Shown: positions 1-64,000 of the stretch, in pieces
How positions within the stretch are numbered: the first letter of the stretch is position 1
Layout: the number at the start of each line of letters is the position of its first letter
Source: a virus
Length of the DNA stretch: 64,000 nucleotides
Reading direction: 5' to 3' (one strand)
IMG/VR virus record: IMGVR_UViG_3300031669_000014
Location: 16,565-80,564 of that record
The notes under the pieces: model-generated
What the model saw: the letters and a program-made list of their open reading frames with translations, nothing else
Databases searched by the model: none
What the model was told of the DNA's origin: nothing
Position numbers and translations under genes: made by a program

Positions 1-160
1 TCCACTAATATCATCCTTCCTTGGCCTCTGGTTGGGCCGTTCGAGTAAATAGAAAACCACCTCTTGCGAAGTGGTTACTTGCCTTTTTTGCTGCCCTGAC
101 ACGGTTTAGGTATCTCTTTTTTGCCCATAGGTATCTTCCCGCCCATGGCCACCTGTCTTT

Positions 161-892
161 TTAGCCATTTCTTAACTCACCTCGCTTATACTTTTCTAAC
201 TCACTATCCCTATAAAGGTGAATACAAGGGTAATGAGTGTCAAGCCAAATACCGAAGTCATGCGCTGCCGCCCGGATGCAGAAATGCCGGTCCTCTCCCC
301 AATAACTGATATTGTATACCCGGTCGTAATTGATGCCGGCCTGAATAACCGGCTTACTGATCAGGATGCAGGCCCCGGTCATGCCAATGGGGTATAAACC
401 AGGCACGCGCCATTCCTCCAGACGTTTCTCGTGTCTAAATTCAAACATATTATAATCCCAGGCGTTGGGGGCTTCGATGTCATCCGGCGTCCAGCGGGTC
501 CAAATTATCTCGGCGACAATATCCTTCTTGGCATCAAGAAGAGTAATCAGCGTCCGCGGGTGCAGGATAAGGTCGCTGTCCACGAAAAACACATAATCGT
601 AATCATTTCGTTTGGCAAAATCCAGGATACAATTCTTCATTCCGGCAACATGAGATACGTTGGTGCTTGTCCAGTGATGTGAAGCTTCGTCTGTCTTGTA
701 TGGCTCATCCGTGTTGTATTCCGCATAAAAAGACTTGTCCTTTATCAGCGGCAGCAGTTCGGGGCTGTTATGCAAAATAAAAAACCTGTTAACCTCCGCC
801 CCTTCTGGAATTTCGAGATTATCTAAGCTTTCCAGGTATGCTTTGAAGATTTCTTCCTTCTGACGAACCGGAGCCGCTATGAGAATTCTCAT
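161..892 (-). CDS. GT-A fold (GT2-like) glycosyltransferase
   Basis: RILIAAPVRQ start, YVFFVDSDL DxD motif, GACILIS and WGEDRHFC motifs. Confidence 0.85.
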   Translation of the reverse strand: MRILIAAPVRQKEEIFKAYLESLDNLEIPEGAEVNRFFILHNSPELLPLIKDKSFYAEYNTDEPYKTDEASHHWTSTNVSHVAGMKNCILDFAKRNDYDYVFFVDSDLILHPRTLITLLDAKKDIVAEIIWTRWTPDDIEAPNAWDYNMFEFRHEKRLEEWRVPGLYPIGMTGACILISKPVIQAGINYDRVYNISYWGEDRHFCIRAAAHDFGIWLDTHYPCIHLYRDSELEKYKRGELRNG

Positions 893-2133
893 ATATACCT
901 CTCATATACAAACAATATTTGTTCTCCCCCGTCATATAGGACATTTTTTGACGGTACAATGCAGCTATGCTTCAACCTAAACCCGTTTAACTCTTGAGGG
1001 AAAGTGTTTTCGTTTATCGTTACAGGGTGAACGTCTGACGGTGTTTGGTTGTACGGGGTCATAATAACAAGATATTTGTTAGATAACTTTAGTATTTCCT
1101 CTGTTTGGACTACAGGATCAGTAAAATGTTCGAGACAGTTTGACGTTATTACAGCGTCATAGGTTTTCTGGGGCCACTCATGGGTAAAATTGTATCCTGG
1201 GTACATTCCCTTTGCTGTTTTTATAGCGGTTTCCGAAAAATCATACCCCTCTGCGTTATATCCTGCCTTATTCAGCTCTTCTACGCCCTGCCCCATTGCG
1301 CACCCCCAATCAAGAACAGTTGCATTTTCAGGGAATTTCACCACCTCCAGAATACGTTTCATAAAGTATCTTGTCTGTTCTACTCCATCTATGCCAACTC
1401 TCCAATTTTCCTTAAACTCGTTCTCCCACCACTCTTTACTGTTTGTGTCACTGAAAAAAGGTTTAAGGTTCGGATTGTCATCTAAAATACTAAGATACTG
1501 CCCTATTATCCCATATTCACCATCCGGATCAGCCTTTATGTACCTCTCATACTTGGTTTGTCTGTCCTCCGGCGTACTCCACCCCCAGTGTTGAATTTTC
1601 AACCCCGTGCCACTTACCAGATCGCAGGAATTCACCGGTAACCTGCCGCAATGCAGGGCGGTTTCCCGCCAGGTATACTCCTTTCCGGCATCGTACCGGA
1701 CGCACATTACCCAACCCCTGGTATGGGCGTTCCAAAAATCATCATACCTATAATGCGTTGGGCTCCACATATCGTAAAGACTGAACGCAAGCCCATCCGC
1801 GCCGCACTCTTCGGCAGCCTTGACGCAGGCAGGCAGGAGGTCGATATTGTGAATAGTCTCATCAGCATCAAGACAAAGAATCCAATCTCCGTTCCTGGCT
1901 ACCAATGAAGCCATATACCACAGGAACTTGCGCAGGGATACCTCATTTGTGGCCCATATGGGCTCCTGAGAGTAACAAACAATAGCACCGTATTCGAGGC
2001 AGACATTCGGCGTATTGTCGGTGCTGCAATCGTCCAGGACGATGATTTTATCGCATACTTGGCGCATCTGCTCCAAGACCTGCCGAAGCCACCGGTCAGC
2101 CTCATTCCTGACTAGCATCATCCCGATTAGCAT
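889..2133 (-). CDS. GT2 glycosyltransferase fused to class I SAM methyltransferase
   Basis: MMLVRNEA, LDDCSTD and LDADE motifs; C-terminal VLDWGCAMG, GYDFSE and NCLEHF. Confidence 0.85.
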   Translation of the reverse strand: MLIGMMLVRNEADRWLRQVLEQMRQVCDKIIVLDDCSTDNTPNVCLEYGAIVCYSQEPIWATNEVSLRKFLWYMASLVARNGDWILCLDADETIHNIDLLPACVKAAEECGADGLAFSLYDMWSPTHYRYDDFWNAHTRGWVMCVRYDAGKEYTWRETALHCGRLPVNSCDLVSGTGLKIQHWGWSTPEDRQTKYERYIKADPDGEYGIIGQYLSILDDNPNLKPFFSDTNSKEWWENEFKENWRVGIDGVEQTRYFMKRILEVVKFPENATVLDWGCAMGQGVEELNKAGYNAEGYDFSETAIKTAKGMYPGYNFTHEWPQKTYDAVITSNCLEHFTDPVVQTEEILKLSNKYLVIMTPYNQTPSDVHPVTINENTFPQELNGFRLKHSCIVPSKNVLYDGGEQILFVYERYI

Positions 2134-2744
2134 ATAAGCCTCCTATATTCTTTATAATGCCTGTCGGTGATAACCTCGGATCCTACATGCCCGCAACAAA
2201 GGGAAGTGTCCACGTAAACCTTAAACCCGGCATCTCGCACCCGTTTACAAAACCCTAAATCCTCAGCAAGCACCGGCATGGGGAAGAATAATGGTTTCGG
2301 TGTCTGCTCAAGCACCTCTCTCCTAATCAGACAACAGGCCATGCCCACACCCTCAACCTCGGCAAGCCCCTCCGCCCAATCGTCGGCAGTCTGTATCTGT
2401 ACTTTCTCTCCGTCAAACTCAACCCGGGGATAAAAGCAGGGCGTATACGGCTGCATCCGCTTAAAAGCCATCGCTGACACTACCGGTTTATCCCACCTCA
2501 AAAGGCGCTCTATTGTATCCAACCGGGGTTCCATGTCGCTGTCAAGAAAGAACAGCCATTCATAACCTTCTTTTAGGCAGTGCTCGGCAGCCTGCTCCCG
2601 GGCCTCATAGACTAGGCTACTGCCAACAAAGCGGAAGTCCAGCTGATCGCAAAACTGCCGGGTATGAAATAGTAGCTGTGTCCAGGCAACAACGAATTGA
2701 TAAGGGAAAAAGCCGGTATGAGGTACGCAGATCAAGCCTCTCAT
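2127..2744 (-). CDS. GT-A fold glycosyltransferase-like protein
   Basis: WLFFLDSDM DxD motif, GVGMACCLI, AEDLGFC and CGHVG. Confidence 0.8.
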   Translation of the reverse strand: MRGLICVPHTGFFPYQFVVAWTQLLFHTRQFCDQLDFRFVGSSLVYEAREQAAEHCLKEGYEWLFFLDSDMEPRLDTIERLLRWDKPVVSAMAFKRMQPYTPCFYPRVEFDGEKVQIQTADDWAEGLAEVEGVGMACCLIRREVLEQTPKPLFFPMPVLAEDLGFCKRVRDAGFKVYVDTSLCCGHVGSEVITDRHYKEYRRLIC

Positions 2745-4597
2745 GCGTTACCTCCCATTGCCTGCTGCATTTGCTGCATTATTTGGGCCTGCTGATCGGG
2801 AGGTAGTTGCACTAACTCCTGCCGCTGCTCCGGTGACAGTTGGCTTAATAGTTGCTGCGGGTCTACTCGCCCCGGTGCTTGCCCTGGCATTTGTTGCTCC
2901 GGTGTTGTAAGCATAGTCTGAAAATCCTCCGGATTAAGTTGAATCCCCGCCATTGCAGCCGCCTGGATCTGCCCACTGACAGGCAAGTCTCGCATACTGA
3001 TTGACACATTCGGCAAGTCAGTCGGCACCGGAGGAGTATTGGCTTTCTGCTGTTCGATCTGCTTTATTTCATCAATCAACTCTTGTTTTTGCGGTATAAC
3101 ACCGTTTGGAATCCTCTCCAGGTACTGTAAGAAGTTTATTTTCTCAGCTTGCAGCAGGTTATCAAGGGTCTGCATGGCAGTAATTTCGCTCCAATAAGAG
3201 GAAGGGCCCACATCAACCTTGAGCTTTAAGCGCATATCTTTAAGCCGGTTAAAGTCAAACGGCACTACCTGGCGTTGCCCGTTGGTGCTAATCGAGATAT
3301 TTCTTTTCCCGTATTTCGTTGCCATCATATCAAGCCAAATATACCCGATATCCTCAACGAACTGGTATAGATTGGCCTTGATTGTCTCCAGGGGGACAGC
3401 CGCCGCCTGCTGGACTGCGATAATAGCCGCGTGGTTATCCGGCTTCACGTCGCCCAGGGCAGCGTCTGACGCTCCTAGCATGTCCTTGGTATAGTTAATA
3501 CTCGCGTCAATGACTTGCATTACCTGATTTGACATATTCCCAGGCTGCAAGAATGCCGCCACTTTGTTAACGTCTTGCCCACCAGTAACAGGAATAGCCT
3601 GCCCGATCTGATTATTCCACTCCTTGATAAGACTGGAATCGTATACTGCCTTGGGGAATGCGTTGTACATAAGGTTAAGCATGACCATGGCAAACATCTT
3701 GTTAATGAAAATCTGATTCGGAACCAGGCCGGTTCCTACCGCCTGCCCGTGATAACTGTTCTTACGCTTATCCCAATTCATCCAGGCAATGGGATAAAGT
3801 TTCTGGCCGGTATCGACGTTCTCCCGGATTGTTACCGCCCGGGTGGATTTGTTCCACCAAATCGTTTTCGTTTTCGGATCGCGCCAAAACTTAATGATCG
3901 CCGTAGTCTTGCCGGTATTCTCACCGGAGGTGTCAAGCTCAATCTTGGCCATGTCACCGGATTGCTCCTGAGTGTCGGTATCACCACTGATCATGTTGAC
4001 CTTATATTCCTCAACGCCGTTTTTACGGGCCTCATCCCGAAGGCTAGAAACCAATTCCCTAAAAGAGATGATATTATAAGGCTGCTTCTGTACCCGGTAA
4101 TCATTAGGATTGCCAAAAAAGACATTGACATTATCCGGCAGTTCAATCTCGTTGTCACCTTGAGCCTCCTGGCCGGTGTCAATCTCGGGATTCCACCAGC
4201 AGTAAGCGCAAGCATCACCGGAAAGAGCAGCATCCAATAGCACCTGCCGGAGGTTATTGTCCATCTTCAAATTTTCCCAAAGGGTTTCGCTGTATTTAGA
4301 GATGATTTCCGCAGCCTGCTTGACCTCCAGTTCCTGCGGGTCCTGCGTATCGTCGCCGATATTCTCCGGCGTAAACTGCATCTTTACCGCGCTGGACATG
4401 ATAGCGGCAATGAAGTAGTTAATAATGCGCTTGAAGATATTAAATACCGGAGTTGGGAGGCCGTTGGATACTACCCCTTTCCACTGATCGCCTGCATACA
4501 TGCGCTCGTTGCGGTCAACGGTGGCGCCCAGGTCAATCTTGCGGTTGTAATCCTTGCCTTTTTCGTATAGATCCCATTCGCGCGTTGTGTCGCTCAT
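2741..4597 (-). CDS. Portal protein (P22-like)
   Basis: 618 aa after terL; YAGDQW...PVFNIFKRIIN N-terminus; Gln-rich tail. Confidence 0.85.
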   Translation of the reverse strand: MSDTTREWDLYEKGKDYNRKIDLGATVDRNERMYAGDQWKGVVSNGLPTPVFNIFKRIINYFIAAIMSSAVKMQFTPENIGDDTQDPQELEVKQAAEIISKYSETLWENLKMDNNLRQVLLDAALSGDACAYCWWNPEIDTGQEAQGDNEIELPDNVNVFFGNPNDYRVQKQPYNIISFRELVSSLRDEARKNGVEEYKVNMISGDTDTQEQSGDMAKIELDTSGENTGKTTAIIKFWRDPKTKTIWWNKSTRAVTIRENVDTGQKLYPIAWMNWDKRKNSYHGQAVGTGLVPNQIFINKMFAMVMLNLMYNAFPKAVYDSSLIKEWNNQIGQAIPVTGGQDVNKVAAFLQPGNMSNQVMQVIDASINYTKDMLGASDAALGDVKPDNHAAIIAVQQAAAVPLETIKANLYQFVEDIGYIWLDMMATKYGKRNISISTNGQRQVVPFDFNRLKDMRLKLKVDVGPSSYWSEITAMQTLDNLLQAEKINFLQYLERIPNGVIPQKQELIDEIKQIEQQKANTPPVPTDLPNVSISMRDLPVSGQIQAAAMAGIQLNPEDFQTMLTTPEQQMPGQAPGRVDPQQLLSQLSPEQRQELVQLPPDQQAQIMQQMQQAMGGNA

Positions 4598-4848
4598 TCT
4601 TTCACCACCTCTTGAGGCGTTCCATCATAGGCGAGGAGATTAGCCAACCCGTCACGGAACTTGTCCTGCTCCTGCTTTGTCTGCTTAGCCTCCCGGTGCT
4701 CCTGCATGGCCTTAATAGGCCCCTTAATCGGAACTGGTGTCTTACCCTGTCCAACGGCTAGGCCGTCCTGTAGGCCGCGCCTATAGGCCATTAAGGGGCA
4801 TAGGAAAAGGCACAGCCCAAAGGCGATGCCCATGATAGTGTATTCCAT
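4594..4848 (-). CDS. Small membrane protein
   Basis: AGGAGG RBS before ATG 4848; N-terminal hydrophobic helix. Confidence 0.65.
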   Translation of the reverse strand: MEYTIMGIAFGLCLFLCPLMAYRRGLQDGLAVGQGKTPVPIKGPIKAMQEHREAKQTKQEQDKFRDGLANLLAYDGTPQEVVKE

Positions 4849-4858
4849 TGTCAACCTC

Positions 4859-6193
4859 CTAGTAGTTGATATAGCTATTATCAGGTTTCGCCCCGGTGTA
4901 GGGGTCAGGCTTTGGCTTCTCGTGCTTCCAATTATAACGCTGCGGCTTCGCTTTCTCTTCATCTCTGAACTGCAAGCACTCATAATTCATGGCATATCGC
5001 GCCGCATCAATCGTATGGTTATTCTTGTCTGGATAGTTGGCCTTGAAGTTACCATTTACATCCTTCTCCAACTCGTAGTTCATAAACTCCCTGGCTGTCT
5101 CCGGGCACCGCTTGTCGTCGATAATGATAGCTTCCAGGTCTTGCAGGAACTTGATGCCATACTCTACGCTATCCGGTCCCTTCTTGACCGGCGCCACCCT
5201 GAGCCCATACTGGCATAGCTCATTGATACTCTTCGGTTCCGCTGAGTCTGCCAGGATTGGCTCGTTGGAGGTATTCTCCTGTTCAATATGAGTATATGCT
5301 GAGTGGTTTGAAAGCCCAACCTTGTAGTATTCATGGTAGATAAATAGCCGCTTTAACTTACGGTTATAGCTGCAAACGAGATAAGCAAATGGGTCAATCG
5401 CATACCCGAAGTCCATTCCGCGGCGTATGGTCTCAAACTCTGCTATCTCCTCATCGCTGATTGGCCGGATCTGAACATTGCCAAATACCTCACCTCCGGT
5501 ACCGGTAACCTCTCCAAGGTACTCATGGTTATAAGACGTTTCTTTTGTAGCCTTGAGGTGTTCAGCCTCGGCGATAAACTGCTCACCCAGCCAGGCCGGC
5601 GGGACCGTCAAATAGCTGCTGTGATGCACAAGCCTATCTTCCCGGGTGAGCTGAACCTCCGTATTAACCCAGTTGGCGGCAGACTTTGGCGGGTTGTAGG
5701 TGTAGAACACCACAAATTTAGAACCGCCACGAAGTAGTGTCTGGTTAATCATCCGTATTTCTTCGGTTCCGTTAAACTCATCAACTTCCTCGTACCAGAA
5801 GAACTTGCAATAGCCGCGCCTAAAGGTGAAAGACTTGATTTTCTTCGGATTATCTGCACCCCGGAATAGGATTTTCTGGCCGGTTGGAATATATGTCAGG
5901 CTTAACGGGCTAGTATTCTGATGCCAATACCGTTCCACCCCTAGCGCATCTATTGCCCAGCATAGTTGTACGTATACGCTATCCTTGAGCGTATCCTTGA
6001 CCTTCCGCAGGGCGCAGGCGTTGGCGTTAGGGTCCTTCATTATGCCCAGAATTATTTCTATAGCTGCAAAGGTTGACTTGGTGCTGCCCCGGCCACCTTT
6101 GGCCCAATAATGAGTATGCCCACCTCGTTTGATGTCGGCATGAACCGGGTGGAATGACGGAGCTACTAGGTTTGAGATGCGAATTTCAGCCAT
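4859..6193 (-). CDS. terL: Terminase large subunit, PBSX family
   Basis: GGRGSTKS Walker A, WYEEVDE Walker B, TYNPP, GMDFG and NHTIDAARY nuclease motifs. Confidence 0.95.
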   Translation of the reverse strand: MAEIRISNLVAPSFHPVHADIKRGGHTHYWAKGGRGSTKSTFAAIEIILGIMKDPNANACALRKVKDTLKDSVYVQLCWAIDALGVERYWHQNTSPLSLTYIPTGQKILFRGADNPKKIKSFTFRRGYCKFFWYEEVDEFNGTEEIRMINQTLLRGGSKFVVFYTYNPPKSAANWVNTEVQLTREDRLVHHSSYLTVPPAWLGEQFIAEAEHLKATKETSYNHEYLGEVTGTGGEVFGNVQIRPISDEEIAEFETIRRGMDFGYAIDPFAYLVCSYNRKLKRLFIYHEYYKVGLSNHSAYTHIEQENTSNEPILADSAEPKSINELCQYGLRVAPVKKGPDSVEYGIKFLQDLEAIIIDDKRCPETAREFMNYELEKDVNGNFKANYPDKNNHTIDAARYAMNYECLQFRDEEKAKPQRYNWKHEKPKPDPYTGAKPDNSYINY

Positions 6194-6292
6194 AAAATAT
6201 ACACTCTCACTATCATTTTCTAGCAGAATTAAGCAGAAAAACCGCGTAGTATCCTAAAAGTAAGGATTAATACGGCTTTGAGGCTACTTCCT

Positions 6293-6320
6293 GGTTTACA
6301 TAATGCTGATTAGTGGAACA
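6293..6320 (-). other. dif-like Xer recombination site (phage A)
   Basis: Minus strand TGTTCCACTAA-TCAGCA-TTATGTAAACC: 11-6-11 layout with a XerD-type TTATGTAAA arm. Confidence 0.8.
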
Positions 6321-6326
6321 TGCCCA

Positions 6327-6830
6327 CTATTTTTCAATGTCGTCAATTATCTTTACTGCCAATTCCCCAGTAACATTTAGGTTTTCCGTAAACATGCCCA
6401 GGTGACGGCCAAGAAGTTCCAAAGCCCCTTTCTTGTCGTGGAGCTTGAACTTGACGCTATTGCCATTCTGTGTGGCAGTTTGAGACACTTCGGCAACACA
6501 GGCAAGCTCATCCTCCCCGAGTGCTTCCGAAGGTTCCAGCGACACAGAATCACCGGACCACTTCGCATATTTACCGATATTTGAGAAGCCCATCTTTGCA
6601 AGTTCCGCAACTACCATATCGGCAGTTACAAGGGTGCGTTTCTCCCTATTCTTCATAGCTTCCTGTATTGCGGCCTGAACGTCAACAAAGGTCAACAACC
6701 TCTGACCAATAGATTTAGCTGTCCTAGGTGAATAGCCGGCACGAATTGCAGCCTGAGTAGCATTAAGATCCACAAGATACTCAGCCACAAACATTTTCTG
6801 TTTTGGCGTCAACTCCCTTGCTATCGGCAT
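6327..6830 (-). CDS. terS: Terminase small subunit
   Basis: LTPKQKMFVAEYLVDLNATQAAIRAGYS and KLHDKKGALELLGRHLGMF. Confidence 0.95.
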   Translation of the reverse strand: MPIARELTPKQKMFVAEYLVDLNATQAAIRAGYSPRTAKSIGQRLLTFVDVQAAIQEAMKNREKRTLVTADMVVAELAKMGFSNIGKYAKWSGDSVSLEPSEALGEDELACVAEVSQTATQNGNSVKFKLHDKKGALELLGRHLGMFTENLNVTGELAVKIIDDIEK

Positions 6831-6860
6831 TTTCCTTCACCTCCAAAATCTCTCCACGCC

Positions 6861-7082
6861 TCACAGCGTCCCCTGTGCGCCCCGCAAACTATCGCGCTGG
6901 TATGCTTCATGGAACAGTTTATTTAATTCATCGTCGCCCATCTTCCCCAGTTCGGTTTTATCCATCTGGTATTCCCGTGCGATAAAATCAACTTGGTTCT
7001 GCCTCTCCTCATTCCATTTCCGGAACTTATCTATAACCGTCAGTGGGCTGCATTCCCTGAAAGCCAATGCCATCTTTCTCAC
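6861..7082 (-). CDS. Hypothetical protein
   Basis: ORF in operon context; related DNA at ~49740-49890. Confidence 0.5.
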   Translation of the reverse strand: MRKMALAFRECSPLTVIDKFRKWNEERQNQVDFIAREYQMDKTELGKMGDDELNKLFHEAYQRDSLRGAQGTL

Positions 7083-7150
7083 CCCGTTCCCTATTTACGC
7101 CAAGCCATGTGTTCAGTTGGTTGATTCGCCGACATTGTGCCAGGCTTTTT

Positions 7151-7399
7151 TTAAACTACCTTCAATCTTTTCCGTCTTGTCTTACTTACATCTTCCGTGT
7201 ATTCTTGCTTTGCAAACTCCTTCGGCGAAACAATGAGATATCTGTCATCTCTGGCGTGTTTTTCTAGTTTCATTTCCTCGTCATATGTTTGGATGTAGAC
7301 GTTGACAGCGCCTATCACGATATTGTTATCTCTAATAAATCGTACAAACTCATCTGCGATCCTCTCAGGCGTCAGCCCTTTCTCATATTTAATTCTCAT
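7151..7399 (-). CDS. Hypothetical protein
   Basis: ATGA overlap with the upstream gene. Confidence 0.55.
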   Translation of the reverse strand: MRIKYEKGLTPERIADEFVRFIRDNNIVIGAVNVYIQTYDEEMKLEKHARDDRYLIVSPKEFAKQEYTEDVSKTRRKRLKVV

Positions 7400-7884
7400 T
7401 TCGCAACCCCCCGTTTAATAAGTTCCCGGGAAATAAAATAACCTTCTTTTGTGTATGCAAGAAGGTCATGGTCTTTCAGTTTGGCTATAATTGCCTGTGT
7501 GGTTTTGTAACTCTTTCCGAACACCTTCATGATGTCAGCAAACTTCATTTGCCGCTTTCCCCTGCCATATATGAGTTTACCGGTTCCCCATTCGATATAA
7601 GGAGTGAGATATATCAAATACCCCGTAGCTTCCGCTGGAAGCCCGCCTTTCATGAGCCGTATAAGTTCCTCTATCATAATCATTGCATAAGGCTTCTTGC
7701 CACCTGTATGCTTTGGAGCATTGGCCTTTTTGCGTGTATGCCAGAAGGTGTAAATTGGCTCTGGCAGTTCCGGGTGTTGGACCTGGACATATTCACTGCT
7801 ACCACATTTCTCCCGGCTCAGTATAAACTCGTCCTTTATGGCGTTTCGTTCGCCAGAGATATACTTTGCAATATCACTCCTCAC
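7396..7884 (-). CDS. Winged-helix protein, RepL-like
   Basis: C-terminal HTH-like segment followed by GYFISREL wing; syntenic with the RepL-like gene of phage B. Confidence 0.5.
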   Translation of the reverse strand: MRSDIAKYISGERNAIKDEFILSREKCGSSEYVQVQHPELPEPIYTFWHTRKKANAPKHTGGKKPYAMIMIEELIRLMKGGLPAEATGYLIYLTPYIEWGTGKLIYGRGKRQMKFADIMKVFGKSYKTTQAIIAKLKDHDLLAYTKEGYFISRELIKRGVAK

Positions 7885-8199
7885 ATAATCTCAGCTCCTT
7901 GTTTTGACCCCAAAGAAATACATTATAAAAGGAATTGCATGTCCGATTGCCCTTCGCGCTTACTGGCTGTAAGGCTGAATGCTGTTTTTGGCATGGATAG
8001 ATTTTATCCATGGCACCGCTTGCGAAAATAATTTAAAATTTTCCCTTGCGGGATCTCCGGCCTGGTCGCCCAGGTCGCGGAGATTATTCTAAGCCGGGCT
8101 TGTGGCAACCTGCATATTACCGGCTGATGTTTCGCGCGGGGCCTGCGAACGCGCAAGCCCATATAATAAATCAACCGGTTGGGGTATATACGCACAAAT

Positions 8200-8296
8200 A
8201 AAAGCACCCTCGCGGGTGCGGTGTTCTCGTGTGGGGCTGTTGACGCAACCCCACGGGATGATGTCCAATGTCAATTTATAAATGGGCGTGCTATAC
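8200..8296 (-). ncRNA. Short structured transcript or late-operon leader ending in an intrinsic terminator (phage A)
   Basis: Stem GUGGGGUUG/CAGCCCCAC, then terminator GCACCC-GCGA-GGGUGC-UUUU; conserved at 51795-51891. Confidence 0.6.
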
Positions 8297-8302
8297 ACCA
8301 CT

Positions 8303-8332
8303 ACCATACCATGTCCAATATTCGGCTGTCAA
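8303..8332 (-). promoter_or_regulatory. sigmaA-type promoter
   Basis: TTGACA-18 nt-TATGGT; phage B copy is TTGACA-17 nt-TATGTT. Confidence 0.6.
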
Positions 8333-8613
8333 CACTCCATATACAAACTCCTGAAGTTTTTCGGCGGCTTCTTGCGTTTTTTACATTTACTTTTGGAGCT
8401 CCTACCAGACGCCTCCCCCGGCGGCAAAGCCTCCTTCTCCTTCCGATCCGGCGGGCTTGTCTTGGCCCACCAGCACCAAAATCCGTCAGATTCCCACGGA
8501 TCTTCTTGCTCGTTCCTCTCCCGGATAGCCTCCACACTGGCAGCAGCGGACTTGTTGACTGATCGCTTCGCTGCCTCGTTGGCCTGAATTAGATGATCAT
8601 CCATCCATGCCAC
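8329..8613 (-). CDS. Conserved hypothetical protein with Lys-rich tail
   Basis: Close homolog at 51923-52219 with the same frame preserved. Confidence 0.65.
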   Translation of the reverse strand: MAWMDDHLIQANEAAKRSVNKSAAASVEAIRERNEQEDPWESDGFWCWWAKTSPPDRKEKEALPPGEASGRSSKSKCKKRKKPPKNFRSLYMEC

Positions 8614-8683
8614 CCCCTAATAGATACTGTACTTAAGAGATTGTCTATGCCCCGTGAGGGGTATTATTTTTGTCTATTTGTCT

Positions 8684-9004
8684 TTAAAGGAAATACAATA
8701 AAGTATTTATCCCTATATGCCCTGCCTGATCATAATAAATTAAGTGCCAATGTGCATCGTCTCTTGGTTGTTGTGATTTCCACCAATCAATCAACATATG
8801 CGTGGCAAGAATTACTCCAAATTTCCAGTCTGTATATCTACCGAAATAGAACAAAACAGCAGACAAAATAGTTGCGTAAATGATTGCATGGGCAAAGAGA
8901 ATATATACACGCCTGCCTTTCATTTGTGCTACAAAGTCACCCTGTAAGGGGAAATCAGCTACATAGTGTGCCCCTAATAAAAATATGATGGGCGTAATCA
9001 TCAC
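8684..9004 (-). CDS. DUF3307-like membrane protein
   Basis: AHYVADFPLQ, H..IY, HMLID and DQAGH motifs. Confidence 0.8.
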   Translation of the reverse strand: MMITPIIFLLGAHYVADFPLQGDFVAQMKGRRVYILFAHAIIYATILSAVLFYFGRYTDWKFGVILATHMLIDWWKSQQPRDDAHWHLIYYDQAGHIGINTLLYFL

Positions 9005-9438
9005 TTCCCAGCCCCCTTCCTTTTAATCCAAATTAACGCATCTGCAACCGCATCCTCCCTACTCTCACCTGCGAACGTCTTGTATATCGTTTGTACCGTA
9101 GCCGACAGCCAGTAGATGTCGCAGCCATACCCACCGTCCTTCAACGTCACCGAGTCGGCGTTCCAGCCGCGTTTTTCAATCTCTGTCAGGAGTTGCGAGA
9201 GACGGGGTGCGAAGATGTGTTGTTGTACTATTTTTCTAATTGCTTCTTCTGCATCTTCCCCACTAAATCCAGAACCCCATTTTCCGCTATACACGAATTT
9301 ATTTCCAGGATATCTATAGGTATGCGTAAATCCAGCGTTATCTTTGTATGGATAATTATAATAAAAACAATCACTTTGGGTATATTCCCACAACAACCCC
9401 GCAACTTTTAGCGCCTTTGCCTTCTCTAGGCTAATCAT
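9001..9438 (-). CDS. Hypothetical phage protein, paralog of 9435-9806
   Basis: Shared SLEKAKALK.AGL.W and FAP.LSQLL.EIEKR motifs. Confidence 0.7.
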   Translation of the reverse strand: MISLEKAKALKVAGLLWEYTQSDCFYYNYPYKDNAGFTHTYRYPGNKFVYSGKWGSGFSGEDAEEAIRKIVQQHIFAPRLSQLLTEIEKRGWNADSVTLKDGGYGCDIYWLSATVQTIYKTFAGESREDAVADALIWIKRKGAGK

Positions 9439-9806
9439 ACATCGGCCTCCTTTTTATTCTCCATCAGCCAAATTAAAGCGGCTGCAGTTGCGCCCTCGGG
9501 GGTGTCTGCAAAAAAGTATTTAGCGCCGCAACCTATTCCACACAACCAACCGCCGCCCGAACGACTTGCTATTTGTACCAATTCATCCCGCTTTTCAATT
9601 TCAGCCAGGAGTTGCGAGAGAGAAGGGGCAAAAATACATTCTGCGGTAGGTTTTGGATCTGTCCACCTATTCAGTAATACTTTGCTAGGTGTAGGGCACC
9701 CAATAACCACCTGATCAACAGTCCAAAGATAAACCATATCGCCAACTTCCGGATACCACACCAGCCCCGCTGATTTTAATTCTTTTGCTTTATTGAGAGA
9801 CAGCAC
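9435..9806 (-). CDS. Hypothetical phage protein, paralog of 9001-9438
   Basis: GTG start after GGAGGAGG RBS; shared motifs. Confidence 0.7.
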   Translation of the reverse strand: MLSLNKAKELKSAGLVWYPEVGDMVYLWTVDQVVIGCPTPSKVLLNRWTDPKPTAECIFAPSLSQLLAEIEKRDELVQIASRSGGGWLCGIGCGAKYFFADTPEGATAAALIWLMENKKEADV

Positions 9807-10029
9807 GGCTTTTTCCTCCTCCCTGTTGTTTAAATTCCTTTTCTGCCCTGTCGTAATTAGGATTCCATCTGCATCCATCATTGGAATATAATTTAACGGT
9901 GTGGCCACACTTTTTGCACCTAAACATGCTGACATTAGCGCTTTCTTGGTCTAAGCAGTATGTATCTCTTTCCCACTCATGATTAAAACAGAACAAAGAA
10001 CCCAAAATAGACTTAAAAAAGTTAATCAA
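9790..10029 (-). CDS. Small Cys/His phage protein
   Basis: LFCFNHEW...CKKCG; homolog at 52517-52747. Confidence 0.6.
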   Translation of the reverse strand: MINFFKSILGSLFCFNHEWERDTYCLDQESANVSMFRCKKCGHTVKLYSNDGCRWNPNYDRAEKEFKQQGGGKSRAVSQ

Positions 10030-10178
10030 AGTAGTATCCCCTTCGCACCGAGTCTACTTTTTACTGGTGCCCATCTTGGTACTCATTTTCGTATATTTGG
10101 CGCATAATCAACGAATTTGGTTAATTTCGGCTATTTTTAATGAGCCCCGCCACCCGCGAAGATGGCGGGGCTTGCTAT

Positions 10179-10562
10179 TTAAGACGCTTTCTTATTCAGG
10201 TAGTCAGCCACGGAAGCAATATTGTCGAAAGTTTGTCCGCCGTTCCTAACCACCATTGCTGCCACTGCGCCAAGTGATTTAATTTGTGCTTTATCAAACC
10301 CATCCGGCAGGACGCAAAACAGTGTTTTATCTGGCCGCTTATTGCTGTCATCCACCACTTCTGCGATTGAATAAACACCAGTCATTTCCTTGGAAATGGT
10401 GTAAAGAACGAGGTCGCACTCTTGCCGCTGCTTAATTTCCTCTGTCATACATTCCGGCGTCCAATCCGAGACAACGGGGTTGTAATAGTCAATTAGCAAC
10501 AAAGTAATTAGTTCTTCGCGCCAGGTGCTTTCGTTGCAGGTTCCACCTAAGAACACTTTCAT
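10179..10562 (-). CDS. Nucleoside 2-deoxyribosyltransferase-like protein
   Basis: KVFLGGTC..STWR, YNPVV.DW and YSIAE motifs. Confidence 0.75.
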   Translation of the reverse strand: MKVFLGGTCNESTWREELITLLLIDYYNPVVSDWTPECMTEEIKQRQECDLVLYTISKEMTGVYSIAEVVDDSNKRPDKTLFCVLPDGFDKAQIKSLGAVAAMVVRNGGQTFDNIASVADYLNKKAS

Positions 10563-10883
10563 AATTCATCCCCCTGTTTTTTATTAGCCCCGCCAGCTAC
10601 TACCCCGACGGGGCCGACATATACACCTAATCACAACTGATAACGTAAGCTGGGATTCACCTCGCTTTCGTTTTAGTTTTTGCCTGTGTCACAAGTTGTG
10701 GGACCTGTGATTTCACACCGAACAGTTGGCGTTGGCATCACCTCTCGTTCCATTTTTCATCCCAAACCCTTCTCCCCTTCGGCTGTTTCCGCATTTTCTT
10801 CCACTACTGCGTCTGGATCGATTCCGTTGAATACAAAAAACATTGGTTCAAGCGCCATCCCAGCGGCTTTTTCATGTGCTTCT

Positions 10884-11132
10884 CTATTGGTCAAATTCAT
10901 GCACCATCTTTCTTCTCGGCTGTTTCCGCGTCTTCTTCCGCTTCCCCATCGGCTCCACTCGGTTCATCTGCACAATCGTCGGCGCCGGCTTCGGGGCCGG
11001 GGTATACTCGCGCTCCGGCACTATCCGCATCACAGGCGGTTGTATCGGCTCGCCCAGCTTGCGCCACTGCCGGAAGCCACAGACTGCGGCGACACTGAGG
11101 AGGATTGCGCCGGCGGTGTAGATGATGGTCAT
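10884..11132 (-). CDS. Small membrane-anchored basic protein
   Basis: Homolog at 53323-53649. Confidence 0.55.
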   Translation of the reverse strand: MTIIYTAGAILLSVAAVCGFRQWRKLGEPIQPPVMRIVPEREYTPAPKPAPTIVQMNRVEPMGKRKKTRKQPRRKMVHEFDQ

Positions 11133-11431
11133 GGCGTGGCCTCCCTGCAAGTAAACTCACACTCAATATATTTTTGTATCTTAATGCCGCTACTTTCTAG
11201 TGGTATCCAACTGTCAGTATTAAGTCCTGTTTCAGTAAAAACGATGTCTACTAACCTAATGTTTTTAATATCAGTTTCTTTTATTTTAGCTCTGGTAGCA
11301 TATAAAACTTCACTAACGATTCTTTTTCTAAGTTTTCCATGGTCAATAAGTTTAATGCTGTCATAGTAACCTTTTGTTGCTAGATACGCCTTATCCATTT
11401 CATCGTTAAAAAGTATATCAGGTAAATTCAC
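11129..11431 (-). CDS. Hypothetical protein
   Basis: Homolog at 53646-53948. Confidence 0.7.
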   Translation of the reverse strand: MNLPDILFNDEMDKAYLATKGYYDSIKLIDHGKLRKRIVSEVLYATRAKIKETDIKNIRLVDIVFTETGLNTDSWIPLESSGIKIQKYIECEFTCREATP

Positions 11432-11452
11432 GGCGTCGCCCTCCTCTCTCGC

Positions 11453-11836
11453 TTACTTTTTAACCAATCCGATAATATCCATAAAGGCGTAGTATTCTGG
11501 GTTAACAAGGTGTTTAATCGATGAAGTTAAAAGAAGTGGAATAAATATTATCGCCACGATTGCAACTGTGATTGTTAGTATGCCAAAAACTTCATTGTTT
11601 ACCTGGGAAGAAGTACTCCCTCCTTTTTCTTCCTCTTTTGCTTTTTTAAAGAAGTGCGGAGTTTGTTTTATTGACACAAACAATACAATCGATAAAAATA
11701 ATGTCAATATTAAATCTGTGATTCCGTTTGTAATTGCCTGCCTAATCATCACACCCCACAAATTATCCACCGTTACACCAATTTTTTGTGCCAAATGGTC
11801 TAAAAGTGGCGCGATTGATGTAAAATCAACATTCAT
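11453..11836 (-). CDS. Two-TM membrane protein
   Basis: Two hydrophobic helices and NPEYYA motif; absent from phage B. Confidence 0.7.
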   Translation of the reverse strand: MNVDFTSIAPLLDHLAQKIGVTVDNLWGVMIRQAITNGITDLILTLFLSIVLFVSIKQTPHFFKKAKEEEKGGSTSSQVNNEVFGILTITVAIVAIIFIPLLLTSSIKHLVNPEYYAFMDIIGLVKK

Positions 11837-11838
11837 TT

Positions 11839-12102
11839 TTATTCAGCCTCCATATTTATCAAATTCCTACGCTCGACCACCCGTAGGCGATGCTCCAAGT
11901 CCTGGCGAATTAGCTCCTCGTTGGTTAGTTTAATTTGAAGGATCTGAGAATCGGCGCGAAGGGTTTGGACTTCGGCCTGGAGTTGCTGGATAGTAGCCGG
12001 GTTAGCGGCAAAATACACCAACCCGTTCCAAATGATACCGTAAGCTATTCCGGCTGATATTACTAACGTCAAGAGTCCATAAAGTAGTTTATTCACGCTC
12101 AC
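11839..12102 (-). CDS. TM plus coiled-coil protein
   Basis: TIQQLQAEVQ shared with 53945-54184. Confidence 0.6.
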   Translation of the reverse strand: MSVNKLLYGLLTLVISAGIAYGIIWNGLVYFAANPATIQQLQAEVQTLRADSQILQIKLTNEELIRQDLEHRLRVVERRNLINMEAE

Positions 12103-12509
12103 GCCTCCCTAACGCTGATTTCCACCCTTGGCGTCTCACCATACCATTTACAGGCAACTAGATTGACAACTAACGAATCATCCCGCCAGATAACGCCTTT
12201 CAGCGCGTCCTTGACGCCCTTAACGATGTTGTCAATATCCGGCTTTGTCGTGGGCCTAATTTCCCCGATCATGGCCTGGTCCGCCTTCTTTTTACTCATC
12301 GATTTCGGGATGGACCGGTAAGCCTTAATTGTGACCGAAAGTGGCATATCCAAAGGCTTTTCCGGGCGGACCTCCAGGGCTGCGGCCAACACGCGGCTTT
12401 TGTAATCCTTGGATTCCGCTGGGTCATAAGTTTTAACAAAGTTACCCATTCTGGCAAATCTTGGCCGTCCTTGCGCGACAGGTTCCCCGAAAACAGTGAA
12501 TTGTATCAC
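12099..12509 (-). CDS. rusA: RusA-family Holliday junction resolvase
   Basis: GEPVAQGRPR and KPDIDNIVKGVKDAL..VIWRDD motifs. Confidence 0.92.
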   Translation of the reverse strand: MIQFTVFGEPVAQGRPRFARMGNFVKTYDPAESKDYKSRVLAAALEVRPEKPLDMPLSVTIKAYRSIPKSMSKKKADQAMIGEIRPTTKPDIDNIVKGVKDALKGVIWRDDSLVVNLVACKWYGETPRVEISVREA

Positions 12510-12941
12510 CTCTATCCCTCCCCCGGCGTATCGTTTAAATACCTTACCCAGCAGTCAAAACAGTTGTCGGTAGTATTGCAAAGCGCCTTTGGATATGGGC
12601 AACATTGGCAACCTCTTGGCGCAAGCAGATTGGCGATCCGCTCACGCTCGGCTTTCGCGCCCTCGATATATGTCTGCTTAATTATTACTTTGATAAGCCT
12701 GTCAGGTTCCCACTCGCTTAACTCTTTATGGCATAGTTTCAATTCTAAGCCTCCCTTTTTCCTAGCAGGTAACTTTATCTTACCTAACGGGTTAACTAGC
12801 CGCAACGGGCATCCTGTGGCCTCCTACGGGCATCCTTGCGCTTCGGATGCAGTCTCCTATGTAGCCCTCCATCGGGATACTCACCCAAAGCACACTTCCA
12901 GCAAAACAGATCCCCGGTTCTAGCCGGGTGCTTGCGGCAAA

Positions 12942-13253
12942 TCAGACAGAACATCCAAACCATCCTCCTTCGCGGTCGCTGATCTTATTCTGCCGCCTCT
13001 GATCCATCACCAGCAGGCTGACCTCATCCTCATCCCTGCGAAGGTGCGCCGCTATTCCCGGGCCTGGCGTACCCGATTTCCAAAGTTCTCTAAAATCCCG
13101 TATCTGCACCGGCGTCCAGCAAAAGTCGATATCTTCCAGGATAATCACCGTTTCACCCTGGGGTGCTACGGCTCCCACGGGACGACCTACCTTGCCGGTG
13201 TATGGCTTAGTTGTGGGGATGTTGTGTTTGTGTAACGTGCGATGGGATTGCAT
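12942..13253 (-). CDS. HTH/Myb-like phage protein
   Basis: W....FRELWKSG....IAAHLRR; homolog at 54987-55316. Confidence 0.6.
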   Translation of the reverse strand: MQSHRTLHKHNIPTTKPYTGKVGRPVGAVAPQGETVIILEDIDFCWTPVQIRDFRELWKSGTPGPGIAAHLRRDEDEVSLLVMDQRRQNKISDREGGWFGCSV

Positions 13254-16011
13254 TGGTGGTCACCTCCGGGAAATGTTTCTGCGATACTCTAATGCAAAAC
13301 AACTCAATCTCACTCGCCCACAGAGTTTTTATTCCTGCTCGTTGACCAGCCAGCGGGAAGCCGGCCAGCCCATCAAATAAACTGCCAAGCGTTTTCAGCC
13401 CCAGAACTTCGGTTATCCTCCGCATTATCCACTCGACACATGGTATCGCCAACCCGTTTCCGATTGCTTTATACTTTGCTGTATCCGATGCCCCAGGGAT
13501 GTTAGTCCATCCGTCTGGAAGTCCCTGGAGGCGTTCTGCCTCAAGGGGAGTTAATCTACGGACTGCATAACCGGTAAATACTGGTTTACTTTGACCATCA
13601 TCGGATCTCCGTACTTCTTGAACCTCTGATAATGCTTGTCGCAAAATCCGTATCCCTTTACTAGCTTCCCGCATATTAAGCAAAATTTCTTCTGACTGTG
13701 CTTTAAGTTGTGGCAACTCCGGCAAAGTCTCTCTAAATTCTCCGGTTCGTTGTTTGTCCAATCCTCGTCCTTGTGGTGAACATCCAGCGCATTCGGCTTG
13801 CCACACTCCGAACAGGGACCGGGGGGAATCAATTTCTGCGATCTGCCGTGGTTTGTCCTCCAGTTGTCCGTTTCTATCTTCGGCTTGTTTCTGAACCCTT
13901 CGGCCATACAATTTTGATTGCAATACTTCCTCTTGTTGAAGTGAAGCAAGGATTCCATGTCCCCATTTGGAAAACGCTTCCTCTCCAATTTCTTTCCGCA
14001 GTGCTCGCAATATCTCAATGGTGTTTCTTTCATCGGCATTACCATCAATTTCACTCCCTTTTGGTTCAATAACAATATTGTCAGTGTCGCCCCGATGTGA
14101 CATATTTGCCTTGGCTAAAAGCGTGTTGGCCGGGGCAGGATAAGCCACCGCTTGTCCTCCAGCCAAATCAAGAGTATAAGCAACTTCTTCGCATATCCCT
14201 AACCCATTCGATCCGGTCTGGTCAGTCTTGCATACATAGGTTGGTTGAGCAACAAACGTCTGCTGTTTCATCCCCGGTTCTGCCGCCAATGCCCCGGCTT
14301 TACCTTTTAAATCTCTTACCTCGTCGCGCTGGTTTTGGGCAAAGACTATAGGTTCCACAACATACGTCGTACTACTTGGCTTATCTGCCTTGCTTGCCTG
14401 TGACCGCAGGGTGTGGGTTATTTCATGTTGGCCACCAGGACCGTAAGCCACAGGTATCAATGTTTCCGTCTCCGGGTCATATCGCCGACCGGTCCCGGTC
14501 GTTACGCACTGGGCAACGGCGTGAGCAGCACCCCGGCTATCAAGCGTAAACATCTTGCCATCATCCCTAAAACCCGGCCCTTGCGCCCCAGCTTCGTCCT
14601 TGCGCCCAATAATGCTGTGTTGAATAGCTATACACTGCGTCGCTCGATCAGTGTCCAAAGCACCTATTACGGGTCCGTTTACGTGGTCTTGGCGACCGTT
14701 AAAGGCGATTGGCAGCAGATACAATCCTGTTTTTGCCCCGCCTCCACCACCACCAGCTTTCAAAGTTACGCTTTTCCTGGCATTTATTGTTATACGGTCT
14801 GATGTTTGGTCAAGGTTGACTGTTGTTTCAACGCCATCTCCAACACAGGCGGCAACTTCTTCCCTCGCTTTTCGGCCCTCCGGAGAATCCCCTGACAGGC
14901 TTTGCTCGACAAAAAGTATTTCTCCGGCACATTCGCCTCCAAAATGTCGCTCAAGTTGCTCTGTACAGTTGGATGCTCTATCGAGATAATCATTCCAACG
15001 CTGAACCCATTCCAGTTCTGTAAACAAGTTGCTGCTTGACTGTCTCGCATAGTTCATACACTCCTTTGTCACGGTTAAAAGTAACGATTCCGAGTTGTAG
15101 AAGTCCTGGTAAGAGTTGCTCAACTGAACGATGAGCTCTGCCATGCTCAGACCTAGAAGTGAACAGGTGTAAATTGTCAATTGTGTCGTGTTGCTTATCA
15201 GTGTCGATGTGGTGGACGAGTTCGCCAGGCTGTAGGCTTCTTCCCAAATGTTCTTCCATAACTTCAATATGTCTGAATATCTCTTTTCGTTTGCCGTTCT
15301 TGTCTGGTGGTCTTCTAATTGCATATCCCTTTGTAAATCTATAATCAACGTGCCTAAATGGGACTCCAAGCTTTTGTGCTCTATCAGAAGTATCGTTAAT
15401 GTCTCTGCCAAGTTCTCCAGCAATATCAACCAGTTTTCTTCCGTTTTTATTCCGAATAACCTCATCCTCCGCAGTAGTCCATCTTTTGCATCTTTTTTTA
15501 GGGGATAGTCCGATTTTAACAGCTCGATGCCTGACGCTCGTAATTGTTCTACCAAGACGTATTGCAATATCTCGATGATTAGTTGAGTAATAATGCTCAC
15601 GGATATAATCGTCTTGTTCTGGAGTATATAATTTACGCTTACCCATACTGCAAAAATCCTCCTTCTGCGCTGCGGAACCCCCATATTCTGAGCATCCAAA
15701 ACAGTCATATCAACTACAAAACCAAGTTCCTCCATGGAATCCAATACCGACTCAATATCTTTACTGCCATTACTCGAAAATGCCCCTGGAACATTTTCCC
15801 ATATGCAAACTTTTGGGTATTCTCCGTTGGTGGCTGATTGCATTTCATGGATTATCCTCACCGCCTCGTTAAAAAGTCCTGACCTTGCACCTTCCAGACC
15901 AGCACGTTTACCGGCCACACTCAAGTCCTGGCAGGGTGAGCCGAAGGTTATTATGTCAACGGGGGCTATTCTGCCGCCGTGGATGTCGGTTACACTGCCA
16001 AGGTGCTTCAA
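13207..16011 (-). CDS. C5 cytosine DNA methyltransferase, circularly permuted, with two large insertions
   Basis: Motifs IV (GSPCQ), VI (ENV), VIII (QRRRR), IX (RRLTPLEAERLQG) and X (GNG), then motif I (SLFDGLAG) at the C-terminus. Confidence 0.92.
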   Translation of the reverse strand: MKHLGSVTDIHGGRIAPVDIITFGSPCQDLSVAGKRAGLEGARSGLFNEAVRIIHEMQSATNGEYPKVCIWENVPGAFSSNGSKDIESVLDSMEELGFVVDMTVLDAQNMGVPQRRRRIFAVWVSVNYILQNKTIISVSIITQLIIEILQYVLVEQLRASGIELLKSDYPLKKDAKDGLLRRMRLFGIKTEENWLILLENLAETLTILLIEHKSLESHLGTLIIDLQRDMQLEDHQTRTANEKRYSDILKLWKNIWEEAYSLANSSTTSTLISNTTQLTIYTCSLLGLSMAELIVQLSNSYQDFYNSESLLLTVTKECMNYARQSSSNLFTELEWVQRWNDYLDRASNCTEQLERHFGGECAGEILFVEQSLSGDSPEGRKAREEVAACVGDGVETTVNLDQTSDRITINARKSVTLKAGGGGGGAKTGLYLLPIAFNGRQDHVNGPVIGALDTDRATQCIAIQHSIIGRKDEAGAQGPGFRDDGKMFTLDSRGAAHAVAQCVTTGTGRRYDPETETLIPVAYGPGGQHEITHTLRSQASKADKPSSTTYVVEPIVFAQNQRDEVRDLKGKAGALAAEPGMKQQTFVAQPTYVCKTDQTGSNGLGICEEVAYTLDLAGGQAVAYPAPANTLLAKANMSHRGDTDNIVIEPKGSEIDGNADERNTIEILRALRKEIGEEAFSKWGHGILASLQQEEVLQSKLYGRRVQKQAEDRNGQLEDKPRQIAEIDSPRSLFGVWQAECAGCSPQGRGLDKQRTGEFRETLPELPQLKAQSEEILLNMREASKGIRILRQALSEVQEVRRSDDGQSKPVFTGYAVRRLTPLEAERLQGLPDGWTNIPGASDTAKYKAIGNGLAIPCVEWIMRRITEVLGLKTLGSLFDGLAGFPLAGQRAGIKTLWASEIELFCIRVSQKHFPEVTTNAIPSHVTQTQHPHN
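13551..14045 (-). CDS. HNH endonuclease nested out of frame in the MTase gene
   Basis: CSECG..DVHHKDEDWTNNEPENLERLCRSCH; GGGAGTG RBS before ATG 14045. Confidence 0.85.
   Translation of the reverse strand: MVMPMKETPLRYCEHCGKKLERKRFPNGDMESLLHFNKRKYCNQNCMAEGFRNKPKIETDNWRTNHGRSQKLIPPGPCSECGKPNALDVHHKDEDWTNNEPENLERLCRSCHNLKHSQKKFCLICGKLVKGYGFCDKHYQRFKKYGDPMMVKVNQYLPVMQSVD
14790..15050 (-). CDS. Alternative-frame MTase beta-polypeptide-like protein
   Basis: LSDILEANVPEKYFLSSKACQGILRRAEKRGKKLP resembles the M.EcoHK31I beta-type alternative-frame product; AAAGGAG RBS. Confidence 0.7.
   Translation of the reverse strand: MRDSQAATCLQNWNGFSVGMIISIEHPTVQSNLSDILEANVPEKYFLSSKACQGILRRAEKRGKKLPPVLEMALKQQSTLTKHQTV
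14990..15646 (-). CDS. HNH endonuclease with N-terminal Myb/HTH-like repeats, nested out of frame in the MTase gene
   Basis: RHIEVMEEHLGRSL...ELVHHIDTDKQHDTIDNL...SEH; AAGGAGG RBS. Confidence 0.85.
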   Translation of the reverse strand: MGKRKLYTPEQDDYIREHYYSTNHRDIAIRLGRTITSVRHRAVKIGLSPKKRCKRWTTAEDEVIRNKNGRKLVDIAGELGRDINDTSDRAQKLGVPFRHVDYRFTKGYAIRRPPDKNGKRKEIFRHIEVMEEHLGRSLQPGELVHHIDTDKQHDTIDNLHLFTSRSEHGRAHRSVEQLLPGLLQLGIVTFNRDKGVYELCETVKQQLVYRTGMGSALE

Positions 16012-16026
16012 CGGTGATCACCTCGC

Positions 16027-16464
16027 CTAAAAGTTAACATCAATCTTTTCCCCTTGCAGGATCCGCCGGTCTGTCTGCGTCGCCCAGCTCGGGGCCATCG
16101 GCCAGCCGTTTAATCTGTCGCCTGCCTTACACGGGCACCGGCAGTAGCGATCTTCCCCTTCCTGTAAAACTGTGATATAACCCCCGCCGCCACAAACGGA
16201 GCAACCCGTTTTTTTTAGTGGCTGAAAGGCTGTATTGCGCTGATCGTCCTTAATACTTTGTATTGCGCCCTGGATATCTGCAACCGTGGGGAAGAATTTT
16301 GCCGTGGCCAGCACCTTTTTAAGCGCTTCTTTAACCTGCGGATAAGGTAATTCCCCTAACATTTCTTCCCAAGTCATCCCAATTTGTACAAGTTCTTTAT
16401 TCTGGATACTTGGGAAACTTCCATAAGCTAGAGTTATTAAACTTTTAATCTCCTGTTTATTCAC
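16027..16464 (-). CDS. Helicase loader/inhibitor-like protein (G39P-like) with Zn finger
   Basis: W.EML.ELPY..V..AL..V....KFFPTVADI; directly after the initiator. Confidence 0.7.
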   Translation of the reverse strand: MNKQEIKSLITLAYGSFPSIQNKELVQIGMTWEEMLGELPYPQVKEALKKVLATAKFFPTVADIQGAIQSIKDDQRNTAFQPLKKTGCSVCGGGGYITVLQEGEDRYCRCPCKAGDRLNGWPMAPSWATQTDRRILQGEKIDVNF

Positions 16465-17227
16465 TGTTCGCCCACTCCTCTAAAGCCTGTCTTCCGGTTG
16501 ACCAACCTTCCTGGCTTTGTCCGCCCTCATGGTATTCATCCTCCCAACCTTTAGCATTTAGCCAGGTTGCCGGATGGGGAATCCATTTCCCATTTTCCTT
16601 TGTCCACCCCGCCGAAGTCTTGGCCCGCTTTAACGCATCAAGAATGACTGCTAGAAGCTGTTCGTCCGGTTTGATTTTATTCCATGCTTTTTCAGCCTGG
16701 CCCTTAGACTTTTTATTTGGATATGATTGCCAAAATTCGTCAAACATTTCTTGATGATTTATTTTTTCTTGCGCAAGTATTTTAAGATCTTTATTCTTTA
16801 CATTCTTTACATTCTTTACATTCTTGTTTGTGTTCATTTGTTGTTCATTTGCTGTTCGTTTGTTGTTCATTTGTTGTTCATTTTGTTGTTCAGGTTGGTC
16901 CCCTTCCCCCTGATAAAAAGCCCAATTCTCAATGGTTACAATAGAAAATTTGTTGTTCGGCTGGATGACCAATCTTTCACTCGATTCTAATTTTTTTACG
17001 TAACGATACAGTGACGAGGGATGTAGCTTTAATTCTGCCGCAGCCTTGTCTCTGCCGAAGACAAATTGCCCTGGTTTTAGGATAACTTTTTGAAGTCCAA
17101 CAAGTTGCTCATGCTCTTTATGACTGGCTTTAAGTAAACACCACACCCAAACTTTAAGGAGGTTCTCATTGTCAAATAACGGGTTGTCTAATAAACACCG
17201 GTGAAGCTTGATGTAGCCGCTTGCCAT
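16457..17227 (-). CDS. Phage replication initiator (replisome organizer)
   Basis: GYIKLHR N-terminus, internal repeats, FDEFW..YP.K and PHPATWLN C-terminal domain. Confidence 0.88.
   Translation of the reverse strand: MASGYIKLHRCLLDNPLFDNENLLKVWVWCLLKASHKEHEQLVGLQKVILKPGQFVFGRDKAAAELKLHPSSLYRYVKKLESSERLVIQPNNKFSIVTIENWAFYQGEGDQPEQQNEQQMNNKRTANEQQMNTNKNVKNVKNVKNKDLKILAQEKINHQEMFDEFWQSYPNKKSKGQAEKAWNKIKPDEQLLAVILDALKRAKTSAGWTKENGKWIPHPATWLNAKGWEDEYHEGGQSQEGWSTGRQALEEWANSE
16791..16892. repeat. Iteron-like repeats, putative lytic origin (phage A)
   Basis: Tandem ATTCTTTAC and repeated TTGTTGTTCAT units inside the initiator gene. Confidence 0.7.
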
Positions 17228-17559
17228 CCCCGCGCCTCCCGCTCATATCTGATCTCCCCACGCCGGCTATGCCGCCCTTACCCCCCGTGACTCTAAAACA
17301 AACTCAACTGGTCAAGATTCTTTGCCGCCATTGGATTCAGCCAACACTCCCCGCACGTCCGCCGGTGTAACTCCGTCTCTCTGCTCACGGTACACTTGGA
17401 GAGGCACCCCTCGCGGCGGACTTGGCAGCGGCAGGTTGGGTTTGTCACGCCTTCTCCCCCTCCTTCGGCGGCGGCACATCAGCTCCGCACTCTACACAGC
17501 GCCAGGTCCCCTCCGCATCTTCCGACCAGCGCTCTTCCCCGCATCCGGGGCAAATCCTT

Positions 17560-17712
17560 TTAACCAACGGTTGTCACCTCCAACGCCCGGTAATACTCCA
17601 CGACCAGCCGGTCAACTACCAAACTCTGCGCTAATATCCCCGGCGCTCCAAGCGTCATCTTCCGCAGCTTCTTTTGTTCCCGGCGAAGTTCGCGGTATAT
17701 GCGGTCAATCAT
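17560..17712 (-). CDS. Spo0E-like small protein (not in the ORF track)
   Basis: 50 aa MIDRIYRELRREQKKL...AQSLVVDRLVVEYY; near-syntenic with the SQELD protein of phage B. Confidence 0.45.
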   Translation of the reverse strand: MIDRIYRELRREQKKLRKMTLGAPGILAQSLVVDRLVVEYYRALEVTTVG

Positions 17713-18115
17713 CTACGGCCACCTTCTTCCCCGGCAATCCCCAAAGAATCTCATCCCAGCCAAGGTTAAACGCAAGCAACCCAAATTGCCACCCCTCATC
17801 ATGCCTTGTGTCGTGCAGCGCCTTATATCCTTCCTCCCTACTTTTGGTGGCAACACCGGGATTATGTTGGCACGTCATACCGACATACAGTCCCTGCATC
17901 CGGCATATCTGCGGCCTCGCCTCGTAGACAGAGCAACGGTTGTTTTCGATGTCACGCAGGGGGCAGGTGGAAAATCCTCTCTTTTGGTTTTGCAGGCGGG
18001 CTACTTCCTCTTGGGAAAACTGGCGGACTTCCCTCCGAATCATGCGTAACTCGTCGGAATTTACCGGGATGATACCGCAGCACCGGCCACAATTTTGGCA
18101 GGTAAAAGTTGGCAT
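17705..18115 (-). CDS. YkgJ-family Cys-cluster protein
   Basis: CQNCGRCC...CPL...CSVYEARPQICR. Confidence 0.85.
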   Translation of the reverse strand: MPTFTCQNCGRCCGIIPVNSDELRMIRREVRQFSQEEVARLQNQKRGFSTCPLRDIENNRCSVYEARPQICRMQGLYVGMTCQHNPGVATKSREEGYKALHDTRHDEGWQFGLLAFNLGWDEILWGLPGKKVAVDD

Positions 18116-18128
18116 GTGATCACGCTCC

Positions 18129-18848
18129 TTAGAATGGTACTTCCGAATCGTCAAACCAAACTTCCTCACCGTTTTCCAGTTTACCGAGAAATTCGATGAA
18201 ATCGCTGGCATTCTTCTTCGTTAATTGCTTGCTGTCGTCAACCTTATATCGCTGCCGCATCATCTTTTTAACATCTTCCGGCTTAATGCTCATTTTTGTC
18301 GTCACGGCATAGATTTTCTTGCGTTGTGGATCAGATAATAATTCTCCGTTTTGTGGCTGTGATTGCACTGGAGGCTGCTGTGGTTTGTCTGGTTGGCTTG
18401 GTAGTGTCTGTGTTGGTTTATTATATTTGGTCTTATCCTTATCCCAGTAGACATCTGCCCCAAAACCCAATGCTTTACATGAAACACTTATGGCATCGGT
18501 CAAAGCCATCTTGAAACATTCATCAGATACATAGGGACCATTTCTTTCATTCGCCACAAATGCGCTTCCCCCAGTCCCTGGGATAGCCTCAGACCATTCG
18601 CCGTCAACCTTGATGAATAAATCTATATTTACAAATGCCGCCATTTCACCTGTGCCACCAGTTTCAAGCCATTGTTTTGTTATCGAATATCTCCAACCAA
18701 CTCCACACATTCCAAACTGTTCAGTTAGTTGCTTAAGCCTCCACATGGGGTTAATATCACTTTTACCCTTTAGCCTACCAGCTTGTATCTCCTTAAGTGC
18801 AGTAGGCGGTACCGTTCTAACCTTTTCCCATATTTCTAAGTTATCCAC
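18129..18848 (-). CDS. Rad52/Sak-like single-strand annealing protein
   Basis: DINPMWR...FG.CG.GW and DECFKMALTDA motifs. Confidence 0.7.
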   Translation of the reverse strand: MDNLEIWEKVRTVPPTALKEIQAGRLKGKSDINPMWRLKQLTEQFGMCGVGWRYSITKQWLETGGTGEMAAFVNIDLFIKVDGEWSEAIPGTGGSAFVANERNGPYVSDECFKMALTDAISVSCKALGFGADVYWDKDKTKYNKPTQTLPSQPDKPQQPPVQSQPQNGELLSDPQRKKIYAVTTKMSIKPEDVKKMMRQRYKVDDSKQLTKKNASDFIEFLGKLENGEEVWFDDSEVPF

Positions 18849-18911
18849 TATATCACCCCATATTATAGAGAGTTTACCGGGACCGGAGCCCCGGTTATAT
18901 TAGGGGGGGGG

Positions 18912-20240
18912 TTACACTGTTTGTGCATTAACTGCCTTAACTTCACCATCCTCGATGTAGATTCCAACCTCCCCGGTATCATTGACAATCTCAACCCATA
19001 CCTGCATGTCCTTGTCTTTCGCCATCTCCCTGATAACATTCATATTGTCACTATCAAGGAGGCTCCCATCGCGGATCCTTATTACCCGAATGTCAGGATT
19101 TAACGCCATCGCCATCGCCACGGATACTTTTATTTGCTCGGTTGTGCAGCATTGTTTGAATGGTATCGTGTTGAATATTACGCCGTCCTCATCAAAGCCC
19201 AGGCCTTCAATCGGGAAATTCGCCTCTTTGAGCATCTTGGCTTTCTGATCGTCGATAGCCTGAATCTTTACGGTTAGATCGTCACTATCAGCCTGCGCCT
19301 TTTTAATCTTGTCCTGGGTTGCGTTGTATTCATTGGCCGATCTGATGTCCTGGTTGGTCTTTTCAATGTTACTTAATTTTTCCTGGAAGGCGTCAATGTC
19401 AGGGTTAACCAGCGCATCAACCTTGGCTTTTAAATCCTTGCCATTAACATTCAGCCCATTAAGTATGGACTTGGTTTTATCCCGCGAAGTCTGGAGTTTA
19501 ATGATCTGATCCTGGAGGTCTTTGATCTTTTCGTCGATACTGACAATAGTTGTCCTATGTGTGGAGGCATCCTGTGACATTCGTTGAAGTTCGCGACGCT
19601 TCTCGTCGTTGGCGTTCTTCTGTTCCTGTGCCACCTTTATCTCGGCAAGGATATCTGAGGCGCTTACTTCCTCCACTGGGAGCCCATGAACAGGGCATTG
19701 CATCATCCCAAGGTGACTTTCATACTGCTTTAAGTCCCGGTTAACATCCCGGCGCTGTTCGTACAGTTTTGCCTTTTGACCATCTAATACCGCCGGGTCA
19801 ACCGGAAGCGAAACAAACTCCATGATTGTTTTAATCTGTGTCTTTTCGTCCTGCTGTGCGAAGGCCATTGGGTCGAAGGATAAGCGCCCCACAAGGCCGT
19901 CAAGCATCTTCTGGGGGGACTTGAAAGTAGCGCCTTCCCTGTTCTCCACGTACAGGGTACTCTTGTCGTTAGATGTCCATTTGCGGGTCACAATGATGTC
20001 GCCAAGGTCAAGTTTAACGCTAGCCCGTTTCTCTCCGTCCCTGACCGGCCTGACCATCTCCTTAGAGGCGTTGCCACCTGCCAAAGCTAACCATATACTG
20101 TCAAGGATACTGGTTTTCCCCTGGCCGTTTTTACCGCTGATAGTGACGATGTTACCGTCTGGAGTAATCTCCACCGCTTTAAGTTTCTTGATATTTTCAG
20201 CTTGCAGTTTAATAATTTTCATTTGTATCATCCTTCCCAC
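18912..20240 (-). CDS. SMC/SbcC-like ATPase with coiled coil
   Basis: GKNGQGKT Walker A, long coiled coil, IRDGSLLD. Confidence 0.85.
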   Translation of the reverse strand: MGRMIQMKIIKLQAENIKKLKAVEITPDGNIVTISGKNGQGKTSILDSIWLALAGGNASKEMVRPVRDGEKRASVKLDLGDIIVTRKWTSNDKSTLYVENREGATFKSPQKMLDGLVGRLSFDPMAFAQQDEKTQIKTIMEFVSLPVDPAVLDGQKAKLYEQRRDVNRDLKQYESHLGMMQCPVHGLPVEEVSASDILAEIKVAQEQKNANDEKRRELQRMSQDASTHRTTIVSIDEKIKDLQDQIIKLQTSRDKTKSILNGLNVNGKDLKAKVDALVNPDIDAFQEKLSNIEKTNQDIRSANEYNATQDKIKKAQADSDDLTVKIQAIDDQKAKMLKEANFPIEGLGFDEDGVIFNTIPFKQCCTTEQIKVSVAMAMALNPDIRVIRIRDGSLLDSDNMNVIREMAKDKDMQVWVEIVNDTGEVGIYIEDGEVKAVNAQTV

Positions 20241-20579
20241 ATCGTTTACAAAAGTAACCGCTTAATATTTGTACTCCACAGTTCCAGCAAAAGCATGGTT
20301 CCGACTGTTCATGTTGTTTTCGCAGGTGTACTATTGTTGTGCCTTCTATGTCCTGGGAATAGTTGTCGAGGTTCATCGCTATCCCTCCGCTATAATCTCA
20401 AATTCTCCCGCAGTGCCGGCACCACTTCGCCGTCCGGTCGCTGCAACCGGTACACATCGCCCCGCAACCCTCGCTCCGGGCCACTGACGATAACCAGCGC
20501 CACCCCGGGTAGGAGTTTGTGTTCTGCGATGGCTCCCGGGGAGAGGCGGGTGGCTTGCGGGTGTTGTAGTCCTGGGTAA

Positions 20580-20792
20580 CTATACATTCCCGATTTGCTT
20601 GTTGATTCGGTTGACAAGGGCGGTGAAGTCGGCGAAGTCTTCCCCGTTGAAGAGAGCGTCCCATCCCTTTATCTGTAAACTTATTGCATCAGGAGAAACT
20701 ATTTTAAGACAAAAATCGGTTCCTCCGGTAGGAGTAAACTTAGCCTTGATAATCGGCCTATCCTCGTCGTCGTAGGTGCACATTATTTCCAT
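20580..20792 (-). CDS. Hypothetical protein
   Basis: C-terminus shared with 61948-62184. Confidence 0.6.
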   Translation of the reverse strand: MEIMCTYDDEDRPIIKAKFTPTGGTDFCLKIVSPDAISLQIKGWDALFNGEDFADFTALVNRINKQIGNV

Positions 20793-20805
20793 GATTATCC
20801 TCCTT

Positions 20806-21006
20806 TCATTCCCACTCCGGGCGCACCTTAATTTCGCCGGTTAACGCGTTTATTGTAGCCTCACAAAACTCAGGTAGACTTATAAATCCCCTACCGCCCA
20901 GATCTGCGTCGCAACGTGGGCAAATGTCTGGCTTGAATGTGTAATGATACCTTTTGCAGTCCGGGCAGGTTACTTTATAGCGGGTTAGATAGGGGTTATT
21001 TGGCAT
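20806..21006 (-). CDS. Small Zn-ribbon protein
   Basis: CPDC...CPRC; homolog at 62455-62658. Confidence 0.65.
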   Translation of the reverse strand: MPNNPYLTRYKVTCPDCKRYHYTFKPDICPRCDADLGGRGFISLPEFCEATINALTGEIKVRPEWE

Positions 21007-21084
21007 TGTTTTTTCGCCCCTTTCGTGATAAACTACTTATAAGAGATATTGTGGCTGCTGAGTTTTGGCAGCTATTTTTTATTT

Positions 21085-21561
21085 CTAGCTCGGTTCTGCG
21101 AGGTCATCCCCCACTAATTCCGGGTTATCCCATACGTTGCCGATGACCTCATGACTTTCCACATTTTGCATCTCACAAAAATCGTAAGACGGGAATGGCC
21201 TGATTGATAATTTCTGTCTTTCAATGCCCCTCTTATTTAGTATTGATTTCCATTTGAAGCCATTTCCGTGCCACGCAATTAGCTTGCAATAATTCGCGGT
21301 ATTGTCTTGAGTGATATCCCCCTCATAAATCTCCCGCTCGTTCTCGTCGTGGAGGCAGGTAAATTGACCGACTGTTTCAGGATCAACTTCATAAAGAACC
21401 AATGAAGATGATAAAAAGTTTTCAGTAAAAGCAACTTCTGACAGCCTTAAGTGGATAAATGTTCTTTTTACTTCCAATTTGCTGCTTGTTTCTGTAATTA
21501 AATCGCCTTGTATCCATTCACCGTCACTTACCCTCTTGCCACGAAACCAAATTTCACGCAC
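21085..21561 (-). CDS. YopX family protein
   Basis: MREIWFRGK, TVGQFT, IYEGDI and EVIGNVWDNPEL. Confidence 0.92.
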   Translation of the reverse strand: MREIWFRGKRVSDGEWIQGDLITETSSKLEVKRTFIHLRLSEVAFTENFLSSSLVLYEVDPETVGQFTCLHDENEREIYEGDITQDNTANYCKLIAWHGNGFKWKSILNKRGIERQKLSIRPFPSYDFCEMQNVESHEVIGNVWDNPELVGDDLAEPS

Positions 21562-21780
21562 CCTCTACCACCTCACTTCCCCTTAGTCTATCCCGCCCCG
21601 GTAGCCGGTTCCGCTGGTTCGCCCGAAAGCGCCGCGTGAAGCAGGTGACAGTTGGCTTAATGCAAGCAATCCTCGGAAACTTGTCGATTCCGCGCCACCA
21701 GCGGAACGCCTCTATTCCCCCTGTTGCATCGGCAACGAAAACTCCGTACCCATTCACATCTTCTACATAGCAGTCATAGT

Positions 21781-22077
21781 TCACTCGGCGATCACGCTCC
21801 TTTCGCTTGACCTGGCAATATCGGCAATCATCATTGCAAAATCGGCAACATCGGCGGCCTCTTTTATTAGTTGTTCAAGATACATTGTGCTTAAAGGTTC
21901 TGCCCAATATTTTTGCCAGTGCATTATGGCCTTAACTAGCTCATATTTTTCCTGGTCTAATCGCTTAAATAACCACCAAATATCGCTATCTTGCCAACCG
22001 CCCTTGTGATCATTGGCTTTCAGTTGCTTTTCCATTTCGGCGGCGAACCATTTTACTTCCGGTCTTACATCTTTCAC
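21781..22077 (-). CDS. MazG-like (all-alpha NTP pyrophosphatase-like) protein
   Basis: KANDHKGGW and EAADVADFAMM motifs. Confidence 0.55.
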   Translation of the reverse strand: MKDVRPEVKWFAAEMEKQLKANDHKGGWQDSDIWWLFKRLDQEKYELVKAIMHWQKYWAEPLSTMYLEQLIKEAADVADFAMMIADIARSSERSVIAE

Positions 22078-22316
22078 TTAGCGATCACGCTCCCTTCGGC
22101 ACAGGCAAGGGCTTCATTCGCCTTTTTAGTAGCCGCCTTACCTTCGGGCAAGGTCTGCCAGCAGTCATCCAAACCATCCACCAAGCCTTTCAGCGCGTCG
22201 TACAGCGCAAGAAACCTTTCCCGCTTTTCTCTAGCGCTAATTCTGTTGAACTCGCGTATTATAGGGGCTTGTTCGCCGTATTGAAACTCAATGCGTTTGC
22301 CCGGCACTACATCCAC
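22074..22316 (-). CDS. Hypothetical protein
   Basis: Homolog at 63075-63329. Confidence 0.6.
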   Translation of the reverse strand: MDVVPGKRIEFQYGEQAPIIREFNRISAREKRERFLALYDALKGLVDGLDDCWQTLPEGKAATKKANEALACAEGSVIAK

Positions 22317-22730
22317 CCCCTACCATTCCCCTTGGAAGAACGCCTTCCATTGCCTATCCCGTTCGGACAGTTTGCGCTCGGCTAACCAACGTCTGATACG
22401 TTTGAACATGTGTTACACCCCCTCGGTTTCTACTTCGATATATGGGCCATCCTTGCCATGAATAACACAATGAAAGTCATTATCCCCTGTTTCTTTATCA
22501 AATTCATAGATATGGACAACTTTTTCATCGGCACTTAAAGTAAATCCAATAAGGTTTTTAGTCCCGATGCTTTCCCTTAGACCGTTACAAACACTTTTGT
22601 ATAAATCTAGCGCAATTTGCTTTTGTTGCTTGGTTGCGTCAAGCTCACAGAGGGCATTATATGTTTTTGTAATACTTATTAACTTCTCGTCTTTACTGTC
22701 ATATATGCCGACGACATCAACCTTCAATCT

Positions 22731-23330
22731 TTCACCCCCTCCAGCCTCTTCGGTTACCATAACTTAAACAACCCTCCCTTCGGCTATTTGATTTTCACAG
22801 GTTTGGAGCCTAGATAAAATTTCATCAAGTGTTCTGCTAGTCTCCCACAGGGAACGTCCCAAAGTATCCAACTGGCGATTGAGCGAATCCAACACAGGGT
22901 AATCAACCTTTCTATGCAATTCACTTCTTATGGCGTCTACCTCTTGTTGCAATGCCCCTATCTGTGCCCACGGAGGACTATTCACTTGGCGGTCACGCTC
23001 CTTTCTCCGGCCTCGCCAGTTAGTTAGAATATCCCTGCCCACAAAACGGACAGTATTTATGAAGCATGTTGTATTTCTTATTCTTGGTTTTGGTTGCTCC
23101 AGTTTTGCAATTTTGTTCATAATTAACTTCCACCACGGAGAAGGTTTTTATACCACTGTATTTTTCGTCAAAGAATATAGCTGTATCAATAAGTGAGGAT
23201 GATTCAATGGTCTCGTTTTCTTTTTTGGTGGAGTTAAATTGTTCCTTGATTTTTTCTTCAATATCTTTAATGCAGGTACACACATTTTCACCCCCTCCGG
23301 CCTCGCCGGTTACCATAACTTAAACAACCC
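22731..23330. repeat. 44-bp direct repeat pair (22731-22774 and 23287-23330)
   Basis: TTCACCCCCTCC.GCCTC..CGGTTACCATAACTTAAACAACCC; partial third copy near 63715-63750. Confidence 0.8.
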
Positions 23331-23418
23331 GTTGAACGTCCACAGCATGACTGTGATGGCTACCGCTGCCACCAGGACGTTGAACCCCTTATCGACGATG
23401 TACCCGATTAACGCATAT

Positions 23419-23895
23419 CTAGCCAACGTCTTGAGGGTTTGCACCTTGCTCCACCTCCTTTGTAAACCTAACCATTTTTAGACATCTTTTTATTAACTGT
23501 GATATTTCTTCCGATATTTTCTCCGGTTCGCCAGTTGGTTCTTCTTCAACATCCTTGTATTTGTAAACAATGCCGCAATTTAAACAAGCCGCAGTAATAA
23601 GTACACCAGCGTCTAGATATTCTGGCCGACCTCCGCATACCGGGCAATTCGGGCCGTCTGCAACTCGGTGGGCCTCGACATGAACCACCGGCCACTCGCC
23701 TATAGGCGTCTGTATCGGCTCCCCCATGCGCACGGTGTATCCGTCCATGTGTATCTTGCTAAGTTTGTAATTGTATAAAATCTGCGTGATAACTTCGTCC
23801 ATGTGTACCCGGGATAGTTTGCCGTAAGCGTTAAGTCGAACGAGATCGTGGATTCTGGCGCGGTCGGTGGCTGTTGGCAATGCGTGGAGTTTCAT
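23419..23895 (-). CDS. Zn-ribbon hypothetical protein
   Basis: CPVCG...CLNCG; AGGAGG RBS. Confidence 0.65.
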   Translation of the reverse strand: MKLHALPTATDRARIHDLVRLNAYGKLSRVHMDEVITQILYNYKLSKIHMDGYTVRMGEPIQTPIGEWPVVHVEAHRVADGPNCPVCGGRPEYLDAGVLITAACLNCGIVYKYKDVEEEPTGEPEKISEEISQLIKRCLKMVRFTKEVEQGANPQDVG

Positions 23896-23906
23896 GGTTT
23901 TACCTC

Positions 23907-24155
23907 CTATACATCGGGACAAGTTGGGATCTTATCGTTTCTGGTTTCTATAACGGAAACCTCATCTGCAAAAAAAATATCTTCAATCGACATATTAAGT
24001 CTTTCAGAGATTAATTTTGCTTCAAACATGGAAATTCTTATGGCTCCAGTTTCCTTCTTATAATATGCCGCTGCCGTTTTTAAACCTAGTAATTCGGCCA
24101 TTTCTATCGCTGAGACGCTTTTATTATTTCTTATTGTGCGAAGTTTTTCATACAT
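23907..24155 (-). CDS. Cro-like XRE regulator
   Basis: 82-aa XRE HTH protein divergent from the repressor. Confidence 0.88.
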   Translation of the reverse strand: MYEKLRTIRNNKSVSAIEMAELLGLKTAAAYYKKETGAIRISMFEAKLISERLNMSIEDIFFADEVSVIETRNDKIPTCPDV

Positions 24156-24175
24156 GCGCTTACCCCCTTTCTGCC

Positions 24176-24285
24176 GTTTCTGTAATGGATACTTTTATTA
24201 TAGTGTCCAATGAAGAAACAGTCAAGTGATATTTGTAAAATAAATTTCTTTATTAGAAACATGCTTTAGTTTCCAGTTTGGATAA
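24176..24285. promoter_or_regulatory. Genetic switch: four 17-bp operators and the lytic promoter
   Basis: GTTTCY-N5-RGAWAC-like palindromes at 24176, 24203, 24244 and 24269 (fifth at 23944); minus-strand TTGACT-17-TATAAT at 24197-24225. Confidence 0.75.
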
Positions 24286-24308
24286 TATATAATTACAAAT
24301 AAACGGGG

Positions 24309-24710
24309 TTGGTAAATGTGGGGATTGGTAAAAGATTGAGAGAATTAAGGGAGCGGGAAGGGCTTACTCAGGAAGAGTTGGGTAAAATAATCAATCAAAA
24401 AAAGTCCAATATCTCCAAATATGAAAATGGCAAATTACAGCCAAGTCTTGAAACAATAGAATCTCTTTTAGGATTCTTTGGAGTTTCGCCTAATTATTTT
24501 TTTAATTATACTCCCCATGCCGAACACAACGAAAAAAATAAAACGGCCTATTTCAAACCAACTAACCAGATCCCAGAAGAGAAACGGAAACTCATAGAAA
24601 AACTTCTGGAATTCAATGATAATGATTACAAAAAAATTGAGGCTATTGCCGAAGTTTTCATTCAGATAGACAGATCAAAGAACGAGCAGGCAGCCGCAAT
24701 GGGAAGCTAA
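24309..24710 (+). CDS. CI-like XRE repressor
   Basis: RLRELRE..GLTQEELG...NISKYENG HTH. Confidence 0.9.
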   Translation: MVNVGIGKRLRELREREGLTQEELGKIINQKKSNISKYENGKLQPSLETIESLLGFFGVSPNYFFNYTPHAEHNEKNKTAYFKPTNQIPEEKRKLIEKLLEFNDNDYKKIEAIAEVFIQIDRSKNEQAAAMGS

Positions 24711-24826
24711 TTCTTTTTCTGCCAAGGTGGATAAGGCGAATCCTGAAGCGAAAAAAATAAGAACCCCCGGAGCCGATCAGAAGGGTTCTCGTACATAAGA
24801 CAAATCACTAAATTAGGAGATGAATT

Positions 24827-24958
24827 GTGTTTATGTGTAATAATTATGACTTACTTATAATTTGCTATAAAAGCGGTCAGATACCGGAGGATGAATGGCA
24901 GGAAATTTTAAAAGACGAGGTATTTTATTGTTATTATCAAAAACAAATAAGGTTATAA
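24827..24958 (+). CDS. Small hypothetical protein (43 aa, not in the ORF track)
   Basis: AGGAGA RBS and GTG start; followed by a terminator. Confidence 0.5.
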   Translation: MFMCNNYDLLIICYKSGQIPEDEWQEILKDEVFYCYYQKQIRL

Positions 24959-24964
24959 AATAAA

Positions 24965-24995
24965 AATAACCCCCTCGTGTGAGGGGGTTTTATTC
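24965..24995. terminator. Bidirectional intrinsic terminator
   Basis: AACCCCCTC-GTGT-GAGGGGGTT flanked by A and T tracts. Confidence 0.8.
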
Positions 24996-25010
24996 TGCGT
25001 CGTAATTTAG

Positions 25011-25039
25011 TTGACTAGCCATATGTTGGGGCGTATAAT
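25011..25039 (+). promoter_or_regulatory. sigmaA promoter (sense RNA)
   Basis: TTGACT-17 nt-TATAAT. Confidence 0.85.
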
Positions 25040-25057
25040 GGAAGGGACAACCATATA

Positions 25058-25137
25058 ATGAAAGTAACCCCCCGGTTAGACCTCCGAAGGGTTACAGGCG
25101 GGACAACCTCACAACAGGCCGGCCCGACGGTTACTGT
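25058..25137 (-). ncRNA. ~80-nt antisense countertranscript
   Basis: Own promoter; two hairpins whose G-U pairs form only on this strand; the second is followed by UUUCAUU. Confidence 0.75.
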
Positions 25138-25143
25138 ACTAAG

Positions 25144-25172
25144 ATTGTAACTTACATTTTTAGTATAGTCAA
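25144..25172 (-). promoter_or_regulatory. sigmaA promoter (antisense RNA)
   Basis: TTGACT-17 nt-TACAAT on the minus strand. Confidence 0.8.
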
Positions 25173-25184
25173 GACAGAATTCCC

Positions 25185-25219
25185 GGCTTTTTGTGAGGTT
25201 CCTCGCAAGAAGCCTTTTT
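25185..25219 (+). terminator. Attenuator (conditional terminator)
   Basis: 13-bp stem plus TTTTT; its 5' arm can instead pair with 25105-25122 (17 of 18 positions). Confidence 0.75.
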
Positions 25220-25610
25220 GATTATCCGAAAAGGTTTCGGGTAAATAGGCTGATAACCAAGCATGCCCGGGTAGTGACCGGGATTATAACCGTTAGATGG
25301 GGATGTTTTTCCTTCCCAGAATTGAAACCGTGCCACGATGCTAACGAACCTATGATGCACCCTGGAAACCGTGGTGTAGAGGCTACGAGCAGATGAGAGA
25401 TGTCACCGATGCTAACCAAGCAGGCTGTAAGATATGGTGGACCTGGGGGCCGTCAAAAGACTAGGTGATGCGGCGTAATAGCCGCCTGTTGAAGGGACGA
25501 CCGACCGAGACTAGGCCAAGTTCCAAGACAGTGTTTTCCCGCCAGCGCGGGATCTCTGTCTCTAAAACTCCCTCCCTCAACCGGCCCCCATCCTAAAATA
25601 ATCACTCCGG
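25220..25610 (+). ncRNA. Long structured non-coding RNA segment (candidate replication primer)
   Basis: Several hairpins and long-range TGGGGGCCG/CGGCCCCCA pairing; no credible ORF. Confidence 0.5.
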
Positions 25611-25619
25611 AGGAATTAC

Positions 25620-26057
25620 ATGCACTACCTAAACACGAAAGAAGCAGCAGCAATCCTAAACTGTGGGACCAAGAATGTTACCCTGATGTGTGCTGCCGGG
25701 AAGTTTCCAGGGTCCAAAAAGGTGATGGGGAAGAAAACGGACGAGTGGCGCATACCGGCCCAGGAAGTAATTGACTACCAGGCTAACAAGGAAGTTGAGG
25801 CCGAAGTTTTGCCGCCTGAAAGCCATGAACTGGTCACGGTTAAGTCTCTGGCTGATTTTTTTATGGATGAACGGAGAAGGAACGATGCTGAACATGATGA
25901 AACAAGGAGAATACTTGAAGAAGAAGTAAAAAGGAGGAATGAAGAAATAATGGAGTTACGCGGGATACTGGCGAAACAGGGGGAAGAAGTCGCGGTAGTT
26001 TGGGGGAAGGTTGCGGAGATTGAAAAGAAAAAGCGCCCGTGGTGGCGCTGGTGGTAG
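25620..26057 (+). CDS. HTH, coiled-coil and aromatic-tail protein (pSK1 Par-like architecture)
   Basis: YLNTKEAAAIL excisionase-type HTH, EEVKRRNEEIMELR coiled coil, KKRPWWRWW tail; GGAGG RBS. Confidence 0.7.
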   Translation: MHYLNTKEAAAILNCGTKNVTLMCAAGKFPGSKKVMGKKTDEWRIPAQEVIDYQANKEVEAEVLPPESHELVTVKSLADFFMDERRRNDAEHDETRRILEEEVKRRNEEIMELRGILAKQGEEVAVVWGKVAEIEKKKRPWWRWW

Positions 26058-26061
26058 TTTA

Positions 26062-26505
26062 TTAAATGGATTGTTTTAACTCTTTTTCATATTCATAATA
26101 TTCATATAGATTTCCGTGATAACTTTCTATTAATTTATCTTTGTTTTCTTTTATGGCAAAACAACCAGTAAATACATAGCATTTCTTAAGGGATTCAATA
26201 TCATTGACTGTGACACCAACTATTTTCTTGTCCAATATCTTTTCTGCTTGATCGCTCCCACCATGCCACCATTGACCATTACAGTGAATTATTTTGCCAT
26301 TTTCTAGTGATATATCGAATTCGCGTCCAGCAAAGGCTTTGAATCTACCCCAAGGTGCTTCATAATATAAACAATCCACAAATGTTTCTGATTCATCTAT
26401 GCCAATTATAATGTTGTCATATTTTTTGTATTTAAATTTAATTTCATTTTTCATAACCAAAGCAACACCGCTATTAAATTTTACCAATGCCATTAATTCG
26501 TTCAT
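26062..26505 (-). CDS. Hypothetical protein (AT-rich)
   Basis: 147-aa ORF with RBS. Confidence 0.65.
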   Translation of the reverse strand: MNELMALVKFNSGVALVMKNEIKFKYKKYDNIIIGIDESETFVDCLYYEAPWGRFKAFAGREFDISLENGKIIHCNGQWWHGGSDQAEKILDKKIVGVTVNDIESLKKCYVFTGCFAIKENKDKLIESYHGNLYEYYEYEKELKQSI

Positions 26506-26508
26506 AAC

Positions 26509-26877
26509 TCATTCCCCCTCAGGCCAGAATATCTCCATAAACAATTCCCCGCTACACCTCACATTAAAACACGCCTTTCCGCGTACTTTCAGCATCGAAG
26601 GGCTGTCCAATACGCTGCGCTTGATCTCCGTGGTTACATTAGCCGGGAACAGTGTTACGACCTCCTGTAGCCCTACATAAAAACGGATATATCCATCGTC
26701 GGTAGTCTCGTACTCTTCGCAGATGATCCGGATCATGGCCCCGTGGCGGTAACTGAAAATATGGGGCGGTCCGTACTTTTTGAGGCAGACTTGCAGTTCA
26801 AGGCTCACTTTGAGTCCTCCTTCCGTTGGCGGTATTCGTCCCGATCTAACTTTTCCAGCGCAACCAGTTTCAACCAC
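26509..26877 (-). CDS. Hypothetical protein
   Basis: ORF in operon; true start may be the internal GTG after GGAGGA. Confidence 0.5.
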   Translation of the reverse strand: MVETGCAGKVRSGRIPPTEGGLKVSLELQVCLKKYGPPHIFSYRHGAMIRIICEEYETTDDGYIRFYVGLQEVVTLFPANVTTEIKRSVLDSPSMLKVRGKACFNVRCSGELFMEIFWPEGE

Positions 26878-26966
26878 GTACTAACGGATAGTTTCGATCG
26901 TTTGGCGGCATCCTGTATACGCTTGATTGTTTCATCGTCAAGGTAGGTTTCTAGGCGCTTTGACAC

Positions 26967-27356
26967 TTACAGCGCCTCCTTTACTGCCGCGAATAGGGCG
27001 TCGATTAACTCTGGTTTACCGTTTGTGCCTATGTTTAAAACACTGACATAATAATTATTGATGAAAAAATCGTACTCTATTTTCTGTAATTTATGACCTA
27101 GCAGTTCAATGCACTGGCCGATGGAGAGAAGGGGGAGGCACAAATTTATTGGGATTAAGTCTGTTTCGTTGCCAAAATTGGCAAACGGGAAAAACTGACA
27201 GGCAAAACCATTGCAAGGTCTTCCTATAAACCTAATACGGTCATCTTTTCCGCTTATAATGCAATCACCTTCCTGTGGCCTCCACCACTCCCGAAGCTTC
27301 TCCTTCTTCTCCGGGGTCAGTTCGTTCAGTTGCTCAACGGTTATTCTTTGTTTCAT
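26967..27356 (-). CDS. Hypothetical phage protein
   Basis: GGAGGTG RBS; PLLSIGQCIELL...ELIDALF motif. Confidence 0.7.
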   Translation of the reverse strand: MKQRITVEQLNELTPEKKEKLREWWRPQEGDCIISGKDDRIRFIGRPCNGFACQFFPFANFGNETDLIPINLCLPLLSIGQCIELLGHKLQKIEYDFFINNYYVSVLNIGTNGKPELIDALFAAVKEAL

Positions 27357-27374
27357 TTAAACACCTCCATCCAT

Positions 27375-27404
27375 ATTATACCCCCACTATACACCCATTG
27401 TCAA
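27375..27404 (-). promoter_or_regulatory. sigmaA promoter for the accessory operon
   Basis: TTGACA-18 nt-TATAAT. Confidence 0.7.
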
Positions 27405-27451
27405 GTCAAGTCTACGCGGAATATACACGGAAGTAATTCCGCATAAAACAG

Positions 27452-27478
27452 AAAAACCCCCGACCGAAGCCGGGGGTA
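27452..27478 (-). terminator. Terminator after the lysis module
   Basis: ACCCCCGG...CGGGGG-TTTTT on the minus strand. Confidence 0.75.
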
Positions 27479-27492
27479 GGGGATGGATCATA

Positions 27493-27747
27493 TTAACTTA
27501 TAGTAAACGGTGGTTGCGGTAAAGGGGTCCCGCTGGTCTGTTGTTGCCATTGAATATCCTTGGGATACTGGACGCCATGAGGGAAAGGGGGATTTTGGCG
27601 GTTCCCAACTTGATAATGTTTGCATTTTAATTCAACGCTGAACATCGTTTCGGTTTTCGGAAGTTGTACTGGGAGATGTCGGTCGAGTTCGGCGTATTCC
27701 TGTTTGTGACCGCAAACCTGATTATGTGTGCATGAATCGCATTTCAT
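27493..27747 (-). CDS. Small Cys-rich protein
   Basis: MKCDSCTH..VC; AAAGGA RBS. Confidence 0.5.
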   Translation of the reverse strand: MKCDSCTHNQVCGHKQEYAELDRHLPVQLPKTETMFSVELKCKHYQVGNRQNPPFPHGVQYPKDIQWQQQTSGTPLPQPPFTIS

Positions 27748-27752
27748 ATTTA

Positions 27753-27992
27753 TCATCCTTTCTTTACTAGACTGTATGCCACTTGCATAAACAGGCCCGT
27801 CACAACTCCAAATCCGTACTGGATATACTCTCTCGCCTCTACTCCGAAGTCCGCCGGCAGCACACCAGCGGCCTTTCCAGCGATTAGGCCGGTTACGATC
27901 ACAGCAAGCCAAACGGGTACCCACCAGGGAGCTGTGCCTAGTTGTGGGGTTGGTTGGGGATCGGTGGTAACCGGGGTTTGTTCGTCTCCCAT
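27753..27992 (-). CDS. Putative holin
   Basis: 79 aa, two TM helices, next to the amidase. Confidence 0.55.
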   Translation of the reverse strand: MGDEQTPVTTDPQPTPQLGTAPWWVPVWLAVIVTGLIAGKAAGVLPADFGVEAREYIQYGFGVVTGLFMQVAYSLVKKG

Positions 27993-28227
27993 AGGTAATT
28001 CCTCCTTTAGATAATATTTTAGATATTCAAGTTTTAGACGGTTGTCGGGGACGCATCAGGCATCAGCCTTTCTTTGCTTGTTGTGATTTGGGCGGTTCTA
28101 TCATCGTAATTTGTTCCGCATCTAGGGCAATCCCAGATGTATAAATTGCTGCGGGGAATAACTGTAGCCTCCATTCCTGTGTTGCACTCAGGACACTGCA
28201 AATAGAGCACCCCCTTTTTCGTGGTTA

Positions 28228-28920
28228 TCAGCCTTTCATCTTGTCGTACTCGTACAGCACCCGGATAAGCGCATAAAAATCCTCGCTTCGATTCTCCGGA
28301 GAAACAACAAGACTATGCGCCACAGCCCACATTAGCGCCTCTTTGGCCCAATCAGGAACCACAGTAGCCACCTCACCTTTCCACGCGCATCCCAGTGCCC
28401 GGGCGATACCCTTGGCGTAGGCGCCGGCCAGACCATCAAGAAAAACTTCGTTTTTTAACTTCGCAGCGTCGAATTGGTTAGAAATGAATAGGTTCTCAAA
28501 CAACATCGCTGGCATTAACGTATCCCGGAGAACAGCAAAATTAGCCGTCTTTTTGCCACGGTCCACGAAGCCATACTGCCGGTAAAAGTTAGCTACTTCA
28601 GTGTGTACGTAGAAGCGAAGATTATCGGCTTTCTGGCTACCTGGGTAAGTGAAACTCTCAAAACCGGTGGCGGACGCGTTTACTGCGCTATTGACGTGGA
28701 TGCTCAAAAAGAAATCAGCCTCCGGGTAAACGTTGGCCGCGATGCAAATATCAGCCAGTTTGTTTTCATGCACCGTCACGTTATCAATCCCATATAGCGG
28801 CAATTTAGCGGCAATCTTGCTGCATATGTTTACGTCAATGTCGGCCTCGTGGATACCGTTTCCGACGGCGCCAGGATCAAGATTGTCAAAGTGCCCAGGA
28901 TTTTGAATTACAAGTGCCAT
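28228..28920 (-). CDS. N-acetylmuramoyl-L-alanine amidase (Amidase_3 endolysin)
   Basis: PGH..DPGA, E, FLSIHVNS, NFAVLR and ENLFISN; SLH-like PDWAKEAL tail. Confidence 0.93.
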   Translation of the reverse strand: MALVIQNPGHFDNLDPGAVGNGIHEADIDVNICSKIAAKLPLYGIDNVTVHENKLADICIAANVYPEADFFLSIHVNSAVNASATGFESFTYPGSQKADNLRFYVHTEVANFYRQYGFVDRGKKTANFAVLRDTLMPAMLFENLFISNQFDAAKLKNEVFLDGLAGAYAKGIARALGCAWKGEVATVVPDWAKEALMWAVAHSLVVSPENRSEDFYALIRVLYEYDKMKG

Positions 28921-28930
28921 AAATATCCCC

Positions 28931-29206
28931 CTATTTTATTATTACTAAAGCCATTACCGCTGCGACAATAGCCGCTACAACCCCGGCGATTGATGTGTTA
29001 ACCACGATATCCCAACGCTTACGTGGGGTTTCGGTTATCTTGTCAATTTTCTTTTTCACATCATCCAGGGTTATCTTGATATACTGTAATGTCACTTCCG
29101 TTCGTCCAGCATTGACATCTTGGGCGCCCTGGTCCTTCTGTAATTTGTTGATGTCTCTCTCAGCAGAATCCATCCGCTTTTCGAGCTTACAGTTAATACA
29201 GTCCAT
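28931..29206 (-). CDS. XhlA-like/holin-like protein
   Basis: Coiled coil plus C-terminal TM, upstream of the amidase. Confidence 0.6.
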   Translation of the reverse strand: MDCINCKLEKRMDSAERDINKLQKDQGAQDVNAGRTEVTLQYIKITLDDVKKKIDKITETPRKRWDIVVNTSIAGVVAAIVAAVMALVIIK

Positions 29207-29276
29207 TATGGGGCCTCCTACTCCTTTGGGGGTTTTATGGGTTTTTTTGGTTTCGGTGGTTTGGGATACTTTTGCA

Positions 29277-29546
29277 TTATTCATTACCTCCACTCTGATT
29301 ATTGTTTACGTTTTGATTATTGCTTTGTGTTTGGGTTACTGCGGGTGGTTCTGGATACTGGTAATCAGTCCTAAAATACAACCATGCGGTACCCATGATG
29401 GTAAACGAAAAGGCCAGCATTGCCACTATGAAAGCGGTTACTAGCCTTTTGTTTATCTCATCAGTCTTGGTTATGATCCGGTCGAATAGCCGGATATTTT
29501 CTACTAACAGCGCGGAGATTTCTTTTTGCTCCGTCGTCTTGTCCAC
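29277..29546 (-). CDS. Single-TM protein in the lysis module
   Basis: Central hydrophobic helix. Confidence 0.55.
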   Translation of the reverse strand: MDKTTEQKEISALLVENIRLFDRIITKTDEINKRLVTAFIVAMLAFSFTIMGTAWLYFRTDYQYPEPPAVTQTQSNNQNVNNNQSGGNE

Positions 29547-29618
29547 CCCCTGGTGAAATTTTACAAAAAGGAAATGCCTGACATGGACGCCTCCCGGTAA
29601 AGATGGTACTATTTAGGA

Positions 29619-29685
29619 GTAGGCAACAGAGGTTTCAGCTCTGTTAAAACCCGCCGGGGCCACCCCCTGGGCGGGGCCTACACCA
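29619..29685 (+). ncRNA. 67-nt three-way-junction RNA ending in ACCA
   Basis: TGGACG-17-TACTAT promoter at 29584-29612; GTAGGC/GCCTAC closing stem; two hairpins; downstream hairpin at 29691-29718. Confidence 0.55.
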
Positions 29686-29765
29686 ACTAAGAAGGGGAGG
29701 GAATTAAACCTCCCCTCTTGCATTGAATAAGGTACTCGGCGTATAATCTCCAATAAAGGAGGTAG

Positions 29766-29996
29766 TTGAGAATGAAGGATTATCTATATCCGCTGTGGCC
29801 CCTTTTTGTCTTAGCTTTCTTGGTTTATGGTTTTGAAATGGGTTTTGTTGTTATAAACCGCATTAAAGAAAAAGCGGGACAACTATTAGAAAGAAGGTGG
29901 ATTGGTTCTATAATCGCTTTAGTTTTTATGCTAGTCCTTTTTGCACTAATGGGGCACTTTAACGGGCCATATGTGGATAATCTTTGGGGTTTCTAG
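29766..29996 (+). CDS. Two-TM membrane protein (moron)
   Basis: TTGCAT-18-TATAAT promoter and AAAGGAGG RBS; opposite strand to the late operon. Confidence 0.7.
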   Translation: MRMKDYLYPLWPLFVLAFLVYGFEMGFVVINRIKEKAGQLLERRWIGSIIALVFMLVLFALMGHFNGPYVDNLWGF

Positions 29997-32900
29997 CTAC
30001 TTTCTTACTGCTATCCCTCCGCCTTTCTTGTAAACCCGTTCACCCCGGGCCTTCAATATCTGCGTTTTAGCCGCTTCATTGGCGTCGGACATAACATCTT
30101 TCATCCGCTTAGCCGCCTCTGCCGGTTTCATGTTTTCCGACATCCTCGCGAATCCTTTCTGCGTTAATTCCCCTACAAGACGTTGATAATCTGCATATTC
30201 CTGCCCGGTCAAAACAAACGACTTGCCGCTTACGGTGATCTTCTTCGGCATCACCCGGGGGATTTGACTTGTCTCCCCGGTCTGCTCGTAAATCTTGTTG
30301 ACCATGCCCACCTCGCGGGATGGATTGTACTGGTTTGTAAATGCCGGGTTCAAGAATACATTAAACGGGCCATTACTTCCCCCTTGGTAAGTTTCTAGCG
30401 GCTGCCCCAAGGTACCGTATTTCACCGGGAGGTTACCAGCTAACCCAGGTATTTTGTTCCCTACCCTGTTAAGCGCTTCCTGGGTTTTATTCGGGTCGTA
30501 AGTCTCTCTCCGCTGGTTGTCGGATAGTTGCTTAACCTGATTCAATAGTGTTGGGATAAACGAGGCCGGGACGCCCTCCAGGACCTTAATCAAACCCTGT
30601 TCAGCGTTACCGTAGCCGCCGCCAAAAAGGGTTTGGATACCCTGCACTACCGGCTGGTCTGCAAAGGCGTTTATACCCGTTCCCAGGGCTTGCAGGATGG
30701 TTCCGGCAAGTCCAGCCGCGCTTCCTTTATTGGCGTCCACGTCTGCGCCGATAGCCAAGGGGATCGCCTGGGGTTGGAACCAATCGAAACTGACGATAGT
30801 ATCGCCCTTTTGAGTTTTCGTGTCGCCGCCGAACACCAGACGCTTTAAGGCCGAGGCATTAAGGCGGTATTCGCCAAATCCTTGTTCCCTATTTAGTTCG
30901 GCCAAGTCACGATCCTCTGGCGGTCTGCCAGTAATGATTCCTAATTTATGCAGGAGCGCACCGGTACCGAATAAAGCGGTAGACCCGACGAGCGCCCGGG
31001 AGAACGATTCAACAAAAGCCTTCTGGTTAAACTGCTGTTTGACAAGTGGTCTTGCTGCTTCCAGGATGGTCTTGACAAATCCAGCCGGGGAATAATCAAT
31101 CCCACGCATCAAAAGGTTGGCCGGGGTACGAGGATATTTGACAATAAAATCACCTGCGCCAAATTCCTTGCTACCGGTTACTTTGTTTAGTAACTGTTTT
31201 ATCCCTACGAACAATTTGCTTAAACCGTTATCGTCCTGGAATGTTTTATACAATCCGTCCAGGTGGGCGACATTTCTCATTTCCTCGGTTGGCGCGTTTA
31301 CCTTCGCCGCCCTCATCTGATTAAGCAGACTTTCCTCATAGGCCCCCTGATAGAACGCCCGGTCTGATGCTCTCAATTCGATATTGAGTGCCTTTTCCGC
31401 AAACCCTAACGGGCCCTTGCGGAATGTCCTGCCCAGTGGAATATCAAACTTTCCAGTTAAGCCGGAAGTGTCAACCCCTAAAAGGGCGTCCTCCAGGCCG
31501 TGCTTCCACCCCTGCTTGAATCCCTTCGCCTGTGCGCCAAGGCTCGGCAATACTTTTGTACGCTGGCCGGTCGCCAGTGATAGTGCCTTATCAACGCCAG
31601 CACCGACAACGCCACTGACATTTTCCATACCGGCAAATCCAAAGTTACCAACTATATTCCGGATTGCCGTCTTGGGGTTCAAAAGCTGGGCCATAGTCTG
31701 GATTGAGGCCACCTTACGCAGGAATGGAACGGGAACCTGTGCTGCAATAAGATCAAGGGTCTTGGCTATGGCAATGTCTTTGTCCCTACCATCGGACATA
31801 CTGCCAATCTGTTCCATACGGGTTTTGATGTCACCCATGATTTCAGGTTTAACCTGAATTTTTTGGGTTAACTTACCGGAAGTATTTTCAAGATCGCGAT
31901 TGATGCTACTTATCGTTTTGACGTAATGCTTCTGCATTCCCTCCGGGGTCATCTTCCCCCAAAGGCGTAAAGACTGAATGGCCTGGCCTTGAGTAGTAGC
32001 CGTCTGTGATATGTTCTGAATTAAATCTGTGGCGTCCTCAAAACGTCCTTCCGCGTTTGCCTTCTGAACAAGTTTCAGAGCAACGGTGTTTGATAGGTCG
32101 GTACCAGGGTTCTCCCGGACGAACCTTTCAGCTTGGCGCACATCGGTATTGATGATTCTGTCTGCCAATTGAATGGTTCTTTCATTGCTATGAACATCGT
32201 AAGCGCCTTGCCCCCCGGGAACCATTTCATTGATTAAACCGCGCTGTACTTCCGGGGGCGTACCCTCGGCCTTTGCCGCACTTACCCCAAGACTACGGAC
32301 ACGCTGACCATTTGCCAGGGGCTCCATTTTCTCAGGAATGCGGCGTATAGGACTAATGCCCTGCGGCAATATCCCTCGCCCACCAACCCCAGTTATTGCA
32401 TTATCTGCAACAACTGACGGTACCGCACCCTCCGGGGGCGTCCCGCCAAGTATGCGCTCACGGCCAGGTCCGACAAGTTTGGTAGGTTCCGGTATCGCCC
32501 CCGCTGCCTGCCCTAATCTGCTAAACTGTGCCTCATTTGCCGCCTGTTGACGTAATCCCGGCCTACCTTGTATTGCCTCGACATCGTTCATGAGCTTAGG
32601 TAAGTCAATACCAGTGTTGGCCTTGATATCAGCCAAAGCCGCCTCAACCGTTGTCCCCGGGGGGTACGCCGCAAGTACATCATTGTGCTTGACGAAATTC
32701 TGCGCTGTCTGGATTCCCTCGTTAAGGCGATCCATTGCCGCCTTTTCGGTACCCGGGAGACGAAGAGAAGTAAACGGCTTTTGCGGCGCTGTATCTACCC
32801 CAGGAGAAACTTCCGGTATTGGCAGGGTAGATTCTGCCCCCGGTACCCCTCCCGGCCTCCTGAGCGATTCCAGCGCCTTCCCGCCGCCATGCAACAACAT

Positions 32901-33671
32901 ACCCAGCAGCGCATTAGATGCCGCCGCAGTTCCAGCCTCGCCGAGGTTAAACGGACGGTCATTTGCCAGCGCCCGGGTTGCCTCATAGGGTAACGTGGTC
33001 ATACCGACCTTTAGTCCGGTCTGTGCTATCTGCGGAAGTACGTTAAGTTTGGGGATAAGCGGCAAGGCGCCGCTAATGGCATGTTCCGTGCCACCCCATA
33101 GCTTCGCTCCTGCGCTGGCAGGATTACCGGCAAATCCCATGATATTACCAGCAAAGTCAGCCGTGATATCACCGAATTTACTTCCGGTTGTCACCTTGTC
33201 GGGTCGGTCCATCATGCCCATTACTTCTGACCCGGCCTGACCTGCACGATTAAACCACGAACCTTGCGGTTGCGGGGTTCCCGGTTTCGGGTATAGCTGG
33301 GGATACAACTCCTGCCTAATTGGCTCGTATTGTGCGTTTGATTTTTGATTGAAGTACCGGATCTCATTCATCGGGTTTTTGACAAAATTAGCAATCTGCT
33401 TAAAAAATGGCCGACTTGGTTCCGGTTGCGCCTGTGCCGGTGGGGCTACCGGTGCATCAATAAATAACTCGCTGGCTAGGCGCTTTATCTCTGGTGATCC
33501 TTCGCCCGGGATATCGGAACCGGGTGCGGGTGTAGGCTTTGGCGGTGGGGGCGTATACCCAATGGTATCCAGCTGCCTCCTCCAGTTGTCGTCAAGTTTA
33601 TCATAGTTGATGGTTCCGTTATTAACGTCATCTGCCAACACCTGTAAAGCAAACCTGGGAATGTAAGCCAC
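29997..33671 (-). CDS. Large internal virion/ejection protein
   Basis: ~1220 aa at the end of a podovirus-type virion module; GTG start overlaps the upstream stop. Confidence 0.7.
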   Translation of the reverse strand: MAYIPRFALQVLADDVNNGTINYDKLDDNWRRQLDTIGYTPPPPKPTPAPGSDIPGEGSPEIKRLASELFIDAPVAPPAQAQPEPSRPFFKQIANFVKNPMNEIRYFNQKSNAQYEPIRQELYPQLYPKPGTPQPQGSWFNRAGQAGSEVMGMMDRPDKVTTGSKFGDITADFAGNIMGFAGNPASAGAKLWGGTEHAISGALPLIPKLNVLPQIAQTGLKVGMTTLPYEATRALANDRPFNLGEAGTAAASNALLGMLLHGGGKALESLRRPGGVPGAESTLPIPEVSPGVDTAPQKPFTSLRLPGTEKAAMDRLNEGIQTAQNFVKHNDVLAAYPPGTTVEAALADIKANTGIDLPKLMNDVEAIQGRPGLRQQAANEAQFSRLGQAAGAIPEPTKLVGPGRERILGGTPPEGAVPSVVADNAITGVGGRGILPQGISPIRRIPEKMEPLANGQRVRSLGVSAAKAEGTPPEVQRGLINEMVPGGQGAYDVHSNERTIQLADRIINTDVRQAERFVRENPGTDLSNTVALKLVQKANAEGRFEDATDLIQNISQTATTQGQAIQSLRLWGKMTPEGMQKHYVKTISSINRDLENTSGKLTQKIQVKPEIMGDIKTRMEQIGSMSDGRDKDIAIAKTLDLIAAQVPVPFLRKVASIQTMAQLLNPKTAIRNIVGNFGFAGMENVSGVVGAGVDKALSLATGQRTKVLPSLGAQAKGFKQGWKHGLEDALLGVDTSGLTGKFDIPLGRTFRKGPLGFAEKALNIELRASDRAFYQGAYEESLLNQMRAAKVNAPTEEMRNVAHLDGLYKTFQDDNGLSKLFVGIKQLLNKVTGSKEFGAGDFIVKYPRTPANLLMRGIDYSPAGFVKTILEAARPLVKQQFNQKAFVESFSRALVGSTALFGTGALLHKLGIITGRPPEDRDLAELNREQGFGEYRLNASALKRLVFGGDTKTQKGDTIVSFDWFQPQAIPLAIGADVDANKGSAAGLAGTILQALGTGINAFADQPVVQGIQTLFGGGYGNAEQGLIKVLEGVPASFIPTLLNQVKQLSDNQRRETYDPNKTQEALNRVGNKIPGLAGNLPVKYGTLGQPLETYQGGSNGPFNVFLNPAFTNQYNPSREVGMVNKIYEQTGETSQIPRVMPKKITVSGKSFVLTGQEYADYQRLVGELTQKGFARMSENMKPAEAAKRMKDVMSDANEAAKTQILKARGERVYKKGGGIAVRK

Positions 33672-34049
33672 TAGTATCCACCCCTGCTTTCCCACCCCTG
33701 CAATGCGTTCTGTGGGGTTCCATATCGCTTCTTAATATAGCCAATGGAAGATATGATGTTGTCCACCGGGTTGTAAATGTCACCGTGCCCCTCCACGGCG
33801 TTCTCCTGGAAGGTAGATGGAAGCATTTGTAAAATTCCCGTAGCGTGTTCACCGCCAACCGACACGGGATTAACGATCCCCGGGCGAAGGCTGGATTCCT
33901 TCTCAGCAAGCGTCCTCAATGCAGGAGCCCAGTCTGCCCCCACCCCCGTAGCGTTAATGGCCTGGCTTATCCAATCATCAACACCGCCAGGGGCAGAGGC
34001 TACTGAGGGTTTCCAGTGGGGAGGCCGTAGCGCTCCTGTGTTAGTTGTT
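33671..34049 (-). CDS. Lytic transglycosylase (SLT) domain, probably a frameshift extension of 34000-35673
   Basis: EKESS catalytic Glu, ATGILQM, NPVDNI..YIK.RYG; frame open upstream of the annotated GTG. Confidence 0.8.
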
Positions 34050-35673
34050 TAATATAGGCATCATAAACCCAATTTGTTAGACTTGGGTCATTTAATACCC
34101 GCTCGTCTTTGTTGGTTAAATCCCTGGCCTTCGCGGCAATATTAGCCTGGTCGGATTGATCGTTTCGCCCAATTTGATAATCTTGATATTGGGTTATGCC
34201 ACCGCTACTACCAGTATTCGGGTTATAGTAAGGTTTGTTAATTTCATATTCTTGCTTTTGCTTCGCAAGGGCAAGCTCGGCTTCTTTGATCGACTGGTTG
34301 AACGCATCGGACTTGGTTTTAGCCGCCGTTTCTTCCCGCTGTAAGCCAAGTTGATCATTCTGTAAGCCAAGAGTTTGATTAAACTGACTAGTCTGCCTTG
34401 CCTGATCCTGCCACCAGCGAGTCCATTCATCCTGGCTTTGGGTTGCCTGGCTCAAGAGGTTTGTTTTTTGACCAGCTGCCCACTGATTTGTCTGCATTTG
34501 GTTCTGTGTTAAGTTGCCCATAAGATTTGCACGCTGGCCGGTCATGCTCATTAATGCACTGTTTAGTTGATCTTGGAGTTGCGACATCCTTCCCGCTAGA
34601 AGTTTTTCCTCTGCGCTCATTTGGCCTGTCAAGAGTCGATTTTCCTCTTCAAGCCATATACCACTTTGGAGAAGGCCGCGCCTATTCATTTCCTCGTTTA
34701 GTTGCTGTTTACGGCGATCGATCTCTGTTCGCATTTCTTTTAATGAAGCCAATGTTGCCGGGTCAAGTTCGGAACCTTGTGCTTGAATTTGATCAATTGT
34801 TTTGGTATACATGCTGTCAAATTGCTCTATAGCTTTTTGCGCTAAAACCATGTTTTGATTAGACATCTGATCAATCATAGAAGTCATTTGCTGCATGTTA
34901 CTTAAAAAGTCAGGCATTTGCGGTGGTTGTAATATTTCCGGTTGTGGTGGTATTACGGGTTGTTCAACCGGAGCCCTCATGCCAACAAACTGATCTAGTC
35001 CTGTCTGGAAACCTTTGGATGGATCGCTGCCCCACAGGCTTTGATCGATCTGCGATATATCACCGCCACCCTGTACGTAACCTGCCCTTACATTGCTTGC
35101 ATTTTCATTTAAAAATTGCTGTTGGTCAGGAGTAGCAGGCGCATATTTACTTCCTTGGCTTCCAAGATATTCATTTATAGAAGCCGGATCATTTCTGATC
35201 ATCCCTGGAATAGCTGGTGATTCAATTGGATTTGTTTTAATGTACCCAGCCTGAACATTAATCCCCGGCGATTGAGATAGAGTTGCCGCTGGTTGCGCTG
35301 CTTGACTGACGGGTGCCTGTGCAAAATACGCCGGGTTGTCACGCTTAAAGTCCTGTGCCGCCTGGTAGTTATCATAGGCCGACGAAGGAGTCCCAGCGGC
35401 CTCTCTCTGCGATATAGCCGCAGCGTAAGCCTGTGGCCCCATATCACTGACATACTGCGAATAAGCTGGGTTTGACGATGCCTTGGTATTACTACCGGGG
35501 ATGCTGCCTGAATATACCGGATTTGACGCAGCCTTGCTAGTTGTCGCTTTCGCAGCGGGTTGACTATACGCCGGATTACTAGCCGCTTTTGGTGCGGCTG
35601 GCGTTGCCGGTTTGGACGGAGTAAACTCGCCGTAATTATTCCAGGTTCCTTGTTGTCCCTTGTAGGTTCCCAT
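34000..35673 (-). CDS. Gln/Ala-rich internal virion protein
   Basis: RRGLLQSG coiled-coil motif; position in the module. Confidence 0.65.
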   Translation of the reverse strand: MGTYKGQQGTWNNYGEFTPSKPATPAAPKAASNPAYSQPAAKATTSKAASNPVYSGSIPGSNTKASSNPAYSQYVSDMGPQAYAAAISQREAAGTPSSAYDNYQAAQDFKRDNPAYFAQAPVSQAAQPAATLSQSPGINVQAGYIKTNPIESPAIPGMIRNDPASINEYLGSQGSKYAPATPDQQQFLNENASNVRAGYVQGGGDISQIDQSLWGSDPSKGFQTGLDQFVGMRAPVEQPVIPPQPEILQPPQMPDFLSNMQQMTSMIDQMSNQNMVLAQKAIEQFDSMYTKTIDQIQAQGSELDPATLASLKEMRTEIDRRKQQLNEEMNRRGLLQSGIWLEEENRLLTGQMSAEEKLLAGRMSQLQDQLNSALMSMTGQRANLMGNLTQNQMQTNQWAAGQKTNLLSQATQSQDEWTRWWQDQARQTSQFNQTLGLQNDQLGLQREETAAKTKSDAFNQSIKEAELALAKQKQEYEINKPYYNPNTGSSGGITQYQDYQIGRNDQSDQANIAAKARDLTNKDERVLNDPSLTNWVYDAYIKQLTQERYGLPTGNPQ

Positions 35674-35693
35674 TTTTAACTTACCCCCCCCCT

Positions 35694-36218
35694 CTAAGTA
35701 GGCACAAAGATTAATCTTGCCCCCCCGAAGGAGGCCGTTGCTGCCGCGTTAGACGTTTTATACTCACAAAAAAGGCTTGCCGCGGTCGGCATGGTTAACG
35801 CAGAGGAACGGACTGCCGCAAGGCTTGTAGCGCCTGTCCGTGTTATTGCCGATCCGGTTACCTCCGCCGATCCTATCAGGTGTGCTGTCACCGTCTGCGC
35901 TGCGTCCGATATAGCCAAAGACGCCTCAAAATACCATGATCCCCCGGTTGTTGGAAACTTCGCCGGGTCCCATGCGAATATTCCAGAGCATCTTACATAA
36001 CTTGTGCTCGTCGTGGTCGCGTCAGCCGCTGGAATCGCCAGGGGAACATGCCACTCATCAAGGTTTATTTTACTGAGCGGTATGTCATTTGCACTTAAAC
36101 TCAACTGGCTGTAAGTCACATTGGATAGATTGTTGTAAGCATTTTGAATAGTAAAAAAAATCTTCCTTAGTAAATCAGGAATATCCTTGGGTATAATAAG
36201 GTTCATTTTTTTGCTCAT
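35694..36218 (-). CDS. Putative tail component
   Basis: Position; Ala/Ser/Thr-rich. Confidence 0.5.
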   Translation of the reverse strand: MSKKMNLIIPKDIPDLLRKIFFTIQNAYNNLSNVTYSQLSLSANDIPLSKINLDEWHVPLAIPAADATTTSTSYVRCSGIFAWDPAKFPTTGGSWYFEASLAISDAAQTVTAHLIGSAEVTGSAITRTGATSLAAVRSSALTMPTAASLFCEYKTSNAAATASFGGARLIFVPT

Positions 36219-39200
36219 GAGGCTTTTACCTTTTTCATTAGATATTCTTGGAGCAATTCGTGAACTTTCACCCCTCCGTTGGTTGTGGACTGTGTTATGC
36301 GGTAGCCAAGGGTACGTATTTTCCTTACTCCAACGGAACGCGGTTTTAGTTTATATGTTTTAACCTCTGAGTTAGCCGATCCTGTTACGCTTATAGTCAG
36401 CGGCGTTCCTATCTCTACGTTATCTACGATGCAGTAGACACTCAATGTCACGGCAGAGGCAGCAGGGACAATGGCAAGGTAAAGATTCCTTACCTTTTTT
36501 TCAGCCGCAGAGCTGCCGAAATTAAAATGTTTCGTTTTCCATTCAAAACCAATCGCGCTTCCTGCGTCACTGGTTCCGTCGTCTGCCTGTGACAACTGTC
36601 CCTCATTGGCGTGGCCATATAGAAGTATTTCCTGCCCTGCCTCGGTAAACTTCGCATAGCAAGAAGCATGGTCGGAAAAACTTTCTAATAAAAGGCACTT
36701 GCGAATAGTATCGTAAATAATCCGCTTATTGTTGTAGATACTTGCCCCATTGGGAACATCAAACCTCAGTTTGTGGTCAAAATATGCTGCCGCTATTAGG
36801 CTTAATCTTCGCTTATTTAAACCGTCCCAGGTGTCTTTTAAACGTTCGGTAATAAGTGTCACTTGTGATAAATTAGAAAGGTAATACCCTTCCGTAAAGG
36901 CAAATCCAAACATATCCCCGGCCCTTGTCAATGAACGGGGAGCAATACACCCGGTCCCTGAGTGAAGCCGCCTCACTTCAAAGTCTGAAGGACCACTGCC
37001 AACCAATGCCCAAACACTTCTTTGTTTGGTTATAATCAAATAATCGTCAAATGATAATAAACCGGTTATCCAGTCGCCGTCGTTGGGGCTAATATCAATA
37101 AAACTCAACGCCCCCCATGTTTCGATAGCTAGAACGTCAGACCATTGCAGCCTTGAAGGGTTGGCCGTTGTGTGGGCCATAAAGGCATAGTTCTTATGTG
37201 TCGCCGCATACTGCCCGTGGGGGGGCGTACCTCCTAACGTGGCGGTGGCCCCTGTCCCTGTCCACTTCTGGGGCGCATCCAGTTTGTTGGTAATAATCAG
37301 CGTCGATGAAAGAGTCGTAAAATAAAATTGGCTTCCGGCAGTAAACCCGGTGGCCAATTCCACAGCAGCCGGCTCGTCATCATAGGATAGAGTTGAACTC
37401 TGCGCGCTCGGACTATCTGATCCGCTTACCGTTCCTGCTATAGCCATTTGTATATAACTGTGATAAGTTGAATTTATTGTTCCGTCGCCGGCTATTGCCG
37501 TCCAAGCATCCCAGGTTGCCTGATCCGTGCTTGTGCGGGTCCTAAAAGCTGTGGTAGAGCTTCCCGGAGTTGTAGTGGCGTAAGTCACCGCGCCGCTGGT
37601 CGTAACAGTTGCCCCGGAAATATCCTTATTTGCGCTTATCCAAACAAAACCACTTGTAGCCGTTGCTGTTGTCGCGTCGTTGAACTGTGCTAAAAGTAAC
37701 GTCGCAGGTGTGGAAGTAGGTGCGCTGGCAGTAGTTAAAAACGTTTGCGACCAAGCATCATTAATAGTCGTACCGTTGGCTAGCTCAGCCCTTAAATCAA
37801 CCAACTTCAGCGCATCAATAACACCGTTACCCTCGTAGCCAGCAGAAGTATAGCATCCGGTATAAACCCTTGTCGGCGCTGTCGGTAAGTTAACGTCAGA
37901 ATTGCTCACATGGACAACCGTTCCTGAGCCAATCTTATACCATAGGTGCATACCAGCCGCCAAGTCGCCATATGCAGAGACTAGATTAGCAGCGGCAAAA
38001 ACTATTACGTCACCAGCCGAATAAGTTAACGCCACAGATGCCAGCTGAACAATGGTTCCGCCATAGACCTTTTGAAGATATAACTTGTCGTCGGTTGGAT
38101 TAAAATAGACTGAATAAAAATTTGCTCCATCATTACTTAAAGTTAATAAACCCACATTATTTGTTCTGTTTATCGTGCTGGCTTGATCCGGTATCCAAAA
38201 CCCCGATATAAACCACTCGCTCGGCAATGCCGCTGCAAGGGTATAATAAAGGCTGTCGGCGTTTCTGGATACACTAGTAGTGGTTGTCACTATTGGCGAT
38301 ACGGGGTATGCCTTATTAATCAAATCAACCTGCCAGAAGATAGCCGATCCGGTTGCGGCAGCATTTCTAACCCCCCAGGTGGACCCATCGGCAGGGGCAA
38401 GGTACATTCTTGCGTTAGTGTTCCCGGTTGAATTATTGGTTACTGTAACTGCAAATCTATAATATCCGCTTATTAAGACTGCTGGATGTATAATAACTGA
38501 ACCAACCGAAGTAACAGAAACAGCATCCCCGGTGGCTGTGTTGATCTGAATATAGCACTTTTGGGCTGTACCTCCGGATAATTCAAGCCCAAGAAAAGGG
38601 AATCTAGTAGCGTCTGTATCTTTTTTGATATAAACAGAAGCCGTCCATGATGTACTATCGTTTGATATTGTTAACGCTTGAGAAATATATTCCGCGACGG
38701 CAGCATCGTCATCGGTTAATGTATCTGCCGTTGTTGCACCGTCTGGTGCAACAGTTGTATTTGGAGTTACGACGGGGGTCCCGCCAAGTGGCCAAGCTGC
38801 ATTATCTAATTGCTGGCTGTATAAAATAATATTGGTAGCTGCTTCATCCATATGGACACCGTTATTAAATTTTCCGGTTTCGTAGGACGGAGTAGCATCA
38901 GCAACGCTAACACCATTCTTTTTCCATTTAGTGCCTGTGCGGGCAAAAGTAGCAACCGGAGCCGCCAAGACCTTAATATCCCCCGCCGTGGTCGTTGTGT
39001 CGCAGTTACAGCGGTGGGCGGTTGCTTCCTGCCAATCGGCCTGGTCGGTCCAACTATAGATCAGGTGCGGCGTATCTTTATAAAGCTTTGTTCCTGCACC
39101 AAAAACAAGCCGGGAGGTAGTAGTATCAGGGTAAAAGTCAGTTATGCCATTACAGGCGTTGGAGGCGTCAAATGCAGAACCGAACCGTTCTGTTCGGCCC

Positions 39201-39391
39201 TCGCAGGTTTTTACAGTCCCTTTTTCATCCAGGGATGCATTGGTAAGGCTTGCCGCTTCGTTATCGTTTAAAAGCGTAGGATATACCACACCATCAACCA
39301 TACCGCCCGATTGGTCAACCAGCCTGCCTAGTTGATAGCCACCCGATCCCTGAATAATGGGTTTATTTTTCGCCACCCGCCTCACCCCCAA
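36215..39391 (-). CDS. Tail hub/nozzle protein with inserted carbohydrate-binding-like domains
   Basis: SRLQWSD..W..IDI..DGD.ITGL and WKTKHFNFG propeller-like motifs; central NIILYSQQLDNAAW...APDG region. Confidence 0.65.
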   Translation of the reverse strand: MGVRRVAKNKPIIQGSGGYQLGRLVDQSGGMVDGVVYPTLLNDNEAASLTNASLDEKGTVKTCEGRTERFGSAFDASNACNGITDFYPDTTTSRLVFGAGTKLYKDTPHLIYSWTDQADWQEATAHRCNCDTTTTAGDIKVLAAPVATFARTGTKWKKNGVSVADATPSYETGKFNNGVHMDEAATNIILYSQQLDNAAWPLGGTPVVTPNTTVAPDGATTADTLTDDDAAVAEYISQALTISNDSTSWTASVYIKKDTDATRFPFLGLELSGGTAQKCYIQINTATGDAVSVTSVGSVIIHPAVLISGYYRFAVTVTNNSTGNTNARMYLAPADGSTWGVRNAAATGSAIFWQVDLINKAYPVSPIVTTTTSVSRNADSLYYTLAAALPSEWFISGFWIPDQASTINRTNNVGLLTLSNDGANFYSVYFNPTDDKLYLQKVYGGTIVQLASVALTYSAGDVIVFAAANLVSAYGDLAAGMHLWYKIGSGTVVHVSNSDVNLPTAPTRVYTGCYTSAGYEGNGVIDALKLVDLRAELANGTTINDAWSQTFLTTASAPTSTPATLLLAQFNDATTATATSGFVWISANKDISGATVTTSGAVTYATTTPGSSTTAFRTRTSTDQATWDAWTAIAGDGTINSTYHSYIQMAIAGTVSGSDSPSAQSSTLSYDDEPAAVELATGFTAGSQFYFTTLSSTLIITNKLDAPQKWTGTGATATLGGTPPHGQYAATHKNYAFMAHTTANPSRLQWSDVLAIETWGALSFIDISPNDGDWITGLLSFDDYLIITKQRSVWALVGSGPSDFEVRRLHSGTGCIAPRSLTRAGDMFGFAFTEGYYLSNLSQVTLITERLKDTWDGLNKRRLSLIAAAYFDHKLRFDVPNGASIYNNKRIIYDTIRKCLLLESFSDHASCYAKFTEAGQEILLYGHANEGQLSQADDGTSDAGSAIGFEWKTKHFNFGSSAAEKKVRNLYLAIVPAASAVTLSVYCIVDNVEIGTPLTISVTGSANSEVKTYKLKPRSVGVRKIRTLGYRITQSTTNGGVKVHELLQEYLMKKVKAS

Positions 39392-39659
39392 ACTCAGACA
39401 GTATCAGTCTTACAGCAAGTTCTTTTGTCGTCTCAAACGCCCGCATTTCCATACCCACATCAGAAGAATCACCAACCGCCTCAGAAGTATAGAGCATACA
39501 ACGGGGGGCCCTGGAAAGGGCATACTTCCCTTCTTCGGTGTCAAAGTAGGCTTCCAACTCCTGGCGCATTTTTTCTAAAGTAGAAAACGAGGCTTTTTTG
39601 CCTCGTTCCCACCCGTTCCTCTTTACCATTTTTAAAAGCTCGTCGCGTTTCATTCCCAC
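39363..39659 (-). CDS. Hypothetical protein
   Basis: Overlap-coupled ORF. Confidence 0.5.
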   Translation of the reverse strand: MGMKRDELLKMVKRNGWERGKKASFSTLEKMRQELEAYFDTEEGKYALSRAPRCMLYTSEAVGDSSDVGMEMRAFETTKELAVRLILSEFGGEAGGEK

Positions 39660-40192
39660 GTCATCCTTTTGGTTTGAGATTGCTCCCTTTTGTCGTGGCT
39701 ATGGAGCAGTTTCGCGGCTGCCTTAGCCTTGCCGATACCTTCAAAAACAAGCCGTAGCCCGTCCGCGTTCTGGTCGTTGTCCTGTAGTTTGAATTTCCCA
39801 GCCATGTAAGTAGCCATAGCCCTGTGAAAGACGGTATTTATCACAGGAGTATTGGCAATCGCTGTGACTGATGTTGGAAGTATAGTGGAAGTTATTGTAT
39901 ACGTGTCTGCGTCGGGTATTCTTATTTCGTCGCGATCATAGTTGATCTCGTATTCCCCTGTATATTTGTCGCTATTAGAATCGAGTATCTCTACTATTTG
40001 GAGGTGTCCGCTGGTGCGGGCATACCATGTGTCGGAATCAGCCACAGTGAGGCTCTGCGCTGCCGTATAACGAAACACCTCGACAAGCACCGCTTCTTCC
40101 ATGAAGTCATTCGTCCAGCGTATAGCGTCGGCGTCCTCTATGGTGTCGTCAACGTAAGATTCCGCAAGGGTTTGGATATCTTCAACAGTCAT
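39650..40192 (-). CDS. Putative head-tail adaptor
   Basis: Position; P.I..VFH.AMA.Y motif. Confidence 0.55.
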   Translation of the reverse strand: MTVEDIQTLAESYVDDTIEDADAIRWTNDFMEEAVLVEVFRYTAAQSLTVADSDTWYARTSGHLQIVEILDSNSDKYTGEYEINYDRDEIRIPDADTYTITSTILPTSVTAIANTPVINTVFHRAMATYMAGKFKLQDNDQNADGLRLVFEGIGKAKAAAKLLHSHDKREQSQTKRMTWE

Positions 40193-40223
40193 AAAAAATA
40201 CCCCCTTTCATGGGAGTTAAAAA

Positions 40224-40997
40224 TCAAGGAAGTGCTACCCCTCGGGGAGCAAGTTCGGCTTTGAGAGCGTTGAAAATCTGCGTTATTTCAGGCAGCGCAA
40301 GGGCTACTTTGTAAGCCGCGAGAAAGGCGATCGGTTCGGTGGAGTTGAAGTAACTGTCCACCGTGGCGTTGTAACGGAGTGTCCCGATAGTCGCCCTATC
40401 AACTGTGATAGCACCGAGAGCCACAGCTGCGGGTGAGGCAAGCAGAGTGATATTCCGGTAAAGATAAATATTGTTTCCGTTCCTTACTCCCGTATACATG
40501 GCGTATGCGTCTGAATAGGCCGTTGCAGATGCGGCGGATACTATATTTGCGGCATCGTCTCGCACCACGAAACGAGGTTTGTTTGCATCGGTAAAGTCCA
40601 ATTGTCCGGCAATCGGAGTTGCGTTTGAATTTGATCGTTCTCCGAAAATCGTCCGGTAGACTGCCCCCGCCGTATTATTCACAACCGCCACAATTGAATA
40701 AGTCGTTATGCCGGATGCAATTAGCGGCGATAAAAGCAGGGGCGTTACTACGTAGTCGTCCGCGCCGAATATCAACCCCCGGTTTGTCCATGTCGGGTCA
40801 TTCGTGTCCACACCATCCGAACTGCCGAGTGTACCGTGGTTCCCGTAAGGCGACCAATCGACAAGCCTCTGCCCCTGGCCCTCGTTGAATTTGTACCAGG
40901 CGACAAGGCCAGCGCGGACAATGTCTCCCCTATCTTCGCCAACCCTGATAAGTCCAGGCAGTTCGAGTTTCGGTTGGGTAGGCGTAATTAATTGCAT
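40224..40997 (-). CDS. LamG/concanavalin-like virion protein
   Basis: GLVAWYKFNEG.G...D.S..GNHGTL. Confidence 0.75.
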   Translation of the reverse strand: MQLITPTQPKLELPGLIRVGEDRGDIVRAGLVAWYKFNEGQGQRLVDWSPYGNHGTLGSSDGVDTNDPTWTNRGLIFGADDYVVTPLLLSPLIASGITTYSIVAVVNNTAGAVYRTIFGERSNSNATPIAGQLDFTDANKPRFVVRDDAANIVSAASATAYSDAYAMYTGVRNGNNIYLYRNITLLASPAAVALGAITVDRATIGTLRYNATVDSYFNSTEPIAFLAAYKVALALPEITQIFNALKAELAPRGVALP

Positions 40998-41006
40998 AGT
41001 CTACAC

Positions 41007-41852
41007 CTACCTTCCTGTTATCGGGTCTACCCAGATACTCACCGCGGCGCCCTGGCCAACAACGGAACTGATGAGGATAACAAGTCCGGGCGTACCGTCA
41101 ACGTACATTTCAAACTCCTGGTAAAAACTCTGACCAATGCCAGCAACTAGCAAAACAGGCGTAATGGTTCCCTGGTGCCAAATGGTAGTATCAGTTTTAT
41201 TCTGCATGAACGGAATTAAGTTTAGTGACGGTGCAGCGCGAAGGTCGGTCAAAGCTACTTTAACGAGGACACGGACTTTCATAACTCCTGTACAGTTTAC
41301 AGCGGTAGGGGTTGCAGGGGTATAGGCGTTATTCTGCGCGAATACGGCGTTTGTGGATGCTATACCAGTACCAACTACCTGTACGTTGACCACGCCGGCA
41401 CTCCCACCAGCCCCCACCGTACCAACGGCAGTTACGGCACACCCTGCGGCGCGTTGAGCCTCGGTAACTCTTGCTACCCAAAGGGGCGCGGTCGGCGCGG
41501 TTGAGAGACAAATATCGTAATAGGTGGCCCCTGCACATTGAGGTATTGTTATGTCAATAGACTTATTTACGGTCGGCGTGACCGTGACTAATGCACTCAT
41601 GCCGACAGTCCCATAAATATTCCCAGGTGCAACGCCAATGCCGTGAGATACGGCAGTAAGGGAACCTGCGGTGGCGGAGTCTGCTGCCGTAATGGTGATT
41701 ACAGCCAACTTGTCAGTTGCGGTAATGGCCGAACGGTGGAGCGTTCCTGTTGCTCTACTACCCGTTAGTTCTACATTATGGGCCGTTCCCCCGGCGTTGG
41801 TTAATCTGTTTAACAAATCTTGCGCACTATATTGTTTTCCTGTGGCTGGCAA
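41007..41852 (-). CDS. Virion structural protein
   Basis: Ala/Thr/Val-rich; position. Confidence 0.55.
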   Translation of the reverse strand: MPATGKQYSAQDLLNRLTNAGGTAHNVELTGSRATGTLHRSAITATDKLAVITITAADSATAGSLTAVSHGIGVAPGNIYGTVGMSALVTVTPTVNKSIDITIPQCAGATYYDICLSTAPTAPLWVARVTEAQRAAGCAVTAVGTVGAGGSAGVVNVQVVGTGIASTNAVFAQNNAYTPATPTAVNCTGVMKVRVLVKVALTDLRAAPSLNLIPFMQNKTDTTIWHQGTITPVLLVAGIGQSFYQEFEMYVDGTPGLVILISSVVGQGAAVSIWVDPITGR

Positions 41853-41857
41853 TTAAA

Positions 41858-42277
41858 TCACCTCTTTTTTTGAGGCGTCCCCCCGATAACAGGAGGTTTT
41901 ACCTCTACCTCTTTCTTAAACTGCGGGAATTCTTCCTCCTGCGGTAAGACTTGGGCGATTTTCTTCGCCTCAATTTCCCTCAAATCAACCAATTGGATTT
42001 CTTCTTCCTTAATTGGTTCAATTCTCAATCTAGGGACTTTCTTGTCCCTGTCCTCCGGTTTAAACGCCGCGTAACGCATAGCAACACGTTTGTTCTCGGC
42101 GGCTGCCTCCAACTCATCCTCTCCGTTAATAACCTTCGGATCGCCAATAAAATGATAGGCGACATAGTCCGGTACTTTGGCGGCCTGACCAGGCGGGATG
42201 CGAATTTCTTTACCAGCGCATTTATCCACAAATTCTTTTTTCATCTCGTTAACAAGATAGACGTACAATAAAATCAC
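41858..42277 (-). CDS. Hypothetical protein
   Basis: ORF with GAGGTGA RBS. Confidence 0.6.
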   Translation of the reverse strand: MILLYVYLVNEMKKEFVDKCAGKEIRIPPGQAAKVPDYVAYHFIGDPKVINGEDELEAAAENKRVAMRYAAFKPEDRDKKVPRLRIEPIKEEEIQLVDLREIEAKKIAQVLPQEEEFPQFKKEVEVKPPVIGGTPQKKR

Positions 42278-42318
42278 CTCTTTTAAAAAATTAGGGGAGG
42301 GATAAACCCTCCCTTAGA

Positions 42319-42837
42319 TTAGACGAACTGCATAGTGACCGTAATCGTTCCCAGGGCGTACGATGTAGCCGCGCCGGATTGAACCTTTAAGCAAAGCGCA
42401 TCCCCTGCCGCCAGGGTCCCGGCTGCGGTTGTTACTGCCGTTATACTGACAGGCGTATTCGCTGTACTTGTCAGGTCAAAGCCGGTTGTAAACAAATCGT
42501 CACCGGCCCCGGGAGCCTCAGCACTTGTTAATTTTTCAACGGTTAATACTCCAGCCTGGCCAGCCACGGTTACGTGTCTTTCGTATGCGCTGACTATTTT
42601 ACAGGCAGCGGGCGCAATGAAAAATGTCTTGGCAACGTCAGCGGCAGCAACCTGGGGATATGTTACTTGGAACTTTTGACCGACCACGTATTTGCCTTCC
42701 GTTAGTCCGTCTGCTGCTGCATTTAATTCTGCGGCAGTAGACGTAACTGCGGTTCCATTTAGTTTAAGGTCTTTGCAGTCCACCGTCATGTTTTTAAGAT
42801 CGGGAAGAAAACGACTGAGTAATTTTGTAAGAGCCAT
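42319..42837 (-). CDS. Putative head fiber/decoration protein
   Basis: LNGTAVTSTAAELN motif; followed by a hairpin. Confidence 0.55.
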   Translation of the reverse strand: MALTKLLSRFLPDLKNMTVDCKDLKLNGTAVTSTAAELNAAADGLTEGKYVVGQKFQVTYPQVAAADVAKTFFIAPAACKIVSAYERHVTVAGQAGVLTVEKLTSAEAPGAGDDLFTTGFDLTSTANTPVSITAVTTAAGTLAAGDALCLKVQSGAATSYALGTITVTMQFV

Positions 42838-42889
42838 CTATAAACCCCCTTTCAAGGAAATAGGGAGGGGTAATCCCTCCCCACTGCAA

Positions 42890-43384
42890 TTAGAAATCAC
42901 AAGTTAAAATAGTCGCCACTGTGTCGGCAGCATCCACGTCAGCAGCATACGCCCACCCAATAGGATTATATAAGGGGGCCGTCCCTGCGGCGGTGCGGTC
43001 AACCACGCCGTCTGTGGTAGCATGAAGAATCAACGCGTCGGTAACAGCAATATCGTCACCCGCATCGGTTGCTACGGCGGCATGATACCCTTTAATCTGA
43101 ATCCAGCCGTAGTAACTTGCGGTGATTACCCCGATGCCCACGCCAGCCGGAAGGTTAACGTTTGTGTCTGTTCTATCGCTTGAAGCTACCGTGCGGGTAT
43201 AATCGGTATACGCGAGTGCCGTCCCGTTTGCTACGGTGGTGTCCGAGGCTGCCTGGACATATTTGTAATATCTCCACCCGTAGGTCGCGCTGTATTCGGC
43301 GCGTACTATACCGAGCTGGTCCTTTGCAGAGGAATCATTGGCGGTTAATTCAGTTTTAAAAATAGTATGGTACATTAATTTCAA
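42890..43384 (-). CDS. Putative capsid cement/decoration protein
   Basis: Directly after the major capsid gene; YKYV and YGWIQ..G motifs. Confidence 0.6.
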   Translation of the reverse strand: MKLMYHTIFKTELTANDSSAKDQLGIVRAEYSATYGWRYYKYVQAASDTTVANGTALAYTDYTRTVASSDRTDTNVNLPAGVGIGVITASYYGWIQIKGYHAAVATDAGDDIAVTDALILHATTDGVVDRTAAGTAPLYNPIGWAYAADVDAADTVATILTCDF

Positions 43385-43411
43385 CTCCTTTCAATAATTA
43401 GCACTACCTAG

Positions 43412-44353
43412 CTAGGTAGTAATACTTACGAGCCTGCCCTGATAGCGGCAGTTGGTACAAAGAAGGTTGGCCTTGTAGATAAATTGCCCCACGCCTACGT
43501 CCTGATTTGTGGGCTCTTTCCATCCGGACCACTTCGCCTCATTGTACCCGTCCATCGGATACAGTTTCAGGTAGTTGCTGTTCAGGAAGTACATTTGCCC
43601 GGTAGTACACTGAGCGTCAACCACCACAGGAGTACCATTGAAGTTGATCATGGTAAAACCATAGTCAACGCTCATCTTCTCCGAAGTAGATCGCTGAATG
43701 GGTGTAATCAACTCCCACAGGTCATCCCAGATATCCTGCGTGGTCACGATAAGGCCAGGGCGCTCCTCGCCGTCAGTCAGGTCGCCATACATGCTCTGCA
43801 TGACTGCCAGGCTGATGTAGTCTGAAACTGCGGTGTACTTCGCCTTCCACCATGTCGCGTCAGTAAGACGCTCGATATTGGCGTATGTTGCTATGTTGGT
43901 GCCGTCATCCACAACCGCCTTTAAGCCGGTCAGCTGCTTATTGCTGGTACCGGTGCCGTCTGAGAAAATACCTGCCGTAAGCTGGTAAGACAGGGTTTTC
44001 CGAGCATTATTCAGTTTGTATTCCACCAGATCAACCACGGAGTTCTTGCCTTTGTTCTGATCCTTGTCGTCGCCGGTCATAACCACCGAAACATAGATAT
44101 CCTTCCAACCAACCTCTGCCTTGGTAGCAGTCTGGATATCATTGGTCAGGAAGGTATCCGCGCCGGAAAACCAACCGGTATTCGTGTTGCGGGCGTATTC
44201 TACCGGAGCCTGTAACTTGGTGCCACTCTTGCCGGTTTTTTGGTTTTTCTTAAACCACTTCAATACCGGTGTAGCGTTGAAAATGTTGTCTGTAACCTTT
44301 TTGATTACGTCCTCTCTAGTAAGAGAGTTTAGAGTATCGTAGGTAAGAGCCAT
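43412..44353 (-). CDS. Major capsid protein
   Basis: DNIFNATP, SDGTG..KQLTGL, GF..INFNG.PVV.D and MYFLN. Confidence 0.88.
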   Translation of the reverse strand: MALTYDTLNSLTREDVIKKVTDNIFNATPVLKWFKKNQKTGKSGTKLQAPVEYARNTNTGWFSGADTFLTNDIQTATKAEVGWKDIYVSVVMTGDDKDQNKGKNSVVDLVEYKLNNARKTLSYQLTAGIFSDGTGTSNKQLTGLKAVVDDGTNIATYANIERLTDATWWKAKYTAVSDYISLAVMQSMYGDLTDGEERPGLIVTTQDIWDDLWELITPIQRSTSEKMSVDYGFTMINFNGTPVVVDAQCTTGQMYFLNSNYLKLYPMDGYNEAKWSGWKEPTNQDVGVGQFIYKANLLCTNCRYQGRLVSITT

Positions 44354-44404
44354 TTAAATTCATCTCCTTTCAAAATTAAACGGACCTAAGTTAAAGAGCC
44401 GTCT

Positions 44405-45133
44405 TTACCACTCGATTTCTCCCGCCGCAGCGGTTAAAGCATCCCGCAACGAGGTATTTTTAGAAATACCCGGCGTTACTTTCGTAGCCGACCCCGGCAC
44501 GGTCTTGCCTTTCGCTTTCAAGGCGAGATTCTTTTTGTAATCCTCCTGCGCCCTCTTAGCAGCCGTTTCGCGGATAGTATCCCTGGTCACCATCTTGTAG
44601 GCGTCCTCAAGAAACCATCCCTTTTCGGTAGCGAAGTCCTCAATTTCTTCAATATCCTGCTTGGTCGGCTTTTTGCCAAAATCCTTTTCCCACATGGCCG
44701 TAACCTTTTCCAGATCACGATCATATTTTATTTGGCTGCGCTCTTGAAGAAGTTGATCGACGCGCGGGTCGTGCTGTGGAGCGTTACCCTGCTCCACCGG
44801 TGCGCCTTTAACCAGCTCGGCCATTACATGCCTAACCAGATCGCGGGGCTGAACCCCGTAGCGCTGACTGATCGATTTAAAGTCGTCGATTGTGCGCCGG
44901 TCAAAGCCCACATCTTCAAGCTTGGACATTTCCTTTGCCCATTGCTTGTTAAAAATGCGGCCTGATTCGGACTTGAACTTGTTGTCAAAATCCTCCTGCG
45001 TGTAAACCTTTTCCGGTAGTGTTTCAACCAGATCGGCACCACCGTCTACCGTGGGATCGACTTGTGTTTCATTCCCCGGCACTTCAAGGCTGTCGTCACC
45101 TGTGGGGAGCATTAATTCTTCGTTGTCCGGCAT
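44405..45133 (-). CDS. Scaffolding protein
   Basis: Acidic N-terminus, KVYTQEDF; between portal and capsid genes. Confidence 0.7.
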   Translation of the reverse strand: MPDNEELMLPTGDDSLEVPGNETQVDPTVDGGADLVETLPEKVYTQEDFDNKFKSESGRIFNKQWAKEMSKLEDVGFDRRTIDDFKSISQRYGVQPRDLVRHVMAELVKGAPVEQGNAPQHDPRVDQLLQERSQIKYDRDLEKVTAMWEKDFGKKPTKQDIEEIEDFATEKGWFLEDAYKMVTRDTIRETAAKRAQEDYKKNLALKAKGKTVPGSATKVTPGISKNTSLRDALTAAAGEIEW

Positions 45134-45272
45134 AAAAACCTCCCGTGCTTAAAGTCCCGTCGGACTATAGATTCTCCCAGCCTTTGGCTGTCGTCATCCG
45201 CAATTACGGCATCAAAAAAGCGCCTTTCGACGCGGTGCAAGCTACTTTCTTCCGCCTTTTCCCTTCTTATCT

Positions 45273-47051
45273 TTACATCCCAACCGGCCCACCTCCCCCG
45301 GGAGGTACGCCTCCACTGGCGCCCATTTGCGCCTGCATTTGCATTTGTGCCTGCTGTAACATTTTTTGCTCTATCCTGGCTTTAATCAGCGGATAGTTGC
45401 GGATATCGAACCGCCTCGCTACTTCCTCGTCGTCAATAATACCCTTGTCGAACAAAAGCAAGGCATCTTGCCGGTCACGGTTGCGGGTTACTGTGGCCGC
45501 GGTCCCTACCTCGAGGACAACATCAAGGGGTATTTCCTCGGTCATCTGTCCCATTTCGTCGGTTCGGTAGAGGTCTTGATTGGTAAAATCCATAAACCCA
45601 AAAGAATTATTGCCTCTATTAATCATTTCAACACCGAGAAGTTGAGGCACATCCCCGGTAATCCGTATCTTCCTCGGATCGGTGTAATACTGCCTGATCC
45701 GGCTTAATAACTTCTCACCTAATAGAATCAACGCATTATTCACGTTCCGGGCTTTCTTGCGGATACGCGACAAAGCAAACTCCTGTAGCCGCTCAAACGC
45801 TACTCCGGATTCCCCGGAACCAGGGGATCGCCCTTGCAACACTTCCCGAATACCGGAAATAATCTCTAAATCAGATTTGCAGGCAAAAAGCCACTCAAAA
45901 ACAGCGGAAGGAAAGTTCGGCGGAGGTGTTATGTTAACTTCCCCACCCTTACTCTTCTTGATAAGCGCCCCTTCCAGGTTATCTAGGCTGGCCTCGTCAA
46001 TATTTGCCTCATCGTCATAAACAATATGCGTGTGCGCCGTCATCCTGATGTAGTCATTCAACCGGCTGACGATCTTGTTAATATCTGTATTGATCTCGGT
46101 GATATGCTCCACATCACCCATGGGCCAAAAGGAATCAGACTGTTCATAATTAGGAATGATAATGTATGGAGGATCACCATCCTCGAAGGGGTTATTGTCG
46201 TCCTCTTCATTCAACCACACGTCCCCAGCCACGACAATCTTCCTGCCGTTAGGGTATTTTAGCCTGGTAACAGTTACCGCCTCACCAGTTTCCTCATTGG
46301 TTTCCTCTTCAGTGAAAGACGCCTCGTCCCTTACCCAGACCTCATCCAGCCATGCCCTGTAATGCTTAGCATCACTAGGCGCCGCGCTGTCAACTTCCTT
46401 ATTGTATTCACTGGAAAGCGTTGTGCCGTCTTCTTCCAGGGAAATACTCTCGTTCGGTTTGACAAACTTGCCCTTTTCCGGGTAGTCTCTAACAATCTTC
46501 CATAGCGGCGTAGGGGTATGCTGTATTACCACCTTGGCAGTTTCCAGACTTGTAGCGTCCGGGTCTACGAGGAGGTGATCCGGGTGTACCACGTCCACTA
46601 CTATTTCACCATCAGGGTAGTTAATCAGCGGGTCATAGTAAACCTTGAGAATACCAACGCCGGAAATAAGGTGATCCCTCAATGCCATCGGTAGCTTTTG
46701 ATCCATTCTGGACCGTTCCCACACAAAGGAAAGCACCCTCTTGGCTTTCTCCGCAGCCACTAGATCGTCCGGCCCCGCCCTCGGCCAGCAGTCAAGCGAA
46801 GGCTGGTTATCCGTCAACAGGGCAAGCCCATCTTCAACAGAGGAGAATATATAGTTCCTCTGCGAGTTTGCTTTTTTCTTTTGCTTCTTCTGGTGAGGAG
46901 TATAAAATTCGCCCCGGTAAACCTTATAACACTTATCGGTTATTTCTTTCCTCTTGGCCTTGGCCCTCTGGGCGTTCTTCACCCATGCCTTGACCATTGC
47001 CACAACTTTTTCTGCTTCTTCCGATGGGACATACTCCAAATCTTCAGCCAT
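45273..47051 (-). CDS. Portal protein (P22-like)
   Basis: 592 aa after terL; VDPDA, KYPNGR and ISGI..V..G motifs. Confidence 0.88.
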   Translation of the reverse strand: MAEDLEYVPSEEAEKVVAMVKAWVKNAQRAKAKRKEITDKCYKVYRGEFYTPHQKKQKKKANSQRNYIFSSVEDGLALLTDNQPSLDCWPRAGPDDLVAAEKAKRVLSFVWERSRMDQKLPMALRDHLISGVGILKVYYDPLINYPDGEIVVDVVHPDHLLVDPDATSLETAKVVIQHTPTPLWKIVRDYPEKGKFVKPNESISLEEDGTTLSSEYNKEVDSAAPSDAKHYRAWLDEVWVRDEASFTEEETNEETGEAVTVTRLKYPNGRKIVVAGDVWLNEEDDNNPFEDGDPPYIIIPNYEQSDSFWPMGDVEHITEINTDINKIVSRLNDYIRMTAHTHIVYDDEANIDEASLDNLEGALIKKSKGGEVNITPPPNFPSAVFEWLFACKSDLEIISGIREVLQGRSPGSGESGVAFERLQEFALSRIRKKARNVNNALILLGEKLLSRIRQYYTDPRKIRITGDVPQLLGVEMINRGNNSFGFMDFTNQDLYRTDEMGQMTEEIPLDVVLEVGTAATVTRNRDRQDALLLFDKGIIDDEEVARRFDIRNYPLIKARIEQKMLQQAQMQMQAQMGASGGVPPGGGGPVGM

Positions 47052-47066
47052 TTAATCACCCACCTT

Positions 47067-48632
47067 CTACTGCACCCTCACTTTATGCTTCTCCCGCGAC
47101 CCGCCAATCTGCCGCGCCAGCCAGAAATACACACTGGCATGGGCGAAGTGGTCCGGCCCGGAATGCTCCCACGTCTTATAGCCCTTCTCCTCATCATGAA
47201 ACAAATACATATTCTCCCAATGCTCCAAAAACGATTCCCCGCGCTTTAACCCTCCCCCGCCTATTAACCGAGGCTCGGAAGGACTAATAAACACCCTCAG
47301 CCGGTTCTCTGCATACTCCGCGATTACCCGGTCTATTACTTCCGTCCTCATAGCGGAAACAGTCTGCTCCTTATAATTCACCGTGTAAATATCCTGCGAT
47401 CCCGGCATCCTGGTTGTCGGCGACCGGTAGTAGCACAGCTTCACCCGCCCCGGCCACGCCGCCCGGAACTCCTTCGCCTTCGTAGTCTCAGGCATGGCGT
47501 CGATAACCACGTGCCGGCAGTCATAAAGCCGCATGAAAGCGTCCAGCTCGTTCCAATTAGAGGTGCATACCTTGAATATCCCCTCCCGATTGCCGATTAC
47601 CACATGCAAGACCTGCCCAACATCTACACCCATAAACACGTCAAAAGTATCCGCCCGGGCATCAGACAGGTTTCTTAAAATAACATCCCTGTTTATAGTC
47701 GAATCCGTACCTAACCACGGAAGCCCTAAAACAAAGTTATAAAAAAACTGCGGGCTCTCGTTAAGCTCATCCTCAATCAGCGACGAGCACGGTATCCAGG
47801 GGGCCATCATCTGCGACACCCAATACCCGGATATCTCCCGGGAGGGGTATTTTGCCACCCACTGCCCCTGCCGGCGCATCTCGTCCGTTATCTCCCGCCC
47901 GCAGTGAATACAGATATACCTCTTATTGGAAAAATCCACATTGGCCGGCCAGTCCAAAAACTGCCACCCGCCAAAATTACCCCGACCACACTCACACTTG
48001 ACAAACCAATGCTTTTGATCGCTTCGCAGCCAACCCTCGTCAACCCCCCTCTTAGGCGCCGAAGGGTTAGAAAAAAACCACCTGCGCTTATACTGCGAGT
48101 GACCCAGGCGGGATTTATACGTCCCGATAACCTCGAGGTTAGACCGGTCTACCTCGTCATGCACCGTCACATCCCCGGTGGTCATAATACCTTCTTTCTC
48201 CGACATCGTGCCGCCGAAGAACCAAAAACCACGCCCTAACTGCTTCTGCGTGATAGTATCCCGCTCCATCTTAAACCCATTGGCCTTAATTATCGGGTCT
48301 ACCTTAGACGGAACAAACTTCTGAACGTCATTCATCAGCGTGGGCAGGGTGTAAATTATGTTATAACCAAATCGCTCCAATAGATAAAGGCACTTAAAAA
48401 TGAATATGGTCGATACGCCAATCTGTGCCGCCTTGCGGACATACAGCCTCTCCGAGAAGTCCTCCCATATACCCCTCTGAAATTCATGTTTCTCCAAAGT
48501 CACCGGCACACCGTTCTCATTCACCATGCCGTCTACCCAATTCAAAATACTGCGGCGCTTTTTTTTCTCCCCAAGAAGAATGCAAAGTTCCTCTTTTTGC
48601 TTGCGGGTCAGATTATTCGTCAAGTTCCTCAT
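47067..48632 (-). CDS. terL: Terminase large subunit, GpA-like
   Basis: RKAAQIGVS Walker A, HDEVD, SNP, Zn finger, FYNFVLGLP, GVDVG and DHFAHA. Confidence 0.9.
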   Translation of the reverse strand: MRNLTNNLTRKQKEELCILLGEKKKRRSILNWVDGMVNENGVPVTLEKHEFQRGIWEDFSERLYVRKAAQIGVSTIFIFKCLYLLERFGYNIIYTLPTLMNDVQKFVPSKVDPIIKANGFKMERDTITQKQLGRGFWFFGGTMSEKEGIMTTGDVTVHDEVDRSNLEVIGTYKSRLGHSQYKRRWFFSNPSAPKRGVDEGWLRSDQKHWFVKCECGRGNFGGWQFLDWPANVDFSNKRYICIHCGREITDEMRRQGQWVAKYPSREISGYWVSQMMAPWIPCSSLIEDELNESPQFFYNFVLGLPWLGTDSTINRDVILRNLSDARADTFDVFMGVDVGQVLHVVIGNREGIFKVCTSNWNELDAFMRLYDCRHVVIDAMPETTKAKEFRAAWPGRVKLCYYRSPTTRMPGSQDIYTVNYKEQTVSAMRTEVIDRVIAEYAENRLRVFISPSEPRLIGGGGLKRGESFLEHWENMYLFHDEEKGYKTWEHSGPDHFAHASVYFWLARQIGGSREKHKVRVQ

Positions 48633-48780
48633 CCCGTTTCGGTGGCCGTATTTTGAAACTAGGGCGCCTCAATGCCGGTAAGGGGCTCTCACCCTTGACT
48701 GCCCTATAATTGACGTGAGCACCAAGAATGAAACAGGTTATACATGAGATGAAAACGAGTAGGCCAGTTAGGAGATCCAT
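48613..48780 (-). CDS. Small membrane protein
   Basis: AAGGTG RBS; N-terminal TM. Confidence 0.55.
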   Translation of the reverse strand: MDLLTGLLVFISCITCFILGAHVNYRAVKGESPLPALRRPSFKIRPPKRDEELDE

Positions 48781-48966
48781 AAAACACCTTCTTTCTAATA
48801 GTTGGAAATTGGAAATGTGTGAAAATGGTATTTTTTTCACGGGGGAGGGACTCCAATACGCAAGGGGGTGGGTGCTTTTCTAGGGTGGTGGGTGTACCCC
48901 CTCCCCCCCCTCCCCCTATGCAACAGCATGGTAACCGACCCCATGAATTACGCAGAACGAGTGTTT

Positions 48967-48994
48967 TGTTCCACTAATCAGCATTATGTAACCT
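48967..48994 (+). other. dif-like Xer recombination site (phage B)
   Basis: TGTTCCACTAA-TCAGCA-TTATGTAACCT; 26 of 28 identical to the phage A site. Confidence 0.8.
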
Positions 48995-49110
48995 AAAGCA
49001 AAACCCTGTAAGCCTTGGTAGAGTAGGCATACAGGGTCTCAATAGTCTCACTTGTGTAGTTGCTACGCTATTTATGCTATAGAATTACGCTATGTCGCAT
49101 AGTGTGGCTA

Positions 49111-49692
49111 TTACTTTTGCAGTTCGGCTATCCGCCCTTCTAACTCTTCGTCAGTAAGTTTCGACGCCTGGTGTTTAATGGCCAGCTCGCCGGTTAGGCT
49201 CTGATCAACCTTATCTGTGAACATAGCCAAGTGCCGGCCAATCAATTCCAAGGCTTTCATCTTGTCGTGAGGCTTAACCTTGATGCCATCCCGGGTTTGG
49301 CTTACCTCTGCCAGGACCGAGCCGTCAACCTGGGACGATGGCTTCACCTGTACAGCGGCGCGGATTAGCTTAACCGGTTCCCCGCTTTCATTGTCAATCA
49401 CAGTCGCTTCTTCTGGGCCAAACTCCATAAAATCCTTAATATCAGTAAAGGCGATCTTGGCTAATTCTTTAAGCACTCGATCAGCTGTAATTTCCGTACG
49501 TTGTTCACGTTCTTTTTTAGCTTGCTCAATAACTCCCTGTATTTCAGGTTTCCTCAAGTTTTCTTCTCCAATAGAATAAGCTGTTTTAGCCGAATATCCT
49601 GCCCGAATTGCCGCCTGTGTAGCGTTCAAATCTATGAGATAGTTTTCGACAAATGCTTGCTGTTTTGGCGTCAGCTCCCGTCCTGCCGGCAT
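49111..49692 (-). CDS. terS: Terminase small subunit
   Basis: LTPKQQAFVENYLIDLNATQAAIRAGYS; GAAGGA RBS. Confidence 0.95.
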   Translation of the reverse strand: MPAGRELTPKQQAFVENYLIDLNATQAAIRAGYSAKTAYSIGEENLRKPEIQGVIEQAKKEREQRTEITADRVLKELAKIAFTDIKDFMEFGPEEATVIDNESGEPVKLIRAAVQVKPSSQVDGSVLAEVSQTRDGIKVKPHDKMKALELIGRHLAMFTDKVDQSLTGELAIKHQASKLTDEELEGRIAELQK

Positions 49693-49914
49693 TTCCTTCA
49701 CCTCCAAAAATAATTCACACTTCCACCTATTCCCACGCCTCACAGCTTCCCTTGTGCGCCCCGCAAACTATCCCGCTAAGATGTTTCTACAAGATAATAC
49801 CCGTGTCTTGTCCGCTTGATTCTTCTGCCTAGCCGCTTATACTCCTGTGCTTCCCGCTTGTTAAGTCTTATCATTTTCCTTCACCCCGTTCCTTATTTAC
49901 ACCAAGCCATGTGT

Positions 49915-50286
49915 TCAGTTGGTTGATTCGCGTGGCTGGTTGCCAGCGTGTATTTTGTTATGGCAATACTTACATAATACCATCACATCGTTAAAAGTCT
50001 CTCGACCACGGTTTTTATATGTTTTATGGTGTACTTTAATAAGTTTAGTTGAACCACATGATTGACAAGTATAATTAGCAAATTTACACACTTCTTCCTT
50101 GAAGTGTTGCCAGTGTTCAGTTTTTAGATATTCCAAATATGGCAATGTTTTTAAATATGACAACATGCTCCGGTACTCATCTTCCTCATTACCCCTGGGG
50201 AATATGCCACTTTCTTTAATCCAGTTAAAATTAAATGACGGGAAGCCAATGGAGCGTTGGCACGGCTGCAGACCGTTTCCCGTCAA
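49915..50286 (-). CDS. HNH endonuclease
   Basis: CQSCG...VHHKTY...LCKYCH; start codon uncertain. Confidence 0.75.
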   Translation of the reverse strand: MTGNGLQPCQRSIGFPSFNFNWIKESGIFPRGNEEDEYRSMLSYLKTLPYLEYLKTEHWQHFKEEVCKFANYTCQSCGSTKLIKVHHKTYKNRGRETFNDVMVLCKYCHNKIHAGNQPRESTN

Positions 50287-50390
50287 ACTATGCTTTAAAA
50301 AAAAATGGTGCTAAAAGATAAGAGATAGAGTTAGACATCGGCCCAAAGTTACCTTCAAGCCATGTGAGAGTAAGCCTGATGAGCAATATT

Positions 50391-50433
50391 TTTTGAGGTA
50401 GAATTACCGCATTTTTGAGGTAAATTTACCTCA
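50391..50433. repeat. Two palindromic repeats at 22-bp spacing
   Basis: TTTTGAGGTAGAATTACC and TTTTGAGGTAAATTTACCTCA. Confidence 0.65.
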
Positions 50434-50436
50434 TTC

Positions 50437-50930
50437 TTATACAGCCCTTTTAGCAAAGATTGATGTCACTTTTTTGCCGGCCTTAAATGCTTTCAGGTTG
50501 TGATCAATCTTACAGCGTCTATGGTATTCCTCGTCAAAGAGGCTAAAAAGGAATGATGGGGTGTTGCCCATTTGATACAAAAAAGGATTCATATAATAAA
50601 TCTCATTTTCTCCGCTTTTCCACATTCCAAGGGCGTTCTTCTGTATTAGTACCTTTGCAACTTTTCGTATATTGGAGCGATCAATTCCGGTTTCTTGCGC
50701 CATTCTTTCTATGTTCATATAGTCCCCGCCAGGAGTTACGAGAGCGTTGGTGTTCAGTTGCAGAAACATTGATAATCTATGTATGGTTTTTTCTTCTGCC
50801 GCAGTGAAAACATTCTGCCTGTTCACGTATCTCCACACCTCCATCATTGTTTTAACAAAACGTTCAGCCTTTATGACATGTCCCTCGCCCGTGGACATAT
50901 CAACTATTTCTCTCCTGGCTATTTCAATCA
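50437..50930 (-). CDS. RepL-like winged-helix protein
   Basis: VDMSTGE, FVK, HTH and YYMNPFL motifs; start approximate. Confidence 0.65.
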
Positions 50931-51015
50931 CCCCCTTGGGATGGTGTGAGTTTAAAAACAAAACGCCTCCTTGGCGCTGCTTGCGAAAAGAATTTAAAAA
51001 CTTTTTAAAAGGGTG

Positions 51016-51044
51016 TTGACATGGTGTTATCATTATGATATGAT
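51016..51044 (+). promoter_or_regulatory. sigmaA promoter of the moron
   Basis: TTGACA-17 nt-TATGAT. Confidence 0.8.
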
Positions 51045-51088
51045 AGGCACATCAAAAGGTCAGCCCACCTGAAACGGGCGGAAGGAGA

Positions 51089-51424
51089 TTGAAAATGAAA
51101 AAAATAACAGTTGATGTACCCGGTCAAGGCTTAGTGAATTTAACAGGAGAACTTGTTTCATCCGAGTTGTACTGGTCAAAGCCTTCAGAGGTTCGGACGC
51201 ACCTAAAGGGCGGTCAATACTCCACGGCGTGGGTCTGGAAAGAAAACTACCACGAAGTATGGAAATTCGAGGGACTTCCCGGAACCTACCGCCTAAACAG
51301 AATCGTAACCGGAAAATCCGGCACATGGGAAAATTGCGGCGAAAAATTCAAGGAAACTACAACTATTTTTCTAGAGACGAACCATGACCTATATAACCAC
51401 TTCGACCGAGTAGAGGAGGACTAA
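51089..51424 (+). CDS. Hypothetical protein (moron gene 1)
   Basis: AAGGAG RBS. Confidence 0.7.
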   Translation: MKMKKITVDVPGQGLVNLTGELVSSELYWSKPSEVRTHLKGGQYSTAWVWKENYHEVWKFEGLPGTYRLNRIVTGKSGTWENCGEKFKETTTIFLETNHDLYNHFDRVEED

Positions 51425-51425
51425 C

Positions 51426-51599
51426 ATGACCATTGGACCTAATTCCACCCGCATCATTATTACCCTTGACAATGAACTTCTCGCCTGGGTTAACGCCCAG
51501 GCTGAGAAAGATAACCGTGACCGCTCAAACTGGATCGTGACATTAATCAAGCGCGAACGCGAGGCCCACACCCCCGAACAAAATAGGGAGGATAGATGA
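51426..51599 (+). CDS. Ribbon-helix-helix (CopG/Arc-like) protein (not in the ORF track)
   Basis: TRIIITLDNELLAWVNAQAEKDNRDRSNWI; GAGGAGG RBS. Confidence 0.75.
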   Translation: MTIGPNSTRIIITLDNELLAWVNAQAEKDNRDRSNWIVTLIKREREAHTPEQNREDR

Positions 51600-51745
51600 A
51601 GATGAAAGATATATCCACCATGACGAAAAAAGAATTTGTAACCTACTACATGCGCGAAATGGCAAGATTGTTCCCTAACGCCACAATGGGAATGGATTAT
51701 TCGATCAAGGATGCTGAATTTGTCTACGATAATATGAAACCCTAA
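51596..51745 (+). CDS. 49-aa hypothetical protein (not in the ORF track)
   Basis: GGGAGG RBS, ATGA overlap, terminator at ~51760-51785. Confidence 0.55.
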   Translation: MKMKDISTMTKKEFVTYYMREMARLFPNATMGMDYSIKDAEFVYDNMKP

Positions 51746-51794
51746 GCCTGCCCCAGTATAGCCGCCGCAAGGCGGTTTTACTTTTGCGCAAAAC

Positions 51795-51891
51795 AAAAGC
51801 ACCCCTGCGGGTGCGGTGTTATCGTGTGGGGCTGTTGACGCAACCCCACGGGATGATGTCCAATGTCAATTTATAAATAAGCGTACTGTAC
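51795..51891 (-). ncRNA. Short structured transcript or leader with terminator (phage B copy)
   Basis: Near-identical to 8200-8296; promoter at 51898-51926. Confidence 0.6.
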
Positions 51892-51922
51892 ACCACTAAC
51901 ATACCATGTCAATTGCGAGCTG

Positions 51923-52219
51923 TCAACACTCCATATACAAACTTCTAAAGTTTTTAGGCGGCTTCTTGCGTTTTTTACATTTACTCTTGGAACTCCTGCC
52001 GGACGGCTCCCCCGGCGGCAGCGCCTCCTTTACCTTCCAGTCCGGCGGGCTCGTCCGGGCCCACCAGCCCCAAAACCCGTCCGCTTCCCAGGGGTCTTCC
52101 CGCTCGTTACGCTCCTGGATAGCGTCCACACTGGCAGCAGCGGCCTTGTTGACGCTTTGCTTTGCCGCTTCGTTAGCCCGGGTTAGATCCACCCTTTGAT
52201 CTTCGGCCATCCCCGCCAC
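51923..52219 (-). CDS. Conserved hypothetical protein with Lys-rich tail
   Basis: Homolog of 8329-8613. Confidence 0.65.
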   Translation of the reverse strand: MAGMAEDQRVDLTRANEAAKQSVNKAAAASVDAIQERNEREDPWEADGFWGWWARTSPPDWKVKEALPPGEPSGRSSKSKCKKRKKPPKNFRSLYMEC

Positions 52220-52516
52220 CCCCTGCTAGATAATGTGTCTTGAGAGATTGACTATTATTTTTTATCTTGCTTTATCCCATGCTTTTCAAACCACTTCTCA
52301 TAATCCACATAATCCTTGCATCTCCGGTCGTCGCTCATTCTGTATTCATGCTTTTCCCAGCAATAAACACCTTCCGCTAAATACAAACAGTCCCCACATG
52401 TGCGCCCCTTGTCTTTATTGTCGATGTCAACACAAGTACAGCTATCAACTTTTGCATTAAGTTCGTCAATTGTATCCTGTAGCTGTGCGATTAGTTGCAG
52501 CGTTTTCTCGCATCCA

Positions 52517-52747
52517 TTACATCTTAACATGGTTTCCTTCCTGTTGTTTAAATTCTTTTTCTGTCCTGTCATAATTAGGATTCCATCTGCATCCATCATT
52601 GGTATACAATTTTACGGTGTGCCCACACTTTTTACACCTAAACATGCTGACATTCGCGCTTTCATGGTCTAAGCAGTATGTATCTCTTTCCCATTCATGA
52701 TTAAAACAGAATAGAGATCCAATAATAGACTTAAATAAGCTAATCAA
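52517..52747 (-). CDS. Small Cys/His phage protein
   Basis: Homolog of 9790-10029. Confidence 0.6.
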   Translation of the reverse strand: MISLFKSIIGSLFCFNHEWERDTYCLDHESANVSMFRCKKCGHTVKLYTNDGCRWNPNYDRTEKEFKQQEGNHVKM

Positions 52748-53037
52748 GGTAGTACCCCCTCCTGTGATTCTTTGCCACGGTATTGGCTCTCCATTATGAC
52801 TTCAAGCACCCTCCTAGCCTCATCACGGTCAGATTCCTTTTCTCCCTCGCTTAAGTCTTTATAATTCGTGTAAAGTTGCCGCTTCCACCTATCGAACGCC
52901 CACTTGGGGATGATCATGTTCCCAGTTTTAAAATATTTTCCGTTTTCAAACCTTTCTTCTTCTACGCACTTTGAGAATAGGTATTCCATCCATCCAGACC
53001 ATTGTTCATGGGCTAACGCTGCTAATTTTTCAAGCAT
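52744..53037 (-). CDS. Hypothetical phage protein
   Basis: LAALAHEQWSGW...Y.DLSE.EKESDR motif. Confidence 0.65.
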   Translation of the reverse strand: MLEKLAALAHEQWSGWMEYLFSKCVEEERFENGKYFKTGNMIIPKWAFDRWKRQLYTNYKDLSEGEKESDRDEARRVLEVIMESQYRGKESQEGVLP

Positions 53038-53645
53038 CAATATTCCCCCTCGCCTCAAATCTACTACACGGCTCCACATCATGGCATAACGGCATTTCCT
53101 TGCAGTCCACGCACTTCTTGCGCCTAAGTTGTACACCGTCCCACCAATACTGACTTTTAGCGATCAACCTCATGCTATGCTCAAGTTTGTCGATATCGCC
53201 TGGCTTCATATTGACACCCCCAGTTTTATTTGGATGCCCCGCCAGCTACTACCCTGACGGGGCGACATATACACTTAATCACAACCGATAACGTAAGCGG
53301 GATTCACCTGCCTTTCGTTTTTTTATTTTGCCTGTGTCACAAGTTGTGGGACCTGTGATTTCTTGCCTTGCTTGTTGGCGTTGGCATCTCTCCCTTCATC
53401 CCAAACCCTCCTCCTTCGCTCCTGTTTCTTGACTTTGCGCTTCCTCATCGGCTCCCGCCTGCTCATCTGCACAATCGTCGGCGCCGGTTTCGGGGCCGGT
53501 ATATATTCGCGATCCATTAGCCGCACCACAGGAGGCTGTATCCGCTCGCCCAGCTTGCGCCACTGCCGAACCCAGAAGAAAATAGCGATAAATAAGGCAA
53601 GTGTGGTTAATATCCATATAATTTCATTGGCGGCGTAAATGGTGG

Positions 53646-53948
53646 TCATGGCGTGTCCTCCGTGTAAGTAAATTCACATTCAATATATTTTTGTATCTTA
53701 ATGCCGCTACTTTCTAGCGGTATCCAACTATCAGCACTAAGCCCTGATTCAGTAAAAACAAGTTCTGTTAACTTAATGTTTTTAATGCTAGTTTCTTTTA
53801 TTTTAAATCCGGTTGCTTTAAAAACTTCACTAACGATTCTTTCTCTAAATTTTCCATAGTCAATGAGTTTAATGCTGTCATAGTAACCTTTTGTTGCTAG
53901 ATACACCTTATTCATATCGTCATTAAAAACAACTTCTGGCAAATTCAC
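53646..53948 (-). CDS. Hypothetical protein
   Basis: Homolog of 11129-11431. Confidence 0.7.
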   Translation of the reverse strand: MNLPEVVFNDDMNKVYLATKGYYDSIKLIDYGKFRERIVSEVFKATGFKIKETSIKNIKLTELVFTESGLSADSWIPLESSGIKIQKYIECEFTYTEDTP

Positions 53949-54180
53949 GGCGTCGCCCTCCTCTCTCGCTCCTTGCGGATCTGATCGTAGATTTCGCTAC
54001 CCTGCACGGCTTTGATGTCTTCAATGTCGACACGAAGGCTTTGGACTTCGGCCTGCAACTGCGATATAGTTGGCTCATGAAGTGATTTATAAACGGTAAA
54101 ACCAACAAAAGTTATATATGCTCCGAATATCAATATTGCAAATACTTCTAAAAGCGTTGCCCAATGGAAATTTTTCACGC

Positions 54181-54588
54181 TCATGCCTCCTTCAAGCTGA
54201 TTTCAACCCTCGGCGGATCCCCGTAAACTTTATCCGCCTTCATACTCACGACCTGGCTGTCATCCCCGTATATCGTCCCCTTCAACGCATCACAGACACC
54301 GCGGGTGAGTTTATCCAGGTCCGGCTTGACCGTTGGCAATGGCCGCTTTTTCATGCTTACAGATTTCGGCCGCAAGAGGCAGAAAAGTAGTTCCACCACC
54401 ACCGGACCTTGTAGCAATCCATCCCTTGGCCGGTATCCCTGCGCTACGTAGGCGACAACCTCATGCCAGGGCCTTAGCTTTGTGTTGTCGCTGGTCGTGA
54501 CGGCCTTGCCTTTTACCACGAAGGCTTTTGTGGAGCCTTTGGGCTGCGGTATTCCATAAGCGGTAAATCTAATCCAGGCCATCGGCAT
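54181..54588 (-). CDS. rusA: RusA-family resolvase
   Basis: PQPKGS and KPDLDKLTRGVCDAL..DDSQVV. Confidence 0.92.
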   Translation of the reverse strand: MPMAWIRFTAYGIPQPKGSTKAFVVKGKAVTTSDNTKLRPWHEVVAYVAQGYRPRDGLLQGPVVVELLFCLLRPKSVSMKKRPLPTVKPDLDKLTRGVCDALKGTIYGDDSQVVSMKADKVYGDPPRVEISLKEA

Positions 54589-54986
54589 CCTCCCCCGGCG
54601 TGTCTTTCTCCAACTCCCGCAGCACCCAATTCAGTGTGTCCCTTCTGCCAAAAGTAGTAGTTATCTCCATTCTTGCTTTAACCAGCGCGTGTATGCGCTC
54701 CCGCTCTGCTTTCGCACCTGACTCCATTCCCTTTGCAGTGGCCTTTTCGAACATGTCTGTAATAACTGTCTCCATGACTTCATCCAACTTCTAAGCCCTC
54801 CTTTTTCCTCTCAGGTAAACTTACTTACCTAGCCGATTAACTCGCCGCTGTGGGCATCCTGTGGCTTCTGCGGGGCATCCTTACACTTCGGATACAGTCT
54901 CCTGTGTAAACTGCCATCGGGATACTCACCCAAGGCACACTTCCAGCAAAACAGATCACCGGTTCTAACCGGGTGCTTGCGGCATA

Positions 54987-55316
54987 TTAAACAAAGCATC
55001 CAAGCAGTCCCCCTTCGCGTTCCTGAATCCGTCCCTCGAACGACTCGTTCAGCCACAGCAGCGCCACCTCTTTTTGTGGTCGCTTGAGGCGTACTGCTAT
55101 GTCTGGAAGGCTTATCCCGGCTTTCCACATTTCGCGGAACTGCTGCATCTCCGCAGGGTACCAGTCCCAGTCATAGCCATTATCCAGTATCGTAACTTTT
55201 TCGCCTTGTATCTTCGGCGCTACCGTTCCCGCCGGACGGCCTACCTTGCCGGCATATGGTTTCGTTGCGGGGATGCTGTGTTTGTGTAGGGTTCTGTGGG
55301 ATTGCAATGTGGTCAC
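54987..55316 (-). CDS. HTH/Myb-like phage protein
   Basis: Homolog of 12942-13253. Confidence 0.6.
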   Translation of the reverse strand: MTTLQSHRTLHKHSIPATKPYAGKVGRPAGTVAPKIQGEKVTILDNGYDWDWYPAEMQQFREMWKAGISLPDIAVRLKRPQKEVALLWLNESFEGRIQEREGGLLGCFV

Positions 55317-55321
55317 CTCCT

Positions 55322-55765
55322 CTAAAAATTAACAGTAACCTTTTCCCCTTGCAGGATCCGCCGGTCTGTCTGCGTCGCCCAGCTCGGGGCCATCGGCCAG
55401 CCGTTTAATCTGTCGCCTGCTTGGCACGGGCACCGGCAGTAGCGCTCCTCGCCATCCTGCAAAATTACTCTAAAGCCACCACCTCCACAAACAGTACATC
55501 CCGTTTTTTTTAGCGGCTGAAAGGAAGTGTTTCGCTGATCGTCTTTGATGCTTTGTATTGCCCCCTGGATATCTGCAACCGTGGGGAAGAATTTTGCCGT
55601 GGCCAGCACCTTTTTAAGCGCCTCTTTAACCTGCTGATAAGGTAATTTCCCCAACATTTCTGCCCAAAGTTTTGCCGTTTCAGCTAATTCCTTGTTTTGC
55701 ATACCTGGAAAATTAGCTGCCGCAAAAGTTATTAAGTTTTTAATTTCCTGCTTAGTCACTACCAT
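55322..55765 (-). CDS. Helicase loader/inhibitor-like protein (G39P-like)
   Basis: Homolog of 16027-16464. Confidence 0.7.
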   Translation of the reverse strand: MVVTKQEIKNLITFAAANFPGMQNKELAETAKLWAEMLGKLPYQQVKEALKKVLATAKFFPTVADIQGAIQSIKDDQRNTSFQPLKKTGCTVCGGGGFRVILQDGEERYCRCPCQAGDRLNGWPMAPSWATQTDRRILQGEKVTVNF

Positions 55766-56495
55766 TCACCCACCTATCAAGACTTTGTTCTGCTACTGAT
55801 TTTTGTTGCACTGGGGAAGGTCTTGTTTTATTTTCTTCTTCTTCAAGCCTGGCAATAACCCAATTCAAAACCGCCCGATAATCTGATTTATACCGCTTCC
55901 CATTAGCCCCCTTGTAGTTGTCCAATATTTCAACGCACCGATTAAAACGTTCTTCGCTTCCGAGTTTCGCCACAAGTGATGAGTATTCATCATTAGTCAG
56001 GCTGACAAATTCGGCATACTTGAATTTTTGTTGTAGGGGGGGAGGGGGGTTAAGATCTTTATTCTTTACATTCTTTACATTCTTTACATTCTTGTTTGTG
56101 TTCATTTGTTGTTCATTTGTTGTTCGTTTGTTGTTCATTTGTTGTTCATTTTGTTGTTCAGGCTGATCCCCTTCACCCTGATAAAAAACCCAATTCTCAA
56201 TGGTTACAATAGAAAATTTGTTGTTCGGCTGGATGACCAAACTTTCACTCAATTCTAATTTTTTTACGTAACGATACAGTGACGAGGGATGTAGCTTTAA
56301 TTCTGCCGCAGCCTTGTCTCTGCCGAAGACAAATTGCCCTGGTTTTAGGATAACTTTTTGAAGTCCAACAAGTTGTTCATGCTCTTTATGACTGGCTTTA
56401 AGTAAACACCAAACCCAAACTTTAAGGAGGTTTTCATTATCAAATAACGGATTGTCTAATAAACATCTGTGAAGTTTGATGTATCCGCTTGCCAT
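55752..56495 (-). CDS. Phage replication initiator
   Basis: N-terminus near-identical to 16457-17227; different C-terminal domain (YKSDYRAVLNW). Confidence 0.88.
   Translation of the reverse strand: MASGYIKLHRCLLDNPLFDNENLLKVWVWCLLKASHKEHEQLVGLQKVILKPGQFVFGRDKAAAELKLHPSSLYRYVKKLELSESLVIQPNNKFSIVTIENWVFYQGEGDQPEQQNEQQMNNKRTTNEQQMNTNKNVKNVKNVKNKDLNPPPPLQQKFKYAEFVSLTNDEYSSLVAKLGSEERFNRCVEILDNYKGANGKRYKSDYRAVLNWVIARLEEEENKTRPSPVQQKSVAEQSLDRWVNGSD
56059..56160. repeat. Iteron-like repeats, putative lytic origin (phage B)
   Basis: Same repeat units as 16791-16892. Confidence 0.7.
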
Positions 56496-56506
56496 CCCCG
56501 CGCCCC

Positions 56507-57199
56507 CTAAAATCCAAGTGCCAGCTGATATCCCTTGCCGCTTTCCTTCTCAAGTGCCATAAGATGCCTGACACGGGCTTCCTGCTCCTCTTTCCTGTCT
56601 TTGCCTGGGGCAAGCCGCTTCACTTTTTCTCGGTTCTTAAACACCCACCACGTACTGTCAACTTGGGTAAATGGGAATTGTGTCAGTATCCGCTCACTGG
56701 TAATTCCTAAAGCATGAAACCTTCCCTCGGGGTGCCGGCTGTAAACTTGCTCCAACCAGTAAACTTTATCTCGGTATGGAAGTCCAACCGTTCCACCAAG
56801 GCCAACTAGCGCGTATTTTGCAATAAGTAGCTCAAGTAGTTCCCATGGCTCATTGTAGTGAAAAACAGGTATCGGGCTTAGCCCTGCCGCCTCCATGGTA
56901 GCCTGATTTACTGCCGTATCCTCCGGATTTCCAACTACATCAAGGTTAAAATACTGGGTTATGTGGTGCTCCCGGATATAGTCCATGTAATCATCAAGGC
57001 TAATGCTTCGACCGCGCTTCCATGCGCTATATGCTCCGGAGTCAAGTAGTACCTCAAACCCATACTCCCGGATAATCTTCCAGCAGGAGTAGGTTGGTGG
57101 CTCAGCATAAGAAAGTATTATCCGCTTTCCACCGGCTCGAGCCAGGGTATGTAGAGTATTAGGTCTTTCCGTTCCCCCGAAGTACACTTCCAATTTCAT
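56507..57199 (-). CDS. TGT-fold (DpdA-like) transglycosylase
   Basis: LLDSGAYS, NLDVVG, PIPVFH, VGLGG, FHALG and VDSTWW motifs. Confidence 0.65.
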   Translation of the reverse strand: MKLEVYFGGTERPNTLHTLARAGGKRIILSYAEPPTYSCWKIIREYGFEVLLDSGAYSAWKRGRSISLDDYMDYIREHHITQYFNLDVVGNPEDTAVNQATMEAAGLSPIPVFHYNEPWELLELLIAKYALVGLGGTVGLPYRDKVYWLEQVYSRHPEGRFHALGITSERILTQFPFTQVDSTWWVFKNREKVKRLAPGKDRKEEQEARVRHLMALEKESGKGYQLALGF

Positions 57200-57358
57200 C
57201 TCCCCACGCCGATCATCCGGGCCTTATCCCTTAACAGGACTACATTTTGCACATGGCTTTCCTTTTGCGCCGTTATGCAGTTTTTTACATTCAGGGCACC
57301 GATGACGCTTCCCGTATGACCGACCAGTTCGCTTACGGCTTACCACGCCGCACCTCCA

Positions 57359-58204
57359 CTAAGCTCTAACCGCTTTCATCTTTAAATTTACCGTCGCTGG
57401 CCTGGCCCAAAAACGTTGAAACCTTGCCCACTCTGTATTTCTCTGGCCCTTCTTATCCCGGTACAACATAGCCATGGGCAGGAATCCGGCCTTGATAGTG
57501 TCGTTCAGTCGTTTCTCGGCCTTGTCAAAGGTGTCACCAGGATAACCAATAAGCACATATGCTCTCAACACGTGGGAGGCGGTTGTAAATCCGGCTTTTA
57601 ATAGCTTTTTACCAGCCCCTACAAGTGGTTCGTATTTAATAGGGTTATCGTAAGCGAAGAATATTTCCTTCGGCCTCAAGCCCCGCAAAAGCTCGATATG
57701 CCAATCTTTAAGTCTTTTGGCTTCAAGGCCCCCGGTAAACATTGGCCTGCCATACTTCTGGCGCTTAAACATAGCGAATACCTTTTTAATATGATCGTCA
57801 GAACAGGCCAGTAAATTGTCGTCGAGAACATTGTTACCCTCTTTAATCTCTAGTTCCCGGATTACTCCACCTTCGCGGATGGGCACTTGACAGAAAAATA
57901 CACCATTCACTTGACACTTATTTGGGCATCCCCTGGAAGTGATCACATAGCCTTTTTTGATGTATCTCCCCGGTATAAACTCACCGCCTGGCTCATCCAG
58001 GGCCGGGCCGCCGATCTTAACCGGTGCTATGTGCCGCCATTGTTCAGCTAGTTGATGAGCCTTGTCTAGGTCGTAGGTAAACGCCACGGAAATGTGAACC
58101 TCGTCTATGGGCGGTAGAAACATTCCAGGGGCATCAAAGAAGCATAATTCATCATTTGGCGTGGCTTTTGTTATTCTTGGAAATACCCTTGCTATTGCTA
58201 CCAT
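57359..58204 (-). CDS. Radical SAM protein
   Basis: TSRGCPNKC...FC.VP, LDDNLLA and YVLIGY. Confidence 0.75.
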   Translation of the reverse strand: MVAIARVFPRITKATPNDELCFFDAPGMFLPPIDEVHISVAFTYDLDKAHQLAEQWRHIAPVKIGGPALDEPGGEFIPGRYIKKGYVITSRGCPNKCQVNGVFFCQVPIREGGVIRELEIKEGNNVLDDNLLACSDDHIKKVFAMFKRQKYGRPMFTGGLEAKRLKDWHIELLRGLRPKEIFFAYDNPIKYEPLVGAGKKLLKAGFTTASHVLRAYVLIGYPGDTFDKAEKRLNDTIKAGFLPMAMLYRDKKGQRNTEWARFQRFWARPATVNLKMKAVRA

Positions 58205-58218
58205 TCCGCACCTCCTTG

Positions 58219-58338
58219 TCACTCTATCGCTAACCGATTAAATAACGGGGCATCGTCCTCTATCCGCCGCCGTGACATCTCCACATACTTCGGTTTTAAC
58301 TCGATCCCGATATACCGCCGCCCGTGTCTGAGTGCCAC
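58219..58338 (-). pseudogene. C-terminal remnant of an N4/N6 DNA methyltransferase
   Basis: VALRHGRRYIGIELKPKYVEMSRRRI with no start codon or catalytic motifs. Confidence 0.7.
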
Positions 58339-58369
58339 CGGCGTACGCGGCAGCGGCAGGTTGGGGTTG

Positions 58370-59170
58370 TCATGGCTTTACCGCGGGCATCTCGTTATGT
58401 TCGCGACCATCAAGGAGGCGGCCAGCGGCTTTTTTGCCGACACGATACATAGGGCATGGTTCATCCATCCCGGCCCCACTGTGGACATTCTCATATCTGG
58501 TTTTGCCGTCAAATATTGGACTATATTCACCCCACTGCTTAAAAAAGTAGGGTACTCCTGCCGCCTGACACTGATCCCGGTCTAGCCTTGCCCAATCCGG
58601 GTGCATCGGTCTTGCGCCGGGACCGCTTTCTCCGCCAGTGATTATCAGAGCCTTTCTACCCAGGGCTAAAAATTCGGATGGATACACGATTGACCCAAGC
58701 GCAGGTTCGTGGCTTACGAAATATACCGCCGCCGGTGTCTGTAAAAGTAACGGAATCCGCTTATCAGCCTGCTCCTGGTTCTCGGCGGTTACACCCAGCC
58801 AGACATTTGGATACCCATTACCCCAATCAGCAGGCAGCCTATCTGCTATGTTTAACTCTCTCTTGGTAAGTAGTTGATAAGTTAGGTGTGGAGTTTTCCT
58901 GATAATTTCCCATGCTTCGGGACGCCATTCGTCCGCATCCTCGATAAAAAAGTCACTCCAGGAACAGACAAATACATTAGCAGGATCGCTCCATTTCAGC
59001 GGCAGATTAAATGTATTTTTAGCTGATCTAATAACCGTAGCGGGATCCTGCCCATACCTTTTCTTATCGCGGTACATATAGCAGTTTTCGCAGCCACTAC
59101 TTACTTTTCTGCATCCCTGCCAAGGGTTCCATGTATGTTTTGTCCATTCGATTGCGCTATTTTCACCCAT
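58370..59170 (-). CDS. Gp37/Gp68 (DUF5131) family radical-SAM-like protein
   Basis: IEWT..TWNPW.GC.KVS.GC.NCY, LTKR, GGESG and FFKQWG. Confidence 0.92.
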   Translation of the reverse strand: MGENSAIEWTKHTWNPWQGCRKVSSGCENCYMYRDKKRYGQDPATVIRSAKNTFNLPLKWSDPANVFVCSWSDFFIEDADEWRPEAWEIIRKTPHLTYQLLTKRELNIADRLPADWGNGYPNVWLGVTAENQEQADKRIPLLLQTPAAVYFVSHEPALGSIVYPSEFLALGRKALIITGGESGPGARPMHPDWARLDRDQCQAAGVPYFFKQWGEYSPIFDGKTRYENVHSGAGMDEPCPMYRVGKKAAGRLLDGREHNEMPAVKP

Positions 59171-59286
59171 TCTTCTTCCCCTCCTTCGGCGGCGGCACAA
59201 CCCCGCCGCAGCCCTCGTACGGACATGGCATAGGCGTTTGCGTGTTGGCTGAGTAGCTCGGGCGCTTACATTTAGGGCAAATCCGT

Positions 59287-59805
59287 TTAACTGCCATTTG
59301 CGGACACCTCCATGGCGGCTCTGGCATTATCCCATACCTTCCCGGCCCAATCAGAGAACTCTTTTGAAACCTGAGTTATGTCGCGCATGGCGCACATCGA
59401 GAAACAAATCTGTACCTCATTTGAGTTGAACCATTTAAGGCAATCTTCCAGCGCCTCTTCCAACCGCTTCACCCGCTCGGCGTAGGCCCGGCCATCGGCG
59501 GAGAGGGCTTGTTTGGCCATAGCAGAAATTTCTTTCATGTCGGTGTTTAAATCTTGGTATTCTAAGGCATAGTCTTGGATCTTCTCCAACGCCTCCACCA
59601 CTTGCGCCTCCCGCCCCTTCGCGGCGGCGAGGTCTTCGCGGAGGCGGGTGTTTTCAGCCTCAAGTTCATCCCGTTGCTTCGCCACTTCCCGTAGGCCGTC
59701 CATTGTCTCTTCCCGCTGCTTTTCAGACACGTCCAGAAGATGCCTAAGCCTTATTTCGGGCATATCTAGAAGGTGTCTAACCCTTACCGTCTCACGATCG
59801 GTCAC
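59287..59805 (-). CDS. Coiled-coil hypothetical protein
   Basis: Heptad-rich ORF. Confidence 0.6.
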   Translation of the reverse strand: MTDRETVRVRHLLDMPEIRLRHLLDVSEKQREETMDGLREVAKQRDELEAENTRLREDLAAAKGREAQVVEALEKIQDYALEYQDLNTDMKEISAMAKQALSADGRAYAERVKRLEEALEDCLKWFNSNEVQICFSMCAMRDITQVSKEFSDWAGKVWDNARAAMEVSANGS

Positions 59806-59978
59806 GATATTTTCCTCCTCTCCACTATTCCCCTCGCCATCATCACCCCGACTACCGCATCAAGTTCCTGGCTAATCGCTACGACCTCGGGGGAGTGTAG
59901 GCTGTGTGTCTTGCGTAGCTCGGCAAGGCGGTCGTTATATTCGTACCATTTGCGCCATAGGTCAGCGTCGGTTGGCAT
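59802..59978 (-). CDS. Spo0E-like aspartyl-phosphate phosphatase
   Basis: L.SPEVVAISQELD signature; AAAGGAG RBS. Confidence 0.7.
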   Translation of the reverse strand: MPTDADLWRKWYEYNDRLAELRKTHSLHSPEVVAISQELDAVVGVMMARGIVERRKIS

Positions 59979-60047
59979 ATAATCACGCTCCTTTGGATTG
60001 GCGCGGGGTTGGCCGCGCCTGTTTCGCTGGCTATACAACCGTTACGC

Positions 60048-60677
60048 TTAAGCACTTTTTGCTTCCTCTTCTTTGACTTTTTTAAGTTGCTTGTACAGCA
60101 TGTCAACTTGTGGTTTAGTCCAACCGCTGATACTCTCCACCCCGGCAAACTGGTGGACCTGTTCCCGCGTGAAGCCTAGTTTCTTCGTCTCAACCCAGAA
60201 CCCGGCAAAGTTTACCTTTGTAGGCGCATCAGTTGGCTTCTGCGATACTGTCTTTGGTGGGGTTGGTGGTTTCTTGTCTGCTGTTTTTGTGGCCTGATTC
60301 CCGTCGTCGTCGTCCTCTGAGCTAATTCCCAGAATAGCAGACAGGGCATAGCGTCGTCCGTATGTAATTGCGCTACCGGCCCCCTGCGCTGTAGCTTTGT
60401 CGGCCTTGAGGATAAGGGGGCAAGTCTCTATCCATTCCCCGGATTCGTGCATTAGTAGCGTTGTAATCACTATCTTGTCACCATCACCGCTGGGAGCCTG
60501 TAATAGTGACAGCCCATGTTTGGATAGAAGTGGACGGACATCGTTTAAGATTTCGGGTAATGGTGCATACTTGCTCTTGAAAAACGGGTTATTTGCTGTA
60601 TTTGCGGGATTTTTTACTTCTGATTGAAAGCCGACAAGTGCCTTGGCAAGATTTTGGATACTTTCGGATTTATTCAC
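60048..60677 (-). CDS. ERF-family single-strand annealing protein
   Basis: NPFFKSKYA, LMHESGEW, GSAITYGRRY and DDDG. Confidence 0.92.
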   Translation of the reverse strand: MNKSESIQNLAKALVGFQSEVKNPANTANNPFFKSKYAPLPEILNDVRPLLSKHGLSLLQAPSGDGDKIVITTLLMHESGEWIETCPLILKADKATAQGAGSAITYGRRYALSAILGISSEDDDDGNQATKTADKKPPTPPKTVSQKPTDAPTKVNFAGFWVETKKLGFTREQVHQFAGVESISGWTKPQVDMLYKQLKKVKEEEAKSA

Positions 60678-61533
60678 ACTGACAAGCCTCCTTCACCCGG
60701 CAGTATCGTTCGCATTTACGCCCTTCCCAAGACTCGCGAGCATCGCACGGACTTGGTATGTTGCCGTTTTCTAAAGCCCCAATTAAACTACCGCGTTTTG
60801 CTTTTAGGTAGGTTATAATAAATCCGTCTTCTAGTCTCTTTATCGATATCAACACCCCGTTCTGCTCAATCCCCCGGTTCCGCGCCATATATGTGTTACC
60901 ATCCCGCGCCAAGACTTCGATAACCATTTGTTGCACCGGGAACCCTGCGGCCTCCAACTTCATTCGGTAGTCATTTAATTGGATTTCCTCGTTAAACAGA
61001 TCCGGTTCGCCGCCTCCAGTCCACTCTTTGCGTGTTTTCGGTTGTCCCTTCTTAGCCCCAGTCTTGTAAACTTCCCCGGTATCGACCTCAATCTGCCGCA
61101 GTCCAAGCGCCTTCATAATCTTGTAACTGCCCCATGTCTTGGTGTCGTAAAGCGTCTGCGTGTCGGGGTCGTAGAAATCAAACTGGCCGCTGCATATTTC
61201 ATCTGTGAGGCGCTCCTCGCCTAAAGCGTTGTCGTGATATTGCTCAAGGATTGCATGTACTTTCGTGCCGTGGACGCGGAATAATTCGTCTTGGGGGTTT
61301 ATGGTGTAATCTGTGGTAATCTCCAGGTAAACCTCTCGTGTACCTTTAAGGAGTTGTGTCGTGGAAGGTATACCACCCCATTCACGCTGCTCTGCGATAA
61401 GCCGGAGCGTACGGAGTGAGAGACATCTACCGGCTGATAATTGGTCTGATATACGGCAAGTAGTAAGGCAGTCGCTTATTTCAATTTGCCCTCCATCGGG
61501 GCAGATAAACCATTTAGCTGGCATCATTATCAC
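60670..61533 (-). CDS. PD-(D/E)XK Cas4-like exonuclease
   Basis: GTKVH..LE, GQFD, YDTKT, QLNDY and C-terminal C..YC.....C. Confidence 0.7.
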   Translation of the reverse strand: MIMMPAKWFICPDGGQIEISDCLTTCRISDQLSAGRCLSLRTLRLIAEQREWGGIPSTTQLLKGTREVYLEITTDYTINPQDELFRVHGTKVHAILEQYHDNALGEERLTDEICSGQFDFYDPDTQTLYDTKTWGSYKIMKALGLRQIEVDTGEVYKTGAKKGQPKTRKEWTGGGEPDLFNEEIQLNDYRMKLEAAGFPVQQMVIEVLARDGNTYMARNRGIEQNGVLISIKRLEDGFIITYLKAKRGSLIGALENGNIPSPCDARESWEGRKCERYCRVKEACQCE

Positions 61534-61947
61534 GCTCCCGCTAAAATTTCGCTTTCCACTGACTTTTCAAATAATCCAAGTATTCATCATATTTGACATC
61601 ATCCCAAAAGAATGTACTGCATACCTGTTCATCTTCAACGCCGTCAAACTCTTTGTTTTTTATGTCAATAACCTTCGCTATGCAAATGTCCTCTGCGGGA
61701 CCCTTGTGCCACCTACAAGGTCTTGCTGTGCATCTTACGAGTGACATCGGTATCGCCTCACATTCTCAAATTCTCCCGCTTCACCGGCACAACCTGGCCG
61801 TCCGGCATCTGCACTCTGTAAACATCGCCCCGCAACCCTCGCTCCGGGCCACTGATGACTACCAGCGCCACCCCGGGCAGGAGTTTGTGTTCTGCGATTG
61901 TGCCCGGGGTTAGGCGGGTGGCTTGCGGGTGCTGTAGGGTTGGGTAG

Positions 61948-62184
61948 CTATACATTACCGATCTGTTTGTTGATGCGGTTGACGAGGGCGGCGAAGTCGT
62001 CGAAGTCAGACTTGCTAAAACTGGCAGTCTGAACACTAGATTGCCATTTTAGTCGAACGGGACGTACATGCTCATTGCAAATATCAACTGTTACTACTGC
62101 TCCACCGTCAACCTGAAATTCCGCCTTTTCAATCGGCCTATCCTTCGGTTCCATGTAGATACACTTTATTTCCACGTTTATCAT
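61948..62184 (-). CDS. Hypothetical protein
   Basis: Homolog of 20580-20792. Confidence 0.55.
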   Translation of the reverse strand: MINVEIKCIYMEPKDRPIEKAEFQVDGGAVVTVDICNEHVRPVRLKWQSSVQTASFSKSDFDDFAALVNRINKQIGNV

Positions 62185-62454
62185 CCTTTCTTAGCCCCAG
62201 CCGTGCCGGGGATTGTTTTAAAAATATCCGGTTGCCCGGGTATTGGGAGAGGAGTTAACTAATCCGTTACAATTAAAATACTTGCTGGTCCAGTTTCTTC
62301 AATATCTACCGGTCCATCGTCGCCGTCTGCGTTTACATGCACCGAGTATCCCGCATAGGGATAAATAATTACCTCTTGGACGCCTTCCCTGGTTCTTAAC
62401 TCGTTAAATAAATCTGCGGTTCTAACGACTTTTAAATCCATGATTATCCTCCTT

Positions 62455-62658
62455 TTATTCCCACTCCGGACGCACCGTAATGGATCCGGTAAGCGGGTTA
62501 ATTGTGACATTACAAAACTCCTTGATACTCACAACCGTCCTACCTCCAAGGTCAGCACTGCACTCCGGGCAATATCCAATGGCAAACGTGTAGTGACATA
62601 CGCCGCACACGGGGCAGGTTACTTTCTGGCGCGTGATGTGGTCGGGCATGGGTTTCAC
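62455..62658 (-). CDS. Small Zn-ribbon protein
   Basis: Homolog of 20806-21006. Confidence 0.6.
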   Translation of the reverse strand: MKPMPDHITRQKVTCPVCGVCHYTFAIGYCPECSADLGGRTVVSIKEFCNVTINPLTGSITVRPEWE

Positions 62659-62964
62659 CTAACTTTCCGGTATTTCCTCGCGGACGATTTCGCGGATAAT
62701 CTCTTCTAGCTTTTCAGCTAATGTTTGTTGCGCGTTATCTCTATCCAGTCGTTTGGCGGCATCAGTCATGACAGATCCGGGGAGAACCTCGGCGCAACAT
62801 TCTCGGCACCAGTTTTTATTTATCCCCATGCCGTCAATATTAACGAGAATATTAAAGCTGGTTGATAACCCCTCCCTGGAAACCATTATGGTTTGACCGC
62901 ATGAATCATATCGCTTATATTCAACCTGCTTTCCGCATCTATCGCAGAACTGTTTAAGTGCCAT
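62659..62964 (-). CDS. Zn-finger hypothetical protein
   Basis: CDRCG...CREC. Confidence 0.6.
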   Translation of the reverse strand: MALKQFCDRCGKQVEYKRYDSCGQTIMVSREGLSTSFNILVNIDGMGINKNWCRECCAEVLPGSVMTDAAKRLDRDNAQQTLAEKLEEIIREIVREEIPES

Positions 62965-63074
62965 TGCTATTTTCGCCCCTTTCGTGGTAAGATTTCAGTA
63001 GGATATTTTACATGTCGCCCTCGAGGGCGATTTTCTTTTTCTGTGAACAACTCGATCTACATAGCAGTCATAGC

Positions 63075-63329
63075 TCACTCGGCGGTCCTCCCTTCGGCGC
63101 TGGCGATGGCCTCCCGCATCTTGAAATATGGATCCGTGAAGGTTGAATCGGGTAAACCCCCGGCTAGTTTTTCCAGCGCATCCATCATCTCTTTCAGTGC
63201 CTCGTACAGCGCAAGAAACCTTTCCCGCTTTTCTCTGGCGCTAATTCTGTTGAACTCGCGAACTATGGGGGCTTGTTCGCCATATTGAAACTCAATGCGT
63301 TTGCCCGGCACTACATCCCCCGCCCCCAC
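63075..63329 (-). CDS. Hypothetical protein
   Basis: Homolog of 22074-22316. Confidence 0.55.
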   Translation of the reverse strand: MGAGDVVPGKRIEFQYGEQAPIVREFNRISAREKRERFLALYEALKEMMDALEKLAGGLPDSTFTDPYFKMREAIASAEGRTAE

Positions 63330-63444
63330 GCCAGCAGCATCACCGCCAGCACTCCGACCACAAACACCATTTGTGCCACGTCCCAGAGTGTCAACCGTTC
63401 CCTTTCCGGCTCCATCGCCTCGCGGATTGCTTCGCTGTTGAGTT

Positions 63445-63699
63445 TCATGGGGTTATACCTCCTTCGACAATTTTTTTCTCTATATCGGAAAATAAACCTG
63501 GGACACCGCAAGCCTGGACGATATCCCCTAACACTACCAATGTCGGATAAGTCCTGCCTGACTCAATATCTCCAATGTAACTCTGGGATTTATTTATGTC
63601 ATCAGCAAGCATCTTCTGCGTGTATCGTCTACCTATCGCCTTAGACTTCATCTCCCGGGCCTCCTTTATTAATTTGGCCAATTCTTCTTTGGAAATCAA
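63445..63699 (-). CDS. XRE HTH regulator
   Basis: TQKMLADDINKSQSYIGDIESGR. Confidence 0.85.
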   Translation of the reverse strand: MISKEELAKLIKEAREMKSKAIGRRYTQKMLADDINKSQSYIGDIESGRTYPTLVVLGDIVQACGVPGLFSDIEKKIVEGGITP

Positions 63700-63873
63700 T
63701 TTAAAATCTCCTTTCTCCGGCCTCGCCGGTTACCATAACTTAAACAACCCGTTGAACGCCCACAGCATGCCTGTGATGGCCACTACTGCCACCAGGACGT
63801 TGAACCCCTTGTCAACCACGTAGCCGATGAGGCAGTACCTAACAAGGTTTTTCATGAGTTTTCCACCTCCTTA

Positions 63874-64000
63874 GTAAACCTAACCATTTTTAGACATCTT
63901 TTTATTAACTGTGATATTTCTTCCGATATTTTCTCCGGTTCGCCAGTTGGTTCTTCTTCAACATCCTTGTATTTGTAAACAATGCCGCAATTTAAACAAG
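63874..64000. repeat. Exact repeat of 23462-23588
   Basis: 127 bp identical up to the window edge. Confidence 0.9.

Follow-up and report, generated by a model that had tools for sequence, protein, structure and literature searches.

A dif-like site beside the terminase genes of integrase-less tailed phages, a putative target for host Xer recombinases

Described elements that rely on Xer-type sites

Recombination sites resembling the chromosomal dif, whose core is 28 bp made of two 11-bp arms in partial dyad symmetry around a 6-bp spacer, have been described on several kinds of mobile DNA. Plasmid multimer-resolution sites, such as cer of ColE1 and psi of pSC101, hold a dif-like core on an extrachromosomal element that encodes no recombinase and relies on host XerC and XerD, with accessory sequences beside the core imposing resolution selectivity. 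Integrative mobile elements exploiting Xer (IMEX), which include CTX-phi, VGJ-phi, TLC-phi, the dif-type DJR phages, and the gonococcal island, likewise present a dif-like site to host XerCD in the absence of an integrase, though the known IMEX phages are filamentous or tailless and are found integrated at dif, often in direct-repeat arrays (PMC5357621, PMC6744903, PMC12715192). Bacteriophage P1 is a plasmid prophage that is kept monomeric by recombination at a single site, but with its own recombinase (Cre) and a 34-bp loxP site unrelated to dif (PMC2409434). loxP lies a few kb from pac, so it can also circularise terminally redundant DNA. Moreover, the plasmid prophages of Bacillus and Clostridium are tailed temperate phages that replicate as circular plasmids and need dimer resolution, and most of these carry one or two Xer-family recombinase genes (PMC8026635), while the pdif modules of Acinetobacter display several dif-like sites in alternating orientation on mobile DNA, with module exchange at such sites (PMC12907356). 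Our literature searches thus found Xer exploitation described for plasmids, filamentous and tailless phages, and genomic islands, but no report of it for tailed phages, nor of a tailed phage with a host-type dif site at the terminase junction.

Here, we analysed a stretch of 64,000 nucleotides (the window), which corresponds to bases 16565-80564 of the 80,564-bp IMG/VR virus record IMGVR_UViG_3300031669_000014, and in which two related tailed phage units each carry one dif-like site close to the small-terminase gene (terS). As with cer and psi, the XerC-type arm departs from the dif consensus, and the spacer of the two sites differs from those of the chromosomal dif sites found. However, the carriers are ~42-kb tailed temperate phages of Bacillota rather than small enterobacterial plasmids, the spacer is 6 bp and dif-like, the position is fixed at the terS-terL junction, and no conserved accessory region of ~180 bp is evident, as the flanks of the two sites are unrelated and share only a hairpin of different sequence on the XerD-arm side. 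In common with IMEX, there is a dif-like site and no element-encoded integrase, but the sites are intact inside the phage genomes, no integrated copy was found in the collections searched (with an unidentified host, weak evidence), and the two sites on the record are inverted. In contrast to P1, no phage-encoded tyrosine recombinase (PF00589) was matched in the record, and the site, which lies right after terS, resembles that of the host. In comparison with the plasmid prophages of Bacillus and Clostridium, the phages here carry only the site, whereas in comparison with pdif modules there is one site per phage unit, no module bracketed by a pair of sites, and a different phylum, with the inverted pair spanning a whole 42.7-kb unit.

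Two dif-like sites at the terminase junction

The sequence TGTTCCACTAA-TCAGCA-TTATGTAA is found at 6293-6320 on the - strand (the 28-mer TGTTCCACTAATCAGCATTATGTAAACC, site A) and at 48967-48994 on the + strand (TGTTCCACTAATCAGCATTATGTAACCT, site B), with the two copies agreeing at 26 of 28 positions and sharing 25 contiguous identical bases. None of 100 dinucleotide-preserving shuffles gave a match at up to 3 mismatches, and self-BLAST of the whole record showed no alignment around either site beyond these 25 bases. The observation of the earlier note, which had described a dif-like 28-mer with a 26/28 copy, unrelated flanks, a hairpin beyond each TTATGT arm, and no visible integrase, is therefore confirmed. 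Two points were missing from it, namely that the copies are inverted relative to each other, although nearly all genes around both run on the - strand, and that each copy lies between terS and the large-terminase gene (terL) of one of two units. In fact, the self-comparison revealed two collinear mosaic phage units with a period of about 42.7 kb that share patches of 70-96% identity.

In unit A, terS (6327-6830, - strand; phrog_51, Terminase_2 type) has its stop codon 6 nt before the site, and terL (4859-6193, - strand) belongs to phrog_3717/phrog_2. Site A has the XerC-type arm TGTTCCACTAA, the spacer TCAGCA, and the XerD-type arm TTATGTAAACC, and reads from the XerC to the XerD arm in the direction of transcription. 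In unit B, terS (49111-49743, - strand; phrog_51) has its stop codon 116 nt before the site, and terL (47067-48632, - strand) is of the GpA type (PF05876/phrog_675), a different family from terL of unit A, with its closest homologues being 64-82% identical. Site B, TGTTCCACTAA-TCAGCA-TTATGTAACCT, is inverted relative to the genes. A hairpin lies just beyond the TTATGT arm in both units. That of unit A (6238-6279, - strand) lies about 13 nt beyond the XerD-type arm, is followed by a U-run, and is terminator-like, whereas that of unit B (49000-49040, - strand) has an 11-bp stem followed by UUUUGCUUU and is probably the terS(B) terminator, though it too lies on the XerD-arm side of the site. Moreover, a G-run/C-run inverted repeat lies between site B and terL(B) (48840-48920), in which a G-run on the - strand (GGGGGAGGGGGGGGGAGGGGG) is paired with an upstream C/G-run. 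Similar long G-runs follow the site in the direction of transcription, whatever its orientation, in the relatives L088 (500-580) and L214 (2330-2400) and in the unrelated phage contig L261 (790-820), whereas units A and G115 (a circular relative, below) lack them. They may be a cos or late-operon element, but a role as FtsK/SpoIIIE-orienting (KOPS-like) words was rejected, since their polarity follows the genes and not the orientation of the site.

To establish whether these sites resemble genuine dif, a degenerate pattern built from the phage sites was run over the metagenome and GTDB genome collections. Apart from phage relatives, this returned sites of the form ACTTCC(G/C/T)ATAA-TGAGCA-TTATGTAAACT in metagenome-assembled genomes of Syntrophomonadaceae and Peptococcaceae, and high-GC sites of the Actinomycetales type ending in TTATGTCAAGT. 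Each of five genomes checked holds exactly one such site. In a family-wide scan, 62 of 107 Syntrophomonadaceae genomes have exactly one site, ACTTCCNATAA-TGA(A/G)CA-TTATGTAAACT, and never two, with no hits to the reversed control pattern, which is the behaviour of the chromosomal dif. Here, the XerD arm TTATGTAAACT is invariant (62/62), the spacer is mostly TGAACA or TGAGCA, and arm positions 1-2 and 7 vary. Eight of the 62 sites lie within 140 nt of a contig end (e.g., G024:C34:1-28, G030:C19:1-28, G001:C69:45-72, and G102:C125:38-65, given as genome, contig, and position), two of them exactly at the end, which is far more than the lengths of the contigs predict and suggests population-level variation or repeated dif-like copies (integrated Xer-exploiting elements) at dif in this family.

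Against this consensus, sites A and B each match 19 of 23 specified positions, a score reached by only 1 of 60 simulated 80-kb sequences, while the next best hit in the record scores 17. The site is thus a close mimic of a Bacillota dif, with one strong site per ~42-kb unit. It has the 11-6-11 layout, the arms match each other at 6 of 11 positions as an inverted repeat, and the XerD arm (TTATGTAAAC as the Bacillota type) matches the invariant Syntrophomonadaceae arm at 10/11 positions in A and 9/11 in B. In the XerC arm, the core TTCC and TAA are kept, whereas the outer TG and positions 7-8 differ. Positions 1-2 and 7 also vary among host sites, and one Syntrophomonadaceae genome (G032) has as its only dif match TGTTCCGATAA-TGAACA-TTATGTAAACT (contig C176; L246, 1485-1512), the XerC arm of which is identical to that of phages L088 and L214, showing that the phage-type TGT start also occurs in a chromosomal-type site.

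Conservation of the site and the lifestyle of its carriers

The earlier note had set absence of conservation in related phages as a ground for refuting its reading, but the site is in fact kept at the same place in relatives, even where terS and terL belong to other families. In L087/L212, an 89-95% identical relative of unit A, the site TGTACCGCTAA-TCAGCA-TTATGTAAACT lies 6 nt after the terS stop, with both XerC-arm changes at positions that also vary among host dif sites. In L206, the TerS of which is only about 55% identical to that of A, 27 of 28 bases are kept, and L218, an independent contig from another sample, reproduces the terS(B)-site-terL(B) arrangement at 99.9% identity. Two more distant mosaic relatives, L088 and L214, carry TGTTCCGATAA-TGAGCA-TTATGT.AC.. 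about 30 nt after terS (phrog_309 type in L214), with 2-2.6 kb of extra ORFs before terL. A further relative is G115 (IMGVR_UViG_3300031669_000048), which has 47,914 bp with a 127-bp terminal overlap, i.e., a closed circle, is rated complete, and shares many 80-97% identical patches with both units. It has a single site, TGTTCCTATAA-TGAGTA-TTATGTCAACT, which scores 20/23 against the Syntrophomonadaceae consensus and lies 45 nt after a terS of a different family (GP3_package, phrog_606), and is followed by a strong hairpin, an HNH gene, and a Terminase_6-type terL. The site is thus within 6-50 nt after terS in L087/L212, L206, L088, L214, and G115, their differences fall at positions that also vary among host dif sites, and the inner TTATGT is invariant in all phage sites.

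Outside this clade, a further scan found dif-like sites beside terminase genes in three unrelated phage lineages, with the order being terS (phrog_606), site, and terL (phrog_38) in L265, a terS-like gene and then the site in L263/L264, and an ORF, the site, a G-run, and then terL in L261. In contrast, megablast of both regions against 50,697 phage records found nothing, and an exact-arm scan of IMG/VR gave only three copies of one chance match inside a coding region of an unrelated AT-rich phage. Nor is the site a general companion of phrog_51 terS genes, as in 118 terS-homologue loci the rate of generic XerD-arm matches downstream of terS was no higher than elsewhere (4 in 99.8 kb against 15 in 577.6 kb), with three of the four being the known relatives.

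HMM searches found no tyrosine recombinase, serine recombinase, or DDE transposase (PF00589, PF00239, or PF00665) in the 80.5-kb record, and none of these in the complete circular G115, whereas phages with 66-71% identical TerL(A) but no dif-like site do carry integrases. Both the record and G115 have a cI-type HTH_3 repressor followed by a gene for an excisionase-type HTH_17 domain plus a long coiled coil, and in G115 two replication-initiator genes lie between them. The left end of the record begins inside a gene whose last 52 codons weakly resemble the winged-helix end of such initiators, and a second, DnaD-like initiator sits in the early operon. The HTH_17 gene is conserved directly after the rep position in all three units (window 25620-26057, L003:314-784, and L256:9051-9557, all + strand), and could encode a partition or copy-control protein, or an accessory factor for Xer recombination. 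HNH endonuclease genes interrupt or abut essential genes in relatives (L214:4061-6461 and L256:7965-9090), with an N-terminal terL fragment (phrog_3717) followed by an HNH gene in L214, and with an HNH domain at the C-terminus of the first replication-initiator ORF in G115, in addition to the HNH gene right after its dif-like site. No ParAB-type partition genes were recognised, and unit B as assembled lacks the rep gene. On the whole, this is the profile of a phage-plasmid that lacks its own resolvase, although the plasmid state is inferred from gene content and from the circular relative.

Independent support is given by Bacillus phage IEBH (NC_011167.1; L269), which a survey of plasmid prophages lists without a recombinase (PMC8026635). 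Here, ACTGCCGATAA-GAATGG-TTATGTAAACA lies at 17621-17648 in a gene-free gap 630 nt upstream of terS and matches 17 of 19 arm positions, which none of 60 simulations reached.

As for the record itself, the natural unit is a circle of about 42-48 kb (as in G115), and the 80.5 kb join two different units head to tail (whole record; window 23588-25620 and L003:1-800). The right end of the record corresponds to window position 23588 of the other unit, matching window 23295-23588 at 88.5%, and the left end starts inside the rep-like gene, which is followed by a second copy of the HTH_17 coiled-coil gene. This may be a real heterodimer or an assembler's walk through two co-occurring relatives, with A-like and B contigs occurring separately in the sample behind L212 and L218. 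A Xer-made cointegrate or an IMEX-style tandem array was considered but rejected, because such products carry direct repeats and these sites are inverted. If the record is one molecule, Xer action on the inverted sites would flip 42.7 kb rather than resolve it.

Multimer resolution and its alternatives

In our preferred reading, to which we assign a probability of about 0.55, the site is a putative target for the host's XerC/XerD-type recombinases (RipX/CodV in Bacillota) that keeps a plasmid-type prophage as single circles. Since these phages encode no recombinase but have a cI-type repressor, and since G115 carries rep genes beside it, they most likely persist as circular plasmid prophages. 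When two copies fuse by homologous recombination, host XerC would bind the TGTTCCACTAA arm and XerD the TTATGTAAAC arm of both directly repeated sites, and the two proteins would exchange strands across the 6-bp spacer and return the dimer to monomers, as cer does for ColE1 and Cre-loxP does for P1. What our analysis establishes directly is the sequence, its single-copy status, its match to host dif, its conservation and position, and the lack of recombinases, while Xer binding, the plasmid state, and the resolution reaction are inferences. The earlier note's interpretation, that these tailed phages borrow host Xer, most simply to resolve plasmid-prophage dimers, is thus partly supported, the dif-like nature strongly so and the dimer resolution by inference only. 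For sites A and B, the spacer, read without the dif of the unidentified host, leans towards resolution, because TCAGCA was not found in any Bacillota-type dif of 185,579 species genomes or of a 401-genome phylum sample, which fits a site that recombines with itself rather than with the chromosome. There are, however, features that sit less well with this reading. No conserved accessory sequence flanks the core, unlike cer and psi, and the outer half of the XerD arm is looser in the phages than in host dif. Moreover, sites A, B, and L206 share an identical non-consensus XerC arm and spacer although their flanks or terS genes have diverged, and the spacers of all the phage sites stay within one or two bases of host spacers. 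Self-resolution alone does not require this, which hints at a common partner such as the host dif.

The main alternative, which we consider unlikely but not excluded, is that the site is an attP and the phages are tailed IMEX elements that integrate into the host dif by host XerCD, in which case terL would lie at one end of the prophage and terS at the other. In its favour are the absence of any recombinase, the closeness to host dif in both arms and the spacer, the shared arm and spacer of A, B, and L206 (as if they track one partner), the integrases of relatives without the site, the excisionase-like HTH_17 gene in the lysogeny module, the dif sites near contig ends in Syntrophomonadaceae, which suggest variable DNA at dif, and the known existence of IMEX tandem arrays (PMC12715192). 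In addition, L088 and L214 share 21-23 contiguous bases with dif of Syntrophomonadaceae and Peptococcaceae, including the TGAGCA spacer, which equals that of some Syntrophomonadaceae and a Peptococcaceae genome. Conversely, no integrated copy or hybrid site was found, also among the metagenome hits, in that the whole-GTDB pattern scan gave no locus with DNA similarity to the phage, no close DNA match was present in 125 Syntrophomonadia genomes, and only 51-52% identical TerL homologues without dif-like sites nearby were recovered, though with an unidentified host such absence is weak evidence. Furthermore, no Bacillota-type dif with a TCAGCA spacer was found in the genomes scanned, the rep genes of G115 and apparently of unit A fit a free replicon better, an attP between terS and terL would split the packaging operon, and all copies seen are intact sites in phage context, with G115 being a closed circle. 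The two roles are not exclusive, as a plasmid-borne site with the chromosome's spacer will also recombine with dif.

Less likely still is a functionless relic, such as a piece of host dif picked up in a past event or a recombination scar at a mosaic junction. Between A and its 95%-identical relative L087, the site (3 changes in 28) is indeed no better conserved than the neighbouring intergenic DNA, and the terS-terL gap is a hot spot for insertions such as HNH genes and extra ORFs. Against this, however, are the 25 identical bases of A and B amid unalignable flanks, the 27/28 identity in L206 despite 55% TerS identity, the presence of the site in every member of the recombinase-less clade examined and at the same place in unrelated phages, and the confinement of changes to positions that also vary in working host dif sites. 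A packaging signal (pac, cos, or a TerS binding site) resembling dif by chance is the weakest reading, for although the site always lies beside terS and before terL, with G-rich runs that could belong to a cos region nearby in unit B, L088, L214, and L261, such a signal should co-vary with the terminase that reads it, whereas the same dif-type sequence accompanies at least three unrelated terS families (phrog_51, phrog_309, and phrog_606) and three terL families (phrog_3717, GpA, and phrog_38) in both orientations, shows no general link to phrog_51 terS across the 118 loci, and differs between phages in the pattern of host-dif variation rather than of terS divergence.

A broader and more tentative possibility, which we regard as doubtful on present evidence, is that recombinase-less tailed temperate phages of anaerobic and spore-forming Bacillota form a recurrent, so far undescribed class that hands all its site-specific recombination to host XerCD through a dif mimic placed immediately downstream of terS. 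Because headful packaging starts in or near terS, this position would put the site in both terminally redundant ends of the first headful, and host Xer could then circularise the injected DNA (as Cre-loxP does for P1), resolve prophage dimers, and, where the spacer equals the host's, allow reversible insertion at dif. IEBH, in which the site lies upstream of terS, does not fit the circularisation idea, though its site makes the use of host Xer testable in a cultured Bacillus system.

Plasmid prophages are usually said to bring their own Xer-like enzyme (PMC8026635), whereas here a host-type dif mimic lies at the terminase junction of tailed phages in which no recombinase was found. If these sites work, they explain how temperate tailed phages with a repressor but no integrase maintain lysogeny. 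They would also give a simple sequence marker, a dif mimic at the terS-terL junction, for recognising such phages in metagenomes, and would offer a new handle for host prediction, since the site must suit the host's XerCD, with the site described here pointing to Syntrophomonadaceae-like Bacillota.

Follow-up and report, generated by a model that had tools for sequence, protein, structure and literature searches.

An HNH_3-type endonuclease gene within the coding sequence of a phage C5 DNA methyltransferase, with a candidate Shine-Dalgarno sequence and start codon in re-coded host codons

The methyltransferase gene

The window, that is, the whole 64,000-nucleotide stretch analyzed here (IMG/VR record IMGVR_UViG_3300031669_000014, positions 16,565 to 80,564), carries a C5 DNA methyltransferase (MTase) gene which contains further ORFs in its alternative frames. 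The features are as follows:

13207..16011, minus strand: C5 MTase ORF, 934 codons without a stop, matching PF00145 (Pfam)
16017..16024, minus strand: Shine-Dalgarno (SD) sequence of the MTase, GAGGTGAT, 5 nt ahead of the TTG start, read from the sequence
15658..15672, minus strand: MTase motif VIII codons Q114-R118 (CAG CGC AGA AGG AGG), with AAGGAGG at 15658-15664 as the proposed SD of the HNH gene
15644..15646, minus strand: start ATG of HNH1, composed of the wobble A of V122 (GTA) and the TG of W123
14946..15641, minus strand: 696-nt (232-codon) insert 1, defined relative to empty alleles by comparison with these and with metagenome junctions
14990..15646, minus strand: HNH1, an endonuclease of 218 aa in the -1 frame of the MTase (offset 2), with HNH_3 and, at the N-terminus, two helix-turn-helix-like repeats
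14790..15050, minus strand: ORF3, 86 aa in the +1 frame, a beta-like 'KYFLS' domain with its start and an AAAGGAG SD inside insert 1
13551..14045, minus strand: HNH2, a second hidden HNH (Zn-ribbon type) in the remaining alternative frame, 164 aa when counted from its ATG
13207..13400, minus strand: C-terminal tail of the permuted MTase with motifs I-II (LGSLFDGLAGF ... WASEIE)

All C5 MTase motifs looked for were found, namely IV (PCQ), VI (ENV), VIII (QRRRR), IX (RRLTP), X (GNG) and I (FDGLAG), and they are arranged in the circularly permuted order IV-VI-VIII-(insert 1)-TRD-(insert 2)-IX-X-I/II instead of the canonical order from I to X. Motifs I-II are at the C-terminus in the query MTase and in 10 of its 86 relatives. 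A Pfam search of the 934-aa product returned PF00145 only. The AF2 model used here was based on an alignment of 87 sequences, an earlier model built on 8 sequences (mean pLDDT 42) being too poor for use. In it, residues 1-122 and 812-917 fold together with pLDDT values of 77 to 96, and the permuted motifs I-II are still packed into the MTase core; the core is predicted by this model to retain its folding despite insert 1, which would leave it after the strand formed by residues 117-125. The promoter and terminator scan over 13000-16600 gave 7 in comparison to 4.3±2.3 in the shuffled background, which is not above it.

Insert boundaries and openness of the host frame

In the MTase product, QRRRRIFAVW starts at residue 114 (15672) and FGGECAGEILF at residue 357 (14943), and 233 codons with zero stops were counted between W123 and F357, in agreement with the approximately 235 stop-free codons between RRRRIFAVW and FGGECAGEILF reported by the first-pass annotation. 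An insert is indeed present within the span of 14945-15670 proposed there, but it is narrower (14946-15641), as that span included the motif VIII codons. It is located directly after motif VIII and ahead of the TRD: GVPQ and KYFLS are 763 nt apart in the query in comparison to 67 nt in 65 empty alleles, and metagenome contigs join motif VIII straight to 14945. The junctions in the MTase frame read ...AVW/VSV... and ...LERH/FGG, where the slash marks the boundary. A blastn search of the insert against phage sequences gave no match. An origin of the 3' end of the insert by duplication of the motif VIII DNA was considered and rejected; ahead of the LS.ILE codons the two DNAs show weak similarity, and any repeat is thus limited to a short one around R-I-x-x-V.

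The insert is 690 to 711 nt long in the filled alleles, and the MTase frame runs across it with zero stops in 12 of 12 filled lineages. To quantify this, the HNH protein was held constant while its synonymous codons were redrawn, and the stops in the MTase frame were counted. For the query HNH gene, the MTase frame was open in 0 of 20,000 redraws, with 5.5 to 9.9 stops expected; the same resampling left it open in 0% to 5.5% of draws for 11 related filled alleles, and in 1 of 5000 and 4 of 5000 draws for two more distant relatives, one of which is at another site. On the basis of these codon redraws, the MTase frame through the insert is kept open by selection, and the earlier view of a tolerated protein insertion holds. 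Since the host frame is held open, the insert is probably translated as a passenger peptide, and because it is in phase and free of stops, ribosomes starting from the MTase TTG would pass 232 extra codons and reach the TRD and motifs IX, X and I.

Within the insert, identity was 43% to 46% in the HNH frame, which is the best conserved of the three, 33% to 36% in the dead frame and 25% to 33% in the MTase frame, so that the conservation of the read-through peptide is no better than that of the dead frame. The extra peptide is a tolerated linker between two MTase domains, and its sequence is not conserved. Its prediction as helices by AF2 (pLDDT 60 to 92) is nevertheless a poor fit to a purely junk linker.

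It is from the selection on the frame that we infer the absence of splicing, and two kinds of splicing element have to be weighed against it. A group I or other self-splicing intron could carry the HNH ORF and be removed from the mRNA, considering that HNH genes are common in phage group I introns and that cluster J mycobacteriophages, which have a homologous insert, contain proven introns elsewhere (PMC3706429). However, this is very unlikely given that no Rfam match was obtained at E<=1 over 12000-17500, that merely 44 nt of insert DNA lie outside the HNH ORF, that the insert lengths are invariably multiples of three, and that splicing would remove the reason for a stop-free host frame, yet the frame is stop-free in 14 lineages. 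Alternatively, the read-through peptide could be an intein-like or otherwise self-excising protein element; like inteins, the insert preserves the reading frame and lies within a conserved motif region, and two members of the same MTase family (P0039 and P0074) contain true inteins with Hint and LAGLIDADG domains. Here the Pfam search revealed no Hint domain, the long helices predicted by AF2 are not a Hint fold, and the MTase-frame conservation noted above also speaks against such an element. The intein terminal motifs, which the first-pass annotation had also failed to see, are absent, as neither the first residue of the insert nor the +1 residue is C/S/T and the terminal HN is lacking. We regard self-excision as exceedingly improbable.

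The HNH1 ORF and its candidate translation start

The 218-aa HNH ORF noticed earlier in another frame was recovered at 14990-15646 on the minus strand, and it matched HNH_3 (PF13392) with 28.9 bits at a cut-off of 24.8 as well as several PHROG HNH families. In 11 other lineages the same site is occupied by ORFs that are 40% to 55% identical to HNH1, and the catalytic H-N-H residues (HHID...DNL...H..AH) are kept in 11 of 12 lineages. Related HNHs were found in other C5 MTases, where they occupy a different site (L107), and as free-standing genes (L113 and L127). The PDB sequence search with HNH1 yielded nothing meaningful, and the search of genome contigs yielded only a partial match of 28% identity in a Planctomycetota MAG. 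A tblastn search with HNH1 and HNH2 against 50,697 phage records matched solely cluster J MTases and a Staphylococcus phage, cluster J being the only mycobacteriophage cluster matched by HNH1.

The sequence AAGGAGG (15664-15658), formed by the R116-R118 codons AGA AGG AGG and followed after 11 nt by the HNH1 ATG, was confirmed as described in the first-pass annotation. The ATG itself is 3 nt upstream of the insert boundary, these nucleotides being 15642-15643 and G15641, the last of which is the ambiguous junction base. That the start codon, besides the SD, lies in host codons was an additional observation of the present analysis.

A comparison of arginine codon usage between filled and empty alleles had been suggested, and its outcome was as predicted, with AGGAG-type arginine codons being present in filled alleles and nearly absent from empty ones, together with a wobble base that creates the start. 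AGG accounted for 5 of 12 of the motif VIII arginine codons in filled alleles in comparison to 3 of 232 in empty alleles. The V122 codon is GTC in 40 of 44 empty alleles and has another non-A wobble base in the remainder, while the wobble base ahead of the HNH start is A or G in every filled allele, giving ATG or GTG, and never A in empty alleles. The anti-SD duplex energy is -12.2 kcal/mol for the query, and the median is -9.3 kcal/mol for filled alleles (n=12) in comparison to -1.5 kcal/mol for empty alleles (n=44; Mann-Whitney p=1e-7, uncorrected for phylogeny), a contrast that is phylogenetically non-independent as the carriers form one clade. The SDs of 5 of the 12 filled lineages are weak (-4.7 to -7.4 kcal/mol), and the spacing between SD and start of 11 to 14 nt is above the optimum, although 11 nt falls inside the range found in this phage. 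Taken as a codon comparison, these results suggest that the HNH SD and start codon were both made from re-coded MTase codons outside the insert.

Another route to the HNH product would be ribosomal slippage into the -1 frame at the U-run (AGG AUU UUU G), which would fuse HNH to the N-terminal half of the MTase with no internal initiation. As such a slip would have it, the 21 codons preceding the ATG contain no stop in the HNH frame, and the SD-like AGGAGG is followed by a U5 run; however, the U-run is not a canonical X XXY YYZ heptamer, and what other filled alleles conserve at this position is the ATG or GTG and not the U-run, so we consider slippage highly improbable.

A conserved +1-frame ORF and a second hidden HNH

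Insert 1 cuts a conserved +1-frame ORF and gives it a new SD and ATG. Over the ORF3 region, pairwise identity was 70% in the +1 frame in comparison to 38% in the MTase frame, and 52% of the differences fall on third codon positions of the +1 frame; judged by this pattern of substitution, the +1 frame is the selected frame, and the alternative-frame ORF is under purifying selection. ORF3 has 3470 relatives, the spacing of its ATG is conserved across 7 of 7 lineages, and its second ATG, at 14993, overlaps the HNH1 stop as ATGA. The interruption and restart of this ORF by the insert had not been mentioned in the first-pass annotation. The ORF carries the L.DILE..KY(F/Y)LS segment, which trails motif VIII in ordinary C5 MTases. 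As in M.EcoHK31I alpha/beta (PMC2836561), of whose second chain ORF3 would be the analogue, a C5 MTase gene here contains a second polypeptide in an alternative frame, the difference being that the M.EcoHK31I beta chain carries motif IX (PMC2836561), which is in the main frame here.

HNH2 sits in a second read-through insert immediately ahead of motif IX, so one gene can hold up to two hidden HNH elements. HNH2 was considered as a homologue of the ShiLan nuclease, on account of its Zn fingers and of a TAA inside ...TTAAC..., and this was rejected, its tblastn search having given no mycobacteriophage match. Pacc40 gp60 (PMC11855218) is likewise a methylase that contains another, distinct hidden nuclease ORF with free-standing relatives close by; it differs in belonging to a helicase-methylase family, in its nuclease and in having no RBS analysis reported (PMC11855218).

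Insertion site and distribution of carriers

No other DNA of the gene is as conserved as the insertion site, whose sequence in the empty state is ...GTTGTCTGCGATTTTGGAGGCGAATGTGCC..., with the most conserved 15-mer of the empty alleles, CTTGTCGCAGATTTT, reaching 95%. This conservation is ascribed to the constraint of two reading frames at this position. Empty junctions (QRRRRVFVVC/DFGGECAG) are present in the same soil metagenomes; a joint from 14945 to 15830 (run X3) has 30 letters on one side and was not counted as a bridged empty allele.

All 23 carriers at the site (23 of 23) fall within one MTase clade of 24 rows (SH-aLRT 98), the 24th row having a shortened insert. On the tree of 147 rows, two changes suffice to account for the presence of the insert, and the carriers are monophyletic, where it is noted that the carriers were sampled with a bias toward sequences sharing words with the insert and that 20 carriers (P0002 and others) are known as protein only. 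Because all same-site carriers fall in one MTase clade, the insert is best read as one old acquisition that was inherited with the gene, and such a single-clade distribution, as far as these sequences tell, does not demonstrate recent or active homing at the site.

The same data raise the possibility that the element is a fixed, domesticated resident, which invaded once and homes no more, with the HNH retained for a purpose such as excluding co-infecting phages with empty alleles, and with the MTase depending on the insert through the start of the beta-like ORF. This would be in line with the single clade that has no clean empty member, with the similar depth of divergence of the HNH (43% to 46% identity) and the N-terminal half of the MTase (44% to 60%), with the conserved position of the ORF3 ATG and with P0032, in which the insert is shortened and the MTase frame still open. 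Empty junctions with a clade-like flank (RRRRVFVVC) in the same metagenomes, the related HNHs at another MTase site and as free-standing genes, and the skewed carrier sampling all weigh against it, and we judge it to be rather unlikely.

Proposed mechanism and comparison with known systems

We consider it probable that an HNH_3-type homing-endonuclease gene is embedded in the phage C5 MTase coding sequence, at the hinge after motif VIII, and is removed at neither the RNA nor the protein level. HNH would be made by internal initiation on the MTase mRNA and would cut empty alleles at the conserved site, and repair might then copy the insert and the re-coded flank together by co-conversion, while the element at this site may have been mostly inherited with the MTase clade since one old invasion. 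A more speculative extension, to which we attach only a low probability, is a co-adapted module in which three frames of one DNA stretch would specify the MTase linker, the HNH and a restarted beta-like subunit, with the SD and start obtained by re-coding a host catalytic motif and the helical peptide perhaps being a domain born by overprinting. As the beta-like ORF starts inside the insert, precise loss of the insert would, on this co-adapted reading, cripple the MTase, which if true would explain the clade-wide persistence from soil phages to mycobacteriophages.

The first-pass annotation had proposed a class of homing element that is neither intron nor intein. The exclusion of these two agrees with the Rfam and Pfam results, but the class is already published and the carriers found here belong to a single clade. 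ShiLan-type hidden HNHs have been described in actinobacteriophage DNA methylases (Gosselin 2023, PMC9957025; Arsenault 2025, PMC11855218), and the query insert is a variant of this published element type, the class itself not being new. The ShiLan HNH has 195 aa, two zinc fingers and a GTG start 18 bp inside the insert (PMC9957025, PMC11855218); an RBS was not found for it, and leaderless initiation was proposed (PMC11855218). Similar to ShiLan, the phage-methylase insert studied here is stop-free in the host frame with an HNH ORF in another frame, and it shows no intron or intein signature; a helical hairpin is predicted for the read-through peptide in either case. Several key differences distinguish the two, since HNH1 shares neither sequence nor build with the ShiLan HNH (tblastn matched no F1, A1 or E phage among the 50,697 records), its SD and ATG are in re-coded host codons beyond the insert, the insert interrupts doubly coded DNA and gives a +1-frame ORF a new start there, and the distribution is clade-wide and not patchy.

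Among other phage nucleases, I-HmuI of SPO1 resembles HNH1 as a homing-endonuclease-like phage HNH aimed at a conserved gene; it resides in a self-splicing group I intron, whereas no ribozyme was detected here and the host frame continues through the insert. Free-standing phage homing-endonuclease genes (HEGs), such as T4 seg/mob and the L113 and L127 relatives, likewise have their own SD without a splicing element, and spread by cutting of empty alleles with co-conversion of the flanks would be expected as for T4 seg/mob. These free-standing HEGs, in contrast, occupy intergenic positions or break a gene up into two separate polypeptides, while HNH1 is inside the host ORF in an overlapping frame.

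The question of how hidden HNHs are translated was left by the 2025 paper (PMC11855218), and an SD and start in host codons provide a concrete candidate answer, the suggested route being synonymous re-coding of the motif VIII arginine run together with one wobble base just upstream of the insert. The results also indicate that the range of hidden HNH elements reaches well beyond actinophages, their carriers including a C5 MTase clade that extends from soil phages to cluster J mycobacteriophages. Such HNHs are missed by gene callers because the MTase is called as a single long protein, and MTase annotations with unexplained 'domains' of 150 to 235 aa thus merit six-frame inspection. Relatives of HNH1 had been called as genes in only 6 cases among 5.8 billion proteins.

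Hidden HNH gene in the methyltransferase gene

The first-pass annotation had described a stop-free insertion between RRRRIFAVW and FGGECAGEILF in a DNA methyltransferase (MTase), with a 218-aa HNH protein encoded in another frame, and had read it as a class of homing element that is neither intron nor intein. The hidden-HNH observation was confirmed and the reading was largely right, except that this kind of element has already been published. As far as the literature searched is concerned, new points are the comparative evidence for a candidate Shine-Dalgarno (SD) sequence and start codon within host codons, the location of the insert in DNA that is doubly coding, where it restarts a +1-frame ORF, and a family range far beyond actinophages. 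The features are as follows.

13207-16011, minus strand: C5 DNA MTase ORF, 934 codons, TTG start, PF00145 at E=3e-46
14990-15646, minus strand: HNH1, 218 aa, HNH_3 domain, offset by 2 from the MTase frame
15664-15658, minus strand: candidate HNH1 SD AAGGAGG, composed of MTase codons R116-R118
15646-15644, minus strand: candidate HNH1 start ATG, formed by the V122 wobble base (A) and the TG of W123
13551-14045, minus strand: HNH2, Zn-ribbon type, from its ATG (13551-14075 overall), SD AAGGGAG

The source, an IMG/VR virus record 80.5 kb long, was present in three soil metagenomes. The MTase has the SD GAGGTGAT 5 nt upstream of its TTG and retains motifs IV, VI, VIII, IX and X intact, while motifs I-II are C-terminal and the protein is therefore circularly permuted: it opens with MKHLGS, immediately ahead of motif IV (15960-16011), and ends with motifs I-II (13207-13400, minus strand). 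The permutation is common to P0002, L001, FP_Toutatis gp14/15 and 8 further relatives, and requires 4 changes on the tree. An AF2 model was made from 87 sequences, with the TRD outside the model. Here the catalytic core folded, together with the permuted tail, at pLDDT 77-96, the tail being packed into the core at pLDDT 86-94.

As described, 233 stop-free codons separate QRRRRIFAVW (residue 114) from FGGECAGEILF (residue 357). Related empty alleles on viral contigs (n=65) had exactly 67 nt from the GVPQ codons to a conserved KY(F/Y)LS motif; here the distance is 763 nt, giving an insert (insert 1) of 696 nt; contigs in all three soil runs follow the present sequence to 14945 and then run into motif VIII, which places insert 1 at 14946-15641. 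In the MTase sense the empty junctions (slash) read QRRRRVFVVC/DFGGECAG, QRRRRIFVVC/D... and QRRARIFLVA/D..., and no other 15-mer in this region is as conserved as the empty site CTTGTCGCAGATTTT (majority-base frequency 95%, 61 distinct sequences). The GC content is 41.6% for insert 1 in comparison to 47.5% for the MTase gene, and the N-terminal repeats of HNH1 are similar to D5-like transcriptional regulators.

Maintenance of the host reading frame

When the HNH1 protein was held constant, synonymous codons were redrawn and MTase-frame stops were counted, the frame was open in none of 20,000 redraws, with 5.5-9.9 stops expected. Full-length relatives of HNH1 with 40-55% identity occupy the identical site and relative frame in viral contig L001, in cluster J mycobacteriophages such as KashFlow and Thibault, and in nine more viral-contig lineages. 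All 12 filled lineages had zero MTase-frame stops, permutations leaving the frame open in only 0-5.5%, and insert lengths where measurable were 690-711 nt, all multiples of three. For two more distant relatives, in L104 (following motif VIII in an ordinary C5 MTase) and L107, the frame was open in 1 and 4 of 5000 permutations, respectively; the L107 copy (2013-4076) is 33% identical, and its host is an ordinary C5 MTase without permutation, in which it lies out of frame between motifs VI and VIII.

Pairwise identity in insert 1 was 43-46% for the HNH frame, 25-33% for the MTase frame and 33-36% for the stop-rich third frame. Since the MTase frame falls below this dead frame, the read-through peptide is kept open yet unconserved, which points to insert 1 being translated as a passenger linker, in line with the proposed tolerance as a protein insertion. 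This reading fits the position: insert 1 sits at the hinge that follows the motif VIII strand, a point at which C5 MTases, natural as well as engineered, tolerate splitting (PMC2836561). Insert 1 exits the AF2 model after strand 117-125 as long helices (pLDDT 60-92). Eight such helices were modelled in the read-through peptide (residues 123-356, 14944-15645), which is no better conserved than the dead frame; they may be real or may echo HNH-frame covariation.

Splicing would abolish the need for an open MTase frame, so the frame itself speaks against it. Together with an Rfam search returning nothing at E<=1 and only 44 nt of insert 1 outside the HNH1 ORF, this argues against an intron. The intein reading is likewise disfavoured, as the noted absence of terminal motifs held: neither a Hint domain nor junction nucleophiles were found in the MTase product. 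Insert 1 is thus very probably neither intron nor intein.

Candidate initiation signals within host codons

The ShiLan paper, on hidden HNH inserts in actinobacteriophage methylases, found no ribosome binding site and put forward leaderless initiation (PMC11855218), whereas HNH1 has a candidate SD and start in host codons, both upstream of the insert 1 boundary. The suggestion that the motif VIII Arg codons serve as the HNH ribosome binding site, with AAGGAGG 11 nt before the ATG, was supported by the proposed comparison of codon usage. AGG made up 5 of the 12 motif VIII Arg codons in the first three filled lineages, all three with AGGAG(G); across 58 distinct empty alleles it filled 3 of the 232 codon positions of motif VIII, and the AGGAG string occurred once. 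The median anti-SD duplex energy was -9.3 kcal/mol for filled (12 lineages) and -1.5 kcal/mol for empty alleles (n=44) (Mann-Whitney p=1.3e-7, uncorrected for shared ancestry). KashFlow uses AGG AGG, though only about 10% of its Arg codons are AGG. The wobble base completing the start was A (ATG) or G (GTG) in all filled alleles; in empty alleles it was C in 40 of 44 and A in none. The SD-to-start spacing of 11-14 nt is long, yet inside the range used by this phage, and five filled lineages have a weak SD.

A conserved ORF in the +1 frame

A +1-frame ORF with a KYFLS domain overlaps the MTase linker family-wide (14790-15050, minus strand; loci L009-L089). After motif VIII this frame reads L.(D/Q)ILE..VP.KY(F/Y)LS.KAC.GILRRA..RGK.LP in 68 of 68 loci examined. 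In the KYFLS stretch its third codon positions take 52% of differences, and pairwise identity is 70% for the +1 frame in comparison to 38% for the always stop-free MTase frame; judged from these alignments, purifying selection is on the +1 frame and not the MTase frame. The peptide has 3470 relatives, and in P0127, L040, L054 and L088 it runs in frame into TRD-IX-X, the last three having a split or frameshifted MTase architecture.

In empty alleles the ORF begins about 95 codons upstream; insert 1 interrupts it. An ATG lies within the insert, 43-46 codons ahead of the KYFLS tyrosine, in all seven measurable filled lineages; here it is at 15050, 10 nt after AAAGGAG, opening the 86-aa ORF3, and ORFs run in all three frames over 14990-15050. 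ORF3 is analogous to the beta chain of M.EcoHK31I, a precedent for an MTase subunit in an alternative frame (PMC2836561). Complex prediction of ORF3 with the MTase body lent weak support: it scored 0.45 (best control 0.00), with a partner pLDDT of 61 or more and an agreement of contacts between runs of 62% or more. In calibration, 58 of the 80 solved complexes and 2 of the 110 mismatched pairs reached the mark; both mismatched pairs, but just 7 of the solved complexes, reached it at a score of <=0.60.

In the gut-phage MTases of FP_Toutatis (L007, about 1850-1950) and Saumur (L008, about 1960-1990), the frame changes at a G-run that lies between motifs VI and VIII, and the annotated proteins consequently enter the +1-frame KYFLS peptide; sequencing error, phase variation and slippage are all possible causes.

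Distribution and mobility

In a 147-row tree of the MTase N-half, all 23 carriers of insert 1 fell in one set of 24 rows (SH-aLRT 98), with L001 and the mycobacteriophage allele among its members. In the remaining row, P0032, the insert is shortened, has the same 3' end and still leaves the MTase frame open. This fits a single old invasion inherited with the gene and does not demonstrate ongoing homing. The one-invasion reading is qualified because carrier sampling was biased by words common to the insert, empty junctions with clade-like flanks were found in the same soils, and HNH1 relatives also occur at another MTase site and free-standing with ordinary SDs (L113, L127).

The cluster J MTases that carry the HNH1 relative (KashFlow, L004, 2936-3024; Thibault, L005, 1479-1784) also need a frame change further downstream, at the gp113/gp114 overlap, and Thibault needs a second near the N-terminus. 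Annotators split this gene differently, and the changes may be real frameshifts or pseudogenes.

HNH2 uses the other alternative frame and is contained in a second read-through insert (insert 2), about 150 codons long and preceding motif IX, with its TAA within the RRLT codons of that motif; the MTase frame across it was open in none of 20,000 redraws. Among 87 MTases, insert 1 was carried by 21, insert 2 by 24 and both by 3. Unlike insert 1, insert 2 is scattered: its 24 carriers require 17 changes on the core tree. Two other members of the family, P0039 and P0074, bear true inteins (Hint_2, Hom_end, LAGLIDADG_3), which marks the family as a hot spot for selfish elements of several kinds. P0142, known as protein only, carries a third insert of the read-through type, about 260 aa long and flanked by RLQGLP and GWTNIPGASD, between motifs IX and X; it may hide another nuclease. 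The MTase of Staphylococcus phage CUB-EPI_14 likewise hides an HNH2 copy, 53-56% identical. Compared frame by frame, the two share 56% identity for the HNH frame, 35% for the MTase frame and 37% for the dead frame, and in the CUB-EPI_14 copy the MTase frame was open in none of 10,000 permutations.

Follow-up and report, generated by a model that had tools for sequence, protein, structure and literature searches.

The closest described counterparts of the locus reported here are found in the cluster A mycobacteriophages, in which RepA cassettes alternate in the integrase slot with a 'non-RepA' origin, an RNA-based, ORF-free ori of ∼ 600 bp (PMC7157519). The phages with a non-RepA ori are RedRock, Alma, LadyBird, Gladiator and Et2Brutus (Wetzel et al. 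2020, PMC7157519). Parts of the arrangement also recall the antisense attenuation of rep mRNA in pT181 and pIP501 (Inc18), the RNA II/RNA I pair of ColE1, the iteron-type theta replicons of phage-plasmids, and the proteins RocS (S. pneumoniae) and pSK1 Par, whose architecture is described in PMC11500499.

The DNA analysed here (the window) is a stretch of 64,000 nucleotides, positions 16,565 to 80,564 of the 80.5-kb IMG/VR record IMGVR_UViG_3300031669_000014, and comes from an uncultured phage of soil. Its segment 24965-26057 resembles the mycobacteriophage case in that a temperate phage without integrase carries an ORF-free cassette in the integrase slot, by a putative partition function, and in that related phages hold a Rep-protein cassette at the same place. 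This precedent, RepA against a ∼ 600-bp non-coding ori (PMC7157519), weakens the original prediction that the maintenance system is new. The two differ in several respects. No sequence similarity is detectable, and the window has an explicit antisense attenuator. Partition is by parABS in the mycobacteriophages and would fall in the window phage to a single wHTH/coiled-coil protein with no ParA. Their hosts are Actinomycetota, whereas the host here is probably a member of the Bacillota. Finally, ori function was demonstrated by experiment in the mycobacteriophages and is putative in the window.

In the record, two phage genomes of ∼ 42 kb, related to each other, are joined in tandem, without host DNA. 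Two strains may have been merged in its assembly, which leaves uncertain the phage body that carries the window cassette. The record begins and ends within phage DNA, and a chromosomal location of the 'prophage' is not supported. The genes that frame the cassette are as follows.

16457-17227 and 55752-56495: DnaD-like organiser of the lytic replication module
23907-24155, minus strand: Cro-like HTH_3 gene, first of the leftward early operon (Pfam HTH_3, E 1e-4)
24309-24710, plus strand: CI-like XRE repressor gene (Pfam HTH_3, E 1e-15; PHROG transcriptional repressor/regulator families)

The Cro-like gene has a homologue in the relative L007 (L007:5712-5960), and the order repressor, cassette, lysis genes is common to the window, L007 and the complete relative G001 (47.9 kb, terminal repeats). 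No tyrosine or serine recombinase was found in the whole 80.5-kb record and no integrase in G001; AAA_31 ParA is missing from both, and no parABS adjoins the cassette. The earlier statement that integrase and ParA are not recognisable therefore holds for the record and for the complete relative. Two other elements were not supported: no RepL (PF05732), and hence no RepL-like module, was found in the record, and the best candidate for a dif-like host Xer site (48967-48994) matches B. subtilis dif at 18/28 positions. Its right arm matches at 10/11, a level that chance alone should produce about once over the record. Because a separate lytic replication module is present, a replicon in the slot would be a second one, as in P1.

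The front end of the cassette contains these elements.

24968-24989, both strands: bidirectional intrinsic terminator, GC-rich 9-bp stem with T-runs on each strand
25011-25039, plus strand: sense promoter, TTGACT / 17 nt / TATAAT, 11/12 consensus matches
25046-25222, plus strand: sense leader with antisense target, antiterminator helix and attenuator (z −6.9 against dinucleotide shuffles)
25055-25137, minus strand: predicted antisense RNA of ∼ 83 nt, two stem-loops (ends inferred)
25095-25064, minus strand: antisense terminator hairpin, a terminator-like site forming the 3' stem-loop of the predicted antisense RNA
25098-25122 with 25183-25206, plus strand: antiterminator helix (predicted helices)
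25144-25172, minus strand: antisense promoter, TTGACT / 17 nt / TACAAT, 10/12 consensus matches
25185-25222, plus strand: attenuator, 13-bp terminator hairpin and T-run (−18.9 kcal/mol)

The terminator, promoter, antisense RNA and attenuator originally claimed were thus all found in the predicted anatomy of 24965-26057, and this regulatory anatomy is evident in silico. Promoter-like sites number 12 in the cassette region (4.7 ± 2.0 in shuffles) and terminator-like sites 8 (2.2 ± 1.5 in shuffles). The terminator at 24968-24989 is conserved in L005/L008, L006 and L007 and is a putative insulator between the repressor operon and the cassette. The two promoters converge across 25011-25172, inside the leader. 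Counterparts of the sense promoter lie at 7349-7377 of L007 and 6690-6718 of L008, and the convergent antisense promoters of both relatives sit at the matching relative position with 11/12 consensus matches each. These findings support the view of an insulated, antisense-controlled unit between repressor and lysis genes.

The predicted fold of the antisense 83-mer has an energy of −35.1 kcal/mol. In the sense leader, the attenuator hairpin (25185-25214) is followed by TTTTT and competes with the inverted repeat 25105-25122/25183-25200. Under constrained folding, the attenuator terminator appeared in the MFE structure only with the antisense target (25055-25137) blocked. We infer that antisense pairing would take away the antiterminator arm, so that the terminator at 25185-25222 forms. 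In G001, a simple MFE test did not give an antiterminator switch like that of the window. Three features are shared with pT181 and pIP501: the convergent antisense promoter within the leader, the short structured antisense RNA and, in silico, an antiterminator and a terminator that exclude each other, the antisense target being part of the antiterminator arm. Unlike those plasmids, the window has no rep ORF downstream of its leader, no Rfam match to their RNAs and no identified CopR-like repressor. A 30-codon ORF at 25058 was considered as a type I toxin and rejected, being non-hydrophobic and not conserved in relatives. Against a role in plasmid maintenance, the attenuator might do no more than adjust how much of the protein encoded downstream is made.

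What this front end controls in related phages bears directly on its meaning. Six relatives have the same slot and front end, and what lies there is an initiator-like gene of the wHTH (HTH_36) type together with iterons, an AT-rich stretch and a DnaA box, with the same HTH_17 gene downstream of this initiator-iteron part. The terminator and the convergent promoters, 130-165 bp apart, are found in L007 and G001/L008, where their sequences differ. The cargo is an HTH_36/DnaD_N-like ORF, which in L007, L009 and G001 lies under the attenuated transcript; the cognate tandem iterons differ with each ORF variant, and the DnaA box immediately upstream of the HTH_17 gene is conserved, reading TTATCCACA or the inverse of it. 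Initiator gene, iterons, AT-rich stretch and DnaA box occur together in unit A of the record, L006, L007 and L009. Homologues of the HTH_36 protein take the Rep position adjoining ParB on a Thermaerobacter plasmid and are replisome organisers in Clostridium and Bacillus phage-plasmids. The slot content of the relatives amounts to a putative rep-ori-par module, and its iteron-type replicon lends much credibility to the proposal that a replicon occupies the integrase slot. It shares the wHTH initiator, tandem iterons, AT-rich stretch and DnaA box with iteron-type theta replicons and phage-plasmids (P1 repA/oriR; Clostridium, Bacillus), and, as in P1-type phage-plasmids, it is additional to the lytic replication module.

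The window cassette differs from such replicons in that initiator gene, tandem iterons, AT-rich unwinding stretch and DnaA box are all absent from it, as is ParAB. Between the leader and the HTH_17/coiled-coil gene lie instead ∼ 400 bp without any ORF. Among these relatives, then, an initiator-iteron part and non-coding DNA are exchanged within the same slot, an exchange that is plain in silico. The window segment is made up of two parts.

25223-25443, plus strand: ORF-free, repeat-rich segment with no excess structure (z −0.3 on either strand)
25444-25590, strand and molecule type ambiguous: closed multi-branch structured domain of 147 nt (from RNA and DNA fold z)

No ORF of more than 77 codons occurs in the cassette upstream of the HTH_17 gene, and a Pfam search of all six frames of 25150-25640, with a limit of E 10, detected no protein relic. 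Rfam gave no family at gathering score and chance-level matches only up to E 10, and a tRNA/tmRNA search found none. Searches with the non-coding cassette gave no homologue by blastn against phages and plasmids, and negative or chance results in IMG/VR pattern scans with blast checks and in a 20-mer scan of GTDB genomes. None of the loci reached through the HTH_17 protein has a homologue of it. The non-coding cassette joins the terminator and the start of HTH_17 without a break in an independent sample of soil as well, and parts of the cassette recur at ∼ 97% identity in sediment and groundwater sequencing runs. RNA libraries were absent from the runs listed as containing it.

One possible, if somewhat improbable, account of these data is that the cassette is only a regulated long 5' leader. 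The replicon would have been lost or never there, and the attenuator and the ∼ 400 nt would tune expression of the HTH_17 gene, whose product could be a regulator, a tether or an excisionase-like factor. The phage would persist through a repressor-controlled origin in the early operon, by pseudolysogeny or by lytic growth only. The HTH_17 gene is indeed the sole ORF under the sense promoter, the ori hallmarks of the relatives are missing, the middle 220 nt are unstructured, and the ribosome-binding site GGAGG has a potential pairing partner in the C-rich run CCCTCCCTC (25570-25578). Set against this, an insulated strong promoter with attenuation in the style of copy control is elaborate for a small DNA-binding protein, and the same front end drives the initiator genes of the relatives. 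The excess of short direct repeats and the ∼ 97% identity at which the cassette is kept in soil, sediment and groundwater samples also argue for more than a leader.

The repeats and the 147-nt domain were analysed in turn. Three direct repeats fall within 25223-25443, CGATGCTAAC, TAACCAAGCA and GAAACCGTG, each present twice. Over 25040-25620 there are 13 repeated 8-mers against 3.2 expected (0/1000 shuffles), and inside 25223-25612 there are 9 against 1.3 (3/1000 shuffles). The direct repeats, at spacings of 41, 50, 71 and 159, are neither tandem nor helically phased. The 147-nt domain is closed by a helix of 25444-25452 with 25582-25590. As RNA it gives z −3.3 to −3.6 on the plus strand and −4.6 on the minus strand, and with DNA energy parameters −3.9 and −4.1; since its stability is matched on the other strand and in DNA form, nothing favours a role as RNA in particular. 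Taken whole, the plus strand of 25223-25612 is not more stable than shuffles (z −1.1; 12/100 fold as well). The claim of a ∼ 390 nt structured RNA therefore holds in part, with excess structure in the leader and in 25444-25590 and none in the intervening 220 nt.

These features could also mark a site that acts as DNA. The repeats would be a centromere- or iteron-like array to which the HTH_17 protein, the early DnaD-like organiser or a host factor binds. The 147-nt domain, with its inverted repeats, would serve as a signal for single-strand initiation (primosome assembly), and the transcript would only activate or traverse the site. We judge this unlikely. It is consistent with the enrichment of direct repeats and with a domain whose stability on the minus strand and under DNA parameters is equal or greater. 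Direct repeats are the binding sites of BldC, the best fold match to the HTH_17 protein. pSK1 Par and RacA bind repeat arrays adjoining their own genes (PMC11500499). The irregular placing of the repeats speaks against such an array. So does the HTH_17 DNA-binding domain, which is nearly invariant among relatives, yet the upstream sequences of those relatives contain none of the repeat words of the window.

The coding part of the cassette comprises two features.

25609-25613, plus strand: ribosome-binding site GGAGG of the HTH_17 gene
25620-26057, plus strand: gene for the HTH_17 winged-HTH/coiled-coil protein with a basic-aromatic C-tail (Pfam HTH_17, E 3e-8)

In the AF2 model of the protein (pLDDT 80), a linker connects a winged HTH to a helix of 65 residues (74-138). 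Its fold matches are BldC (Z 8.5), Xis (Pukovnik Xis, 7.3), RacA (Z 5.6, rmsd 2.6 Å over 58 aligned residues), RdfS (5.6) and the pSK1 Par DBD (8csh; Z 4.6, rmsd 2.7 Å, 52/53 aligned). The fold, common to Xis, TerS and BldC, fits excisionases and small terminases equally. An in-register parallel homodimer was predicted with a score of 0.44, compared with 0.01 for the best control; the mark set for this score is attained by 20 of 30 solved homo-pairs and by 1 of 23 single chains. The dimer runs have at least 80% of contacts in common (pLDDT 71). In all 10 homologues the C-terminus carries a lysine cluster followed by a PFWRWW-type or PGWIARLLG-type tail, which we take to be akin to the tail of MinD. 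The Pfam scan gives HTH_17 only, with no DUF536, and the protein gave nothing significant against PDB sequences, plasmids and NCBIfam. PADLOC returned a weak HTH match (mad1), the ESM Atlas unnamed HTH_17 clusters, and PHROG weak matches to excisionase families. No relative was found in GTDB genomes, and so neither a host genome nor an integration site is available. A homologue with 89% identity (P0001) is encoded on an ENA contig that is the likeliest candidate for a second copy of the cassette.

The N-terminal MerR-type winged HTH (∼ 55 residues), the predicted central parallel coiled coil and the short basic-hydrophobic C-terminal tail are shared with RocS, pSK1 Par and RacA. By this modelled architecture, that of the one-protein segregation factors RocS and pSK1 Par, the term 'Par-like' appears justified, and the protein most likely tethers or segregates DNA. 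It differs from RocS and Par in lacking the DUF536 that both possess, and its fold is closer to BldC, Xis and TerS than to the RocS/Par/RacA group.

Resemblance to excisionases raises another explanation. Antisense-gated operons adjoin the immunity region in P22 and P1, and the cassette could serve in secondary immunity or antirepression, on the pattern of immI in P22 (sar/ant) or P1 (c4/ant), or else in excision. The antisense RNA would gate an antirepressor- or Xis-like HTH_17 protein, and integration would depend on XerCD or another host recombinase, or on one that escaped detection. The excisionase fold (Pukovnik Xis, RdfS) and the weak PHROG matches point this way. We nevertheless regard it as highly unlikely, given that neither the record nor the complete G001 has an integrase, that the record has no convincing dif-like site, and that in the relatives the operon includes an initiator-like ORF as well as iterons and a DnaA box. 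The long coiled coil and basic-hydrophobic C-tail are foreign to Xis and Ant; compared with Xis and other RDFs, the protein has an extra 65-residue coiled coil and no cognate integrase in the record or G001.

Our preferred reading, which we hold tentatively and with less than even confidence, is that 24965-26057 is a cassette for plasmid-state maintenance of an integrase-less temperate phage, its non-coding part being a protein-independent, transcript-dependent origin. The strong promoter would fire into the leader, where the ∼ 83-nt convergent antisense RNA would set read-through by transcription attenuation, as in pT181/pIP501. In the relatives, the read-through transcript would encode the winged-HTH initiator, followed by iterons, AT-rich stretch, DnaA box and HTH_17 gene; in the window, ∼ 400 bp of non-coding DNA (the repeat-rich stretch and the 147-nt domain) would substitute for the initiator-iteron part. 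The HTH_17 protein would act in DNA tethering or segregation through its MerR/Xis-type winged HTH, parallel coiled coil and basic-hydrophobic tail. By analogy with the mycobacteriophage non-RepA origins, the non-coding DNA would have origin activity of its own, and the non-coding replacement of the initiator may be an RNA-based origin. Several points tell against this reading: the missing initiator gene, tandem iterons, AT-rich stretch and DnaA box, the 220 nt without excess structure, the indifference of the 147-nt domain to strand and molecule type, the outcome of the MFE test in G001 and the missing DUF536; moreover, RNA-primed replicons are not known to be established in Bacillota. ColE1 offers a parallel: there too ∼ 575 nt separate a promoter from the end of a transcript that has no ORF, no initiator protein is used, and the antisense RNA is complementary to the 5' part of the transcript and ends near the sense start. 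The window cassette differs in that its antisense RNA is predicted to terminate the transcript, not to refold a pre-primer, and it has no RNAI/RNAII homology and no detected cer/Xer site, and belongs to a different phylum.

The more specific form of this proposal, a Rep-independent, transcript-dependent theta origin in a Bacillota phage-plasmid, with an antisense-attenuated origin transcript setting copy number and a single RocS/Par-like membrane tether replacing ParABS, we consider doubtful. If true, it would extend RNA-based plasmid and prophage origins beyond Enterobacteria and Actinomycetota for the first time, with a minimal replicon of ∼ 1.1 kb. Together with its one-protein stabiliser, this self-regulating replicon would provide a vector backbone for poorly tractable Bacillota. 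The replacement of integrase by rep-ori-par and of initiator by RNA origin would recur in unrelated phage lineages and would not be peculiar to mycobacteriophages, and phage-plasmids would be undercounted by protein-based replicon searches. Without the RNA-origin claim, the data still describe a new phage-plasmid lineage of soils and sediments, at the family level, that is temperate, lacks an integrase and combines antisense control of a wHTH initiator with iterons, a DnaA box and a RocS/Par-like protein.

Self-comparison of the 80,564-bp IMG/VR virus record (the window is its bases 16565–80564) revealed two related, mosaic ∼42-kb phage genomes in tandem, here called units A and B. Matching segments are spaced about 40.4–42.7 kb apart and are 77–96% identical; the units share 92.6% identity in their tail-fibre and lysis region but have terminases and portals of different types, Terminase_3 in one unit and GpA_ATPase in the other. 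The arrangement may be genuine (a tandem or concatemer) or an assembly chimera of two strains. The CheckV call of '100% complete' masks this two-genome make-up. Both termini of the record lie within phage genes and it contains no host DNA. Each unit encodes a terminase, a portal, tail genes and an amidase endolysin; its early operon, directed leftward, includes RusA, recombination genes and a DnaD-like replisome organiser. Directly after its portal gene, an unusual site for such an enzyme, unit A carries a 414-aa glycosyltransferase-family-2/methyltransferase fusion (889–2133). In the early region of unit B, a Tgt/DpdA-like queuine tRNA-ribosyltransferase homologue (56507–57199), a radical-SAM protein (57359–58222) and a DUF5131 protein (58370–59200) suggest a 7-deazaguanine-type DNA modification set; unit A lacks a set of this type and has instead a 934-aa C5-cytosine methylase fusion (13207–16011).

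The cassette at 24965–26057 has the repressor of unit A on one side and the lysis genes of unit B, whose own immunity region falls past the record end, on the other. This is where a temperate phage of such layout would hold its integrase and attP. As originally predicted, neither a tyrosine/serine recombinase nor an AAA_31 ParA is encoded in the whole 80.5-kb record. RepL is equally absent from it, so that the RepL-like module of that prediction was not found, and the proposed host Xer site was not supported: the record's closest dif-like match (48967–48994) agrees with Bacillus subtilis dif at 18/28 positions, near chance expectation. It is probably the sequence that had been meant, matches the right arm of dif at 10/11 positions, and is located in unit B, in the space that separates the genes for the large and small terminase subunits.

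Features of the cassette and its surroundings (window positions)
Record start to about 24,700: unit A
23907–24155: Cro-like gene of unit A, divergent from the CI-like gene
24309–24710: CI-like gene of unit A, divergent from the Cro-like gene
About 25,000 to record end: unit B
24968–24989: bidirectional terminator
25011–25039, sense: promoter, TTGACT/17 nt/TATAAT
25095–25064, antisense: terminator hairpin of the antisense RNA
25172–25144, antisense: convergent promoter, TTGACT/17 nt/TACAAT
25185–25214, sense: terminator, 13 bp followed by TTTTT
25620–26057: HTH_17 gene

The predicted regulatory unit of terminator, promoter, antisense RNA and attenuator is present, with site counts well above those in shuffled sequence (12 promoter-like sites vs 4.7 ± 2.0; 8 terminator-like sites vs 2.2 ± 1.5). 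The leader (25046–25222) is far more stable than its shuffles (z −6.9). Its minimum-energy fold pairs 25098–25122 with 25183–25206, so that the sense terminator cannot form; when the antisense target (25055–25137) is blocked, the terminator hairpin forms (−18.9 kcal/mol). Countertranscript-driven attenuation is established for pT181 and pIP501, and the fold predicted here would follow the same switch logic. Such a switch could also belong to a regulated long leader that serves the HTH_17 gene, a rival reading that we hold to be only slightly less probable than the favoured one given below.

Between attenuator and HTH_17 gene the cargo is non-coding: 25223–25619 contains no ORF of more than 77 codons, and no Pfam relic was detected in any frame. 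The ∼390-nt structured RNA of the original prediction holds up only in part: the whole stretch is no more stable than its shuffles (z −1.1), and its first 220 nt have z about −0.3 on both strands. A 147-nt domain (25444–25590) is predicted as a closed multi-branch fold with z −3.3 to −3.6 on the plus strand, −4.6 on the minus strand and about −4 on either strand with DNA parameters. No Rfam family matched. Short direct repeats are enriched in the unstructured part, with 13 repeated 8-mers in 25040–25620 (3.2 expected; reached in 0/1000 shuffles) and 9 in 25223–25612 (1.3 expected; 3/1000). Repeats and DNA-level folding bear on a reading of the cargo as a DNA repeat array with a single-strand initiation signal, which we consider unlikely. 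The window cargo has no tandem iterons, AT-rich stretch or DnaA box.

We found no homologue of the non-coding part in IMG/VR, GTDB genomes, or phage or plasmid collections. An independent soil-sample contig covers 24759–25648, and the arrangement is therefore not an artefact of this assembly. A sediment run contains 25336–25578 at ∼97% identity, and a groundwater run contains 25135–25243 and diverges beyond, which suggests a recombination joint right after the attenuator. Across other soil samples, reads cover the repressor region ∼10 times as deeply as the cassette, and loose ends branch right after it; the population thus holds alternative cassettes behind the same repressor. A second variable slot separates the repressor gene from the cassette terminator (a 43-codon ORF at window 24798–24958; a 222-aa secreted Cu_amine_oxidN1 protein at L007:6628–7296, in a relative's contig). 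Beside the cassette, a low-GC segment (30–35%; 26056–26736) carries two minus-strand ORFs of no known function, 26062–26505 (phrog_26990) and most of 26509–26877, neither with a match in PADLOC, Pfam or NCBIfam. The segment is missing from contigs of two further samples (joints at 26026>26737 and 26055>26737) and has the look of an accessory (moron) insertion.

The HTH_17 protein is modelled as a winged HTH (residues 1–56), a disordered linker and a single long helix (74–138). Structure comparison of the model places the N-terminal domain in the MerR/Xis winged-HTH fold.

Structural matches of the modelled N-terminal domain
BldC: Z 8.5, rmsd 2.2 Å, 54 aligned
Pukovnik Xis: Z 7.3, rmsd 2.4 Å, 53 aligned
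Small-terminase HTH: Z 6.9, rmsd 2.4 Å, 54 aligned
RacA: Z 5.6, rmsd 2.6 Å, 58 aligned
pSK1 Par DNA-binding domain: Z 4.6, rmsd 2.7 Å, 52/53 aligned

By itself the modelled fold would give no basis for choosing among these families. An Xis-like fold next to a repressor might be read as an immunity or excision module, which we regard as improbable. For helix 74–135 the prediction is a parallel homodimer in register (score 0.44 vs 0.01 for the best control; pLDDT 71; runs share at least 80% of contacts), the mark for this score being reached by 20/30 solved homo-pairs and 1/23 single chains. In 10/10 homologues the C-terminus is a lysine cluster followed by a PFWRWW-type or PGWIARLLG-type tail. 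In RocS and pSK1 Par, a winged HTH is combined with a parallel coiled coil and with a helix at the C-terminus that binds the membrane (PMC11500499). The modelled protein likely works like such a tether; since DUF536, common to RocS and pSK1 Par, is absent in a Pfam scan, we do not assign it to their family.

Alignment of its four database homologues (62–89% identity) retrieved seven loci. Slot architecture is conserved, although the non-coding part aligns with 0/7 of these loci. L007, a 42-kb contig, reads Cro-like and CI-like genes (the CI-like C-terminus nearly identical to the window's), terminator and convergent promoters (10/12 and 11/12 consensus), a 161-aa HTH_36/DnaD_N-like ORF, HTH_17, small genes and endolysin. 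The genome G001 (47.9 kb, complete, bounded by direct terminal repeats) contains locus L008 and has the same terminator, convergent 11/12 promoters, an antisense terminator and, directly downstream of the antisense promoter, a sense terminator; next come an HTH_36–HNH ORF, then an ORF of 191 aa, then HTH_17. This complete genome encodes no tyrosine/serine recombinase or ParA. The record's first 313 bases are part of the unit A cassette. A further wHTH ORF has its 3′ end here, and the stretch also holds tandem repeats of CCGTAT type, an AT-rich word that occurs twice, a DnaA box in inverse orientation and another HTH_17 gene. Tandem iterons are specific to each ORF variant (3 × 24 nt in L007, 3 × 29 nt in L009, 2 × 26 nt in L006), and a DnaA box, TTATCCACA, is conserved directly before HTH_17 in relatives. 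On a Thermaerobacter plasmid, homologues of the HTH_36 ORF stand in the Rep position, adjoining ParB; on phage-plasmids of Clostridium botulinum, C. difficile and the Bacillus cereus group they are replisome organisers. Taken together, these sequences indicate that, besides having a lytic replication module, the relatives carry in their integrase slot an initiator under antisense control, an origin with iterons and, downstream, a conserved DNA-binding protein; judged by sequence, the layout is what a plasmid-prophage replicon would be expected to have.

Two relatives have gained HNH endonuclease genes within the cassette, between DnaA box and HTH_17 gene in one (L002:∼270–800) and fused to the HTH_36 domain in G001 (L008:6915–7472), and may represent homing-type traffic into the origin region. 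At L009:6564–10572 the HTH_36 and HTH_17 pair adjoins a 205-aa tyrosine recombinase, a Replic_Relax protein and an FtsK/SpoIIIE ATPase, the context of an integrative or mobilisable element and not of a phage lysis module; the module thus moves between element types.

For the window, we tentatively favour a cassette for maintenance in the plasmid state, whose non-coding cargo would be a putative transcript-dependent origin. The host is probably a member of the Bacillota, which we infer from YopX, the Cu_amine_oxidN1 wall-binding domains of the endolysin, promoters and ribosome-binding sites that fit the consensus typical of Bacillota main (sigma-A) promoters, and nearest portals from Bacillus and Paenibacillus phages (24% identity). 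The concept is already published, for mycobacteriophages: those of cluster A, about 20% of which lack an integrase, are the closest published parallel (PMC7157519). In their integrase slot a RepA cassette alternates with an RNA-based origin that is free of ORFs and ∼600 bp long, and this cassette dichotomy recurs here in an unrelated lineage. What is new is that an antisense attenuator, a cargo lacking Rep and a putative single-protein tether come together, and the lineage that carries them.

Follow-up and report, generated by a model that had tools for sequence, protein, structure and literature searches.

A candidate countertranscript-driven attenuator in a plasmid-like module of an integrase-less, temperate-type phage

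Introduction

Could a phage carry the kind of RNA switch by which plasmids sense their own copy number, and what would such a switch control when no replication gene lies behind it? Antisense-driven attenuation is textbook copy-number control in small Gram-positive plasmids. The question is raised by a 64,000-nucleotide stretch of viral DNA (the window; positions 16565 to 80564 of the 80,564-bp IMG/VR record IMGVR_UViG_3300031669_000014), in which a sequence-only reading described a complete antisense-RNA attenuation switch at window positions 25011 to 25219.

Results

The whole record was found to consist of two related, collinear phage genomes of ~40 kb arranged head to tail, with a self-match offset of ~42.6 kb, and its CheckV rating of 100% complete therefore describes a concatenate. 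Record positions 1 to 1657 were 100% identical to contig L003, which extends leftwards with a different, Rep-type leader, and the record ends at the point where the shared immunity region would start. Within the window, the joint lies at 24968 to 24998. On the simplest reading, the record is probably an assembler walk through two co-occurring phages that share a repressor/immunity region. The antisense element is assigned to the second phage of the record, and its linkage to the repressor region upstream passes through the shared repeat as part of the assembly walk. Since the order of terminator and then module is identical in all relatives, the local context stands.

The leader is located downstream of an XRE-type repressor gene on the same strand (24309 to 24710, + strand), which is divergent from a Cro-like gene and the early operon on the - strand. 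The early operon includes a DnaD-like initiator (16457 to 17227, - strand) and a helicase loader (16027 to 16464, - strand), both separate from the leader module. Downstream of the leader, the order is 390 nt of noncoding DNA, a gene encoding an HTH_17 protein, and then the terminal part of the - strand late gene region, where the endolysin gene is found (28228 to 28920, - strand). The slot occupied by the module is the usual location of the integrase in temperate phages. A search of the record revealed no tyrosine integrase, serine recombinase, or rve transposase, and the complete relative G002 (47.9 kb, with terminal repeats) was found to have no tyrosine integrase and no serine recombinase. 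Given the lack of an integrase in both the record and the complete relative, the module has the appearance of a plasmid-type replicon for maintenance that is controlled by a countertranscript.

A variable cargo slot was also observed between the repressor gene and the conserved terminator that follows it (window 24827 to 24958; L007 4628 to 5296; L005 4021 to 4645). In the window, it contained a 43-amino-acid (aa) open reading frame (ORF); the related locus L007 encodes a secreted protein with a Cu_amine_oxidN1 domain there, and the related locus L005 encodes two small proteins that are membrane bound or secreted.

The conserved terminator is a bidirectional intrinsic terminator (24968 to 24989), which has a 9-bp stem on either strand and closes the repressor operon. 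It forms the conserved joint upstream of the module, is kept in L005, L006, and L007, and could also act as a second terminator of the antisense RNA. In the leader itself, the promoter scan recovered the convergent pair that had been read from the letters, TTGACT-17-TATAAT on the + strand and TTGACT-17-TACAAT on the - strand, with scores of 11/12 and 10/12, respectively. The sense promoter, P+ (25011 to 25039, + strand), has an inferred start at ~25046, and the antisense promoter, P- (25172 to 25144, - strand), is situated inside a sense hairpin at 25129 to 25170. The putative attenuator is an intrinsic terminator (25185 to 25219, + strand) in which a 13-bp stem (25185 to 25214) with the loop GUUC is followed by TTTTT, so the 13-bp terminator with a U5 tract described earlier is indeed present. 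Its hairpin alone was calculated at -18.9 kcal/mol, and the attenuated RNA is predicted to be ~174 nt long. Apart from P+, the scan found no + strand promoter scoring at least 9/12 ahead of the HTH_17 gene, and expression of this gene therefore depends on read-through.

The antisense RNA predicted from the promoter and hairpin positions would be ~82 nt long (25056 to 25137, - strand). Its 3' stem-loop and terminator, hairpin A (25064 to 25095, - strand), has 12 pairs and a weak T tail, TTTCATTATA, and its 5' stem-loop, hairpin B (25097 to 25124, - strand), has the loop GUUGUG. Hairpin A was calculated at -18.6 kcal/mol on the antisense strand, where the 12 pairs, two of them U-G, are continuous, versus -13.9 kcal/mol on the sense strand, where they are interrupted by a 2x2 C.A internal loop. 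The corresponding values for hairpin B were -9.5 and -7.9 kcal/mol. The antisense hairpins are more stable than their sense mirrors because the antisense U-G pairs become C.A mismatches in the sense strand, in agreement with the sequence-only reading, which had called for an antisense RNA of ~80 nt whose two stems use strand-specific G-U pairs.

The top inverted repeat of the region joins the 5' arm of a putative antiterminator, or pre-emptor (25105 to 25122, + strand), which is inside the antisense target, to a 3' arm that is also the 5' arm of the terminator (25183 to 25200, + strand). The 18-nt pairing comprises 16 Watson-Crick pairs, one G-U pair, and one mismatch. Between the terminator 5' arm and the 137 nt upstream, the best duplex had an energy of -27.5 kcal/mol, a value reached by none of 3,000 dinucleotide shuffles of those 137 nt (mean, -13.3; standard deviation, 2.2; z, -6.5), and the claim that 17 of the 18 positions pair is upheld. 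When natural 137-nt blocks of the window were used for comparison, leaving out only the + strand blocks near the site, 1 of 931 was equal to or better than the antiterminator duplex (-32.5 kcal/mol); this single block presumably corresponds to the reverse complement of the arm itself, read on the - strand. Near the middle of the antiterminator arm, the sense sequence CACAAC is complementary to the GUUGUG loop of hairpin B, and the two are a plausible candidate for a kissing first contact.

The 177-nt sense leader was calculated to fold at -66.7 kcal/mol compared with -39.6 kcal/mol for shuffles (z, -6.66), and its minimum-energy structure contains the long-range pairing. In the thermodynamic model of the free leader, the pair probabilities were ~1 for the antiterminator and ~0 for the terminator, and forcing the terminator to form cost 5.6 kcal/mol. 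When positions 25058 to 25137 were made unavailable, as a mimic of the antisense duplex, the terminator formed. In this model, then, the antiterminator and terminator pairings are mutually exclusive and the leader behaves as a switch, which supports the earlier proposal that antisense binding would cover 25105 to 25122 and so free the terminator. Every feature listed in the sequence-only reading was recovered, and chance does not account for them.

Two further features of the leader were observed. The sense hairpin at 25129 to 25170 is formed by a 12-bp inverted repeat, ACTGTACTAAGA/TTTTTAGTATAGT, that encloses the -10 box and spacer of P- and whose 3' arm runs into the -35 box of that promoter; the repeat could just as well serve as an operator at which a dimeric DNA-binding protein controls P-. 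In addition, two copies of the word GGGACAA(CC) were seen within 57 nt, one at the start of the leader (25044 to 25050) and the other beside the antiterminator arm (25100 to 25106), with a third near-copy, GGGACGACC, at 25493 to 25501 inside the 390-nt region. The four iterons of L005, which have a 23-nt spacing, repeat the same core, GGGACAA, and the copies in the window could be sites for an L005-type initiator acting in trans or could have arisen by chance.

No close relatives of the window leader were found by blastn against phages and plasmids or by DNA-pattern searches of IMG/VR and GTDB genomes. Patterns derived from the terminator stem, the upstream terminator, and hairpin A matched only the L005 contig and one contig of a metagenome-assembled genome in the latter two collections, and the second of these is unrelated and shares the terminator alone. 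Rfam, searched at E values up to 1, gave no match in 25000 to 25620, including to ctRNA_pT181, ctRNA_pGA1, ctRNA_pND324, and RNAI. The sole Rfam match between 20000 and 32000 at E values up to 1, a weak one to BTnc231 on the upstream terminator, was set aside as a terminator look-alike.

The related HTH_17 loci have flanks that are 80 to 94% identical to those of the window; from the conserved upstream terminator up to the HTH_17 gene, their sequence is unrelated. The same layout was nevertheless found in the same slot in five metagenomic phage loci (L003, L005, L006, L007, and L009). In these, a + strand promoter (10 to 11/12) directly follows the terminator, a stable hairpin begins 10 to 25 nt past its -10 box, and a convergent - strand promoter (9 to 11/12) with the conserved word AAAAAGTCAAT lies 36 to 56 nt past the hairpin; the predicted antisense RNAs are ~70 to 95 nt long. 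Of these loci, L005 most resembles the window. Homology to hairpin A can be seen in its 5' hairpin, which keeps both C.A/U-G positions and exhibits one compensatory change of C-G to U-A, and after its P- this locus has an 11-bp leader terminator just ahead of the ribosome-binding site (RBS) of the Rep-like gene.

Behind the leader, the relatives encode one or two small HTH_36 winged-helix proteins of 106 to 191 aa. These Rep-like proteins match phage replication-initiation and DnaD-like families, and homologues were found on plasmids and phage-plasmid-sized replicons of Bacillus, Paenibacillus, and Clostridium. The relatives also contain an AT-rich stretch and two to four tandem iteron-like repeats that differ by locus (L007 5836 to 5904; L005 5815 to 5913; L006 1154 to 1212; L009 5825 to 5901; L003 511 to 540). 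With the exception of L009, each relative has a perfect DnaA box, TTATCCACA, which follows the repeats and precedes the HTH_17 start by ~25 to 75 nt (in most cases ~45 nt); this box is present in all of L002 to L007 (L002 316 to 335; L003 619 to 627; L004 180 to 188; L005 5954 to 5962; L006 1275 to 1283; L007 5954 to 5962) and essentially nowhere else in those loci. The module of Rep-like gene, iterons, and DnaA box was thus observed in L002 to L007 and partly in L009. From its sequence, it looks like the anatomy of a theta-type plasmid replicon, located next to the repressor and at a distance from the genes for lytic replication. In L009, a 205-aa tyrosine recombinase was also noted immediately before the module (4564 to 5181; 135.8 bits to Phage_integrase), whose size and position suggest an Xer-like dimer resolvase rather than an integrase.

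The pre-emptor pairing of the window was not found in the relatives, in which pairing with the 5' arm of the terminator or RBS hairpin was not significant (z, -1.6 to +0.3) and the modelled folds exhibited no switching. In L003, L006, and L007, a hairpin with no terminator before it sequesters the start codon and RBS of the Rep-like gene, and the antisense promoter has its -35 box within the 5' arm of this hairpin (GUCAAUGCCUCC/GGAGGUGUUGAC; L007 5501 to 5556; L006 794 to 850; L003 155 to 182), which suggests translational control in place of a terminator. As judged from these predicted features, attenuation is firmly readable only in the window and partly in L005, and antisense control is common to the family; the relatives may use another antisense mechanism.

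In the window, the place of the relatives' Rep-like gene, iterons, and DnaA box is taken by the 390-nt noncoding read-through region (25220 to 25609, + strand), and none of these three elements was found in 25000 to 25620. The region has stop codons in all three + strand frames, and no ORF of at least 100 aa was found in 25220 to 25619, so the remark that no rep gene follows the switch holds for the window up to the HTH_17 gene. The sole + strand ORF there (25193 to 25396, 67 aa) has a GTG start and begins within the terminator. The 390-nt region gave no match in Rfam or, by blastn, in phages or plasmids. It was considered as a decayed Rep gene, and tblastn with five Rep-like proteins and local DNA alignment to L005 gave results no better than shuffles. 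A highly structured RNA was likewise not supported, the fold having z values of -1.08 on the + strand and -2.28 on the - strand. A C-rich, G-poor tract was observed at 25555 to 25600, just before the HTH_17 RBS, with G clusters on the opposite strand; this tract may allow entry of Rho or be prone to R-loop formation.

The HTH_17 gene (25620 to 26057, + strand; Shine-Dalgarno [SD] sequence GGAGG at 25610 to 25614) encodes a 145-aa protein with a MerR/Xis-type winged helix-turn-helix (HTH), a long helix, and a basic aromatic tail. It is the only gene that the attenuator can gate in the window, and the controlled product would comprise no more than the noncoding stretch and this gene. The protein has a handful of relatives with 54 to 89% identity, the closest being P0001 (89%), and the tails after the long helix were observed to be of the KKKRPWWRWW type or the KKPGWIARLLG type. 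Neither tblastn of the protein against phages nor a profile search of genome contigs with the HTH_17 alignment produced a match, and a PDB sequence search with the alignment gave nothing meaningful. The predicted structure (mean pLDDT, 77) has a winged HTH at its N terminus, joined through a linker to a 60-residue helix, and a Foldseek search with this model returned only generic MerR/Xis-type winged-HTH proteins (such as RacA, BldC, and Xis), none with an E value below 0.001. RacA, RocS, and the single-protein partition factor Par of pSK1 combine an HTH, a coiled coil, and a basic or amphipathic tail (PMC11500499). The HTH_17 proteins have the same domain order, and this analogy offers a segregation role as a lead.

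Discussion

The reading that we consider probable is that the leader is a countertranscript-driven attenuator in a plasmid-like maintenance module, located in the integrase slot of an integrase-less temperate-type phage. It is directly supported by the parts read in the sequence, by their nonrandom complementarity and the switching of the modelled fold, and by relatives in which this architecture precedes a Rep-like gene and an origin. The lack of an integrase and the separate DnaD-like initiator and helicase loader of the early operon also favor it. Against it stand the weak U tail of the antisense terminator, the nonsignificant pre-emptor pairing and nonswitching folds of the relatives, a controlled product limited to a noncoding stretch and an HTH gene, and a linkage to the repressor region that passes through a shared repeat. 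We infer that both transcripts are made, that the antisense RNA alters termination, and that the module serves in replication or maintenance.

In the proposed mechanism, P+ (25011 to 25039) would start a leader RNA near 25046. In the free leader, 25105 to 25122 would pair with 25183 to 25200 and tie up the 5' arm of the terminator, and RNA polymerase would then read through the 390 nt of noncoding RNA into the HTH_17 gene. P- (25172 to 25144) would produce the ~82-nt antisense RNA with two stem-loops, complementary to the leader at ~25056 to 25137, which would probably first meet the nascent leader loop to loop through GUUGUG and CACAAC. This pairing would sequester 25105 to 25122, allow the terminator at 25185 to 25214 to form, and release the ~174-nt attenuated RNA. 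Because the antisense gene is on the same DNA, the dose of antisense RNA would follow the copy number of the element, giving negative feedback of the pT181/pIP501 kind. We infer that the module most likely maintains the prophage in plasmid form and that the antisense RNA serves as its copy-number sensor.

Antisense attenuation has been described for pT181, pIP501, and pAMbeta1 (PMC2879508). Like the leaders of pT181 (RNAI/RNAII-repC), pIP501 (RNAIII-repR), and pAMbeta1 (ctRNA-repE), the window element has a leader with a strong promoter, a convergent promoter, and a predicted two-hairpin antisense RNA, together with an intrinsic terminator past the target and a pre-emptor pairing that, in our model, is removed by antisense binding. 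In the relatives, as in the plasmids, the terminator or leader lies directly ahead of a Rep-like gene and origin, and the presence of these in the same place makes the analogy stronger. Two countertranscripts are made in pT181, and the two possible 3' ends of the window's antisense RNA, at 25056 or at the terminator at 24968, recall that pair. However, the window RNA has no homology to the pT181/inc18 RNAs in sequence or at the level of Rfam, and the element resides on a phage of ~40 kb rather than on a small plasmid. In the window it is followed not by a rep gene but by 390 nt of noncoding sequence and the HTH_17 gene, and the Rep-like proteins of the relatives are short HTH_36 winged-helix proteins and not of the RepC or RepR types. 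Nor was a CopR-like second regulator identified for the window. The phrase "as in pT181 and pIP501" in the sequence-only reading is therefore apt for the parts, their order, and the modelled switch but not for the controlled gene, which is not rep, or for RNA family, as Rfam gave no match. According to the model, the element works like the pT181/inc18 attenuators, and it is not a member of the group because RNA homology is lacking and no rep gene follows.

A precedent for control of another kind of gene is provided by RnaG/icsA of Shigella flexneri, in which a cis-antisense RNA, transcribed from a convergent promoter, causes an intrinsic terminator to form in the nascent leader of a gene other than rep, with transcriptional interference operating as well (PMC2879508). 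The window shares with it a predicted cis-antisense RNA, the convergent promoter, the intrinsic terminator, and a gene other than rep. It differs in that RnaG belongs to a Gram-negative virulence plasmid, is ~450 nt long with three hairpins, and has no homology to the window RNA.

The alternative that survives best, although we regard it as unlikely, is a convergent pair of sense and antisense small RNAs without attenuation, in which transcription would normally yield the 174-nt sense RNA ending at the terminator, with the antisense RNA acting through transcriptional interference or RNase III-type decay of the duplex and the long-range helix only stabilizing the transcript. It is favored by the relatives, which have convergent promoters without a modelled switch, and of which L003, L006, and L007 have an RBS hairpin and no terminator, pointing to translational or stability control; transcriptional interference, moreover, accompanies antisense attenuation in RnaG/icsA (PMC2879508). 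However, the 18-nt helix takes exactly the 5' arm of the terminator and excludes the terminator, which would be needless for mere stabilization, and the HTH_17 gene has no other + strand promoter, so read-through must occur if it is to be expressed.

Quite improbable, in our estimate, is that the leader is a relic, an intact control region whose Rep gene and origin were lost or replaced and which regulates nothing useful, in a phage that is lytic or uses the functions of a co-resident relative. The promoters, both hairpins, the terminator, and the 17-of-18 pairing are all intact, as is the HTH_17 gene, which has a good SD sequence and an 89%-identical relative elsewhere, and the 390 nt contain no trace of a decayed Rep gene. 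These observations weigh more with us than the two that a relic would explain, namely, that the Rep-like gene, iterons, and DnaA box of the relatives are absent here and that a co-occurring sister phage with the full module shares the immunity region.

Prophages are also known to carry type I toxin-antitoxin systems, such as bsrG/SR4 and txpA/RatA, in which the mRNA for a small toxic peptide is overlapped by an antisense antitoxin. The convergent promoters, the predicted small overlapping transcripts, the prophage-like genome, and a 30-codon ORF at 25058 to 25150 would fit such a system, which we nonetheless reject as very improbable: the product of this sole ORF is polar and without a hydrophobic helix, its only SD-like purine run is at or upstream of the inferred transcript start, and the relatives have a Rep-like gene rather than a peptide behind the same architecture. 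A chance set of consensus-like motifs, or an assembly artifact at the chimeric joint, is scarcely credible, for although the record concatenates two phages and the element begins right after the shared terminator, the shuffle statistics of the leader fold and antiterminator duplex and the recurrence of the architecture in five independent contigs, with the same terminator-then-module order, speak against it.

If the leader is a countertranscript-driven attenuator of a maintenance module, the nature of the replicon in the window has to be considered separately from that in its relatives. In extrachromosomal prophages of mycobacteriophages (cluster A parABS phages), which are closely related temperate phages, the integration cassette is replaced by either a Rep-protein replicon or a noncoding transcribed region, and the latter is necessary and sufficient for plasmid replication (PMC7157519). 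The phages described here offer a likeness in that one slot holds a Rep-like gene, iterons, and DnaA box in the relatives and a noncoding region in the window. They differ in that the mycobacteriophages have actinobacterial hosts and parABS, which was not seen beside the window module, and in that no antisense attenuator has been described there; replication by the window's 390 nt is only a candidate function. A likeness in layout alone can also be drawn with RNA I/RNA II of ColE1, since the predicted antisense RNA is complementary to the 5' end of a ~570-nt noncoding sense transcript with no Rep protein, and the 390 nt fold no better than shuffles on the + strand (z, -1.08). In ColE1, however, control acts on how the primer folds and forms an R-loop, and no intrinsic terminator is involved. 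The window sense RNA also differs in being C-rich rather than G-rich at its 3' end and in giving no Rfam match to RNAI. As a tentative and doubtful extension, the window variant could be a Rep-less phage-plasmid replicon gated by the antisense RNA, in which the 390-nt read-through RNA would be the rate-limiting primer or origin activator or the origin would be served in trans by the initiator of a co-resident relative. Were this true, the variant would place ColE1-like logic together with pT181-like attenuation inside a phage and would parallel the division between RepA and non-RepA prophage origins in mycobacteriophages.

A conserved, exchangeable cassette in uncultivated phages of ~40 kb, comprising the leader, Rep-like gene, iterons, DnaA box, and HTH/coiled-coil gene, would extend antisense attenuation to phage-plasmids and would serve as a sequence-readable marker of extrachromosomal lysogeny. 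The switch is compact (~175 nt) and fully specified, and it is thus directly testable and reusable as a regulatory part. With a full switch and no initiator gene, the window variant would be a natural test case for RNA-based prophage replicons outside the Actinobacteria.
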